Shown: positions 1 through 64,000, counted from the first letter of the stretch. The stretch is 64,000 nucleotides of DNA from Protoeuglena noctilucae (GCA_958009085.1 OY253669.1:1488001-1552000), one strand, 5' to 3'. Notes: a model not told the origin generated them from the letters alone. Numbers and translations: made by a program.

Positions 1-3000
1 TCGAGGCCCACGTCTGGCACATGGGCAAGCAGATATACCTCGGGGGCTTCGAGACCGAGGACGCCGCGGCCCTGGCGTACGACCTGGCTGCCATCAAGTT
101 CAGGTGCGCAGGACGCATGTGTCGCATGGCCACACGCTACTCCGTGGCAGCGGCCGAGCAGCGCGATGTTGCATTGCACCAAGCGGCGTTTCCTCCTGCG
201 CGCTTGCTATTTCTCAGTGCGTCGGCCCAGGCACATGCGCCGGCATCCTGCACCTCGCCTCCTAGGCTCCGCCATCGTCCCCGCCACGACCCTGACTTAC
301 CCTGACCCTTCCATCTCCCCCACCAGGGGCCGCGAGGCCGTGACCAACTTCTCAATGGACAACTACGAGGGCGAGCTCGCCAACATCCAGGGCCTGACCA
401 AGGACGAGCTGATCCTCAGCCTCCGGCGCCAGAGCAAGGGCTTCTCGCGTGGGTCCTCCAAGTACCGTGGGGTGACCAGGCACCAGAAGGGCAAGTGGGA
501 GGCACGCATCGGGTCCCTTGTGGGCAAGAAGTACCACTACCTCGGTGAGAGTCGAGGGCTGAGCTGAGCTGCGAGGCATGCTGGTGTGAGGCGGCGACCG
601 GCACAGCAAGGCGGTTCTGCCCCATGCCCGGCATCCCTTACAGTCCTGTGCATCGTGCTCAGTTCCTGGCTATTTGGTCATTCACATCCTCTCACCCAGG
701 CCTGTTCAACACGGAGGTGGAGGCGGCGATTGCGTACGATCGGGAGGCCGTCAAGCAGCGGGGCATCCGTGCGCTGACCAACTTCGATCTTATGGAGTAC
801 GCCGATCTGCTCAGCCAGCAGGCGAGGTCGCAGCTACGCAGGTTACGCAGCTTGGTGCGAGCTCGCCGGCTCTTGGTCATTCCGAGACACTCTGTGTATG
901 ACAGTGATTCTATGAAGCTTGATCACAACACTGGATCTGTGATGTTGGACCTGTGAAGGTGTGTGACCCTGGCGGCGCGCAGGACGTGGCCGAGCTCGGG
1001 CGGCAGGGCGGTGGCAAGTACGCCCAGGTCGCGAGCAAGGCGGGGCAGGCCGCGGACGCCATGGTCAGCGTCCCGGTGCTCGACGCGGCCGACGGTACGT
1101 TACCCGTCCCGAGCCCTCAGAGGTGACTGCCACTCCACCCGCAACTTGCACCCATCTCGCTCCGTTCACTGCGGCTCAGCAGCGAGGCCGCGCTGGGAGC
1201 CTCTTATGGCTCAGAAGAGACCCCTGTAAAGCTCGTGTGCGTTGCCCGTTATATTCTTAGCTGACTTTGTGCCCCCCTTCGCGTTCTGGCACGCAGCGAG
1301 AGCCTGGCAGTGATCCTCGAGACGCGGTCGACCCCCTCCGTCAGCGGCACAGGCGACCGTCCCAGCAGCAGCGGCGGCCACCACCTGTCCTCCGGGAGCG
1401 TGGGCCTCGCCCACGGCGCGAGGCAGTCCCCCCACGGGTGAGCGATGTTGCTTTCTGAAACTGGGCTTGCAAGCGACCCGTCGTGCACCATGCCCTTTGC
1501 AGCAGCAGGGGTAGGGAGTCAGGCCTGTGCGTCTGCCGCATCGTTCATCTTCACGACGCTCATTTCTTTTGTCCGCTCCTCGGCTGCAGGGTCAGCCCCC
1601 GCGCCACCAAAGCGTCCCGGCACGAGCTGTTCGGCTTCACGCCGACGGCGCCCGACCTCCCGACCCTGGTCGTGCCTCCGCTGCGGTCCACGAGCCACGA
1701 GCTCCATGCCGACCACTGGGCCGGCATGCCGCACACCAGCCCGGCGCTGCTGGGGCCCCGGGGCTTCAGCTCGCGCGACCGCAGCCCCCCGCCCATGTCC
1801 ACGGGGCCCAACATCCTCCCGCCCCTGCCCCTCGTCATGGCCAGTGGCGTGCTGGGTGCCGACATGCCCTTCTCTTCGATGGCTGGAGGCATCGCCGGCT
1901 CGTCCCCGCTGAGCCACGTCCCGGCCCAGCCCAACTCTGTGCCAAGCCGCCTCATGTCGCGCATGCTCTCCATGCCCACCATCCAGGGCCACATCTCCGC
2001 CGCCTACTCCTCGGCACCCTTGCCCCAGCCGCCCTCGCCCACGGCCACCGTCACCCAGCACCGCGTCTCTGACCCGACCCTCGGGTTCGCCCAACATGTT
2101 GACTGGCACCCCCACCGGGCCCAGCGCGCGGGCGCTCCTCCCGGCACCCGCGTCCCTCACCTTGCACACCTGGGTGCCTCGGGCGGGCATTTCTCGTCCG
2201 CCATCGAGACGCGGGGCGGTGACGCGAGCGGCTGGTACCCAGACATGCCGCTGTCGCACTCCCCGCACGTGGGAGGGTCCCTGTGGCACGGCATGGGTTC
2301 CCACGGACACGACGGCTTCGACCTCGCCCCTCCCTCGCCCCGCTTCCACGTGGCAGGGGGCGACCCACGCAGCTGCGCTCTGGGTGAGGGCCGGGGCGCC
2401 TTCCTCGACGACCACCCCGGGATGACCCACGGAGATGGAGCAACCTCGGGAGGGTTTCTGCACTCCATCGGCAGCTACGGGTTTGGAACTGGCCCGGGCG
2501 CGGAGGGGCTGTGGCCACCCGGGCTGGGGGCGCGGATGGCCGCGTCGGCGCCGGAGCGCCCGGCGCCGCAGCCGGGCGCGGAGGGACAGGGGCGGCAGGA
2601 GGAGGGGGCGTTGGAGCCGGGTGCGCACGCGGCGGCCGGCGCGGTGCCGCAGCCGGCGGGGGCGGATGGGGCGGCTGCGGCTGTGGGCGCCCGCCCTGCG
2701 GTCGCGGCGCAGGCGCCGTGTCACGTGCACTCCCGCTCGACGGGGGAGCTATGGCAGCACTCGCTGGGCCCGTCGATGCACGGGGAGCCTGACGTGTGGG
2801 ACGTGGCCCCGGCCCACCCTCACTCGCTGTCGATGAATGAGGTGTGGCCGACGTCGACCGGGCAAAGGTGGGGTGACGAGGATTCGTTCGTCGACAAGCA
2901 CAACGGCCCTGCGCCGTCGTCGGAGGGGCCCACTGCCCGGGCGCAGCCCCTGCCTCCCGCCGACGAGGGCGCACCTGGCAAGGGGGACGTGATGGGTGGC

Positions 3001-3018
3001 TCCGAGGACGCGTGTTGA
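1..3018 (+). CDS. AP2/ERF transcription factor with tandem AP2 domains (AP2/ANT/WRI-like), 5'-truncated by the window edge, spliced
   Basis: Exons 1-103, 327-544, 700-821, 983-... splice to [42 protein letters not shown]...[31 protein letters not shown]...[19 protein letters not shown]. This is two AP2 domains with the conserved inter-domain linker. A long low-complexity last exon ends at TGA 3016-3018. Confidence 0.9.
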
Positions 3019-3732
3019 AGGCATGCCAGCGCACGTGCCCTTCGCTTGGTCCCGCCTGGCCAGCTTGTTTTGGGGTCCGTGGCTGTCACCTGGGTCTTGG
3101 AGAGATCGTGGGGGTCTGGTGGCAGCTGGCCAGGTCCTGCCCGGTTTTGAGGCGCGAGCGTCTGTTGCTGCTGGCTGGGTGTGTTCTGCACATGAGGGGC
3201 TTGCGTTTCTACGCGCTGGGCGAGGTCTGTTCCCGCAACGCCGCGCTCTGTTAGTCACGGTGAGGGCGCACAGTTGCCCATCGGCCTAGGTAAGGCCTCA
3301 CCAGGGCGTCTTCCATTTCGACTCCTTCTGTTGTTTCCATGGCTGCCGTTGTTATTGATATACAAGGCTTAGTGATTTATGCCCATGGCCAGCCGTCCCA
3401 GTCTGAGCGCCCATGCCCAGCAAGCGCCTTAGTTGGCCTGGTGGGCCACCTCGCGTGTGCCATGGTGCTATGGCGCATAGCTTTCTTAGAGACTCCCGTT
3501 GATCCACAATTATTGAAGCAACGGTCGTTAGCTGAAGTCACGCAAACCGGCCAGGAGCCGATTCGTCCGTGAAAAAGCAGCGCGAGCGAGCTAACCGGGG
3601 TGCGGGTCCCTATGGCACTACGCACACGAGCTCGCCCTCCCGACGAGCCAGGGGCCTGCTACTGGCGAAAGTGCCTGGCGTCCTGCTCCGGCGGCAACCG
3701 GTCACGACAAGTCACAGCAATTGACAGGCGCG

Positions 3733-3737
3733 TTACA
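3733..3737 (-). promoter_or_regulatory. Putative chlorophyte-type polyadenylation signal TGTAA of the SLT gene
   Basis: ttaca on + (TGTAA on -), about 20 nt downstream of the predicted SLT stop at 3758-3760. Confidence 0.5.
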
Positions 3738-3757
3738 AACGCATCGTCGCCCATCCA

Positions 3758-6700
3758 TCACGCCCAGGGCCACCACGACTTGCGACCCTCAGCCCCGTTG
3801 GCACCCGTCGGGGCCTCGTCCCTCCGAGAGGTGGAGCTCAGCTCGCGGAGCTGCTGCTCGGCCTCGTCTGCGAGGAGCGCAGGTCACCCATTCGCATCCA
3901 ACTGTCCTCGACCGCCATGTCCCCAGCAACACAGCGCCGGGTGGATGCGTCCATTCATCCATGCGAACATGCTCAAGCCAGCCCGGTGCTCACCGTGCTC
4001 CTGGTGCTTGGCCCTCCACGCGTCCCGCGACGCCTCCCACGCCAGCTTGCCGCCCAGCACGACCACCACGGCAGACAGCGACACGGCCGCCAGGATGTAC
4101 CAGTGGTCGATGAAGGCGGCCGCTAACAGAGACACCACGGCGCCCACGATCTGAAGCGGGGCCCCGAATCGCACGAAATCCATGAAGTTGTACCCGCCCG
4201 CGCCGTACACCATGAGGTTGGTCTGGTACCCGAAGGGCGACATGAAGGCGGCACTCGCGCCGTGCTGCGAGTCAGTCGGGTCGGGGAGTCCAGTCAAAGG
4301 TCCGGTCAAGGACAGACGAGGACAGACGAGGCTGCAGGCCGAGGCCCGGCTGGGATGGTGCCTTGCGCTATGCAGGGTCGATGGCCACATCGACATCTCG
4401 CGGGCCCACTCACCATGATGAGGTTAAGCGTGACCTTCACGTTCATGTGATTTAAGCGGGCGGCCTCCAGGGCGATGGGGAACATGAGGGCGGCGGCGGC
4501 GTTGTTGGCGATGATCTGCGGGCAAGGCCGAGGGTGGTGCAGCGTTACTGGGCCTGGCGAGGGGCTGCTACAGCTCCGCACGCCAAGGCAGCCAAGGCAC
4601 GAGACACACAGTATGTTGCCATGACAGCACATTCCACATGTCTCTATGATAGCAGCCGCCTGGCAGTCCCTGCGCAGACTTGCGGAGCCTCACACCTGGG
4701 AGATGGCGGCGGTGGCGATGTAGAGGGCAGCTTGCACGGGGAGGTTGCCAAGCTTCATCGCCTTCCCCACGTGCACTGCGGGGGGAAAGCGAATGCGAGA
4801 ATCGGCCCACGCCGTCGATTGACACCCAGCAGCACTGGCGCGCCCGTGACCCAACCGCCTGGTAACATTGCCCCGCCACGTGCTCGCCCACGCACCCAGC
4901 GCTTTGGCGATGGCCGTCGCGGCCCCGGAGTTGCTCAGGGCCGTGCTGACCCCGAATGCTGCGGAGATGGCGATGTAGACGTCCCACTTGATGGCACGCC
5001 GGGCTTCCTGCGGCCAAAGCAGAGCATGGACCCGTCTCTTGCACCGGCGCTCCTCGCCAGACGACCTGGGCATCTGCTGGAACTCCAGGCCAACGCTGGC
5101 CCCCTGTCGGCGCCAGACGCGCACCTGGACGGTAATGCACTTGGTCGCAATCATGAGGGCAGCGGCCCACAAAGCGGCGGCTGAGAGCGGGAGGATGTTG
5201 GCGACGTAGAGCGCAATCATGGCCCCCAGCAGGATGAGCGATACCCAGAGCTTGTTCATCCGCGGCGGAGCACTGCCCTCCACGGGAGACACGAGCGCGA
5301 AGGTCGAGCTTTTGGAGTGCTCTTTCATGAAGGATGGCCCCGCCTCAAGCAGCAGCACGTCTCCGGCCTGCGTGCAAAGGTGTGGAGCCACGGTCGCGGT
5401 GACAAGGGCTCGCATGCACAGCGCCATGTTGCACGGCACGATGCCACTCGGCGCGTGTGCATCGACACGCAGCGTAGGCGGCATTTGCTGGCTAGCCGCA
5501 GCGACTCACGTGGACCTCGATATCGCCGACTTTGAGGTGCAGGCGGTGCCCGCGGCGGTGCACGGCGAGGACTGCGGCATGGAAGCGGGTGCGGAAGCGG
5601 GAGTCCCGGATGGTGCGTCCCTGCAGCTCGCTGTGGTTGGCCACCACGGCTTGGACCAGGAAGCGCTGCGGGACAGCAGGGGCGCCTCGAGGTGGACGCG
5701 CGGATCGCATCCGCGCGTGGCGGAGGCAGACTTGGCAGCACACGCAACGGTGGCACTCGTCGCGTGTCGCTTTGGTAATATGCATGTGCGACTCTGAACA
5801 GTTCACGCCATACGGCATCACGCATACATATGTGTGGACCAAGACCGTCTGCTTGGCCCCCAGCGCCGCCGCCTCACACCTGGTCGTGGTCGTCCGGCAG
5901 CTTGGAGAGCTGGTTGGTGTGCGGCACCAGGCCAGGGATCTTACGGATGTTCTGCACCGAGGCGATATCACCCGAGAACCAGCACACGTCGCCCTGCGCA
6001 GGACGCATCGGAGAGGACCGCTGGACGTAGTCACCACGCATGCCACGATATGCGCACAGCACGCTGCGCTGCGTTCACTATGTGCTTGAAACTCCGCACA
6101 GCACAACGTCCCCGAGTCGAGGCCGGTGCATCTCACATACACCTCGCGGAGCCCCAGTCACGCACCTTCGCCAGCACCTCCTCCGGTCCCACCGAGTTGA
6201 TGAGCTCGCCAGTAGCACGTTCGATGGCCACGAGGTACGACTTCTGCAGAGCACGGAGCCCCGCCTGCGCGACGGTCTTGCTCACGACGGGGCTGCGGTC
6301 CTGGACGAGCATGGCGAACATGAAGGCGCCGTCCGCCTCGGGGGCAGGCAGGGATGGGGCGCTGGTGGACGTCGCCGGGCCACCCAGGTCTGCCACATCC
6401 AGGAAGTTCTCCTTCAGGTCCCAGTTGTCCACGTCGAACTCGGAGCTCGTATTGAGCAGGAGCTGATCCCGGGCCTGTGGGGAGAAGGCACGCGAGCTGT
6501 CATGTGTCTCGCGGCGTGGAGGACCGGGCCCGCCACCTGCGACGCTGCAGCGGGCCGCGGCAGGCGCGCCTCCTTCGGGCGCCGCTGCCCGGGAACCTCA
6601 CCTGCAGCACCACTTGCGCCACGTTGCCCTTGAGGGGCTGCCCGCGCCGGCGCACAGCCACCACCGAGGCACCGAACCGGCGACGGAAGCCGAGGTCCTT

Positions 6701-8408
6701 CACGGCCTGACCGACGACCTCCGCGCCAGGCTTGACGGTCGCCTTGACAAGGGCGAACCCCGTGCGCGCGAACTCGTCCACCGGCGTCAGCCCGGCGCCC
6801 GGGCCGGGAGCCACGGCGTTGGGCGCTGCGCCGTCAGCAGACCCGTCGTCGCTCGCGAGGACCAGCCCGGTGCGCTTGCACAGCTGGGCCATGTGCTCGG
6901 GGAGCCCGCTAAACTCCAGCACGTCCCGGGCGCTCAGCACGAAGTCGGGGTCCACTGCAGCCACCACCCGCCGGCGCCGGACCACCGAAGCGAGGAAGAG
7001 GCCCTCGGGGAGGCCGCGGAGGCCAGCCTCGTTGATGGTTTTGCCGACGAGGGGGCTGCCCTCGGGCACCTGCCGGGAGCGCGTCGCTGGGGAGCCTCAC
7101 TGGGTCGGTGAGATGGCGACACACCACCGCAAGACACCTGGGAAGATGCGTGACCAAGGGACTGCGGCGAACGCAGACGGTTCTCTATGCCTTTGCTGTA
7201 GCCACCAGATGCCGTGACTGACCTGGGCGGAGTAGAGGAAGTGGTCGCTGGTCTTCTTGCGGTCCCCGGGCAGGAGGAAGTCCGACAGGAGAGCCATGTA
7301 GATGAGGCCCGCGCATGCCAGAGGGATACCTGCACGACAAAGAGCGTGGCTGCTAGCTCAGAGCATAGAGAGGGTGGCGGGGCTGCCGGAATCCTTCCCC
7401 GCAGTGCAGCGCTGCCTTACCCATGGGTGCCAGGTCGAACAGCTTGAAGTGGATGCCCTTCTTGGCAGCCAGACCCGACACGACCAGATTGGTGCTGGTG
7501 CCGATGAGCGTGACGATGCCACTGCAAGAGGGGGAGGTTGCGACTGGTGCCGACCAGCGCCGACACTGTGACGAGCGTGGTAGCCAAAGCGACTGGCCGC
7601 GCGTGGTGGCTGCAACCCACCCGAGCTCCGATGCGTAGGACAGCGGGATCAGGAACTTGGAGGCGCTCAGACCGACCTGCGTGGGCAGACTCAACCGCGC
7701 TCTGATCGCCTGACACGCAGCCTCGAGCATGCGGAGGGCACGTGAGGCGTGTGAACGACCGCACCTTGCGGCACCAAGTGACGACCAGGGGAGCGAGGAT
7801 GGCCACGATGGGGGTGTTGTTGAAGAAGGCAGAGACGACCATGGTCGGGAGGAGCAGGCGGATTTGCCCGACGGCCATGCTGCGCGGGTTGCCCAGCACC
7901 CGAGACAGCAGGTAGTCGATGGCACCTGAAGGGGCGGAAGGGCAGCTCCTGCGGTCGTTAGCTGGCACCAGCTGCGTGCCCCGCTGGGCTGCGGAGGGCG
8001 GCGAGTTGGTTTGCGTCACCTGTCTCCGTGACGCCGGCCGCGACCACAAAGAGGATGACGACGCTCAGAAGGCCCTCATTAGCGAAGCCGGCGAGGGCAT
8101 CCTTCACCGTGACGATCTTCACGGTGAGGCACAGGCCGTCCACCGCGAGGATGGCTGCGGGATCGGCGATGTGGGCATCAGGCAAGCTGCTGCACCACAC
8201 ATCTGCCGTGCTTCAGGTAGCGCAACGCTCCCCGAGCTGGCGACCTGCGGCTGAATACTGGCCGGCAAACGCAAATCAAAGCATCATCATCGATTGTACG
8301 CTCCATCGCTGTCCATTTCTTACCGAAATCGGCCGGGAGGAGCTCCAGCGAGAGGCCGATGAACGACGCGCCCAGGCACAGCACCACGAAAATCGCTTCC
8401 CACAGCAT
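3758..8408 (-). CDS. SLT: SLT/SAC1-like Na+/sulfate cotransporter (SLC13/DASS family with TrkA-C domains), many exons
   Basis: [16 protein letters not shown]...; [68 protein letters not shown]; repeated TrkA-C segments ([46 protein letters not shown]); [37 protein letters not shown]. The last exon [10 protein letters not shown]...KSWWPWA* follows a final GT-AG intron. Confidence 0.92.
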
Positions 8409-8744
8409 GGCTGTTCGTAATCCGCCAATTCGAGGCTTGAAAATGCCGCTACTGGATCGAGAGAGGCAGTAGAGGCAACGTGTCACCCAGCTGCGGCCAC
8501 CCCGCCCACAGTTGTTCGGGCAAGCTGCAGTGTGACTCACGGCGTCACTCGGCCTCAGCCTCCTTGATGTGCTGACCTCGGAATGTCATGGCAGTGGGGC
8601 GTGGTGCGTCTATTTAACAGCGCCGTGCTCGACACTAAAGACTGGCATAGCTGTTTCTGGAAAAATCAGCAAACCGCCGCGGCGGCCCCCTCGGGCCTTG
8701 CGCCGGGATCTAAAAACTCAGCAGCAGCACCGAAGGCCGGGCCG

Positions 8745-9272
8745 TCAGCCCCTCTTTATCACGTTCATGACGGGGGTCATCTGCCGCGCGATGAACCTGC
8801 AGGTGACGAAAGCTTGAAAGTGCGAACGGGAAGACAACGACCCTCTTAACTCAAGAATACGAGCAGAAGAAGGACAATTGGGTCCAACGCCTCACCGAAT
8901 CATGATCGGAGTGCCCACGAGGCCCATGCACAGCGGCACGCCCGCGATGATCCCCAGGCCCTGCGGTGAAAACACATGGCGTTGACATGCACCCAAGCAG
9001 CCTCGGAAGGACACAGGGAGCGGGACGGGCGCCGCAGTTAGCGCTGCATACCGCCGTCACCCACACGGGCGCACGGACGGGCCCCGCGGCGCCCCCCGCG
9101 TCCGCCGTGTTGCCCCGGGATCAATTGTGGTGCATACAGGCGGCAGGTCCATACCAACCTCGCGGCATGCGCGAAGCCTGCCGCCCCTCACCATGGCAGT
9201 GTCCAAAAGCCCCGTCTCCTTGTTCGGGTTGGGCCTAGACGTCGCCCCAGAAATGGTTGGCAGGAACCCCAT
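8745..9272 (-). CDS. Predicted 65-aa single-pass membrane microprotein (3 exons), unknown family
   Basis: Exons 9272-9192, 8960-8896 and 8796-8745 have GTGAG donors and YAG acceptors with matching phases (0, then 2). Product: MGFLPTISGATSRPNPNKETGLLDTAM|GLGIIAGVPLCMGLVGTPIMIR|FIARQMTPVMNVIKRG*. The spliced product is absent from the ORF track. Confidence 0.6.
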
Positions 9273-9514
9273 CAAGTGAGAGCAGCGACAGGCGGCCGGG
9301 GGCTCCGGGGGCCGGGACGGCCGTGCGATTCACTGCGACGCACCACTCGGGGCTCGCCACGGTCGACCTGAGGGCAGCCAAATGCAGCTTCAAGTGCCAA
9401 AGTCCACGCTGCTGAGGATGCCGGCGCCGATGGCTGGCGGGGACCTCTCGTGGGGATGTCGCACAGCTCTGGCACGGCGCGGGCACTGGCACGGCTAATT
9501 CATTCTTTTCTTCC

Positions 9515-11509
9515 ATGCCGTACCAGGCTCTCTTCGATGCTCTCAACGATCTAGCGATGGGCGCGCCCGCTCCCTCTTGGGCGGCCGCCAAGGCCCTGGC
9601 ACACTCGTCCACGTGTCGTCTCCTTGGCAGGCCGCGCCTGCGCCGCCCCGTCGTCACCTGCAGCAGGTTGCACAGCTCGGAGGCTCCTGATGACGTGGTC
9701 GTAGTGGGCGCGGGCGCAGCCGGACTGGTGAGTAGGCGGCAGCGACTGCCCGCTTGGTGTAGCAGAGCCCCGCGCTGCATGCTGTGACAGGGGTGCCCTG
9801 TCACAGGCGAAACCTGCATGCCGCATCACCGACTCCCTGCGAGGTTCTCGCAGACGGCGGCCTTCTTCGCCGCGTCGGCCGGGGCGTCCGTCACCGTATT
9901 GGAGCGTACGGGAGAGGCAGGCAAGAAAATTCTCATGTCGGGGGGCACGCGGTGCAACGTGCTGCCCATGGCCGTGGACGTGAGCACCGACTTCCAAACC
10001 AGGGGGAGTCAGAATGCGATGAAGGCCGTCTTCCGCACCTGGAGCCTCGATGGCTGCCACGCCTGGTTGGAGAAGGACGTGGGGCTGGAGCTGGCGGCTG
10101 AGGTCGAGACGTCCAAGTGGTTCCCGGCCAGCAACTCGGGGCGAGACGTGCGGGACCGGCTCCTCTCTGCTTGCGAACGCCGAGGGGTCACGGTGGCGTA
10201 CAATGCGAGCGTGGAGGGCTTGCGGCGGTCGGACGATGGGGGCTGCTTTGAGCTCGACATTGCAGCGCGGGAGCCTCGCGGCTCGCGTTTGGCGGGGTCT
10301 AGGGGCGTGGCTGGATCTGGGGAGCCGCACCCTGCCCGGGTGGTCCGCGCGTCACGCGTGGTGTTTGCGAGCGGTGAGGGCTGATGCTGTGGTGCGAGAT
10401 GCGGACGCAGGCTGCGCCCGGGGCAAGCTGTAGCCGTGTTCACGCTCCTTATGACGCATGCAACCGTCCACAGGAGGCTTGAGCTTCCCGGCTGTTGGGA
10501 CGGACGGCACTGGTCACCGCCTCCTGGACGGCCTTGGCCTCACCATGACCCCGACGTACCCCGCCTTGACTCCTCTGACGGGGGCGCACCCTCACCAAGA
10601 GCCCCTGCCAGGCGTGACCGTGCCGGCGGTAGCGCTGTCCGTGCGCCTGGGGCCCAAGCGCAAGGACGCTCGCCAGGCTCACCGCGGTGGCTTCCTGTTC
10701 ACCCACAAGGGCTTCTCCGGCCCCTCAGTGCTCGACTTGAGCCATCACCTCGTCACAGCGATGGAGCAGGGGGGCTCGCCACCGCCTCTCGTGGCGAGCT
10801 GGACGGGCGATGACGAGGACGCCTGGATGAGGAGGTTCGGGGAGTCGGCGTCGGCACAGGCGAGGGGCACTGCCGTTGCAGGCTCGTGTAACGAGCAGCA
10901 TGGCCGGCGCCGACCGCAGCGCACTGCCCACCACCTTTTGTCATGCATGCGCATTGCCACCATCTAGCAAGACGTCGTCATTTCCATCAGCTCGTGTCGT
11001 CTCACCTGGCCCTTGCAGGTACGCAACATCATAGCGCGGCACATGCCACAGCGCCTGGCGCAGGCGCTCTGTGACGAGGCGGGCATGCCGGCGGACCGCA
11101 AGGCCGGAGAGCTGCGCAAGGAGGAGCGGGTCAGGTTGCTGGCAATGCTGACGCAGGCGAGCGACAAGGGAGCGGCCTGGTGCAAGCACGGCAAAGCGGC
11201 CAGGGGTGCGACTGCCTAGCACGTCACAACCCATCTCCCGCTCTCTTTGGCATGCAGTACCCCCTTCACGTGACTGGGCACCAGGGATACCCCAAAGCGG
11301 AGGTCACAGGGGGTGGCGTGGCGTTGTCAGAGGTGGATGCAGGCACGCTGGAATGCAAGCGGCACAGAGGGCTGTACCTGTGCGGCGAGGTGTTGGACGT
11401 GTTTGGCAGGATCGGGGGCTTCAACTTTTTCTGGGCGTGGGTGTCGGGGCGGGCAGCAGGCCTCGCGGCAGGGAGAGCCGCCGCAGAAGCACGGGGCGCG
11501 GGGTCGTGA
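9515..11509 (+). CDS. NAD(P)/FAD-dependent oxidoreductase, HI0933/YhiN/BaiN family, probably organelle-targeted
   Basis: DVVVVGAGAAGL; LERTGEAGKKILMSGGTRCNVLP; ASG|GLSFPAVGTDGTG; GGFLFTHKGFSGPSVLDLS; LTQ|YPLHVTGHQGYPKAEVTGGGV; GLYLCGEVLDVFGRIGGFNFFWAWVSG. Has two GC-AG introns (10860-11018, 11157-11257). The start may instead be the ATG at 9557. Confidence 0.9.
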
Positions 11510-11520
11510 GAGCGTGGGGC

Positions 11521-11525
11521 TGTAA
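11521..11525 (+). promoter_or_regulatory. Putative TGTAA polyadenylation signal of the HI0933-family gene
   Basis: TGTAA 11 nt after the stop codon ending at 11509. Confidence 0.45.
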
Positions 11526-11650
11526 GGGTGCGTCTGAAGGAGTGACAATAAACGCTGCGATGCGCACCTACGCTGGACGCGCAGGGGCTAGGAAGAAGAT
11601 AGCGATGCTAGGTATGAAGACTCTTGGGAGACATCTCTGGAACCATTGTG

Positions 11651-13098
11651 TCATGTTCCCGTCAGCCAAACGGGCCGCAGCAATGCCGCCTCGACGTGCA
11701 CTCCGGCAGTCGCAACATCCCGGCACGCTTTGACGTTGGCCGTCAGCAGGAGGCCCCGGGCAGCCCGCGCCACCAGCACCGCGTCTCGCTGCAGCAGTGG
11801 CACCCCCGCCTCCGCCATCGTTTGTCCCGCCGCGCCGCCTTCGTCTAGCGGCAGAGGCCCCGCGCCATGGACCGCGGCTGCTGCTCCCAACCGATCCAAA
11901 TCACCCCCGTCAGCGTCGATCACCTCCACGCGCAGCCGGTAGGTTTCTCGCCACCGCTGTTTCTCCCTTGCACCCCCGAACTCCTCCAGCAAGCGCTCGA
12001 AGTGATCGACGGACGACCGCTCGCACAGCCAGCGCCGACCAGCCATCGCCGCCTCGAGCAGCCCCAGCATGGGCTCTTCCTCCTCCTGCCTGCACCCGCA
12101 GAGCATGGGGTGCGCGCTGTGAACGAAGTCTCCGGCCACACAAGCGGGGCTTCCCGCAACATGCTCTGTCCACGCACCTGACGCATAGCTCTCGGTGGAC
12201 GTTGCCCGCCGCCCACTCCCGCACGCTCGGCAGGGCGATGCCCCCGTGCGAAAGCTCGGAGCACAGCGCGCAAAGCGTACTCGTCTCGAACACAAGTGTC
12301 CAGCTCCCCTGGCGCGCCCTGCGGGTGCGATGCTCGCATGCCTGCGTGTGTCAGCTGCAGGTGACGGGGGCCAGCCAAGGGCATGCGCATGCGGCTCGCA
12401 CCGTGGGCAGGGCCGGCGAGAAGCCGACCGCCACGTGAACGCCCATTGCTTCAATTTCCTCCCTCAGATCGCCGGGCAGGCTCTCCGCCACCACCAGCAC
12501 CACGCGCGGCGGGGCATAGCGCACAAAGTTGCGCTCCATCTGTGCGGCGTGCATGGCAGCCTGCAGCTGCACGCGCAGACCCTTGACATGTCCCGGGTTG
12601 CCCTGCCAAGCCGAGCTGCTCGGCCCCAGCTCTGCCACACTCTTCACTTCTATCCAACACGCCCCTCCGTGACACACCACGTCGATGTCCACCCGGCCCG
12701 TCCCCGAGCAGTCTGGGGCCCCGGGGACCTTCAGCCCCACTGCCGTGAGACCGGGGACATTGGACGCGACACGGAGCTCGGCACGGATGCCCATCGCGTT
12801 GTTGCGCGAGCCGCAGATGCGGGCCGTGAGCTCTCGGAAGCGGTCTGCGTCCTGCCCTGCGGACCGTGCGACCTCGAGGCTCTGCTGCAGGCCGGTGAGC
12901 TCGCTGCGAAGGCCCCGTCGCAGACGGCTCATCCCCGGGCACCATGCAAGGGGCTCGCAGAGCCGATCGAGCTCCTGCGGCGGAGGGAGGAGATGGCTGG
13001 TGAGCAGCCATGTGTTGGATCAGCTGGGACATCGAAGATAGCGGCTAGCTCACCTCGAGCTCACCAAGCAGCCGCTCTCCTTCCTCTAAAGTGTACAT
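11651..13098 (-). CDS. UPF0415/C7orf25-like protein (DUF1308 family)
   Basis: MYTLEEGERLLGELE|ELDRLCEPL...; VDIDVVCHGGACWIEVKS; TSTLCALCSELSHG; LCERSSVDHFERLLEEFGGAREKQRW; C-terminus LLLTANVKACRDVATAGVHVEAALLRPVWLTG*. Motifs recognised by eye as DUF1308-like. Confidence 0.75.
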
Positions 13099-13742
13099 CA
13101 CGGGCGCCGCTCGGCCGCGGACAGCGACCGAGCAGCGGCCCTGCTGCCCAGCAGCGCCCTTGCACGTGGTGCGGACAAGAGTGAACCCAATGCGTCCAAC
13201 ATGAAATCGCATGAAGCTCAAGCAGCTCAGCGACGCGGTCACCACGTCATGACCACGTCTGAGCTAGCAGCAAGTAGTCGTCGGCCCTGGGGCTGCACGG
13301 AACTGGCGCTAGGGCGTGCCCGCTTCTTGCGCAAGCTTTGATGGTTCGGCGGCACGCACGACCCCGCCCTCTCGATTGTCTAGCATGCTGGGCAGGCCGG
13401 GCTGTTCACCGTGTCTCACAACGTTCTGAAAGCCGTTGCACATCCACAACTGCGCCTTCTTGTCGCCTGGTCCCCCTGCCTGGTCCTCTAAGCACCCCAG
13501 GTGAGACATGTATAAGAGCATAAAGGAGCACTGCACCAGAGCACCTTCACAGGTGCACTTTGTTGCGCGCGATGGCGTTGTGGCGGGGTTACCGGGCTCC
13601 ACAGCGCGTGCGCAGGGCTCCGTTTGCTCCCGTGTCCCCGCTCCCTGCCACTTCCGTCTGATTTCAAGCTTTCCATGGCGCTGTCCTTGCAGCGCGGCCC
13701 CGAGGTGCACCGGCGCGTGCTGGCCCAGCTGGGCCCGCGTCG

Positions 13743-16700
13743 CTAATGCTCCTGCGAGACGATTTGGACCCCGAAGTCCGAGGCCACCGCGGGCGTTGCC
13801 ACCCAGAACGTTTTCCATCCAGGGGTCCACTGCCTGCATGTCTGCGGTGCATGGGTGGAGGCAGGGATTTGTCAACTTGCTGTCACACTCTCTGGCCTCC
13901 CCGCTGCCCGCGCGGGCTCACATCCGCTTGGGAAAGCATCACGCAGTCCCCATCTCCCACGCCGTACGAAAATGCGTTGCAGCGCGCGTCCTCCGCGCAC
14001 CACCGCGCGCACTGCGCTGGCGAAGTGTCGGCGTCCACTCCCAGGACCTGCGCGTCGCGGCGTGGGGCGCTGTCCTTCGCTTCCGGGCCCCTTTTCTGAT
14101 TTCTATAGCATTGGTGCCTTCTCCAGCCGCGAGTTTTGCTTTGCGCTCCGCGCGCACCTCGACATGGCACGCCGTGAAGTGGTCTCCCCAGGCCACGAAC
14201 GTGGTCCCGCCCGTGGCGATGGACTCGAACGACCGCGCCTTGCCCGGCACGCAGTTGGGGACCGCATCGGCGTTTTCCATGTAGCGGGCGACTCTCTGCG
14301 CGCGCAGGAATGGGCAGCGCATCGCATAGCTACGTCCGCCATGCCTGCCCACCCGTCCGCCCCACGCAGGGCCAAGGCGGTGCCGCCCTTTCTCCCGCGG
14401 AGCGACGGAGGACTCGGAGGCATTCACAGGTGAGGCTGGGGCTGCGCGCACCTGGGCATGTTCCCGGATGAGGTCGAACGTGGTGTCCTCCACCCTCACG
14501 GCGCGGTCTGCGGGGGCCGAGAGGGTGAAAAGTACCAGTTCCAGGCGTGGAGGCGTCCCTCGGTGCCAGGAACGCCTTTCAGGGGTTGCTGTTCGGGATT
14601 GGGACCCAAAAGGCACGAACGACGACGGAGTCGGTGTGAGCCGCGGGCCGGCTGACGGGAAGACGGCGAAAGGCTGGCGGCGCGGGTCTCACCTGAGTCG
14701 TTCGTGCCGTTTGGGTCCCACTCCCAAAACAGCGACCCTTGGAGGGCGTTCCTGGCGCCGAGGGACGCCTCCACGGCTTGGAACATAGACGCGTAGAACG
14801 GGTCCCGCACCTCGGTGATATTCTCCTGTCCGCGCGCGGCCGCCTTGCCGAACTCCTCGGCCACGACCGCCTTGCCCATCTGCCGGGCGGACGCGAGCCG
14901 GGCGGCCACGAACGAGTCCTGGAAGTCCAGGGTGGGCACGCCCCAGTTGTCGACCCACAGGTGGTACGACGCATAGTCAATGGACGGGTGCCGGTGGTCC
15001 AGCCCAAAGTCCTGGCCTGCGGGGAAGGACGTCGGGCCGCCTTGTCCATCGACTACCCGTCCTACCACCTTGCTGGGCTCGGTTCCATACACCACCTTGA
15101 TTCATATCCCTTCCTGCGCTCTATGATGGTCAAATGTCGCTGCGGTGGCTCAGCATCCCGGGGAGGTGCTCCCTGCGCTGTGGATGGCCCCGTGCGTCGG
15201 CGGCGGGGCCTCACCGGTCTTGGACGCCCAGTAGCGATTCCAGGGGCAGCACTCGGGTGGGTGCTCCTCGACGGGGTTGGCCCGCAGCTCGCTCTCCCGG
15301 GACAGCAGGCTGTAGAAGCCCTCCTGTCCCACTGCAGCCACGGCGCGCGCGGCCAGCGATGAGGGCCACGTGCGCTCTGCTGGACCTGGTGAGCAGCCAT
15401 GCCTGCTGCGCTCGCCTGTGACCATGTGGTGGGCGTCGTGCTCTTTCAGGAACTGGCCCATCTCGTGGATCCAGTAGTCCATTTGCACCGCGCACCGCAA
15501 GGCGGGGTCGTTGGCAGAGTAGGTCGCGTTCTGCGGGGACATGCATGGACACGTCGCAGTCCAACCCTTCTCCCAGCGCCGTGCGCTTCCCTCCACCCAC
15601 GCAGCACGCAGCGCCATCGGATGTCTCCTCAAAGCGCCCAATGGCCCTCGCCTGGCACCGGAGCTCGTTCGCCAAGTCCCACGTCATGATGGTGGGGTCG
15701 TCTCGGTACGGCACGCACGTGACCGTGTTGTTGCGGCTCAGGACGGTCGCGACGTGGTTCTGGAAGAGCTTCATCACGCCCGGGTGCCAAAAGAAGTTGT
15801 CCTCGTCCGGGCACTCGGCCTGCGGTGGGTCGCAACGCAAGGATCCCAACAACAACTGCGCCCAGCGCCACGACCCCGGGCCTCCCAGGCCCGGCAGGTC
15901 TTCTGATCGACTTGTCTACAAGCCCAGCACTCGCCTGGTAGCACTGGGTCTCCTCGGCGTCGTCGTACGTCGGCTTGGTGGCCGTGGCCGTGGGGTCGAA
16001 CAAGGCGCTCTGGGGGTCCAGCTTGGGGTTAAAGTAGTAGAAGCAGTCGCGCACGGAGCACTGCCCGGCGTGCGCCCAGGCCACGTACTGCTTCTTCCCG
16101 TCCACGGCTTTCCACTGGTTCGTGAAGGTGAGGATCAGCTTGAGCCCCGCCTGCCCCGCGCGCGCGATGGCGCGGTCCAGGGCCTGGAACATCGTCTCGT
16201 TGTAGACGCCCGGCGCGGGCTGCAGCACGTCCGGGCGGTCGGACCCGTGCGCGAAGAACCTGTGCGCGCGGGGTTGAGGGGTGGAAGTAGTTGTGGGCCG
16301 GCCGGGGCTTATTAGCGGGGACCGCTGGGGCGCATGCGCAGCGCCAGGCTTCACGCACCGGAGGGTGGTGAAGCCCGTGGCTTGCGCGGTGTCGAACGCG
16401 ACCTCCAGCCCCGGGTTGCCGTGCAGGGTGTCCTCCATCACCTGCAAAAGGGACGGGGGACGTGGGCGCGGCACGCGCAAGCGGCACATGTGGCAGGCGA
16501 GTGCTGGGCCGCTGGGGGCTCTCGCCCACCTTCCACCCGTTCCACCCAACCATGACAAAGGGCTTGCATTTTTTGTCCACGAATCTGCCCTGGTGCACGC
16601 GGATGAAGCCCCGTTCGTCGTCGACGGCCCTGGAGAGCAGCGCCAGCAACCCGCCCGCTGCGGGGTGCGAGGCTAGTCGTTTTCGGTGCGACCCTCTCCT

Positions 16701-16805
16701 CACGCGGTCGTTGAGCGAAGGGTGGGGGTTGCCGGCAGCCGCGGCATCACCTGCCAGCGCCGCGGTCACTGCAGCGACGCAAGCCTTGCGGCACCAGGCC
16801 TTCAT
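13743..16805 (-). CDS. Secreted GH5 endo-beta-1,4-mannanase-like protein (copy B) with C-terminal PAN/Apple-like Cys domain
   Basis: Signal-like N-terminus MKAWCRKACVAAVTAALAG; GFIRVHQGRFVD; GFTTLR|FFAHG; LQPAPGVYNETMFQALDRAI; YRDDPTIMTWDLANELRC (acid/base Glu); HHMVT|VGQEGFY; IDYASYHLWVDNWG; AVVAEEFGK (nucleophile Glu); GSLFWEW. Tail: QCARWCAEDARCNAFSY...DCVMLSQAD|TCRQWTPGWKTFW...EH* (TAG 13743-13745). Confidence 0.9.
14538..14784. repeat. Long imperfect inverted repeat: intronic antisense copy (14538-14623) of the adjacent GH5 exon segment (14697-14784), spacer 73 nt
   Basis: 14538-14623 (gttccaggcgtggaggcgtccctcggtgccaggaacgcctttcaggggttgctgttcgggattgggacccaaaaggcacgaacgac) aligns to the reverse complement of 14697-14784 (gttccaagccgtggaggcgtccctcggcgccaggaacgccctccaagggtcgctgttttgggagtgggacccaaacggcacgaacgac) at 77/88 positions by my hand alignment. 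Confidence 0.95.
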
Positions 16806-17174
16806 CGCATCGAGCGACGTTTGTTTACCAGGGACCGCCAGCGCCGCTTGGGGGCCCTGGGACGCGGTCTCGACGGGGCGCGGGGTCTTGCGAGTCCCGA
16901 TGGTCGCCGCCGGGCCGCCCTCTGATCGGCGCTGCTCCTTTCCGCTTTCGATTTTGCGATGCCGCGCTGTTCGCGCCGCGCATTTCCCTCGAGCGAGCGC
17001 ACCCGTGCCAGTCTGACTCAGGGAGTGCCACATCCTCGTTTTCTTGCAGGTCAGCCAGCAGGTCAGCCAGTAACTTCAACCCATCGACTGTCGAGACGCG
17101 CTCATTCGCACGGGTGAGCGCAATGGGGTGCTAGTGCTTCGCCCCCTGTCTGTCTTCGGCATGTTAGGTCGGCT

Positions 17175-20100
17175 TCACGCCCCCGCCAGCCCCTTGATCG
17201 CTTCCGGCGACTCCATCCAATACGTCGTCGATCCTGCCTGCCACTGCGTTGGGGATTCACGGTTTCCCGCGTTACCTTCGCGCTTTCCTGCACAGCAACG
17301 TGTGCACATGCGGCCGCCCCCGGCCCCGCCCCGCTCGCTTGCCTTAGTGCACGTGTCGGCGGAGGAGTGCATGGTGCACCCGTCGCCCGACACCGTGAAG
17401 GCCGCGCAGCTGCTGTTGCCAGCGCAGTCTGAAGCGCATTGGTTGGCGTCCTTGGACCCGGTGCTCCCCTGATTGCTGGTGGTGCAGGAAACAATGCCGC
17501 GGCCGACGCCCACGAACGTCTTCCCCCCCGCGTTGACTGCAGGCGCAATTAGAACGACCCGGACTCGTACTCTCGCCGCAGCCACTACTGCGACCATCCC
17601 ACTTATACGCTGGGGTCGCTCTGCTACCCAGCGCCCTGCGCAGCCCTGTCAGAGCTGCAGGCGGCCCTCACCCTGGTGAAGGGAGCGGTACGACCCCGGC
17701 GTGCAGTTGGGGACCGTTGATGCCCCTTGGACGATACCCCGGAGCTTCTGGGCGTTGGCGACGGCGAGCTTGTAGGTGGAGTCGCCCGTGTGGACGATGT
17801 TGGGCGACGCCCCGTCCCCTGCCAGGTCCCACTGCCAGAACAGGGCGCCCTGGAGGGAGCCGCCGTCGTCCACGGCCTTCTCCAGCATGCTGCGAGGGGG
17901 GCCAGGCGACGGGTGCGATGCGTCCGGCTGGGCGACAGGTGCCGGCATGCGGTGCACCGTGTGCGATGCACCCGGCGCTCTCACTTGTACATACTGGAGA
18001 AGTACGGGTTCTTGGTGCCCTCATCGCCCTCCTTACCAAACTCCTCGGCCACCAGGGGCATCCCCATGGACTGCGCCGCCTGGGCACGGTGGGAGACATA
18101 ATCGTCCTGCGTGCGGGGATCGCAAGGCCACGGTTGGTGCCGGGGGCGCCCAACGCCTGCGCCCCATCTGCCCTAGCACCTGCAATCGCCGTGGCGCAGC
18201 TCACGAAGAACCCCTCCCACGCCATCTCCCAGTTGTCCACCCACGTGTGCAGCCCCGTGTAGTCGATGCCGTCGTGCTGGTGGTTGAGCTTAAAGTCCTG
18301 TCCTGCGGGGACGGGAGCCGATCGGCAGGAGCTCGTTTCTGCTGTCCTGCGTGCCTGGGGCTACCCGCATGCCTTTGTTGTCTTGCCAGCGGCTCCGCCC
18401 CTCACCCGTCTTTTGCGCCCAGTACTTCTGGTACGGGCAGCACGAGTCCACGTTGCGGTTGTAGGGGTTCGTGTCCCGATCCCCCTGGTCGCCGAGCACG
18501 CTGTAGAAGCCCTCCATGCCGACTGTGACCAGGTGGTTCGGGTCCACGCTCTTGGTGTACGCCGCCATCTCGGCCGTCCACGCGTTCTGCTCTTGGGCGC
18601 ACTTGACCCCGGGGCAGTTGCTCAGGAAGCATTGCTGCGGGCGTGGTGGCGTGCGCGGGTCTCTGGCGCAGGCAGCAAGCTGTCGGCATCGACTTGCTAG
18701 GTAGTTCCTCAGCATGCCATGGGCTGCGCCTGGCCAGTGCCCGTGCTCACCACGCAGCGCGGCTCGTTCATGAGGTTCCATGCCAGGATGGCCGGCTCGT
18801 CCTTGTACTCGCGTCCGGTCACGGTGCTGACCCGGTTGGCCATCCTGCGGCTCGGCAGAGGCACATGTGCCTTGGCGCCTGTTTGCGCCATGGCCAACGC
18901 CCACACGAGCGCCCAGCCAGGCCGCAGGGCGCTCAGCTCACGCGTGGATGTGGTTCTTGTAGAGCTGCTTGACCTTTTCGTCGTAGAAGAACTTGTCCTC
19001 GTCTGGGCAGTGGTCCTGCATATGGCACCGCGACCGAAGCCTTTGTCACACGCACGGCGTGGCTTTCGCTGCAGCCTTGCAGACCGCGGACATGGGCCGC
19101 TCGGTTTTGCTGCCGCCCTTGCCATGGCTTTTCCACTCTTTTGCCCAGCTGCCACCCACCGCTGCCAAGGGCGCACCAACATGCATGGCCCTGGTGCCCA
19201 CCCCGCCCGGCTCACCCGGAAGCACTGGTCCTCCGAGTTGTCCGTGAATCGACCCCCGTGGTCCAGCTGGTCCCAGCATGCTTGGATGCTGCAGTTGCCC
19301 ACGTTTGCCTGCGTGTTTGCGCGAAGGGCACACCCCGTGGCCGTCACACGCAGGCGGCTGGCTCGCGCAGCACGGCGTGCTGGCGGAAGGCGGGGACGCA
19401 GCCGTCAAGAGGTTGAGTTCAGGGGGCCATGCCTGATCCGGGTGAGGGCTGAGCAAAACCACACGCGTTCGCACTCACCCACGCCACGTACTGCAGCTTC
19501 CCGTCCACCGGCTTCCACATGTTGCTGAAGGTGAGGACGCACCGGATGCCGGCCTCCGCGGCCTTGTCGATGGCGCGGTCCAGCGCGGAGAACATGGCTC
19601 TGCGGTCGAGACGCATAGGTGAGGGAGGTGCACTCGCAGCTGGATGCGTGAGAGAGGGGCGTGACTAGGGGGTCCAACTCACTCGTTGTACACGCCAGGC
19701 GAGGTCTGCAGGGCGTCGCCCCTCAGCGAGCCGTGTGCGAAGAACCGCACCGTAGTGAACCCGGCGTCCTGTGCATGCTTGAGCGCCTCGTCGAACTCGG
19801 ACCGGCCGTCGCGCACCGCCTCGACGACCTGCGCGGGGCGCGAGGGCCGGGGCCAGGTTTCCCGGCTCCCGTGCGCTGGACTCAAGGCCGGTCGCTCGCT
19901 GTCCGCGCGCGCCTGCACCGCGTGCCGGGCCCCGAACGCGGGCCTTTGAGGGTGCTGGACCTTTGGGCCAGCCTGCGCCCGGGACCGTCCCGCTGCGCTT
20001 CCGCACTCACCCTCCAGCCGTTCCAACCGGTTTGGTAGAATGGCTTGCACTCGTTGTCCACGAACCTGTTGCCGTCGACGCGCACAAATCCCAGGGCCTC

Positions 20101-20303
20101 GGCAGTCCCGGCACCTGCGGCGGCGCGGGAGGGCTCCCTTCCGTGCCGCGCCTCGCTCATGTTTATATCCCGCATTCTTTCGGTCGCTGCTTGGGCGGGC
20201 AGGGCTCTGCGAGCTCTCGAGGGGCGCGGCGGCGGGCAGCTGCCTCACCCCAGAACCCGAGGACCGCCAGGGCGGCGCCCGCGGCGGCGATGCGTCGGAT
20301 CAT
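17175..20303 (-). CDS. Secreted GH5 endo-beta-1,4-mannanase-like protein (copy A) with C-terminal PAN/Apple-like Cys domain
   Basis: Signal peptide [119 protein letters not shown]. Tail: [17 protein letters not shown]...[21 protein letters not shown]. Tandem paralogue of 13743-16805. Confidence 0.9.
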
Positions 20304-20594
20304 CGCTGGGAATTTGATTTACTGCTCGATTTGAGCCCTGTCCTGGCCCCTCGCGGTCGCTGGCGGGTGCTGCCGGTGGCTTCGGCGGGAGCTAGATTTC
20401 CGGTGTGCGCGTGGAATCGGGGACCTTTCTTGGCGATGTATCGGATGTGCATCGGAATCTGCACTATGGGGATCCGTTTGGGGTGCCGTGGCCGTGCGAC
20501 GGCCCCCCGCCGGGCCTGTCCACCTGCTCACCCGCCCACCTGGGCACCTGCTTGCCCGTCGAGCGGCGGCCCGGCCATTCCTCACGCCGTGGCC

Positions 20595-22677
20595 ATGACC
20601 GGTCCCTTCTCCGCAGACGAAGACCTGGAGCGGGGCTCCCCGGACCCCAACCAGCTGACGCGACGGCTGGACCACCTCAGCGCCCACGGCGTCGTGGCGC
20701 TCCGGGACGTCGATGCGTCAGGCTGTTGGGGAAAGGGACAAGAGGGGGCGCTCGAGACGGAGATCGACTCGGACGAGGAGCTGCGGCTCGCGAAGGCGGC
20801 TGCCGACAGGTGGGCCGGCATGCGAGCCGCGCTGCGCCAACTCCCCGCTCTTGCCGAGGCCAATCCCGCGACCCAATCGCTGCTTGGCGTCCGCAGAGAG
20901 ATCACGAACAACAAGCTGGACCCCGACTACCACGAGGCGACGGCGCTGATCAAGACGATCGAGGAGATTGCCCAGGACTTCGGTTTGCGTTTCGCCTTTT
21001 TTGGCGCCGTCAAGGTCTTCCTGATCCTGGCCCTCATCTCCGGCGACACCTCCTTCATCGTCTTCGTCATCCTGCACCTGCGCATCCCCCTGTGGCTGGG
21101 CTTCCTCATCATCGCCGTGTTCAACCTGGTTGCCGGCATGGTCTTCCTGATCATCGCCACCAAGTACAAGTCGTGGGAGGAGAAGAAGAAGCGGAGGGAG
21201 ATGGCCAAGGACGCCCTCGCCATGGTGAGGCCGCCGGGGGCTGTCTGGGAGGGCCAGGCCAGGGCTTGCACTTGGTCGCGTCAGGCCCGGTGTCTCATGG
21301 GTCGTGCTCCTCACTTGATCAGAGGCCACGTGCTGTCTGGGCCACGGAGTACAGCCCCTCACTTGGTCAGTGCCTCGCGCGCAGAAGCAAGCGTCGGAGG
21401 AGGTGCGGACGACGATCGGCATGGCGCGGCGGGTGCACCACCGCCGGGGCGGCACGTTCGGCTCGCTAGGGCAGAACATGGAGCTGGCGCAGGCGGCGGC
21501 GGTCCTGCGCCCGTCGCTGGAGAAGGCGCTGCCGGCGAGCGTGCAACCCCTGGTCAACACGGTGCTGCGGAACATCGCCAAGATCGGGCAGGGCATGGCG
21601 AACCGGCAGGCGCCGGCGCCGGGGTCGTTCGGCGCCACGTTCGGGAGCGGCGGCGGCGGTGGGGGTGAAGCTGGTGGCGGCGGCGGGGCCGCGGCGCTGC
21701 TGGCGCCTCTGCAGATGATGGGCAACATGCGGCGGCGCCTGGGGAGCGCTGCGCAGGTCCCGGATCGCCGGCCCTCGAACCGGACGCTCAAGGACCGCGT
21801 GATGGCCAAGGTCATGTCCGAGCGGGCCAAGAGGAAGAACCGCACGCGCTTCGCCACGCCCGCCACGCGCATGACGTCGCGGCAGCGCGAGGTCTTCAAC
21901 CACAGGCGAGAGGCGTGGGGTGTGCAGCCTATGCGCAGGTCGACCGCGACTGCGTGCACCCTGGTGCGGCAGGGTCTCCGATGATCGCACCAGCCATGTC
22001 ATGGTAGCGCAATGCCAGCAGCAAGATGTTGCGCCCATCGACACCTGAATGTCGCCTGCCCCGCCTGGTGCGCCGCGCAGTGCGAGCAAGAGGTCTCCTT
22101 CGGGCGACGCCAGTGGCAGCGAGTCGTCGGGAAGCGGCAGCGGCAGCGGCAGCGTCCGCATCCGCAGCGGCCCGTGTGCGGCGGGCGGGGGCATCTTAGC
22201 CACCATCTCCTCAGGCCATGCCAGCAGCCACGACCGGGCTCTGCAGCAAGCCGTGCAGATGAACGGGTCGGTCAAGATGTCGGAGATTCCGACGTCGAGG
22301 GAGGGCAGCCCGGCTCCAAGGCCCAGGCACAGGCGAGGGGCGGGGCGGGAGAGACGGCAGTGTGAAGGGCGGTGCTGGCCTCGACATCCACGGCAGTGGT
22401 GGCTGCTGCTCATTCCCTCTTCTGCTCGCCACTGCCCTGCGCTGCACTGTTGCCAACCCCTGCCGTCGCTGGCCATGCCGTGCCTCTGCTGTCCGTCAAC
22501 GTCCTTCCCTTCCCTTCCCCACGCAGCTCGGCCATTCCTCCGGACGACCTGCACCCGGTGCTGTCGTCGTCGCGCACGGGGGTCAGCAGGGAGGGGTTCC
22601 GGTCACCCAAGGCGACCTTATTAGCGGACGCCGACGACGCAGACATCGAGGAAGGGGGAGAAGACACCTATGGGTAA
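20595..22677 (+). CDS. Hypothetical membrane protein (about 2 TM helices, long disordered C-terminus), 4 exons
   Basis: Strong GC3 bias. Hydrophobic block VFLILALISGDTSFIVFVILHLRIPLWLGFLIIAVFNLVAGMVFLIIA followed by KYKSWEEKKKRRE. Frames join through a GT intron after ...DALAM and GC-donor introns at 21906 and 22333, ending ...EDTYG* (TAA). Confidence 0.7.
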
Positions 22678-22933
22678 CCATGCCTGCCATGACACGTGCA
22701 CCAAGCAGTATTACTGGGTTTACAGACTCGCCGGCGCTTGCTGCGGTCATTTGAAGGTCCGCGAGAGCTGCCAACCGAGATCTAGCGTGGCACAGCCGAT
22801 GGAGAGCTAACAGCTAGCGGTGCCGATGTGCGTCCTGGACAACCTGCTGGCACTGGCGCGCTGCTCCCGCCGTGTATCGTCATAGCACATTCCCAATAGC
22901 CTTTCGCAGCCCTCGTGCGAGCAGAGGGTGCTT

Positions 22934-25732
22934 TCATGGGCCGTCTTGCTCCGGCACTTGCGACATCTCCACTGACCTCTTGTTGGGAAGGTAGCACACG
23001 AAGGTGCGGGAGGCGCCAAACGACCCCGGGTTCATGCACGTGGTCAAGTCGTCTGCGCGAGAACGACGGGGCCACGTGGTTGGCAAGCACGGCATGCTGC
23101 AGCTGCTGCCGCGCCACGCGCATGCGGCAGCTGCGGTGCGGGGCTGGGCAGGAGTCCCACTCTCACCATACATGGTGTGGGCGGCGTCTGTCTCGTCAGC
23201 CATGACGAGCACGTTTGGCGCCGGGTACAGTCGAAGGGCGTGGTCCATGTCCCACATGACCGGCTGGTGGCGAATGGGGATGGGGCAGAGGTGGCTCTGC
23301 TGCAGCTGCGTCGATACCAGGCCGTGAAACATCTGCGCGCACGGGAGTGGCGACAGATGCCTTGAGAGTTGCCTTCCTTAGCAAAATAAGATCCTCGCTG
23401 CCCCTCCCATGCCCCGCACTGCCCATGACTCGCTCGCTCTAGCAATGCCCTGCTCCATGAGCCGTCAAAAGGCCATCTTGAGCCGCAGCATCCAAGCCAT
23501 CACCTCGTTGTCCTCCTCATTGACTTTGGTGGGGTCGCCTTTGGGTGTTAAGATGCACAGCTTGCGCATGCGGCGCTGGAGGTTGTCTCGGAACACGACG
23601 ATCTCCTGAGACGCGTAGCGGATGCGGCAGGGGTCGGACATTACCTCGATCCCCGACTCCACCAAATCCCTGCGGGCGCGATCCGTGGCTCGCTGGCACC
23701 CTTGCACGCAAGGACAGCGTGCTACGGCTGCAGTTGCACTTGCATGCGGACGCCGGAGGTGGTCCTCTACTCCACTCTGGCATATCGTGCTCTCACCACA
23801 CCAAGTCCTTGGGGAAAGGTGCCCGCGGGAGCACGTTCCCGAGGCCGAGGTCCCCCGGCCCTGGCACAATCACGAACCGCGACTCCTCAGTCATGCGGGT
23901 GAAGCGGGAGAGCAGGCGTGACAAGGACGCAAAGGCCTCCCGGTACTGCCCCGCCGACGGGTGCGACCGAGACGTCGATGCGTGGGACAGGAAGTTTCCC
24001 TGCGGCAAAGCAAAGGCAAAGGGTCGGGGTGCGAGGTGGGGTTACCCCGAACCGGGCGCGGCGGTGGGAGAAAGCGACAACTTGTCGATTGCAGTTGTGG
24101 TCGTCTGGCCTGTTTGCGCTCTTTTTCACGTTCCGGTGGGATGCTTTCATCCAGACACAGCCACCCTCCCAGGACAGGGGAGGGACTGACATTGGTAATA
24201 CCAACCCAGCCCTGCCGATCTCACCATGAGGACAACGAGGGCCGGGACGCGCACCAGACTCTGGAAGACTGTCAGCATTCGTTCCAGGTTCGCCACCACG
24301 TCCGGTCGGTCCAGCCAGACGTCCGCCACAAACACGATGCGCTCGTCGGGGCGTGACGCCGCCCGCGCGCGCATGCGCTCCCACTGCCGGTCCGTCAGCA
24401 CCGGGGCCCTGCGAGCAAGCGCCATCGGCACATCAAATACCCCGCGTGCCCGGACAGACACGCGCAGTGCGGCTGCACCAAGTGCCAGCACCCGACCGTC
24501 ACCGTCACTCGCAGCGAACGCACCCGAAGAAGTTGAGCCCGTGAGCCGCGGCCTTGGAGGCGACGGGATCCTCGACAGGAGGGAAGCCCAGCGCGGTGGC
24601 CTTGAACGTGTTATCGTGCTGCAGGACCCCCTCTACCACAGCCACGCACGCCTCTGTGAAGAAACCCGGGCTCCACTCGGCCTCAGACAAGTCCAGCGCC
24701 ACGGACCCTGGGGACACAGTAACTCGAGGAGCGCATGTTTGCAGCCAAATTACGCTCATGGCACCCGGACGGCAACCCTACCCAACCCTAACCACACGCG
24801 GCGGGGTGCAGAAATCGTGCCCGGGCTCGCCTGTCGCGTCTTCCAGATAGTAGCGGCCCTCTTCCAGCTGAGAGAGGACGCCGAGAACGACGCGAGGGTG
24901 GCCCGTGGAGCCCAGGAGGGCCTGCACCGCGCAGAGGTCGCAGAAAGGCACGTGGTCCGGGCGGCCGATGTCCAGGGCTGGCCGTGTGAAAATCTTGTTC
25001 CTCAACAGTCGCTGGTGCAGCAGGGCGAGGCGCTCGCGCATCAACCCGACGCGGGCCGAGGCGTCCGGTATCGCCTGCGGGGCGAGCGCGGGCCACACAG
25101 GGAGTCCGGGTGGGTGACGTGCACGGTCTCGCCACGGCAGTCGGCATGCGCGGGGTTTCTCGGCACCTTTGGGGGCTCCTTGGCGAGGAAGAAGGTCCTG
25201 CGGATTGGGTCGCACACGATCTTTGGGCACTCAAAAGCGGAAATGACGAAGATGAGGTCTTTGGACGACTCATCGCCCTCGTCCCCCTCGTCTCCCGCGT
25301 GCGCTTTGAAGGCCTGCAAGCGGGCCATTCGTGGGTGGTAGGAGCGGCGGTGGCTCCGGACGCATGCGTGTCTCGCCCGCGATGGGTTCGCAAGTGCGCG
25401 GCTCGCCTGGTAGACCTCCTCCACGGTGACCACGTTGCTGTCCAGCGCTTCGAGGTCCAGCCGGTCCTTGACCACGTCCAGCCACGACCAGTCGTTCGTC
25501 TGCAAGATCTTCTCAGCGATGATCGTCGCGCCTTCCGAGTCGATGCTGCGGGGGATCGCGGGGCGCGGTTTCGCGCCCAGCATGGCGGCACGCTGCGCCG
25601 CAGGTCGGGGCGATGTGTGCGTCACCTGAGGCTCTCCGTCTGGAACGCCTGGCCCACTTGCTTCGCAACATGCTTCACTTGCCGCCTGTCGAAGGCCCCA
25701 GCAGTCAGGGCCTGGTCCTCGTCGGCGGTCAT
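22934..25732 (-). CDS. POLE2: DNA polymerase epsilon subunit B (DPB2)
   Basis: [154 protein letters not shown]. The start ATG at 25732 (MTADEDQ...) is inferred. Confidence 0.92.
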
Positions 25733-27212
25733 GGCCTACGGTGCGTTGCGGACTCGCGGCGCAGCGCCGCGGCCGTCTCTGGGCCCGTAGCCACGCTGAA
25801 CCGCTAACGATGTCCAAATGCTCGATTTCACTTACAGCGGCGGGGCCGACGGAGGCTGCGGTCGAAGGCTGGGTGACTGGTATCCTCAGCGCTTTGCCTG
25901 GATCGAGGAGACTAGCTGCACACTTGTATTGGCTTTCTACAGGCTCTTTTTCGAAATCGGCGAAGTCAAGGATTGCCATATCGGTCGCTTATCCGCTGGC
26001 ACTCGCAGAAAGGCTTCCCGCCATTCCTGCGCGCCGCTGCCGGACAGCTTCCGCGGCGCGCTGATGACTGTGCTAAGGCCAAACGCACGTACGCATGTCC
26101 CCGCGTTTTTGCTAGAATCGAGAAGACTCGCATCGGCTGAACTCGGCTTCTGTGCGAGACACTGCGGGGCGGTGGGATGGGGTTTGCGGCGGTGGCTGCC
26201 GCGGCAGGCGTGGTGAGACCCTGGCCGCCTAGTTGGCTGTTTACAGCGCTGCGTGGGCTCGCGCAACTGGCCAGGCATCAAGCGCCCATGCGATTATTCG
26301 ACCTCCTCCATCGCAGGCGCTGATGGTGGCCGCGATGGTCATGGTGGTGTCCCAACACAACGCCGGTAGGCTGCATGGGGAAGTGAGCACGACAAAGGAG
26401 GTGTCTGGATCCGCGATGGCGCTCACATTGATCGGGTGAGCAGCTAGGGACACCCATTGGGTTGCTTGTGCCCCGCCTGCGGCTGGACGCGATGGGAGGC
26501 GCCAGATCGGGGTGTATTGGATGGCATTTGGTCACTATAACAGACTGATGGCCTTGAAGCAGCTAGCGATGCACACTGAACGAGCTGTAGGCACGCGAAG
26601 GGGGTGGCCTCTGTCCATGCCCCTCCCCCTACCTACTCGCAGGGCTGTCGTTGCTCTTGGAGGCCATGTCATGTCCACCTCTCTGACGCCGGTGCGAGCA
26701 AAGACTTCCGGCCCCATGCGGCCTGTCTCGGGTGAGCTGGGGGCCGTGTCAAGGGCCGCGGGTGCACAGCTCCAAGGCAAGCATCGCGTGCGACGTCGGG
26801 TCGCATCGGCGACGCCTTCAGTGCGCTTACTAGCACAGTGGCTCATGCGCTTTCCCGCTGTGGGCCAAGGAACATGCGGAAAGATCCTCGTCGTGTGCCG
26901 CAGCTCCCGTCTTCACGCCTGGCTTCGCGAACTTCCGTTCTCGCGCAGCAGACACGTTGCGTATCCTCAGTATTGTCGAGGAGGAGGCGAAGTAGCCCAG
27001 ACCGGCAGCGATTGGCGCCCCCAGCGCGCCGCAGATGACTGGCAGCGTAGCGCCATTTTCTATCTCTACAAGGGGGTCTGCAGCCCCGGGACTGCACGCA
27101 CATTCATGTTCTGATCCTTATGGATGGCCCCATAGAGGCGATGGGCCGCACACCCTTTTGAAGCGCTGGACGCGCTGTGATCACGAACGTTGCTGGTGCG
27201 GTGACCGTGAAG

Positions 27213-30200
27213 ATGACGTCCCGTGCGTTGTTTTGGGCGCTAGCCGTGGCAGCCGCGCTTCACCTCCTCGGCGCCGCGAGCTTTATGAAGGGCTTCATGC
27301 TGTCGCGCGTTGGGCTGAAGGATCGGTCCACCTGCGCCCCTCTCCCGCCATGGTCGGGTGATGAGAGCAACGCATTCGTCCTTGTGGCATCGGAGGGGGA
27401 GTGCTGGACCCCCGCCGTGGTCCAAAAGGTCGTTGTGGTGGTCATCGATGCTCTTCGCCACGACATGATCTTCCCGCGGGAATCCGCGCCTTCTGGTGAG
27501 CGCCTTCCCCGCTTCGAAACTGTGCGATGGTCTGCAAGCACCAGCTGGGCCTTCTACGCAGCGTGTGCTTGGAGAGGACTCCACAATCCTGCGCACCGGT
27601 GCAGGGAGGCCCCACGAAGGTGCCATGCGGAGGACGAGGGCGGCCATCGCGGCACGGAACTCCCGAGCTAGCAGGTGACCAGCCCTCCACATGGCACCCC
27701 GTGTTGGGGTCACATGTCTCTGCCTCTCTGGACCCGCGCATGTGCTGTGACCTCATCACCCATTCGTAACTACCCATCCAGGGCGTTTAAGTTCGTGGCG
27801 GACCCTCCCACGACGACCATGCAGCGAGTGAAGGCCCTCATGACTGGCGGCTTGCCCACCTTCGTGGAGATCGGCGACAGCCTCTCTGCCACCGACGCCC
27901 AGGAGGACAACCTCTTGTACCAGCTGCGGTCTCGAGGGCACCGGCTGGCGTTCGTCGGGGACGACACGTGGGGAGCTCTGGTGAATGCCGGCACGCGTAG
28001 GGTGGAGCTAGCCGGGAGATGCAAGGGGAGGGTGTGCCGGTATGCACTGCAAAGCCTGTCCACTGCGTTTCACCCTCCTGCCAAGCGCCCTCCCTCCGCT
28101 TTCATGGGTCCTGCGCACAGCTGCGTGTACTTGCACACCAAGTGTGCGAACTTCTGCCAATGCCCAGGCGCCCCCCCCTCGCTGTGCTGCAGTTCCCTGA
28201 CGAGTTTGCCCTCGCGATGCCCTACCCGTCCTTCAACGTCAAGGACCTGCACACGGTCGACGAGGGCGTGTGGGCCAACGTGCCGACCCTCCTGACGGAG
28301 CGTGTGGGGGAGTGGGATGTGCTGGTGGGGCATTACCTGGGGGTAGACCACGCTGGGCACGTGGGTGACGTGGACAGCCCTGCTATGATGGCCAAGCTGG
28401 AGCAGCTGGACGAGCAGGTTGAGGCCATCGTGCGCATGCTCGACGCCGCCGCGATGCCCGGCATGCCCCATGAGGACACCCTGCTGGTGTTGCTGGGCGA
28501 TCATGGGATGACAGACACGGGGGACCACGGGGGTGGCAGCCCGGACGAGGTGGAGAGCGCGCTGTGGGTCTACCACCCGGGAGCGCACTGGGCACTGACC
28601 CGCGCTGGGGGTGAGTGGACGTGGGCGGGGCTAGCAGACGAGCGGATCTGTCATCTAGCAAGCGTAGCAAGGGTGATGTGCGTGAGTGCTTGACGGGGCA
28701 TGCATGCTGAAGAGCATCCCAGCTGCTTACTGCTGGCATGTGCAAGGAAGGCCATTGTTTTGATGTCAAAGCGCTGTTGCTGTGTCACGTCTCACATTGC
28801 CACCCTCCGTCGCCCCGCAGACGAGGGTGCGTCACCCAAAGTGGACCCGGCGACCCCACTTCCCCAGGTGTCGCTGGCCCCGACGCTAGCCCTGGCGATG
28901 GGCTGCGCGATCCCTTTCGGCAGCGTGGGGGCCGTCTCGGAGCCATTCCTCTCTGTGGCCGCCTCTAAGCTCCCAACCACCGACGCCCGGCGCCTCTTTG
29001 CCCGAGGCCTCCTCGCCAACGCCCGGCAGGTCATGCACTACCTCGAGAGCTACATGCGTGCCGGGGGCTCCCTGCTTGGCCTGCGCGTGGAGGCCATCCG
29101 AGGCCGCATGGCCCGCCTCGCGTCTGCCATGGGCGTCGCGATCGCGAGCGGTGCCGACGTCCCGGCGTCGGACGCGGCGGCGCTCGCGGCGGCCCTCGAA
29201 GACGCGGCGGCTCTGGCGAGGGAACAGTGGGCCCAGTTCTCCGACACATTCATCGTCATGGGGTGCGCCGCGTTTGTGGTGGGGCTTGCCGTGGCGGCGC
29301 TGGCAGCCGCCGCGTGGCTCACGTCCGCCGACGGTCGCCAGTGCGGCGGCGGATCAACGGACAGCCGCCTGGGGTGGGGCAGGGACGACCGTCGTGCCCG
29401 GTGGGCTTCGTGGCTAAGCCCCACTGTGGCAGTCGGCCTTGTGAGCCTCCACGCCGTGTCGTTCCTCTCAAACAGTTTCGTGCTCGAGGAGGGGCCCGTG
29501 ACGGCATTTCTGGCCATCGCCCTCCACCTCTTGCTGTTCCGGGAGCTGTGGGGCCAGGCACGGGCATGGGGCCTGTCCAAGCCCCGTGAGCAAGGGACCC
29601 GTCCCCAGGCTGGCGCGGCGAGCAACGGCGCCCACGAGCGCGGGCCTGCGGACGGCGAGCGCGTGCCGGCACCGGCCCTGACTGCGATGCATGGCCCGTG
29701 GAGGGAGGCGGTGGTTGTGATGCTGGCGACAGGCGCCATGGCTGCGTGGGGTGCGGTGCACCGCCCCAGTCCGTGGAACCCCTTCGCCAACCGCCGGGGC
29801 CAAGCGATCACGGAGACCACGCTGGGGGATCTGATCCAAGAGTGGGCGGGACGCACCGAGGGGTCCGTCCGTCTCGTCGCGCTGTCCGTGCTGGCTTTGC
29901 TGGCGCCCTGGGCGGTCCGCGCCTGTGCGCGTGCGTCCGTGAGCGGGGATGCAAGGCCCGTTCGGGGCGCTGGCTCTACAACTACCTTGCCCTGGAGGTT
30001 CGTGAAACACGCAGCCGCGGCGTATTCGGCAGTTGCGGCGGCGGCGTTCTATCTCGCGAGGGTGGACCTGATGCCGGGCCTGACGCTGGTGCACTCGGAC
30101 ATCGCCGCGAGGGCCGTCTTTGCTCTGGGGGCCGCGTCTGTGCTGGCGTCTGTGGGGCATGCGGTTGTCGATGGGTGGGGAGGGGTGCGAGCCACGCAGG

Positions 30201-31223
30201 GCGGCAGGAAGGGGGACCGCGGCGCAGACGCCGCGGAAGGGCGCATTGTTGAGGGCTGGCCGGCAGCGCGAGAAGGCGCTGGGCTGAAGCGAGACGCCGA
30301 CGGGGGCGGTCTCAGCCGCGTGGCCGCGCTGTGCCATGACGTGGCAGCTGCGGCCGTATCCACCGTGGTCGTCCTGTCCCTGGACGCTTCCGTCCCCGTG
30401 CTGCTACTCTTCCTGGTCGCCGTGGCATCGGTCGCCTCGGCGCTGCGAGCGACGCAAGGAGCCGTGGCCCCGGGCACCGTCGTGGTGGCGACAGCCGCGC
30501 TGTTCGAGACCTCTGTCCTCCTCTTCTTCGCCACCGGCCACCGCTGCGAGTTTCCCTCGCTGCAGTACCTCCAGAGCTTCGTGGGATTCCCAGAGGTGAG
30601 GATGAGGGCATGGACGATGGGTGCGCGCCATGGACCTAGTGGGCTCCTGTTTGACCAGCCTCTTTTACCACTCGCAGTTCCACTTCGCCACCAACGGCGC
30701 CCTCCTGTCGATCAACACCTTCCACTCCATCGTTTGGCCGGTCCTGCTACTCCCAGTCGTCTTACCGATGGCCACGACGGCTGCAGAGCGGCCCTCCGAT
30801 GACGCGGTTGTTGCCGCCCCGCAGCTAGACGTGGGCAGTGCCGTTGCAGACCGTTCCACGAGTCCCGATACCTGCGCACCGCGTTCGCTGGATGAGCAGA
30901 CCGACTCTGCGCTGACAAACTCCGCAGCAACTGCTGCGCCGGGCCTCTCGTCGCGATTGGCCCCAGGCAAGGCAGCAGGGGTCCTCAGCACGACGACAGA
31001 CGCGTCACTGCGCTGGTCAGGATGCGTCTTAACCTCCCTGAACCTGCTCGTGGCCGCCCGGGGCCTGCTGGTGCTGTTTGCCATGCTGGCCGCGTCACTG
31101 CACCGTCGCCACCTCATGGTGTGGGGCCTCTTCGCGCCCAAAGTTTTCTTCGAGGTCTTCTTAGGTGCCGTGACCGACGCTGCAGCAGTCTCGTTCGGGG
31201 CCCTCGTGCTAGCGCTTGCGTGA
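27213..31223 (+). CDS. PIGO: GPI ethanolamine phosphate transferase 3 (PIG-O/GPI13)
   Basis: N-terminal TM then FMKGFMLSR; KVVVVVIDALRHD; FVADPPTTTMQRVKALMTGGLPTFVEIG; PSFNVKDLHTVD; HYLGVDHAGH; LLGDHGMTDTGDHGG; SNSFVLEEG; FFATGH; HRRHLMVWGLFAPK. Confidence 0.93.
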
Positions 31224-31574
31224 TGTGGTCGTCCTTGCATGTGACCCATGTTTTGCCTCCCATAGCATAGGAACAGAAGTGACCGACACCGCGTTCAACG
31301 AGCTTGAACGGCAGCCGTTGCAGCGTGCACGGAAGCTCGAGCTATAGGCTGGACGCGTGCCACGCCGACACTCGACACGAGGGGCGCGATGGGAAGTGGG
31401 AGACACGATAGCAGCTTGACATCACATGCTCGTGGGAAAAGGTCGCATTGACATAGACGTGAGCGTGGCATACTCAGGACCCCCACCAATGCAGCGTGAG
31501 GCCCTCATCGGGGCAAAGACGGTCGACGCAGGCGGACGCAGAGAAGCCGCTGCCTGGCTGTGGCCGCGACCCAG

Positions 31575-34500
31575 TCAGCTGCGGTGCGCGGTCTCGTCGG
31601 CAGCAAACGCCTCCCGCAGTCGCCGATCCGCGTCGTCGATGGAAGCCGTCACATCCGCATCCGATGACTCCACGCGGCCCTTCACCGCCGCGTCGCCGTC
31701 GGCCGCCCGCACCCGTGCCGTCACGTCGCCAACCGCCACGATCGCCCGGGTCGCGCGGTCCGACGAGACCTCCCGCCCCTTGGCCTCTTCCCACCCCGCC
31801 CCGCCCCGGCCACGGAACAGGCCGTCCAGGAGACCCACCCCTGACGGCGACGCCGGGCCCGGCGGGGACCCAGACGGCGGCTTGGACCCGTCCGCGCTCG
31901 CCCGGCCCTTGCCCCGCTCCTCCATGCGCGGCGACACGGGCCGGCTGCGGCTCTCCGTGAGCATCTTTGCCCGCGGCGTGGTGCGCGGGGCGCCCTCCCC
32001 GCCCACGCCTCGCGCCGTCGCCGCCGTCGAGGGCCGCGGCGGGCCACCCGGCCGCGTGGCGTCCACCCGGGCCGACTGCGGCCGCCCGCCCGCGCGCTGA
32101 GGCGAGTTGGGCCCCGCCCACGCGGCCGTCAGGTCCTCGCTCGAGTCCTCCCCCTGGCACGCCCCCGGGCCCGGCGAGCTCGCCGCGGCGTCCGTGCGCG
32201 CGCTCCGCGACAGCACCGCGCAGCCGCGGCCCGACTCGGCACCCGCCCCGACCCCCACCGCGCTCGTCTCCCGCGACCCCACCGCCAGGTCCACCTGCGT
32301 GGCCGAGCCCGAGGCTGAGCCGGACCCCGCCGGCGCACTCGGGCCCGCCTCCTCCGGCTCGTAGGTCAGGGGCACGATGGCGTTGGGCGAGGACCCCTGC
32401 CGCGACCGGTAGACCACCAGGGGCGGAGACGCGGCGCCGGGGCTCGGCACGGCCCGGGGCGGCGAGGGCGGCAGGGACGTCGAGGGCGGCGAGGGGGGCT
32501 TGGCTGCGTTGCTCTCCGCCTCCCTCGCGGCCTGCGGACCGAGGATGGCCGAGGGCATCGGTGAGGGTCTGGCTGTGCGCACTGCAAATCATGAGGGGCG
32601 ACATTGCGGAGCTCTCTGCGCGCGCTCACCCGTGAAGGAGGGGAGAGGGACCTGGGCGTGGCGGGCGTGGCGGGGAGCCCGCAGGCCCGCGCCGCCATCG
32701 AGTCTCGCAGGGCGGACAAGAGGCCCTCGGGCTCGGCAGGGGAGCTCGTCGTGGCAGCGGCCTGCTCGCTCGTCAGCGGCTCGCGACCTGCGCCGGCACC
32801 TCCTTCGGAAGCCGATGCGGGCGGCTGAGGTACTGCTTGTGCGCTCGCCGGCCGCTCCTGGTCCCCCGCCGCCCCCTCGTCCCTCTGCCGCTCGGTGTCG
32901 CCGTCCGCGCCAAACGCTTCCCACAGCGCGCTCTCGTCCGTCTCGGCGTTGACGGCCGGGATGGCCGCTGCGTCCGCCTGGGCCTCCTGCTGCTGCCGGA
33001 GCGACGACAGGATGGCCACGTTGAGCAGCAACTCCTCCAGGTCCGCTCCCTGCAGCGTGCCGGCCTCCAGGCTCTGCGAGGGGCCAGGGACCGGGAGGTG
33101 ACGGCCCATGAGCCGTCCATGCGACACGCAGAGCCGCGCGGGGATAGCGCACCTGGTGCCGGCCCAAGGAACACCGAGCGACACAGTTGCGTGCAGCATG
33201 CCCGCACCTGGAGCACGTCCTCCGGGATGAAGTCTGCGGCCTGATCGCGCAGCTGCTGGACCCAGTCGACCGCCCCGCCGGGCAACCCGTTCGCAGCCGC
33301 GAGGGCGCGCCGGGCCCGGCGCTCTTGCCTCTCCTGCCTCTCCAGGATGCCCCGGGCGATGCGCTCGTCGGCCGGGTGGCGGTACCCCTCGAAGGGGTCC
33401 CAGTCGTCCTCAGGGCGCGCGGTGCTCGCGGGGGGCTGGTTCGCGCCCAGGAGCGGCTCTTCGGAGGTCGAGGCCGGGAGCTCCGATGCGGCCGCGGCCT
33501 CAGGGGGCTGCGCCTCGGGCGCAGGGTGCAGCTCCCCCGCCGTGGCCACGCCAGCCTCCGCGGCCGCCGGGGCGCCCGCGGGCGTGACCGATGCCGGCGG
33601 ATCCTGCGCGGCGACGCCCGCGCTGCGAGCGAGAGCGCGGCTCGGCCGGTTGGGCCCTGCTGCGTGGCCCGAAGGGGTGCTACGCCTCCTGGCATGAGAT
33701 CTGCCCGCGACGGCTCACCTGAGGCGCTCCTGCTCCTGCTGTTGGCGTCTCCGCGCCCATCGCCTCTCGTTTCGCTCCTGCTCCTCCCGCAGCGCCTTCT
33801 CCTGCGCTTCCTTGATGCGCTGCGCCTCTGCAGGTGTGCAACACCAGGCGGACGTCCCGGGCGACGGTTCGCGCCCGCGCCGGAACGCAAAGATGCGATC
33901 TACACTTCGATACCCGCGCAGCGAAGCGGCCGCGGCAGCGACGGAGGGAGCTGCGCGCCGCAGACGAGCCAACTGCTGATCCCGAGCCACGCGCACCTCT
34001 CCGGATCTGCTGGCGCTCCTCCTCGGTCTTCGGGGCGAACACGACCTGGAAGATGCGGCTCTTGCAGAAGGGGCAGTGGTGGCCGGTATTCCCGGGCCTC
34101 TGCGCCTCGGCTTGGATCGCCTGGAGTTTCACCTGCGCAAGGACGGCCGGCGCGTTTGGCGGATCGGCAACCGGGCCAGGAGGCGCGCGGTCGTGGGCAC
34201 ATTGTTGCATCCCGCGCGAGGCAGCGCCAACGGCCGACTGGAAGCCGCGCACGCCGCGGTGCGGTCGCTGCCCTAGCGGTCCAGGAGGCGCACTTGGCAG
34301 GCCGAGGCCGCGACGCGCCTGGAGGAAGCACTCGGTGCACACTTCTTTCTGGCAGCACTTGGTCCGATTCAGCGCGGGATACGACAGGAAGCAAATGGGG
34401 CACTCTCCGTCCAAGTCGGTCCCCTCGGCGTCCACCTCCTGCGGGGCACGGCGCCGGGGCCGGAGCTCGGGGCAGCGCAATCTCGGCTTCCCCTGTGACG

Positions 34501-34882
34501 CGCAGGGCGCCAGGAGCGAGCGACGCGGCGGTCTGCTGCGCCGGTTCGGAGGTCCAGGGGCGCGCCCGGCCCGACGTGACTGGGGGGCACGGCTCGCAGG
34601 CCGGTGCCAGCGACGAACCCCGCCATCGCCAGCGGAATCTCGGAACCGCGAATTGGGGATGCGCACGACGAGGTCCCGCATGCACAACGCGACGCGAGGG
34701 GACGTGCAGCCTGGGCCCTCGTCCGAGCGCACCTGGCCGGGGTAGCACGGAGCGAGCTTCTTCTTGAGGATCAGCTTTCGCAATCGCTTCAGGTCCACGT
34801 TCGTGGTGGCGTAGAGGCCGGCCGGCTTGAGGTAGGACTCGGGGATGCGCGAGGAGAAGCAGAGCGACAGGGCGTTCCCCAT
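31575..34882 (-). CDS. RING-type E3 ubiquitin ligase, DA2/GW2/SIP5-like
   Basis: MGNALSLCFS...KPAGLY...VDLKRLRKLILKKKLAPCYPG; ECPICFLSYPALNRTKCCQKEVCTECFLQ|...CPFCK; a coiled coil; DLEELLLNVAILSSL motif; long low-complexity C-terminus. The 3' end is less certain. Confidence 0.85.
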
Positions 34883-35441
34883 CTCGATATCCTCGCCGTC
34901 AAGTGCGCAAATGGCGCGTCCTTCCGGTCGTCCCCACGCTCGTGGGGACCTGGACGACGCGCCGGGCTACTTCGATGCGCACAGTCCCTATCGCGGTATC
35001 TATCTGCGCCACCAGGTTGATCCTCGGGAGCTGGCGAGCTCCAGGCAAGCTGACCTCGGTGCAAGCGTCGACCCGTGTCAGGGACGCTACCCCATGCACC
35101 ACGTGGCGCTGCGGCCCGGCGCCATTTCCGTGCGGGGAGTGAGGTCACATTCGAGCGATAGGGTCGAGCGCGCCACCCCCCGTGACTGCGGGTCGCATCC
35201 CAGAGGGCGAACTGTCCCGTGAGCGCGAGGGGCGAATTCGGGCCAGCTTCCCCTGCGGAGCGTCCCTCGGGCATCCCGACGTGATTTTGTTTGACGAAAC
35301 AAGGTCGTGGACCGGATCTGCGACGCCCACGCCCCCCGCAGGGTGCGGCGAGGAGGCCTGCCAGCGCCGCGAGCGCAGTGCGCCCTGCTGTGGCCGGTGG
35401 GCCGTGCGCCGCGGCGCAGAGACCCCAGGGAGTGAGGTGCG

Positions 35442-38435
35442 ATGTGCGGAATCTTCGGTTACTACTTCGTGAACGTGTCCAAGCGGCGCGGGGCCGTCCT
35501 CGAGACGCTGCTGCGGGGGCTGCGGAGGCTCGAGTACCGTGGCTACGACTCGGCGGGGATCTGTTTGGAGACGTCCGAGGGCCCGGTGGTGATCAAGTCT
35601 GTGGGCAAGATTGACGAGCTGGACCGGATGGTGTACGCCCGGATCCCCGCGGACGAGCTGCAGCAGGTGAGCGTGCCGAGCCTGTGGCTGCACCGTCACA
35701 TGGCAGGGGCGCAGCGGACCGGCAACGAATGCCCGGGCTGCCCCGACGGGCGCAGACGATCGTGGACAGCGGCGACGGCCACTCGGCCATCGCGCACACG
35801 CGGTGGGCCACCCACGGTCCACCGTGTGAGGTGAACTCGCACCCGCACGTCTCGGGGCCAAGCAACGGCTTCGTGGTCGTGCACAACGGCATCATCACCA
35901 ACTACAAGGTGCCGTCCTGGCATACGCGCGGCAGTCGCTCCCTGCCGGCTGCGTCCAGGGTTCGAACCCTGCGTGCGGCGGGTGCATGCAGGCTCTCAAG
36001 TCGTCGCTGGAGAAGCATGGCGTCGATTTTGTCACGGAGACGGACACGGAGGTCATTCCCAAGCTCCTCCAATACATCTACGACGATCACGTGGCGACGG
36101 GGGTGAGTGCACGCGGGGTGCTGCGGCCGCTTGCTAGAACTGTCGTGCAGCGCCAAGAGCACGGGCGCACCCGCCGCAGGGCCCGCCCACGTTCCACGAG
36201 TTGGTCGCCGAGGTGTGCCGGCAGCTGGAGGGCGCGTTCGCCATCCTTGTCAAGAGCGTCTTTTACCCTGGGGAGTTAGTGGCAACCAAGCGTGGCTCGC
36301 CCCTCATCCTTGGCGTCAAGAGCGCGCTCAAGACCCCCGGCGGCGGGCCGGTGTCCAACCTGGACGTGTCGATGTACAAGTCGGATGGCCCGCTCGGTGA
36401 GCACGATGCCAGTTGGGCACCCACCACACGGCCCTCGCAGCCAGCTGTGGGTTTACCAGACATGGCACCTGCCCCACCCACATGGAGTTGCTCCACCCGC
36501 ATGGCATTCACACGACACCTGCCTGCGCCCGCAGAGTGCTTCCTGGCCTCGGACGCGTCCGCGGTGGTGGAGCACACGAAGCAGGTGCTGGTGCTGGAGG
36601 ACCACGACCTCTTGCACCTGGACAACGGCGTGATCGGGGCGTTCAACATCCAGAAGCGTACCGGGTTCGTGCACCCCGTGTCGCGGATGACGACGGTCCT
36701 CGAGATGGAGGTCCAGGAGATTATGAAGGGCGGGTTCGAGCACTACATGAAGAAGGAGATCCACGAGCAGCCAGAGTCGCTGACGCAGGTGAGGCGCCAT
36801 GCTGCTCTCTGGGGGCACGTGCTTGGCGAGGGTGCGTGCGTGTGTGCCTGGGGTGCCCAGGCAGGGCCGCCCGAGCCCAGGGGCAGCGGCGCGTTTGCGA
36901 AAGCAGTGAAGGATTGCTCTGGAACGCAGACGATGCGAGGGAGGATTCGGGGGGCGGGTGCCCCGGGTGCCTCGCCAGTGCGGGGTTTAGCGGTGAACAG
37001 CTTGGTCCCGGCGGTCAACGGCCTGGGGATCGCAGACAGCCCAAGCGAGTCCAACGGGCATGCGGAGCACGCCACGCTTGTCAACCGGCTGGGCGATAAC
37101 CTGGTCATGCTGGGTGCGGCAGCTCTTGCGGCCATGCTTGCTGTCTGCGCGCAAGTCGGAGCGTGCCTGCGACGAGACCCTCCCGTCCGCCGCGCAGGTG
37201 GCCTGCTGGACTGGGTGGACACGATTCGTCGCGCGCGCCGCATCCTCCTCATCGGCTGCGGCACAAGCTACCATGCGGCCGTGGCGGGGCGGCAGGTCAT
37301 GGAGGAGCTCGTGGGCATCCCCGTGGCGCTGGAGCTGGCGTCGGATTTGCAGGACCGCAAGTGCCCGCTCTTCCGGGACGACGTGTGCGTGTTCGTGTCC
37401 CAGTCGGGGGAGACGGCCGACACGCTCGGGGCACTGCGGTTCGCCAAGCAGCGGGGGGCGCTGTGCGTGGGCATGACCAACACGGTGGGCTCGGCCATCG
37501 CGCGGGAGACGACGTGCGGGGTGCACATCAACGCGGGCGCGGAGATCGGCGTGGCGTCCACCAAGGCTTACACGTCGCAGATCGTGTGCCTGGTCCTGAT
37601 GGCCGTCATGCTCGCCGGCGACAGCCGCTCGCTGCAGCCGCACCTGGCGGACGTCGTGGCGTCCCTCAAACACCTCCCGGACCTGGTGCGCACGACCTTG
37701 GCGCTGGACAAGGAGATGGAGGCGCTGGCGGGGGAGCTGCAGCACAACAAGTCCATCCTGGTGTTCGGGCGCGGGCCCAACTACGCCACGGCCCTCGAGG
37801 CGGCGCTCAAGATCAAGGAAATCAGCTACATCCACTCGGGTGAGGGCGCGCCTGGTGGGGGACGCAACGCACAGAGACCGGAGCTAAGTCGGGTAGACCA
37901 GAGCCACTGCGCACGGCTTGGAAAGCGAGGGTGCATGTGCAATTGCTGTGCCACTCGCAGAGGGCATCCTGGCTGGGGAGATCAAGCACGGCCCCCTGGC
38001 GTTGGTGGACGAGAGCTTGCCGCTCATCGTGGTGTGCACGCGCGACGGGTGCTACGGGAAGATGATCCAGGTCCTGCAGCAGCTGAGCGCCCGGGGCGCC
38101 AACCTGGTGAGCCTTGGCGAGCAGATGCTCGCATGCGGGCGGCGCCTTTGGCAGGCCGTCTGGGCTGTGGACGATGGCGCGCCCGTGCCTCCCCTGACAA
38201 CGTGCTCTCGCCCGCGGCGCAGATCGTGCTGTGCAACGAGGGCGACGACGAGGTGGCCGTGTCGGCCGGCAGCCGAGCGCGGTTCGTGCGCGTCCCCGAG
38301 ACGGTGCAGTGCCTCCAGCCCATCGTCAATATCGTGCCCCTCCAGCTGCTCGCCTACCACCTGGCCGTCAAGCGGGGCTTCAACGTCGACCAGCCTCGGA
38401 ACCTCGCCAAGTCCGTGACGGTCACTGAGAACTGA
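35442..38435 (+). CDS. GFAT: Glutamine:fructose-6-phosphate amidotransferase (isomerizing), eukaryotic type
   Basis: MCGIFGY (Ntn catalytic Cys); [132 protein letters not shown]. Confidence 0.97.
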
Positions 38436-38479
38436 GCCCAGTTATGCAATGGGGGGGGATTGAAAGAGATGATGCGGAC

Positions 38480-38981
38480 TCAAAGCGCCCCGGCCTGCTG
38501 CAGCAGCTGCTTCAGCTTCCCGCTCTTGTTGGCTGCGACCGTGTCGTCGCACCCGCCCACCGACACGCCGCCCACAAAGACGCGGGGCACGGTCGTGCGC
38601 CCCGTGATCTCGCCCAGCACCTGCGAGCACGCGTCGAGTGACGGGGGATGAGTCGAGTGACGCACTGCCATACGCAGAATCCCCGTCGACGGGCGCGCTG
38701 CCCACCTTCTGGATGGACGGCGCATCGACCTCGTTGCTCGTGAGCTCGACGACCTTCAGCTTGTCCGAGGAGACCAGCGAGTTGAGCAGACGGAGCGCCT
38801 CTTGGCAGTAGGGGCAGTAGCTTTTGCTGAAGACCTGCGATAGGGCAGGGAATGGAAGGAACGGATGTGCTTACGTGTGCACCAATTATGGTGCGCCGCG
38901 TCGCATCGGCTGCCCCGCGTGGCTCACCACGACTGGCGCGGCCTTGATGAAGCTGTCGACCACCTCGCGAGCGTCCGCCAT
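38480..38981 (-). CDS. GRX: Dithiol glutaredoxin (CPYC class), 3 exons
   Basis: MADAREVVDSFIKAAPVV|VFSKSYCPYCQEA...IQK|VLGEITGRTTVPRVFVGGVSVGGCDDT...LLQQAGAL*. Confidence 0.95.
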
Positions 38982-39402
38982 CTTGCTGCCGTTCGCTGGC
39001 TTGCCAAAAACAAGTCCCATTCACCTCGGAGCGCAATCGAGCGTCGTCGTTGTTCAGATGGCGAATGTGAGCAATATGAATGGCAAAGGAGTGCAATGCG
39101 CCACGGAATGCGGCCGAGCCGTGGGATCTGACGCGCGAGATGTCAGAAGTGTCCGCGGTCCGACGACTTGCTCAAGCCCCCATCCGGCCCCGCGATTCGT
39201 CGCATGCGTCGAACAGCCGGAATCGCGCGCAACACGCAGAGCCTGGCCTTCGTTTATCGTCCGCGAAATCCGCTCGATTCCCTCCGCCTGTTTTCCGGCT
39301 CCCTCCCTTCCTCCCGCCGCAAGGAGCAAGAGGGGGGCGCTATCGCTGCGCTGGTCGTCTGTAGCTGGGTGATGCGGGCCGCGCGGACGTCCAGTGAGCG
39401 AG

Positions 39403-41122
39403 ATGGGGACGAACGCGGGGATGAAGCTCCCCCTGGGAGCAACGGGGATCACACCGGAAGGGGAGACGCTGCGGGTGAGTCCCGGGGCGCCTCGCCTGCG
39501 CTCCGGGTGCCAAACCCGGTGCGCAGATGTAGGTCAGCCGTCCTCCTGCCGCCTGTCTGCCCCCCGGGGCCGCATTTCCCTGGGAACTCGCGCTTTGTGA
39601 CCAGAACTTCGCGTTGACGTGCTCTCGCGAATCCCGCCTTGCCCCGGCTGGCCGGCAGCGGGGCGCTCCCCGACGTTCAAAGGCCGCTCGCACCCTCCCA
39701 CTCCTTGGGCTTTTTGCGCTCAAAAATCAGCTGCGCGCACAATCAAATGTCCTTTGCGCCGATCGGTGGTACCGGTTGCCCCCCGGCTGCGCCTCGAAGT
39801 TGCCACGAGGAACGCGCTCCCCTCCTGGCCCTCGCCGTGCGCGTTTCTGCCGCCCCCCGCCCTCCCGGCCGGCCCCGAGTCCTCTTCGCGACCAGATCTT
39901 GCCGCCGCGGACGCGCTCGCTAAGATCCCGCCCCCAACGCCCCGCACGCGTCGCTGCGCAGGTCCGTGAGGTGTGGGATTACAATTTGGAGGACGAGTTC
40001 GAGATCATCAGGTGCGCAGGGAGCAGCGAATTGTGCAAATTGTCCACGCCGGCGCTTCCCGGCCCTCCCGGACGACGCGCCGCGCTCCTCTCCGCAGGAA
40101 CATCGTGGACCAGTACCCCTACGTGGCCATGGACACGGAGTTCCCCGGGGTGGTTGTCCGGAGCGTCGGGAATTTCCAGCGCGCCGGCCAGTTCCAGTAC
40201 GCGACGCTGCGCCACAACGTCAACATGCTCAAGCTGATCCAGGCACGTGGCGGGGCGGGCGCGCAGCGGGTGGGGTCGCGGCTGGAGCGGCCCGTCCTCG
40301 CCTCACGCCGCCCCCGCCCGCGCCGCCGCAGCTGGGACTGACGTTCACGGACGAGGACGGCAACCTCCCGCGCCACAACGGGGAGCTGTGCGTGTGGCAG
40401 TTCAACTTCAAGGAGTTCCGGCTGGGCGAGGACATGTACGCGCAGGAGAGCATCGACTTGCTCAAGCAGAGCGGCATCGACTTCAACGTCATGCAGCGCG
40501 GCGGGGTGGACGTGCAGCGCTTCGGGGAGCTCCTGACGTCGAGCGGGGTGGTGTTGAACGAGGCCATGCGGTGGGTCACGTTCCACTCCGGCTACGACTT
40601 TGGGTACATGATCAAGGTCCTCACGTGCGACGAGCTCCCCGACAGGCGAGGCGCACCGCGCGACGGGACACGCCGCCGGGCGCGCACCCGCCGCCGACGC
40701 CCCGCCTCCCTTCCTGTGCCCTGCAGGGAGGAGGAGTTCTTTGAGCTGATGCAGATCTACTTCCCGTGCATCTACGACATCAAATACCTCATGAAGTTCT
40801 GCGACAGCCTCCATGGCGGCCTCAGTCGGCTCGCCGAGCTCCTCAACGTCGAGCGGATCGGGCCCCAGGTGCGGAGCTGTACATAGGCAAAGCTACTTTT
40901 TCCGGAGGTCGTTCGCGGCTCGTGCGCAAAGCCCAACTGCACCGCGAGCTTTGCCTGCCCCGCGCGTGTGTGCAGCACCAGGCCGGGTCGGACTCGCTTT
41001 TGACCGGGTTCGTCTTCCACAAGCTCCTCAAGACGCACTTCAATGGCATCCAGGAGCTCGGGGACCACGCCGGTATCCTGTTCGGTCTCGGCACGGACGG
41101 CGCGGCCGACCTTTTGGAGTGA
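39403..41122 (+). CDS. CAF1: CCR4-associated factor 1 (DEDD deadenylase, CNOT7/8 family)
   Basis: ...[41 protein letters not shown]...[16 protein letters not shown]...WQFNF...[12 protein letters not shown]...[12 protein letters not shown]...[42 protein letters not shown]. The start is 39403 or 39421. Confidence 0.96.
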
Positions 41123-41370
41123 GGCGTCGCGGCGGGCGGGGAGCTCGACGGCCCCTCCTCGTTTGCGACTGCCCGGCGCTGAGAAGTGATCTCCATGGTT
41201 GCGTGAGAGGGGCGAGGCCCCTGGCAGACCCTAGCAGCAGGTGCATAGGTGCTTCCCGTTGCTGCGGCGGGGCCTGCCCGTCGTTCGAGTTTGAAACACC
41301 GCATTGTGGTTGTTCCGACAAGGCCCACGTTCATGTTTTCGCCAGAGCAAGAGCGCCTGTACAACAGCGC

Positions 41371-43849
41371 TCATTCGGTGTACCTCTCTTGGTGCACGAA
41401 ATCCTCGAACTCCAGCCGCTTCGCCAGCTGCCCCGCCACGCGCCACACCACCGCCGCCACCACCGCCCCCGCCAGCAGGCCCATGGTTGCAGGGGACCCC
41501 ACCACTGCGCCCGCCGCGGCCGCGACCGCGGACACGAACCACGACGACCCCGCAGCGCCCGACGCAGCACTCGCGGCGCTGGCAGCACCCGCGCCAGCTG
41601 CGCCCACCAGGCTCGCCGCACGCGCCAGCAGCGCCGCCACGCACACCGAGAACGCCACCTGCGCCGCCTGAGTCGCGAACCGCATCTGCCGCAGGGCCCC
41701 CGCGCACGACTTGCACAGGTGGTGGTGCGTGGCAGGCCCGTTCATGGCGGCATAGCGATCCACCGCGTCTGCGTGTGCACATACCAGAGGGTGCACATGA
41801 TGATAGGGGTAACACTGCAATGGAATACACTGCAATGCAGTCCCGCAGTGCTCCTTCGCGTCCCCCCCCTCGCCGGCATCGTTGCAGCTGCGCTGCGCTC
41901 ACCCAGCGCGTGCAGGGTGTCCCGCAGGTCGAACGGCAGCCCGCCCGCCGACGCAAACCAGCTGCGGAAAGCCTTGACCAGGAGGTCCGACTTGGTCGGC
42001 ATGTAGTTGCGAGCAGCAAAGCCCTCGAGGTAGGCCGTGAGGTCTACGCCGGCCTTGCGGATGTGGGCGGCCTCCTGGCGGTTCAAGATGATCGAGTCCG
42101 AGTTCAGCACCCTGCGTGAGGCGTCAGACGTGCTGTAGTGACCCGGTCCTTTGCTGCGCTGCACGATGCATCAGGTCGAGAGACGGACGCGGCGTGGAAC
42201 TCACAGGGCCCGCTCGAAATGGTCGAGCCACTTCGGCAAGGCTGCCTTGGCGCCGAGGACGGCCTTGGCAATCGGGCTGGCCTTCTGCAGCTTCGTGCTC
42301 GCGACGCGGAAGTGGAGGCGGCTCCAGCCAGGGCGCAGGGGCGTCATGAGGATGACGATGCCCGTGAATCCGCGCTCCTGCGACGGTGGCGCACAGGGTG
42401 AGCATCAGTGGCAGTGGCGCACGGGGTCAGCATCAGTGGCAGTGGCGCAAGGGGTGAGCGTCACTCTAGCCCCGTCACCCTTTGCCTGGCCGCATGTGCA
42501 CCGTGAGAGCCATCACCTTGTCCTCCTTGTCCACGTCCTTCTCTGAGATGAACTCATACATGATGTGCCCCGGCGCCTGCCACAGCGTCTGCACTTTCGC
42601 CCGCGTCCTCCCCTTGCCGTCCGCCGTCTGCGGCCCCAACTCAGACACCAGCATCTGACAGTCCTCCCCGAAGGTCTCCAGTCGGCGCGAGGCCGGCGGG
42701 CGGTACTTGTTCCGGTTCCCCTGGATCGTGTGGTGGGCGAAGGGCACGTGGTCGGGGTCTGCGAGGGTCGTCGAGGGCGGTGCAGACAGGGTTGCACGAG
42801 CACGATCGGCTTGAAGAGCGCTCCCCTGGCCTCGCAGTGACTCTGTCAGCGTCCTCACCAGCCAGGTTCTCCACCAGCGTGTCGAAACTGTAGGGTAAGT
42901 CGCGAGCGTAGACTTGCACCAGGTCCATGACGGCGGCCACCTGGTCCTCGGACACCCACGGGGGCAGGAACGGCAGCTCCTTCGCGTACGCCTCCACGAA
43001 CGCCTCGGGGCCCGGCTTGGCGTACACGTACACGTAGCCGTGCGCCTCCCGTACCGGGAACGTCGTGCACGACGCCCGCGGCTGCCCGCACGCCTTCTCC
43101 ATTGCCTCCGGGGAGCCACGCAGGCTCGGGATCTCGGCCGCCGAGCCGTCCGCGTTGAACGACCACCCGTGATAGGCGCAGTACAGCTGCGGGGCCAGTC
43201 GACCCACGGGCGGTCTGGGTCGTGTTGCGCATGCCGTGGGGACCTAACCCAACAAGAGTCCTCCACAATCCTGGGTGCCTGTTTGGCCCTGTCAGCGCGC
43301 CACTCTTCGATGCCCCCGCGGGGCCCCATCTCACCTGCCCCGAGCTCTCCACGCGCCCCTCGGACAGCGGCGCCAGCCGGTGCGGGCACTCGTCCAGGAA
43401 GCACCGCAGCGTCCCGCCCTCAGGATCACGCCACAGCACCAGCTTCATGCCCAGCAGATCCGTGGCGAAGGGTTTGCTCCAGTCGACCGTGGCCGCGGGC
43501 GCGACGGCCCACCAGCGAGACCACCAGTCGAACCGGGGTGCGTCATCGCTGGCAGGCTCAGTCTGGGGACGTTATGAGGCGCCAAGGCATGTGAATCGTC
43601 GGAATTGACCAACCAGACTCTCTTTCAGCGGATATCTGCGCTCACCTCGGCGGTCGGGACGGGCGTCTGTAAAACGTATCTGCGTCCCGAATCTCGGCGA
43701 CTCGTCGCAGCTAGGGACCCCCGCGAACGCAGAGATGTTCGATCTTGAATGCCACAACTGAGATATGGGCGGACCTGCCGTAGGGCGGGCACTGCCCGGG
43801 CGTGCGCGCCCACCACAAACGCAGTGGGCGTGCGTACCACGCTCGCCAT
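41371..43849 (-). CDS. Plastid Rieske [2Fe-2S] non-heme iron oxygenase of the PAO/PTC52/TIC55 family
   Basis: Transit-peptide-like start MASVVRTPTAFVV; FDWWSRWWAVA; DECPHRLAPLSEGR...|LYCAYHGWSF (Rieske CxH...CxxH); ENLA|DPDHVPFAHH (mononuclear Fe site); C-terminal HHHLCKSC followed by TM segments. Confidence 0.9.
42386..42459. repeat. Intronic 28-nt tandem repeat (about 2.6 copies)
   Basis: gtggcgcacagggtgagcatcagtggca / gtggcgcacggggtcagcatcagtggca / gtggcgcaaggggtgagc inside an intron of the Rieske gene. Confidence 0.85.
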
Positions 43850-44019
43850 GGTGCGATGCACGAATATGTGCGCCTGCAATAGGCGTACGTGCATTAGCTG
43901 GCGCTGGCAATGCTCGTTCAACAGTTTGATCCGCTGCCGCTGCCGCTGCCTGGCAAAAAGCGTGCCAGATTTTGCATTCTACCTCCGCTGTTTGAGGTCT
44001 TCACAAAGTGACCCGAGTG

Positions 44020-45230
44020 TCAGGCCGTGCTAGGCTGCCGACTTCGCTGCGCCTCCTGCCCGACGCGGCCGCCCTGCAGCGTGACGGGGCACGGAAGCCC
44101 GTACTCGGCGAACGTCGTGTAGATGCTCATCTTGACTCGGTCCAACACGTTGCTAAACGAGTCCAGAGCGGGCCTGGCAACGACCTCGAACGCCTGCGAG
44201 CGAGAGGGGCTCGGAGTTTGACGGAGGGTCACAACGATGGACGGCACCCATGGTGGTGCATGCACGGCGCTGGGCGGCACAAGAAAATCCGATCCGATGC
44301 CCCGACGCCGCACCTCTGGCGATCCCGCGCGCGCCTCGTCAAAGTAAAAGTCGATGACGTAGCGGACCTCCTCGCCGCACCGGTCGACCCACCAATCGTG
44401 GCGGTCGAAGGGCGCGGGCCCGCCCACGAGGACGCGCCACCGCGCCAGGGGCGACATGTCGTGCGGCTTGCCCATGAACCGCACCAGCTTGGGCGCCCCG
44501 CACTCCCCGCGGTGCAGGGACTCCCACACGAGCACCTGCCGCCACGTCTGCTCGTTCAGGCCGTTGTGGCTGGCCACGATCGAGTCCATGACGGCCTCGT
44601 GCACGTCCTCGCCCTTGCCCTTGCGCTTCAGCGAGTTGTAGAACATCTGAGGAGAGGGGTACAGCCAGGTGGACGACGTGCCGCCCTTGGGTATGGACGA
44701 CGCCTGCCGCTCCGTGGACAGCGGCACGCGCTGCCCGGGACACGGCTGCTGATTAGGCTCCAGCGGCATTTGGTTGGAGGGGTCCAGGCGGTCCAGGCGC
44801 TCGAGGATGGCCAGCGGATCGCGAGGCACCGGGTTGTCGGGGTCGTTGATGCGCTGCGGACGGACGGGCCGGTCGCGATTGCTCAAAAACAACCGCCGCA
44901 ATTGCTCGCACGTGATATCGATCCAGGCGCGCGCTCACACCTGCGCGTAAACGTTGTACACCGCTGCCGCCCGCGAGTTCAGCACCGGGCAGCTGGAAGG
45001 GTCGCCGGCCCCCGCGGGCGCACCATCACCTCCCTTTGCCTGCTAGAGACACGGGAAGGAGCGCGGATTCGATCAAAGAATGTCAGGGGGCGCAGCCGAG
45101 TGGCGTGGAGGCTGCGTGCGACGAGACGCACCATGCTCGCGAAGTACTCCTGCCCCCCCCGGCATGGCGGCAGCGCAGAAGACGGACTCGCGGCTCCAGC
45201 GTCGTCCTGCTTTGAGCTGGTGGCGCCCAT
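44020..45230 (-). CDS. HCCS: Holocytochrome c synthase (cytochrome c heme lyase, System III)
   Basis: MGATSS (N-myristoylation-like); WLYPSPQMFYNSLKRKGK; SHNGLNEQTWRQVLVWE; PFDRHDWWVDRCGEEVRYVIDFYFDE; ARPALDS. Confidence 0.95.
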
Positions 45231-45619
45231 CGCTACCAGCACTCGCTCGCTGTGGAATCCCCCTGGATGGCTAAGGGAGAGCGACGAATGGATGACAGGG
45301 CGCGGAAGGAATGGGGCGTTGCTTCACCAATGTCTGGATCGCTGCGCATGGTTGGGTGGACTGCTAACCCAGGCACTGGCGGGCGACTGGCGCGGGCCAG
45401 ACGACTCCAAAGCTCGCCGGGCGTTGAGCTGCACGTGAACACAAACGCGTCGTGAGAACTGCCCACGGGGCGTCATCCGCGTTCCATCCAGTGCCTCGAG
45501 GGTCGCGCAGGTCGCAGCAAAGCGCACCGTGCTCGCTTTCCACTGAGTCGCAGAAGCAGTGCGGGAAGTTTAGAGGCCGGGTCTCCCTCGCATCGAGGGA
45601 CCCGCGCGGGCTGGGCCGC

Positions 45620-47665
45620 ATGTCGGCCAGGGACGCGAGCCTGCAGCAGGCGCTGGTGGAGGCCATCCGCCATGACGTCCAGTTCAAGCTCAGGTGCGCG
45701 CGATGCCCGGCACAAAGCAGCGCTGCCGCCGCCATTTCGATCGTCTCCGTCCATCGCCGCGCCGAACCTGTCCGTGACGTGCCCCATCGCGCCGGCGTTG
45801 TCCCTGCAGGGAGCTCATCCAGGATGCGCTGAAGTTCACGCGGCACTCCAAGCGCCCGTTCTTGAGCGTCTCCGCCGTGGCGCAGGCGTTGCGGATGCGC
45901 GGCCAGGAGCCCCTGTACGGCGCGTGGGGCCCCAGGCGCACCGAGTTCATCCGGGCTTCAGGCGCCAGCGACGTGGTCGTGACCAAAGACCTTTTCACGC
46001 CCCTCAGCGTCATTGTCGAGGTGCGAATGCCTGCATCGATGTCAGAGCAACGACGGGACGCTCTCGCGCTGCAGTCTCGCGCGATGTTGCCGGCCCAGGC
46101 AGCCTAGGCTAACCCATCCTCCTGCCCGCCTGTCTGCAGAGGGGACTGCCCCCGCCGCCCGTGGAGGTGTCGTACGTTGCACACTGGCTGGCGATCGACG
46201 GGACGCAGCCCGCCATCCCGGAGAACATGCCCCTGGAGCGCGCCCCACGACCTGCGGCTGCCAAGGCCCAGCGTGCCGCACGCCCGGCTGCCCAGGCCGC
46301 GGAGCCCCAGATCGGCCCCCCGGCGCCTTCCGCAGGTCCTGGCGCCGTGGTGCACATGGGTGAGTGGCCCGTTCCCTCGGCTCGCGCGGGGCATCTCTGG
46401 GTTTGAGCAGCGCCTGGCCTCAGCTCGCGTGGGTTTGGCTACGCAATGCGGCCACACCTTTGTCCGCCACCTCAGCGCCAGCTTTCCTGCCTTGCAGTGT
46501 CCGCTGAGCTACAGCTGTACCTGGACAGGCTCGCGGACGTGCTGCGGGCCATGCGGAGCAAGACCCTGGCGGAGCAAGAGGTCTCTGTAGCAGAGACCAA
46601 GGTGGAGGTCGTGGCGGCGGCGGTGGAACGAGACCCGGGGCTGCAGCAGTTGCTGCCGGGCCTGATGCAGACGCTGGCGGGGGAGCTGCAAGAGACGAAC
46701 GGCCTGCCGGGGCACCTGGGAGCGCTCGTGCAAGTGGCCGAGGCGCTGGTGGCCAACCAGGCCCTCAACCTCACGCCCTACCTCCACCGCCTGCTCCCGG
46801 TCCTCATGAGCGTGGCCCTGGGCCGCCTGGGCCCCGCCGAGGGGGACGCCGTGCCCCTGGCCGCCCAGGACTGGCACGTGCGCGAGCGCGCAGCACAGGT
46901 CGTCGCGTCCCTCGCGTCGCGCTATGCCGCCGCGCCCTTCGACGTGCGTGGGCGCGTGCTCGCCTTCGCGGCAGGGCAGGCGTGCGCCCCGCGCGCCGAC
47001 GCCCGCACGCTGTACGGTGCCCTGGTGGTCCTCCGGGCCTTCAGTCCCGAGGGGTTCCCCAGCGCCGTCAGCCAGGCCCTTCGGGAGACGCCGTTGGTGG
47101 CGACGCTGGCGCGGTTCGTTGGCGCCGCGGAGGGCGAAGCGGGGCTGCAGGTGGAGGAGGGGGCACAGCTGCGCACGGAGGGGGGTGCGGGTGCGGGGTC
47201 TGGCAGCGGGCGCGGGGGCGCCGGGGATGCGGGCGAGGGGTCCTCGGGGGTGAGGGAGCGGGCGCTGCTCGCACGGCTGAGCAGGCTGCGGTGCGTGCGG
47301 ATGGGGGCGCACGTGCTGGGGCGCAACTTGCGGCGGAAGCTCCTCAGCTACGGAGACCTCAAGGCGCGCGGGGAGGACGTGGCAGCGCTGCAGATGCTGC
47401 GGGAGGCGCAGGTGGACGTCACTGCCATGGAGGTGAGGTTGCCGGAGCAAGTGCCGGGGCGACTGTGCCAGGGAACGGTCCAATGGTCACGCCAGTGCAC
47501 CATTTCTACGTATGTCGGCGAGACCTTTCGGCGTCAACTTTCTCGCAGGGCCGGAGTGGGCATGTGGGTGCAGGGGCTGAGGCGAGTGTGGGGCCGCTAG
47601 ACACGGGGGACCCAGCATTGCTGGCTATGCTGCCCAGCCCATACCTATGTTTCTTGCAAGTGTGA
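45620..47665 (+). CDS. TAF6: TAF6 / TAF6-like (histone fold plus HEAT repeats)
   Basis: DVQFKLR|ELIQDALKFTRHSKRPFLSVSAVAQALRMRGQEPLYG; AHWLAIDGTQPAIPEN; SAELQLYL; DPGLQQLLP; LTPYLHRLLP; DWHVRERAA. I cannot resolve TAF6 versus TAF6L by eye. Confidence 0.85.
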
Positions 47666-47682
47666 GTCAGGGCGAAAGCTAT

Positions 47683-47687
47683 TGTAA
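47683..47687 (+). promoter_or_regulatory. Putative TGTAA polyadenylation signal of the TAF6-like gene
   Basis: TGTAA 17 nt after the stop ending at 47665. Confidence 0.45.
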
Positions 47688-47787
47688 TATGCGGAGCACC
47701 GGGATCAGGAGACGGCATGCAGCGACAAGTGGTCTAATGCTAACGCTAGGCTCTCTTATGTCCAGTCGCCTGGGCGGCGCAACTCGC

Positions 47788-50700
47788 TCAGACGTTGCCC
47801 GTCAGCGTGTGAAGGAAGCCGTTGCTGGCCTCGATGTCGCCCGTCACGACCTCAGCCTTGCCTAGGAAGATCCTGCAGGCAAACGACAAGGTGTTGTGTG
47901 TGCTCACACTTAGTCGGGCACGTGCATTGGTGGCAGAGCATGCTTGCGAGAATGCTGACATGCGGCGCATCAGCTGGGGCACATGGAGCCGCGATGGGAG
48001 TCGTGCAGGTGCCAGAGAGCTCAATGGGAATGCCACAGGGGCCCCACGCCGGCACTGACCTGTCGCCCTCCTTCCGAACGGGGATGTCGCTTCCCTCGAG
48101 AGTCGTCACCGAGTCCATCTCCGCGATTTGCTTCAAGGATAGGGGCTGGCCGAGGACGAGGCTGCGTGGGGGGCCCAGCGGCGCGTCAGCAGCACAGGGC
48201 AGACAGCCACGACACACGGCCACACCAGCGACAGTGACTGCGGCCTCTGTTGGGGGGCGAGGTGCGACAGGAACGCGCTGGTGACCGCGCAAGTGGCAAG
48301 GTCGTTCAACGGCGCTTGCCTGTACATCATGTACTCGACATACTTCCTTGACGCCGTCAGCGTTGGGTCCAGGGAGGCAAACGCGGTGTTGGGCGGGACC
48401 AGCAGGGTGAAGCCCAGGTTTGCCGAGGACAGACTGGCCAAATCGGCCCGCAAGTTGGGCGTCAGGTCCAGCATCTGCAAGGCAGGGAGTTTGCTAGGCG
48501 CGTGACGCAGCTGAGGGTGCACCTCACAGATGCGGGCTCTGATGTGTGGCTGAGATTGTCTCAGGGTAGGCACGGCACCTTGAGCATGTCGGGGACGTTC
48601 TGTTGGGCGAGCAGGGCCAGCAGGGTTGGCTTCTGCGGGGGCGAGAGGAGTGAGGGGTGGCGTCGCATGAGGACCTGGCACGGGTGAGACTCCTCGTCCC
48701 TTCCGCATCTGTATCGTGTTCCCACAAAACGGGTCTCGCCTGGGCAGCGGGCGTGCTCGCAGGCGTCGAAGCGGGCTGCTGCACCGCCTGTGTCACGTTC
48801 TTGGTCGCCTGCAGTGCGTCCAGCTGCAGGGAACGCCAGAGGTCGCTGATGCGTGCGGGGCTAGGTAGCCACGGCCCAGGGCTCTCTGCATTCTGACCCA
48901 TCCATAATATGCCGGGGCAGGGTCTGCCAGTCAGAGACGCCATGTGTGGTGCCGGCACCATGCTGAGACTCTCACCTTCACGTCGATGGCCCCAGGGGCG
49001 AAGCTCCGGAAGGGTGCTCCGGCAAATGCCCGGACTTGGACGCCGCCGACGTCAATCTTGGAGACCATGGCCCTCGTGTCCGCGCTGGGCGCCTTGCTGA
49101 GGCTTGCGGGGTCGAAGTGCAGGTCGGTCTGGACGTTCCCGACCGTCGTGACTTTGCCAGAGGTCACCTTGACCGAGGAGGAGGAGGACGAGTTGGAGTC
49201 CGTGAAGAGAGGGACGATCGGTGTCTGCGAATGAAACGCTGCCGCATGTCCCAGGGCGCTGAAGGTGCCCTGGTCAGTGCAGCCATTGAGTGAAGGAGAT
49301 GAGGGTGGCAGACAGGGTGGTTGCGTTTGACGTGATCGCAACACACGAACGTCGCGCTCGCCTTGACGATGCCGGGGTCGGCTTGGTCAGGTTGTGGCCC
49401 TTGGCTGAGCATCGGGTCCCGCTTGCTGGCATGCTGCTGCGTGGCGATGTTGCGGGCCAGGACGATGAGCTTGCCGTCCTTGGCTAACGATGAGCTCTGG
49501 GGGCTCAGGTCGGCCTGGAAAGACCGGAAGCCGACCGGGATCACCACTCGCCCCACGAGCTGCGATTGGTGGAGGAGGCGTGTACGTCAGGGGGAGAGAG
49601 CACCACGAGCATACCCGTCCTGCCCTGGCATACGCTGGCATCGCACAAGAGCTTGCTGATTCGCAAGTGCCGAAGTGTACTCCACAGTTCCAGCCGTGGC
49701 CCTGTTTGCATACCTGCTGCCAGAATGCAGCGAGGCCCTCGAGAGCGTGGGCCCTTTGGGCCGCCTCGGGGTCGCTGTCCTGGACCACCCCCTGCGCCAA
49801 TGCACTCTTGAGCTGCTCCACGGTGGTGGTGGTCGTGGCAGTGGCGGTGGCGTCAGATGAAGCCGAAGAGCGCGTCGCAGCAAAGACCTGCAGCACACAG
49901 TCTCTTCAGGGTGCCCAGCGGCCCAGACGCCATACAGCAAGGGGCTCGTAGCCCGAAATGTGATGAAAGCATGGTTGAAACCGAGAGTTGCTGACTCACC
50001 TGGTCGAGGTGCGTGACATAGTTCTCAGGGCTGAAGGGCAGGCCGCTCGGGGACGACCCCGTCGAGGGAGGCGAAGGAGAAGGGGCCGGGCTGGAGGGGG
50101 CAGGGGAGTCCGAAGAGCCCAATGACCCAGATGGGGCGCTGCTGCTAGTGCTGCTGCTGCTATTACCGCCGCCGTTGCTGCTGCTGCTGCCGCCGCCAGC
50201 AGAGAACTGAATGCCCGTATCGTAGTCCCCCGCCCCGCTGCCCCACTGAAGCACGTTGCTGGCCACCACCTCTTGCCCGTCCTCGGATTGGAACTTGAAG
50301 CTGCGGGAAGGACACGCGCTTGCAAGCTGGCACAGCTGGCACAGCCCGGTCCGGCAGGCTGCCGGCATGCGTGTGCCACGGAGCCGCACCTCAGCGGGGG
50401 CTTCGGCGTCCACCCCGCCTCCCAGGTTGCTCCCCACGAGTTGTTGAGCGTCGACCAGTCCGAGTCAGCGCCCTTGACGGAGACCTGCTTGACCGTGCCG
50501 AGCCCTGCGACGTTCGCGACCTGTAACCTGCACAGCACGTTTAGTGGGGATGAGGGGCGGCATGAGGTCTGGCACGTGTGAACCTCATCCACTTTGGCGC
50601 CCTGTGACGCGCAGGCAGCCACCTGATCCAGCCCATGCCGCTGTAGTTGTCCAGGTGCACGATGATGTTGCCGGGGGGCGTGCACTCGACGCGGCGGTAC

Positions 50701-51599
50701 TGGATGGCGATGCGGCCCTTGGATGGATCGCCGATCTTCTCAAAAACACGGGCCTGCAAGTCGATATGGTCCGCTGCACGGAGGAGAGCTGATGGGTCCA
50801 ACCCATGTGCCAACCTGTCTGCAAGGGCCAGGCCTAGCCCGCCTCCTGCCTGCCGCCTCGCTTACCTCCGCACTCCGGGCATTTGTCCGTTATTTGGATC
50901 GTGACGGTCCTCTGGCTCGGGTCCGAATTGCAGTGACCCTGGTATGGGTACTTGTCTTGGCATGTGATCTGGTGTGAGCAGCACGTGGGCACAAGATGAG
51001 CTGGCTGGATTCGATTCGCGCCTGCTCTTGCAAGATCCCATGCTTACACGCGTGCCATGGGTGACCTACCAGCGGGACCCGTCCACATCACAAGCGCCTA
51101 GTGCTGCTGCTGCCGGAGGGGACTCGCCTCGAAGCACGCCCCGCAGCCCTCGGTGGCGAGTGACTTGAAGTTCATGTTCGACGTCGCAAGCGCACCCACG
51201 GACCAGTACGGCCAGTCGCTCTTCTTGATGTACCCAAACCCGCAGCTCCCATCTGCCGTGCCATAGCTGGGCGAGTCCGGGTTCATGTGATCTGGGAGAG
51301 GGAACCGAGGACATTCATTCGCATGCTCGGAGGTGCAGCCGGCGCCTGCCGACGCGCTCGCGCCGTCAGAGTGTGCATGCACTCAGGGTGCAGGGCGCAG
51401 GGTGCAGGGTAGTGTGAGGCGCTTGCAAGGACAGCTACCGCGCAAACCGGCGCTGACGCGAGCAGGGACAGTACTATCAATCACCGGGAGCCCCGCCATA
51501 AAACGTGGCGATCCCGTCGCGCCAGTCCGTGAGGGCCTGCGCAGCCCACGCAGTGCTGGAGAGCGCGGCGGCCAGCGCAAGGGCGCCGAGGACGCGCAT
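47788..51599 (-). CDS. Secreted expansin-like protein fused through a Ser/Pro linker and an unrecognised domain to a C-terminal fasciclin (FAS1) domain
   Basis: Signal peptide MRVLGALALAAALSSTAWA; WRDGIATFYGG; GSCGFG; GCGACFE|ITC; ITDKCPEC; HIDL; IQYRRVEC; VANVAGLG; NSWGATWE; YDTGIQF (complete expansin). Then an S/P linker, a middle region, and KPTLLALL...FTLLVPPNTAFASL...VTTLEG...DIEASNGFLH (FAS1 H1/H2). Splice phases join with no stop, using GC donors at 51127, 49361, 48739 and 48319. Confidence 0.8.
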
Positions 51600-52009
51600 C
51601 TTGTAGTTGCGGGAGAACTAGCAAGAATGCCAGGTTTTCAGGACGAGGCGGCACGGTAGGGAGAACGGAAAGTTCAAACGGGGCCGCGAGGCCACCAGAG
51701 CAGGCGAAGGACCGCAACAGAGCGTGCGGTGCATGGGCCTGTTTTTTCACGAATACTATTGATGTAGCCATGACGTGGGCGCATGGGTCACCGTGACGCC
51801 GTCGAGAGGCGACGCCCGTCAGGTCGCTGACAACGGCATCCACCGAGAAGATGCCAAGGTAGGACTGGTGCGGGTCGATCTCGCTTAGAAGCGTTGATTT
51901 GACGAGGGACAGATGATGCACGGCCCCAGGCAGGGCTTGGGAAAGGATAGACACAGCCCACGCCCCCGTCATTGGCTTGATGCACGGTGGCGTCCTCAGG
52001 CATGAGAGA

Positions 52010-53117
52010 TTACAAGTTGTAGTCCACAGCGGCCTCCTGCCACATGGCCTTGAACTGGCCTGCGGGGGACGGCGTCGAAGGGGTCAGCGTCACTCCCGCC
52101 CGGGCCGCACCACCGTTGCGCCGACCCGCGCCAGGCCAAACCTCGCCTTTGGCGGACTCAAACTTGGCCTTGAGGTTCTGCTTCCGGAATGAGGCGTGTG
52201 CAGCGACGAACAGGCCGCTGAGCAGCGTGGCCATGGAAAGTCGAAGGAGCGCCCGACTCCACCACACCCACACGGTCCCCACCAGCAGCCCCCCCGCCAC
52301 GAAGGCCATGCGAGGGATCCCCAAGATCTTGATGGGGGCCGACCCCGGCCCCTGCACCCCAGGCTTGTAGTCTGCAGCCGCCTGTGCTCGCATGCGCTGC
52401 GAGCAAGGAGCCAAGCCAATGTAGTGTCTGAGCCACACGCCGCATCCGTCCACGCTTCCCCATCATGCTGAGCGTGGCGGAGGCATGAAGGCCAATCCCT
52501 AGGGCCTGCAACATGGGAAGGTACCAAGTGCAGCCTCCCAGGGTGCTCACCACAGCCAGATCGGGGTTGATCCTCCGAGCCAACTTGAGACCGTGATTGG
52601 AGACGCTTCGGGCAAAGGTGTCGTTGAGGCAGAGGAGGATGACTGCGGGCAGGAACTTGCTCGAGTTTGTTGCGTGACAAGGAGGCCCGCGAACCTCGCC
52701 GCCTAGGCACCTAGGAGTCGTGGGGCGTGTTCTACAATATCTGACTCTCACAGGTGCACCAGCCGAGCGAAAACAAGGTGGATGGCTTGGTGAGGAGGGC
52801 CGCCAGCTCGATCACGAAGAAGCCGATGAGGTAGTCCGTCCTGTAGTAATACGTGTTACACTTCACGCGTGAAGACCACTTCTTCTGAGAGCCTGGCACC
52901 GACCACCCCGTGGCAGCGAGCGGGAGGAAGTCGAACACTCCCCGCCTGCGTGGAGCAAGGCTGGGACGCGCAGTTGGGGCTCTCCAAGGGATGCAGTACA
53001 CTCGTTGCGCCGTCAACTCAGCGATCCGCATCATCCTCACGGCGGCTTGTTCCACTCCACTTCGCGCAGCGCGCTCCACAGCTCGGGGAGATCCACGAGC
53101 TCCCAGTTCACCGCCAT
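52010..53117 (-). CDS. PRA1: Prenylated Rab acceptor 1 family protein (plant PRA1.A-like)
   Basis: MAVNWELVDLPELWSALREVEWNKPP|R...KWSSRVKCNTYYYRTDY; LCLNDTFA; AHASFRKQNLKAKF...|FKAMWQ...YNL*. The stop TAA overlaps a TGTAA. Confidence 0.88.
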
Positions 53118-53406
53118 CCTGTCCCGCACCCCCAACGCCCTATCGAGACACCCGTTCTTTCCAGGCCGACACAAGAAGTCGCCCTCGGCGCTCCGATGCT
53201 CCCGATGGCGCAGCGTCGACACTGCCTGCAGATGATGCGCTCTCCTAGCGACGTCACAGACGTCTTTGGATTCCGCAGCGACCTTCTTGAAGGTCCTCAG
53301 CAGTCCGCTGTCATTCAAGGAACGGAACCCTAGCAACTCTGTCAGGCACATTGTCAGGCGCACTGCAACCCGAGCACTACCAGGCACGCGTCCTGTCCTG
53401 TCCGTT

Positions 53407-56400
53407 TCATTCTAACACGGCGTCGGGCCGATTCCTGCTGGCCGACCTCCGACCGCCCGAACGCCTGCGGCCCCCGCCCTCCACTCCCTGGCGCTCCCCT
53501 GCCTCCGTCCCAGACGTGGTCCTCTTCGCGTAGGGGCCCCCATTGGCTGCGCTCCTGTTCGCGTGGACGTACGTCATCTCCTCGTCCGTACTCGCGCTGA
53601 CGTTGTCCGCCACGCCCGGGGGCGGCCCCGGCGGTGGCTGCACGGCGGTCGGCGGAGCGGTCCTGGGCGTCAGGTTGCTCAGGCGCGGCTTGGAAGACGA
53701 AGGGTACACCACCCTCCAGGTGATGTTAGGATCGTACTGCGGGCGGGGCACGCGGGTCATGCGCACGGGCCGGCACATGCCAGCAGGGACGCCGGCCGCA
53801 CCATGGGGCTGTCGGTACAGCCGTGGGCTGCCCCGACCCACCTGCGCCGCTGCGGGCACGCCTGCCTCCCCCTCCGCGACCACGGCCGGCCGCCACCGCG
53901 TGTCGACCATGGGTGGCCCGGGGTAGCCCCACCCCGCGGCGTAGGCCCCGGAGTCGTGGCCCACGGGGTACAGCGGCGTGCGCGGGGGCGGCACCGTCTC
54001 AAACGCGCCGCCCGACAGCGTCTCCTGCCAGACCTCGTCGATGCTTCGGGGCGACTCCACCTCCTCCCCGTCAGATATGGACGAGGTCGGCCTATCGTCC
54101 TGGGACCCAGGGCGAGGGCGGCCCTTGGGGAGCGCCTCGGTCACCATAAACTCCCGGTTCAGGAACATGTAGTTGGGCATGAAGAGCTTGCGGCTGCCGT
54201 TCCTGCGGTGCGCAGGACACAAGGGTGCAAGCTCACAGGCGTGCACCGCAGCTCGCCGCAGCGCAGGGGTTCAGGCATCTGCATTGGTCATGACATCTCG
54301 AGTCGCTACAAAAGCGCCTTGACTCGACTGTCCCGTGACCTGATGACCGTGTAGCGGAGGTCCACCGAGTCGCACACGCCCTCGAACCAGCCGCCCTTCG
54401 GAGGTGCGGCGGTGGACGGGCCCTGCCTCGGCTGGAGGATGGAGGTCAGCGAGGGGTTGGAGAAGGGCACTGCGACCGTGTCTCCCGTCTGCGTGCCCGG
54501 AGACCGCCGCGGAGGTCGATGGGCAGCACTAAAGGCGGGCTCTCATGCACAAAACGCAACGACACTTATCAGGCACGAGAGCGAGGCAGAAGCAAGGGCC
54601 TCGCCTTGAACGGCTGGACGACGAAGAGGAAGAACCCCGAGACGAAGTTGATGAGGATGTCCTTGCACGCAAAGGCGGCGGCGACGAAGGCGGGGAGGAG
54701 GAGGCCCGAGATGTTGAAGCCGACGAGCGTGAGGATGACCATGAGGGCGGCCACGATGGCGCAAAGCTCGAGGGTGGTGTGCATGGCGTTGGCGAAGCGG
54801 TTGTCGATGGCGCCCTGCCGGTGGAGGAGGTCCACTGTGGACTGCAGGGCCGTGGTCACGAACCACACCACCCACAGGAAGACCAGGATGATGCCCGCCC
54901 TGCGGGGACGCATTATTGACTCGTGTTTTATAAGAGCTGTAGAGTTGGCAGCAGAGTTGGGCGGGCGCTGGCGGGGATGAGGCGGGAAGGCCCAGCCCTC
55001 CCGGCGGGGCGGCATCAACGCCTGAGCGTGAAACACATACCTGGGCAGGACGGTCCGGGCGTTGGCGACAATGCCCTTGAGGGCAATACCCACACCGAGG
55101 ACGAGGGGCGCGAGCATGGGGAGGGAGATGGTGCTGGCGACGAAGGACAGCTGCGTAAGGACCAGAGCGATGAGGGCCGGCACCCGGACACTGCAGAGAG
55201 GCCCAGGTGGGAAATAGCTCAGCAGGGGTCACCCTCCAAGCAGGAAAGACGCATCGCGGGCCGTCGCGGGCGCTCGCCTGAAGTTGGCCAGCGTCAAGGT
55301 GATGCGGATCTGCTCCACCCGCGGCCGGTTCCAGATCCACCGCAGCCTCGGCCACACGCCCTCCAGGCTCTCCCACTCCCTCTCCCACGTCTGCGGGTCC
55401 TCCCCAATCAGCTTCCCCAGGGCGTCCCGCGTGCCCCTGCGCGCCCACCGCACCACCTTCCAGCCCCAAGCGCGGCCCTGCCGCCGCAAGCGCTCGACGC
55501 CCTCCCGGGACGTCGTGCCCGCCTCGTACGCCTTGTGAGACAGACTCAGGCCCGCCTCCCCCACAAAGCTGCGGCCACGAGAAGCGCGCCGGGTAGCTTC
55601 TGCATTCGACTGCCGCTGCCATCGGCACAGGCAGGGCCAAGCGCACAGCGCAGACGCACCTCGCTGCCTCCCCGACGACGTTCTGGACTTTGGCGGCCGC
55701 TTGGAGCGCACCGCGCACGCCCTCGCGCACCGGCGCCGTGGCCGGGTCGTCCGCTGCACTGGTTTGCGTGGGCAACCCCCGCCGCCCCCCTGGTGGCCCC
55801 GTGGTGCGCCCTTGTCGGGGCCCCGCCACCGCCGGGACCGAATTGTAAGCGTCGTCGTCGAACGACAAGCTCACGGGAGGGGCGGTGAGCTCCGGCGACA
55901 GCGACGCGAGGACGCGGTCGTCTTCGTCCGCCTCGACGCCCAGCGCGTCTACGGGGGAGCGGCAGCGCGACCCTTTCGTGGACGGCATTCGAGGCACGCA
56001 AAAGACGACAGCTGCGGCACCGCAGTGGCAGCGGCGGAGACTCACAGGGGTCGTAGTCGTCGTCATCAAACAAGCACATTGTCGCAGCCCTCGCCACGCC
56101 TCGTCGCCGACTCCGATCCTCCCATGCGTCCATCCCGCGTGCGCTGCGTCCGCATTCCAAGCCTCCAGCGCGCCGGGCCTTCGCGGAGCGGAGCCCAGGG
56201 ACCCCCACATGGCGCGGAAGCTGCGGAAAGGGCAGGGACTCGTCTCATCGCCGCGCCCCCGACGGTCGTGCGACCCGGCTCTGCGCGCGAGCAGGTCATA
56301 AGAGCGGGGAAACGGCCCGTCCTCTGTCGCAGCGAGCGGCCAGCGAGTGCACGGATGGGCGCCCCGCTGCGTCGAGGCCGAGGCCCGCGCGCAGCGCAAG

Positions 56401-56832
56401 CCGTCCCCCCGCGGGCGCAAGAAGCGAGGAGGTGGACGAGGTTCGTGCAAGCGGCTCCGACACCGAATGGGCCCCGAAACACCGCGCTTTCCGCCAGCTC
56501 GCGAACAGCCACGCGCAAGCAGCCCGTCGCGGCGCTGGCTCGGAACGAACGGGGAAGAGTGCGGCGAGACGAGCCATGTGCATCGGCAGAGGCCCCGACA
56601 GCACATGCCGCCCCGATACGGCGCTGCTTCGGAGGAAAAGAGGCTCCCGTCAAGGCGGGCACGATCTCGGCGCTGTCGGCCGCTCCCGAGCGCACGGACT
56701 GCATGGAATTGGTCACACGACACCGAATATACACGGCGCGGCCCTCACCGTCGCCGGGGGAGGCGGCCGCGAGGAGGAGGCCAGTTGGTGACTCTGATGC
56801 CGCTGGCCGAGCACGGAACCCGCGCGCTCCAT
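53407..56832 (-). CDS. MSL: MscS-like mechanosensitive ion channel (MSL), probably organelle-targeted; 5' end uncertain
   Basis: TM helices, then GFNISGLLLPAFVAAAFACKDILINFVSGFFLFVVQPFK|TGDTVAV...FEGVCDSVDLRYTVIR|NGSRKLFMPN (MscS core). Upstream exons ...RRRGVARAATMCLFDDDDYDP|YALGVEADE... The first exon could start at 56832 or near 56580. Confidence 0.8.
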
Positions 56833-57153
56833 GGCTACGGCGACTTTTTACATGCTACGAACGGACCAAGAGGGCCCGGGAAAGCGTAGGAGCTTTTAGG
56901 GCGCAGAAAGTCCACCGACGGGCACAAAGACAACAAGTAAGGCGAGAAAATTGAAAGCGGCTTGTCACTGACACTGGAATTGAGGCAGGTGAGGCAGCTC
57001 TGGGCGGGAAGAACAGGCCCTTTGGTGAGCCAGACGCAGCCAGATGCAGCGTGCCAGGCGGCGTCCTCTGACAGTGTCACTGGGGGTTCGGAAGCTCGAC
57101 CGCTTCAAAGCAGGCTCCAAGCACGCCAAGAGCGCTCGCGGCCGCAGCGGGGC

Positions 57154-58531
57154 TTAGCCGAACAGGTCCATCTCCATCTCCTCCTCCGACTCCTCCTCCA
57201 CGACCGGCGCGGCGGCCGCGGCCGGGGCCGAGGCAGCGGGGGCGGCGGCGGCGGCGGCAGCGGCAAACGCGCCGGGGTTCTTGAGGATCTCCTTGACCTT
57301 GTCCGCCAGGGGGAAGGAGTAGTCGGTGACCAGGGCGATGGCCAGGACGTTCTTGTAGGCGTTGATGACGGAGTGCGGCACGGACGCCATCGTCGGCATG
57401 TGGAGGGCCAGGGAGATGGCCGCCACGTTGCTGCAGGCAGGGCAGGAGGGGCAGCGTCGGGCGTCGGGCACAGGGCGCTGGGCTTCGCCACGCAAGGTGG
57501 GCCCAGCCTGGCTGCAAGGACCGGCGCTCACTTGACACCGGCGCGGAAGGACGCGACGAGGTCGTCGTCGGTGATGTCGAGGACCTTGGCGTCGTAGATG
57601 CTGCCGTTCTCGAACACGGTCAGCGGCTGGAGCGCGTACTCGAAGGGGCGGATGTTGAGCTTGGCCAGCAGGGCCGCCTCCGACGAGCCCACGCGGTCAC
57701 CGACCTTGAGCAGCTCGACGTCCTTGATGATTTCGACCTGACCCCTGCGCGCGGAGGCGATGGGAGCGGCTCTCGCGGCGACGGGGGCGCGCAGGAGAAC
57801 ATCGGCGCAGCGCCCCGGTCGGCACCCCAACTCACTTGTTGATCTTGGTGGGGATGTTGAGGGCCTGGAAGAAGGACGTCTGCGAGGGGTCCATGCCCGT
57901 GTTGCCGGCGGGGATGGTCACGTTCTTGTTGGCGACGGCACCGACGCGGGCGGCGGCGGGGACCGTGTTCGTGACGATCTCCTTGCGGATGCCGACGAGG
58001 TCGTCCTCAATGAAGACGATGCCCACGTTGAGCACCAGGTGGTCCAGGATGTCGGCCCACTTGTCGTCGCCGGTCTTCTCGATGTAAGCGCGGATGCACT
58101 TCTTCATGAGCGTGTTCTTGCCCATCAGCAGCACCGCGCGGCCGCGGAGCTGCTGGCGGATCTCCGCCATCTGCTTGGAGCCCACATTGTCGCAGTTGAC
58201 GATGAGCGCCCTGCGGCCGGCCGGGGAGGGCGGGGAGAGCCCGTCAGCGGCGCCTCGGCCAGCCAGCGCCGCCCACCCGCTCCATGGTCCCTTCCGCCGC
58301 TCCGCGCGCAGCTTCAAGCCCTCCGCATCACGAGGTGGGGCGGGCAGGGCATCTGGGGAAGTCCCCGGGTGCGCTCGGGCCGGGGCGGCTCGCGTCCGGT
58401 TCCGGCGACGTCGGGCCGCGAGCCACCAGAGCGCGCGAGCGGGGCATCAATACTCACTTGTTGAAGCGCTCGAGCATCGCGAACACGCGCTCCTCGTACT
58501 TGAGCTTCTTCTCGGTGATCTTGTGCGGCAT
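57154..58531 (-). CDS. RPLP0: 60S acidic ribosomal protein P0 (uL10), 4 exons
   Basis: [12 protein letters not shown]...|[37 protein letters not shown]...[31 protein letters not shown]...[22 protein letters not shown]...; Ala-rich hinge, ending [14 protein letters not shown]. Confidence 0.97.
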
Positions 58532-58840
58532 TTTCGCTGAGACACGGGACCAAGCACGCCGGTGAGCGTCAAGGATTTTAACCCGTGCTGGGGGAAAGGG
58601 CGGGAGAGGGGGGAGCGCGGCCCAACTATCCCGGGGGCCATGACACGCAATACTTGCATGTGTCAGAATCCTGGTTACAGTCCCCTCGCGCATGGCCCCC
58701 GCCCACGCCGCCTCTTGGTTGTTAATGTTCGCGTAGTGACGCCATCGCGTTTCTCCAAGACGCCATCGGCTTGACACTGCGGGCGGGGTAGTCTCGCATC
58801 TGAAGGCGCCCGCCCGGCGCGCCTGTCCGCGAGGGAGGGG

Positions 58841-61800
58841 ATGGCAGCGACGACGCCCTGCAGGCTTTGTTCCCCTTGTGTGTCGCTCCGCCAAGCCGGA
58901 CCCCAGAGGCGCAGGTTCGCTGGGGCAGGGACGCACACCCAAGAAAGGCCGCCGGGGTCGAGCGTGTCCCCCACTGCGCCCACTCACGCGCCCGCCCGCG
59001 ATTCCCGCCCGCAGCGGGTGTCGGGTGTATGCTGCACCTAATGTCGCGCCTGTCGATGGGTCTGGGGGGACGCACAAGTACCCCCCGCGGTCCTACCCCA
59101 CCAAGCCGGGGGAGAAGTACCTGTTCCAGACGGGTGAGGCCGCCACGGTCAAGCTCTTGTGGATGACTTGATTAGTCCGCGTCGACCGCGCCGGTACTTC
59201 GCCTTCACGCAGGGGAGAGCATGAAGCTCTACGAGCTGCCGGAGGGGACGCGCTTCATCTACCCCGGCGTTCGGAAAGACGGCGTGAGGGACCGGGAGAA
59301 GGTGTACGAGATGGTCAAGTATGCCCTGGACAACCCTATCGGGGACAAGCCCCTGAAGGAGAAGCTCCGTGCTTTGGTGGAGGCCAAGGGTCGGTCCGCC
59401 AAGGTCGTGATGGCCTTTGACGACGTGTCCGTGCCTCTCCCGCCCATGATGTCCCCCGACATCAGGCGAGCGCGGGCTGCTGCGAGCGGGGCGCCAGGCT
59501 GGCTTGGCACCCGCCGCATGCGGCCATAGCAAGACGGGCACTCATGGTTGCGGCCCTCCACAGGTCGGTCATCATGGACCTGGCGGAGCAGTACTGCGTG
59601 GAGGCTGGCATTGAGGACATCCGCTTCATCTGCTCCATCGCCCTGCACAGGTGCGGGGCTGGGAACGCAAGGGTCTTTTGGAACACGCCCCGGTCACCAT
59701 CTGGTCTGGCATGCAGGGAGCCTGGGCCGGTCGTCTCGACAGCTAGGTGTCCGCTGGCTCTAGTCCTCGTCGCTCCGCATCACTGCGCCCCTGCTAGGTG
59801 CCTGCCCGCAGGTTCATCCGGCCCGACGAGTTCCGTCACATCTGCGGCCCGCGCCTCTTCGACAAGTACTTCCCCCAGGGCAGGATGGTCAACTTCAACG
59901 CCGTGGACGACGAGCACGCCAAGTTCATCGGGAAGACGCGCCACGACGAGGACGTCATGGTGTGCCGGGAGTTCGTGGAGGCGGACCTCGCCATCTACGC
60001 CAACTGCAACTACGTGGCCATGGACGGGGGCTACAAGAGCTACGCCACGGGCATGGTCAACTACCGCAGCCTCAAGCCCAACCACGACGCCAAGACGCTC
60101 ATGCAGACGCGGTCGCTCTATGACCCCGACAACTCGGCCATGCACCGCTCCTTCAAGCGCATCGGGAGCATGATCCAGAAGCAGGTGGACATCTTCCACG
60201 TCGAGACGGTCCTCGACGACCAGGCGAGAGGCGCCGCGGTGTTAGCCAAGCACAAGCCTATGGTCCCACTGGGCGAGGGGCGCCATCGTTCCTAGACAAG
60301 AGGCGGCCAGCAGGACCAGGCCTCCTTGGCTCGTGCAAACTTTCGGTTAACCTCTACTTCCACGCGTTCCCTGCCCTCACAGACGTTCCCGTTCTACCTG
60401 GAGTGGGTCACGAAGCCTCCCGAGGAGCGCAACCTCCTTGACAAGGCCCTCTGCCTGGCCACCGTCACCTCCCTGCAATTCATCCCGCTGGTGGGTGTAG
60501 AGATCGCTCTGCAGCTACCGAGTCGCCTGACCAACCGCTGTTCATAAGCACACACCTGCAGCAGCACTTGCAACACACACGCCGACGATGCTGATTTGTG
60601 CAGTTCAACTGGCCCCACCATGGTGAAATGCTAATTCCGATTACTCTGCTTTTGTCTTCTCTCGCAGTGGTTGCGCAAGTGGACCTTCTGGAGCTTCTTC
60701 GTGCGAGGCCCCTTCGGGCTCCTGCAGGTGTACGCGGGAGAGACGGTCCAGGTGCACGAAAAGACCCTCGAGGCCAACTACAGGCGAGGAACAGAAGCGA
60801 GCAGCTTAGGGATGCTAGCAGTGAATGGCGGGCGCTTGCACGATGGCACCTCTGCCGCTGTGCAACGCGGCAGCTTTGCGAGCTCCCTGATAACGGTCTT
60901 GGCTCGTCGCTGCGGTGCACTGTTGCCAGCAGTTACTCAGCCCTGACGCGCGCACTTCCCCGCCGCCTCGCAGGGACAAGGTGGTGGACGTGGATGGTCA
61001 GTGCGACATCCTCATCCTGGCGCCCTCGTGCATCGGCCCCTACACAAAGGACATGTACATGAACCCTCTCCTGGTCAACACGTACTCCCTGGGCTACTGG
61101 TACAACCAGTACGTCGGTGGCACCCCTCTCCTCCGGTGAGTGTTAGTCAGACAACGGCCTGTGCCTGTTTGTGCTGCCATTATTGACTTCCGTCGTCGTT
61201 GCTACGGCAAGGCACGAGAGCTGCCCTCGCAGGGAGGGCGGCGTGGTAATCGTCGTGAACGACATGCCGTACGAGTGGAGCTCTCCCAGCCACGACGGGT
61301 ACCGGGAGTTCTTTGAGGAGGTGAGCCTTGGGCATAAGCACGGGCTTCGTGCAGCGTACCTGCCCTGGGTTCTGGCCTAGCGCCTCCGTGCCGGTGTCAC
61401 GCGATTCGCATTCAGCGGTCGCCGGAACACTCTCGAGGGTCGGGCAGTAGCCCATAAAAGCATCTTGCTGGCTATCACCCATGCGCCATCGTGCCCCCCA
61501 TCGCCAGGTGCTTCTGAAGGGCGAGGGCGCCCTCGACAACTTTGAGAAGTACCAGGACAAGTTTGCCACGAACGAGCGGCTCAACGACATCTACCGGTGA
61601 GGAGGATGCACACAGCTGCGAGTCTCGTGCGCCGCACCCACGCCATGCCTGCCATCATTGTCAGATGTCACGGGTGGCATGCCTTGTCGTGAATCGATGT
61701 GCTAGTGCCCGCAGGAGAGGCGAGGGGCCCGCGGGCGTCCACGCGTTCTACATGTACACGTGGGCCGCGCATGGGATGGACAAGGTCGGGCGGGTCTTCG

Positions 61801-62080
61801 TCGTGGGCGCCACGGACCCGAGGGGTCCCAAAGGGCTGGGGTGGGAGACCTGTGACTCCGTCGTCGAGGTGAGACGCGATGGGCCGGTCAGAAGCCCCGC
61901 GAGCGCTTTGATTGGTTCAAGCGAACGCTGGCGGCCCTCGTGGACCTGCAGGCGGTGGCCAAGGCCCGCGAGTGGCTGGGCGACAAGAACGCCTCTGCCA
62001 CGTTCTGGTCGTGTCCGCCGGTGGGGTACGCGAGGGTCAAGGTGGATGCTCAACAGAAGGAGCCTGCCGGGAGCGCTTGA
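58841..62080 (+). CDS. Lactate racemase (LarA/DUF2088) domain-containing protein, bacterial type, about 12 exons, possibly plastid-targeted
   Basis: YLFQTG|ESMKLYELPEGTRFIYP; ALDNPIGDKPL; VMAFDDVSVPLPPMMSPDIR|S; ICSIALHR|; DLAIYANCNYVAMDGGYKSYATG; LKPNHD; IFHVETVLDDQ|TFP; MNPLLV; REGGVVI; GVHAFYMYTW; ...ATFWSCPPVGYARVKV...SA* (TGA 62078-62080). The first exon and start at 58841 are tentative. Confidence 0.8.
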
Positions 62081-62231
62081 GTTTCCTGCACCGGCAGTCA
62101 GACTCGCTGTTGGGGTGTTCCACGCTGGCCATCCGCGCTCCTCCGCACTCTCCCGCACCCGCGGCCATCGCAAGGCCGCAGCGGAGGTCCGAAATGCGCG
62201 TCATGGCCAGCTGCGGCTGTGATTGAAGGCG

Positions 62232-62759
62232 ATGGCGGACCGATGGACGGCCAAGCTCGCTGCGACAGCTATCGGCGTGTTCATCGCGGCCGGTGTGTGT
62301 GAGATTGGCGGCGGCTACCTCGTCTGGCGAGCCCTGCGTGGGGGCACAAGCAAAGTCGAGCGAAAAGCCGCGCTCATCATTGGCGGCATCCTGGTCCTGG
62401 GAGCCTATGGCGTCGTTCAGACACTCCAGCCCCCCGTCTCGGGAGGCTTTGGCAGGTGCGCTGAGCCGCGCGCGAAGGCTCGGCTTGCCCGGCGATGCAG
62501 CAGCATCGATCGGCGCGTCTCTGAGCGCTGCCGTCGCTATTGCTCCAGAGTGTACGCCGTCTACGGAGGATTCTTCATCGTGATGAGCTACCTCTGGGCC
62601 TGGGCGCTGGAGGGCGAGCGGCCGGACGTGGGCGACGCCGTCGGCGCGGCCATTGCAGTGGGAGGCGTCCTCGTCGCGCTCTTTTGGCCCCGCAAGCACG
62701 GCTCGTCTTCATCGCCGCCGTCTACTAGCGCCAGCTCGCATGGCAGCGCGCCAGGCTGA
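62232..62759 (+). CDS. ynfA: YnfA/UPF0060 family small 4-TM membrane protein (SMR-like/DMT superfamily)
   Basis: FIAAGVCEIGGGYLVWRALR...LGAYGVVQTLQP...FGR|VYAVYGGFFIVMSYLWAWALEGERPDVGDAVGAAIAVGGVLVALFWPR, with one 93-nt GT-AG intron at 62456-62548. Confidence 0.9.
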   Translation: MADRWTAKLAATAIGVFIAAGVCEIGGGYLVWRALRGGTSKVERKAALIIGGILVLGAYGVVQTLQPPVSGGFGRCAEPRAKARLARRCSSIDRRVSERCRRYCSRVYAVYGGFFIVMSYLWAWALEGERPDVGDAVGAAIAVGGVLVALFWPRKHGSSSSPPSTSASSHGSAPG

Positions 62760-62803
62760 TATTCTCGCGCGCCCCTCCAGGAGCTGCCCTCTTTGCGCCT
62801 GCC

Positions 62804-64000
62804 TCAACCGTGGAAGAGCGCGGGGCGCGTTACGGCGTCCACGGCCGCGGCGACGGAGAGCTCGGGTCCCTTCTGAAGCATCTCGACCGTGGCCAAATGG
62901 TGGGCCGTCTCTTGGAGTGACTTGGGGTCCAGGAACAGAGAGCCGCAGTGCGCCAGCAGCATCTGCGGAGGCCGGGCCAGCGCTAACAGGGTCGCTGCAG
63001 GTTCGCCGCAACAGATGCGTCGATGTGCAGCGTCTGACAAGGGACCCCGGCGTTAGGTGTGCACTCGAGCGAGGTGGGCCCGCGTGGGGTGTGGCGCGCC
63101 ACATCTCCCCTACGCTCGCCTGCATGTCCTTTTCGATGGGCGGGAACCGGTCTCCCCGGCACCGCTGGACAAACTCCTTGAGGAGCAGCTCGCAGTACTG
63201 CACCCGCTGCACGTGCGGGTTCTCAATGGACGAGCCCCCGCCCCACTCCTCGAGCCACGGCGCGCGGGGGCAGGCGACGCCCACGCCTTGCCGAAGGGAG
63301 AAGCCGATCTGCGTGGGCAAAGCAGGCGTGCGGTGAACGAGTGCACACCCCACTTACCCTGTGACAAGGTGCAGGGGCTGGCAGTGGCTGGAGGGTCGAT
63401 GGCATGTTAGTCTGACGCCTCGCCTTCACATCGTCCCTCTTCACGATGAGGGTGACCTTCCTGCCGGCACGCACGCGGACGATCCTGTCGAGGCTGTTCA
63501 GGCATTGGCCCCAGTGGCTCCCCGCTTGGCCCATCACATCCGGGGCGAGGTTGGGGCCATCCACCTCTGCACCTGCACGGGGGTTGGGGACCCATGAGGT
63601 GTCAGCCATTGCCTCCACTGCCCCTGCTGCACTCACTTCATCGCTGCTTCCTTGCACAGCCCTGTGTGACAGTTGGGTCATCCACAACTGGTGGGACTGC
63701 AGCCCTGCATAGCTCTCACCGCCTTGGGGCACCAGAGCCTTCGACTCGCACTCCTGGACCTCGCTCTCCTCCTCAACTGTGCCCTCGGCAGCCACCTCCT
63801 CGGCCCCATGGGACCCATCCCCCACTGCCACTGCCTCTGCTGGCGCGCCCGCCTTCCCTCCATCACTGGGGCTTTCTTCCGCGATGCTCTCAGCAGTGAC
63901 CTCCTCAACCGGCCCCGCCGGATCCGCCGCGTCGCCATCCTTGCAACCCTCGCCACCGCCCTCGCCCCAGTCCACCTCGTCGTCCAGTCTGACGCGCGTC
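62804..64000 (-). CDS. 3' part of a probable protein arginine methyltransferase 7/9-like gene (5' end outside the window)
   Basis: Acidic low-complexity stretch, then SHWGQCLNSLDRIVRVRAGRKVTLIVKR (PRMT THW-loop-like) DDVK|IGFSLRQG...WGGGSSIENPHVQRVQYCELL...RFPPIEKDMQ|MLLAHCGSLFLDP...ALFHG*. The SAM-binding motifs are not in the window, so the family call is recall-based. Confidence 0.6.

Follow-up and report, generated by a model that had tools for sequence, protein, structure and literature searches.

One intron of mannanase B, a predicted GH5 beta-mannanase gene on the minus strand, contains an inverted and decayed copy of the end of the exon that precedes it, and the opposite strand is transcribed across the resulting fold-back. 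The locus lies in the window, by which we mean the whole 64,000-nt stretch of DNA that was analyzed, and the copy is probably the neutral scar of a fold-back templated inverted duplication within an intron that already existed. The window has a GC content of about 66% and comes from a marine microbial eukaryote, and a GFAT-like open reading frame neighbors the locus.

In a gapped local alignment, positions 14538-14623 of the window are the inverted copy of 14697-14784, with 77 of the 88 alignment columns identical and a longest perfect run of 18. The arms are separated by nine substitutions (six transitions and three transversions) and two 1-nt gaps, a divergence of 12.5%, and two of the differences are CpG to TpG changes. 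The alignment reproduced the coordinates, the identity and the 18-bp perfect run that an earlier note on this DNA had reported from alignment by hand, and bore out the two CpG to TpG changes that it had named. By codon position, the nine substitutions are spread as 2, 2 and 5, with no clear difference from an even distribution. The fold-back consists of the following parts:

14697-14784, minus strand: exon arm, 88 nt out of the final 92 in the mannanase-B exon, codons FQAVEASLGARNALQGSLFWEWDPNGTND, from alignment and translation.
14624-14696, minus strand: spacer or loop of 73 nt, in which the final 4 bases of the exon and the 5' splice site lie (GT at 14692-14691).
14538-14623, minus strand: intron arm, 86 nt, the exon arm copied in inverted orientation and since decayed, with 2 indels.

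Over the whole 64 kb, 14538-14623/14697-14784 is the only strong inverted repeat of at least 30 nt with arms no more than 2 kb apart. Four inverted pairs of at least 30 nt within 2 kb were returned for the whole window; two of these are the exon/intron arm repeat, and the remaining two, with 72-77% matches, lie in the window's most GC-rich stretch. No second copy of the intron 14508-14692, or of its non-exon parts, was found in the 64-kb window. An introner or transposon-derived intron, for which many near-identical copies would be expected, is not favored by the 64-kb window, where such copies are absent; as a target-site duplication, the sequence offers at most the imperfect direct repeat at the intron ends that is described below.

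Judged by its similarity to solved GH5 mannanases, which includes the nucleophile region, the host gene is a GH5 beta-mannanase. The translation of the arm-bearing exon matched 15 PDB sequences at E<=1, the best of them Man5A (1uuq, E 7.8e-9), and the 1uuq alignment takes in both ..VVAEEFG.. and ..FWEW... A Pfam search with single-exon mannanase pieces gave no match; PF26410 is a precomputed annotation on P0002, the read-through ORF of the locus itself. Mannanase B belongs to a tandem pair of minus-strand genes, A and B, each of which gives an alignment spanning the whole of a 576-aa homologue (P0003), and both genes end in PAN-like domains. Around the repeat, the predicted structure of mannanase B is as follows:

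14693-15016, minus strand: arm-bearing exon, 324 nt, including the EEFG nucleophile motif.
14508-14692, minus strand: intron, 185 nt, phase 1, CAG/GTGAGA ... CCCCCGCAG/.
14451-14507, minus strand: next exon, 57 nt, DRAVRVEDTTFDLIREHAQ, from homology.
14296-14450, minus strand: next intron, 155 nt, predicted from sequence and homology.

The arm-bearing exon probably starts at 15016, where the acceptor CCCCGCAG/ is common to paralogue A. Excising 14508-14692 joins ..NGTNDS to DRAVRVEDTTFDLIREHAQ in alignment with P0003 and paralogue A. Only once this intron is removed does ..FWEWDPNGTNDS run on into DRAVRVEDTTFDLIREHAQ-RVARYMENADAVPNCVPGK, which matches P0003 (..ERGVRRSDSTWYMIAENAALV..GSCVPGR) and the equivalent stretch of paralogue A. 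Homology across the joint supports the 185-nt intron and presumably its normal splicing and, together with the donor and acceptor boundaries, sustains the intron as the earlier note had placed it. The same note was right that paralogue A, which reads through the equivalent site, has neither intron nor repeat there. Four other nearby introns measure 95, 98, 155 and 185 nt. RNA contigs of two metatranscriptome runs leave 14464-15027 uncovered and have no bearing on the expression or splicing of this part of the gene. No contig of an organism-B run (X11) aligned to the region, though this does not prove absence. Low-depth RNA-library contigs at 13900-14326 and 15071-15243 cross predicted mannanase splice sites unspliced, and may represent pre-mRNA, the antisense transcript or DNA carry-over.

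Fold-back chimeras arise in long-read assemblies, and a repeat of this shape could in principle be such a product of assembly, a possibility that the earlier note had named, or of library preparation. A contig of 101,801 nt from an organism-A run (X6, word depth 153) matches 13900-15300 with 0 differences and holds the repeat in its middle, and all sampled 31-mers of 14000-15700 are present in runs of two studies (marine metagenomes and organism-A runs), although one of these two data sets may be the window's own source, which leaves at most one independent confirmation. Moreover, the arms differ at 11 of 88 columns, whereas the arms of an artefact would be near-identical. Because the contig is identical through the repeat and the arms are 12.5% diverged, an artefactual fold-back is effectively refuted, and we give it next to no credence.

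The exon arm is the source of the duplication, since the ..LQGSLFWEWD.. motif conserved in GH5 relatives lies in its coding sequence and is retained in homologues P0003-P0011. Two 1-nt indels break the frame of the intron arm, and L has become F, S has become L, W has become R and E has become D at positions where the original residue is conserved among the exon, P0006 and/or paralogue A; by these indels and replacements, the copy is decayed beyond what a coding sequence could be expected to bear. The two halves of the loop (14633-14653 vs 14673-14693) are weakly palindromic, matching at 16 of 21 positions, a score that 3.5% of 3000 random window positions equal. This suggests that copying originally extended across the exon-intron junction and left a turn of about 19 nt; a lower identity past the end of the exon is expected where neither copy is constrained. 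Taken at face value, the copied unit would have been about 112 nt long across the exon-intron junction, and the intron before the event about 60-70 nt.

The age of the intron relative to the copy can be gauged from a related protein, P0006, a 110-aa sequence from a single other contig that is 59-61% identical to the locus. It ends ..LQGSLFWEWDPDETNDT-SGEGRRREG.., and the conserved motif expected next is missing; the passage from ..FWEWDPDETNDT to SGEG.. corresponds to the same TCN G/GTGAG reading, and P0002 shows a like donor read-through at the studied locus (..NDSGETR..). Read in this way, "SGE" is the signature of a prokaryote-style gene caller running through the donor TCN G/GTGAG. Since an intron of matching position and phase seems to interrupt the P0006 gene, the intron 14508-14692 is probably older than the inverted copy that it contains. 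Among proteins of near lengths, a word-based search returned only P0002 and P0006, and among longer lengths none; a scan of metagenome contigs (JGI) gave 13 loci that were 31-54% identical over short stretches, none of them a close relative and hence none informative on the intron.

These observations bear on whether the intron instead arose through the duplication, with splice signals brought in or exposed by a fold-back insertion into uninterrupted coding sequence. We consider this very unlikely. Paralogue A is intronless at the equivalent site, as such an origin would predict, but A and B differ in intron position at several other sites anyway; a direct repeat at the two intron ends, AGACC(C)GCGCCG, matches at 11 of 12 positions, but 6% of random position pairs equal it. 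In addition to the intron that P0006 seems to share, the GTGAG donor region appears to have been copied as well, which would mean that a donor was already present when the copy was made.

Transcription of the + strand across the hairpin is a finding that goes beyond the earlier note, which had guessed at an antisense transcript; the guess is now backed by spliced + strand joints in RNA contigs of two metatranscriptome runs (X9 and X10, different samples of one study). On these contigs the match to the window ends at 14430, and that of one contig begins at 14367. The loose ends, which are present on contigs of both runs, each have a single match in the window, at 19355-19380 and 13468-13497, and give + strand joints at 13500/14370 and 14429/19354, with GT..AG at both. 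The antisense features are:

13501-14369, plus strand: antisense intron, 869 nt, GT-AG, upstream of the 60-nt exon.
14370-14429, plus strand: antisense exon, 60 nt, within the mannanase-B intron 14296-14450, from X9 and X10 RNA contigs.
14430-19353, plus strand: antisense intron, 4,924 nt, GT-AG, spanning the hairpin, the greater part of mannanase B and some of mannanase A.

Because the joint 14429/19354 spans 14430-19353, the + strand of the hairpin is, barring trans-splicing, made as RNA. This implies that the fold-back is transcribed as one RNA on the + strand; for the mRNA strand we infer the same. No convincing reading frame was found in the three joined + strand exons. A + strand ORF with hydrophobic stretches but no Pfam match begins at 20595, and may be what the transcript leads to.

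The earlier note had called for folding of the region on both strands, and on each the fold is far more stable than its shuffled counterparts. For 14500-14800, the predicted energy is -183.2 kcal/mol in the mRNA sense (z -13.7) and -222 kcal/mol on the + strand (z -16.7), and on neither strand did any of 100 dinucleotide shuffles fold as well. A hairpin of this kind might be a young self-targeting small-RNA locus, diced on the + strand, within the 4.9-kb antisense intron, or on the mannanase pre-mRNA and silencing mannanase B through small RNAs of the arm antisense to the exon; such an inverted-duplication origin of a MIRNA or hairpin-siRNA locus, here inside the target gene, is conceivable but unlikely. 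A protein-coding gene is the origin of the fold-back arm, in agreement with the Arabidopsis model described in the available excerpt of PMC1790633, and the + strand, which is transcribed through the hairpin, is also the better paired of the two: the arms alone reach -171.9 kcal/mol on the + strand vs -151.1 kcal/mol in the mRNA sense, the right arm on the + strand is the perfect antisense of the exon, and alignment columns 9-54 form 46 uninterrupted + strand pairs when five G-U pairs are counted. It was the G-U pairs that the earlier note had emphasized, with six of seven transitions pairing on the + strand; the direction of this bias stands but the counts do not, as five of six transitions are G-U pairs on the + strand and one on the mRNA strand. 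The asymmetry is not significant (5/6, one-sided binomial 0.11), and two of the five + strand G-U transitions are CpG to TpG changes. Conserved residues place just three of the transitions in the copy, two C to T against one T to C. Moreover, Rfam 15 gave 0 matches at gathering score in the window and 0 at E<=1 in 14300-15000. A more specific form of the idea, in which a proto-microRNA or siRNA locus is only now emerging within the gene that it targets, is expressed from the 4.9-kb intron of the antisense strand, keeps its pairing through G-U-tolerant drift and silences mannanase B, appears highly improbable.

It is likewise doubtful that the exon-intron duplex modulates splicing, for example by causing intron retention with a premature stop, and thereby adjusts the output of mannanase B. 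The means would be a duplex that ties the end of the exon to the 3' part of the intron and leaves the 5' splice site in the 73-nt loop. Intron retention would truncate the protein, since 185 nt is not a multiple of 3 and read-through reaches a stop at 14496-14498, and in animals splicing can face competition from hairpins lying over splice sites, according to the excerpted text of PMC3794580 and PMC6097652. In a 411-nt pre-mRNA piece, the pairing of the exon arm indeed rises with the real intron arm (0.87 vs 0.66 with shuffled arms), whereas the 5' splice site (-3 to +6) has the same mean pairing probability with the real arm (0.67) as in the mean of 20 shuffled arms (0.67). The exon arm would also be transcribed about 160 nt before its partner, which should leave time for U1 binding. 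The earlier note had proposed that the stem extends across the 5' splice site; the match there is the weak 16/21 of the loop halves, and pairing of the donor is not raised above the shuffled-arm controls, so that the splicing-switch reading loses its one specific argument. Collectively, we found no evidence of function for the duplex of about 86 bp.

Among the three readings offered in the earlier note (a self-targeting hairpin, a splicing switch and a neutral fold-back replication or repair scar), the scar fits best, because the copy is inverted, adjoins its template across a short spacer and has decayed by 12.5%. The event may be envisaged as a break a few tens of bases into the pre-existing intron, after which the 3' end of the mRNA-sense strand would have snapped back on itself and been extended. 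The extension would have copied about 20 nt of the intron start and about 92 nt of the exon end in reverse, and joining of the extended end to the remaining intron would have lengthened the latter from about 60-70 nt to 185 nt. The copy, tolerated because it is spliced out, would then have drifted by 12.5% while constraint on the protein preserved the exon. Incidentally, an imperfect duplex of about 86 bp could form in the pre-mRNA of the mannanase and in that of the antisense + strand transcript alike.

For such an origin, fold-back templated insertion at breaks (PMC11724301) would be the nearest parallel in mechanism. In yeast, fold-back templated inverted duplications are an established outcome of break repair and are mostly about 5-34 bp long, as given in the available excerpt of Yu et al. 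(2024, PMC11724301). As in the yeast events described there, the inverted copy adjoins its template with a short turn, and strand and orientation fit priming by a folded-back 3' end. Unlike those events, the present one is at least 86 nt long (about 112 nt with the weak extension), old by its 12.5% divergence, and fixed. The size is one point against the scar reading; another is that the microhomology at the turn is no longer readable, the center having diverged, and that the palindromy of the loop halves is marginal (p ~0.035). Persistence to 12.5% divergence without deletion would also be expected from weak selection for the + strand hairpin, and the five of six transitions that keep G-U pairing on that strand fit such selection as well.

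Systems in which a fold-back is put to use provide a further comparison, made here from the excerpted text of the cited papers. Arabidopsis MIRNA and siRNA loci formed by inverted duplication (Fahlgren et al., 2007, PMC1790633) resemble the present locus in their long, slightly imperfect fold-back and in arms that match a parent gene, and the extended similarity to a protein-coding gene by which MIRNA and hairpin-siRNA loci are recognized is present in these arms (77/88 to their own exon). In contrast to those loci, the parent gene's functional exon here serves as one arm and its next intron holds the other. In the mRNA sense, splicing would separate the arms, one being exonic and the other intronic. 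The intronic ECS of ADAR substrates (PMC4053966) similarly pairs with an upstream exon to give imperfect dsRNA in the pre-mRNA, but the ECS is kept by selection and the host here is a microbial eukaryote, whereas ADAR is described as conserved in metazoans (PMC4573499). Hairpins of splice-site-overlapping miRNAs (PMC3794580, PMC6097652) also span the exon-intron junction of a coding gene, and there too splicing and hairpin processing could compete; they differ in being about 70 nt and substrates of the animal Microprocessor, while the stem here is about 86 bp with the splice site in the loop. Unlike in all of the systems compared, the working exon forms one arm and the adjacent intron the other. 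A search of full-text literature for introns with inverted repeats of adjacent exons gave no description of this arrangement in the excerpts of the matches listed, a weak indication that it is undescribed.

The fold-back is a neat single-locus curiosity, and the observation is real and unusual for the window. If it is only a scar, it would offer a clean natural case of fold-back repair lengthening an intron about threefold with the neighboring exon as template, and it would indicate that an intron is a place where coding sequence can persist as a long self-complementary copy. Should the duplex be in use, the locus would illustrate how a marine microbial eukaryote can gain a small-RNA hairpin in situ, within the gene that the hairpin targets. 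This small-RNA idea takes a concrete and testable form with the antisense transcript. Were the proto-microRNA or siRNA reading true, expression of the antisense host transcript would be coupled to repression of the mannanase.

The two tandem minus-strand GH5 beta-mannanase genes, A and B, are both crossed by a spliced antisense transcript of the + strand, reconstructed from metatranscriptome RNA contigs, whose small exons are housed in introns of the minus-strand genes and whose GT-AG introns measure 869 and 4,924 nt.

13392-13500, 14370-14429 and 19354 onward, + strand: exons of the antisense transcript, spliced, with GT-AG introns
about 13890-16800, minus strand: GH5 mannanase gene B, in tandem with gene A, with a C-terminal PAN/Apple-like domain
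about 17300-20250, minus strand: GH5 mannanase gene A, in tandem with gene B, with a C-terminal PAN/Apple-like domain

No clear reading frame runs across the joined exons of the antisense transcript, which may therefore be non-coding, or else serve as an extended 5' leader for the ORF that begins on the + strand at 20595. The acceptor at 14369/14370 is used in the contig from metatranscriptome run X9, yet is read through unspliced in the contig from X10 (a different sample of the same study; window 14300-14430), in which 14429 is nonetheless spliced to 19354. The difference between the two contigs points to an antisense transcript that either retains an intron or starts at an alternative site.

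Two minus-strand open frames lie immediately upstream of its first known exon, and the stretch separating them from that exon, about 13020-13390, may act as a bidirectional promoter.

12351-13019, minus strand: open frame
11651-12463, minus strand: open frame; the two jointly gave weak, below-cutoff Pfam matches (DUF5614, DUF1308)

Mannanases A and B have diverged to about 40-64% identity over aligned exon pieces, and their intron positions are not the same: the intron preceding [10 protein letters not shown].. is present in A and absent from B, whereas two introns 3' of FWEWD.. are present in B and absent from A. Elsewhere in the window, two frames are ordinary eukaryotic housekeeping genes, which confirms its nuclear eukaryotic context.

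36138-38435, + strand: GFAT-like long open frame containing SIS domains (E 5.9e-45)
46407-47600, + strand: open frame encoding a TAF6 C-terminal domain (E 2.6e-26)

Public protein sets also hold a 198-aa ORF of this locus, called by a prokaryote-style gene caller, in which a mannanase-B exon is translated onward through the intron.

14496-15101, minus strand: read-through ORF P0002

Read-through ORFs of this kind can reveal the intron sequence of relatives, as applied here to P0006, a relative's 110-aa protein (59-61% identical).
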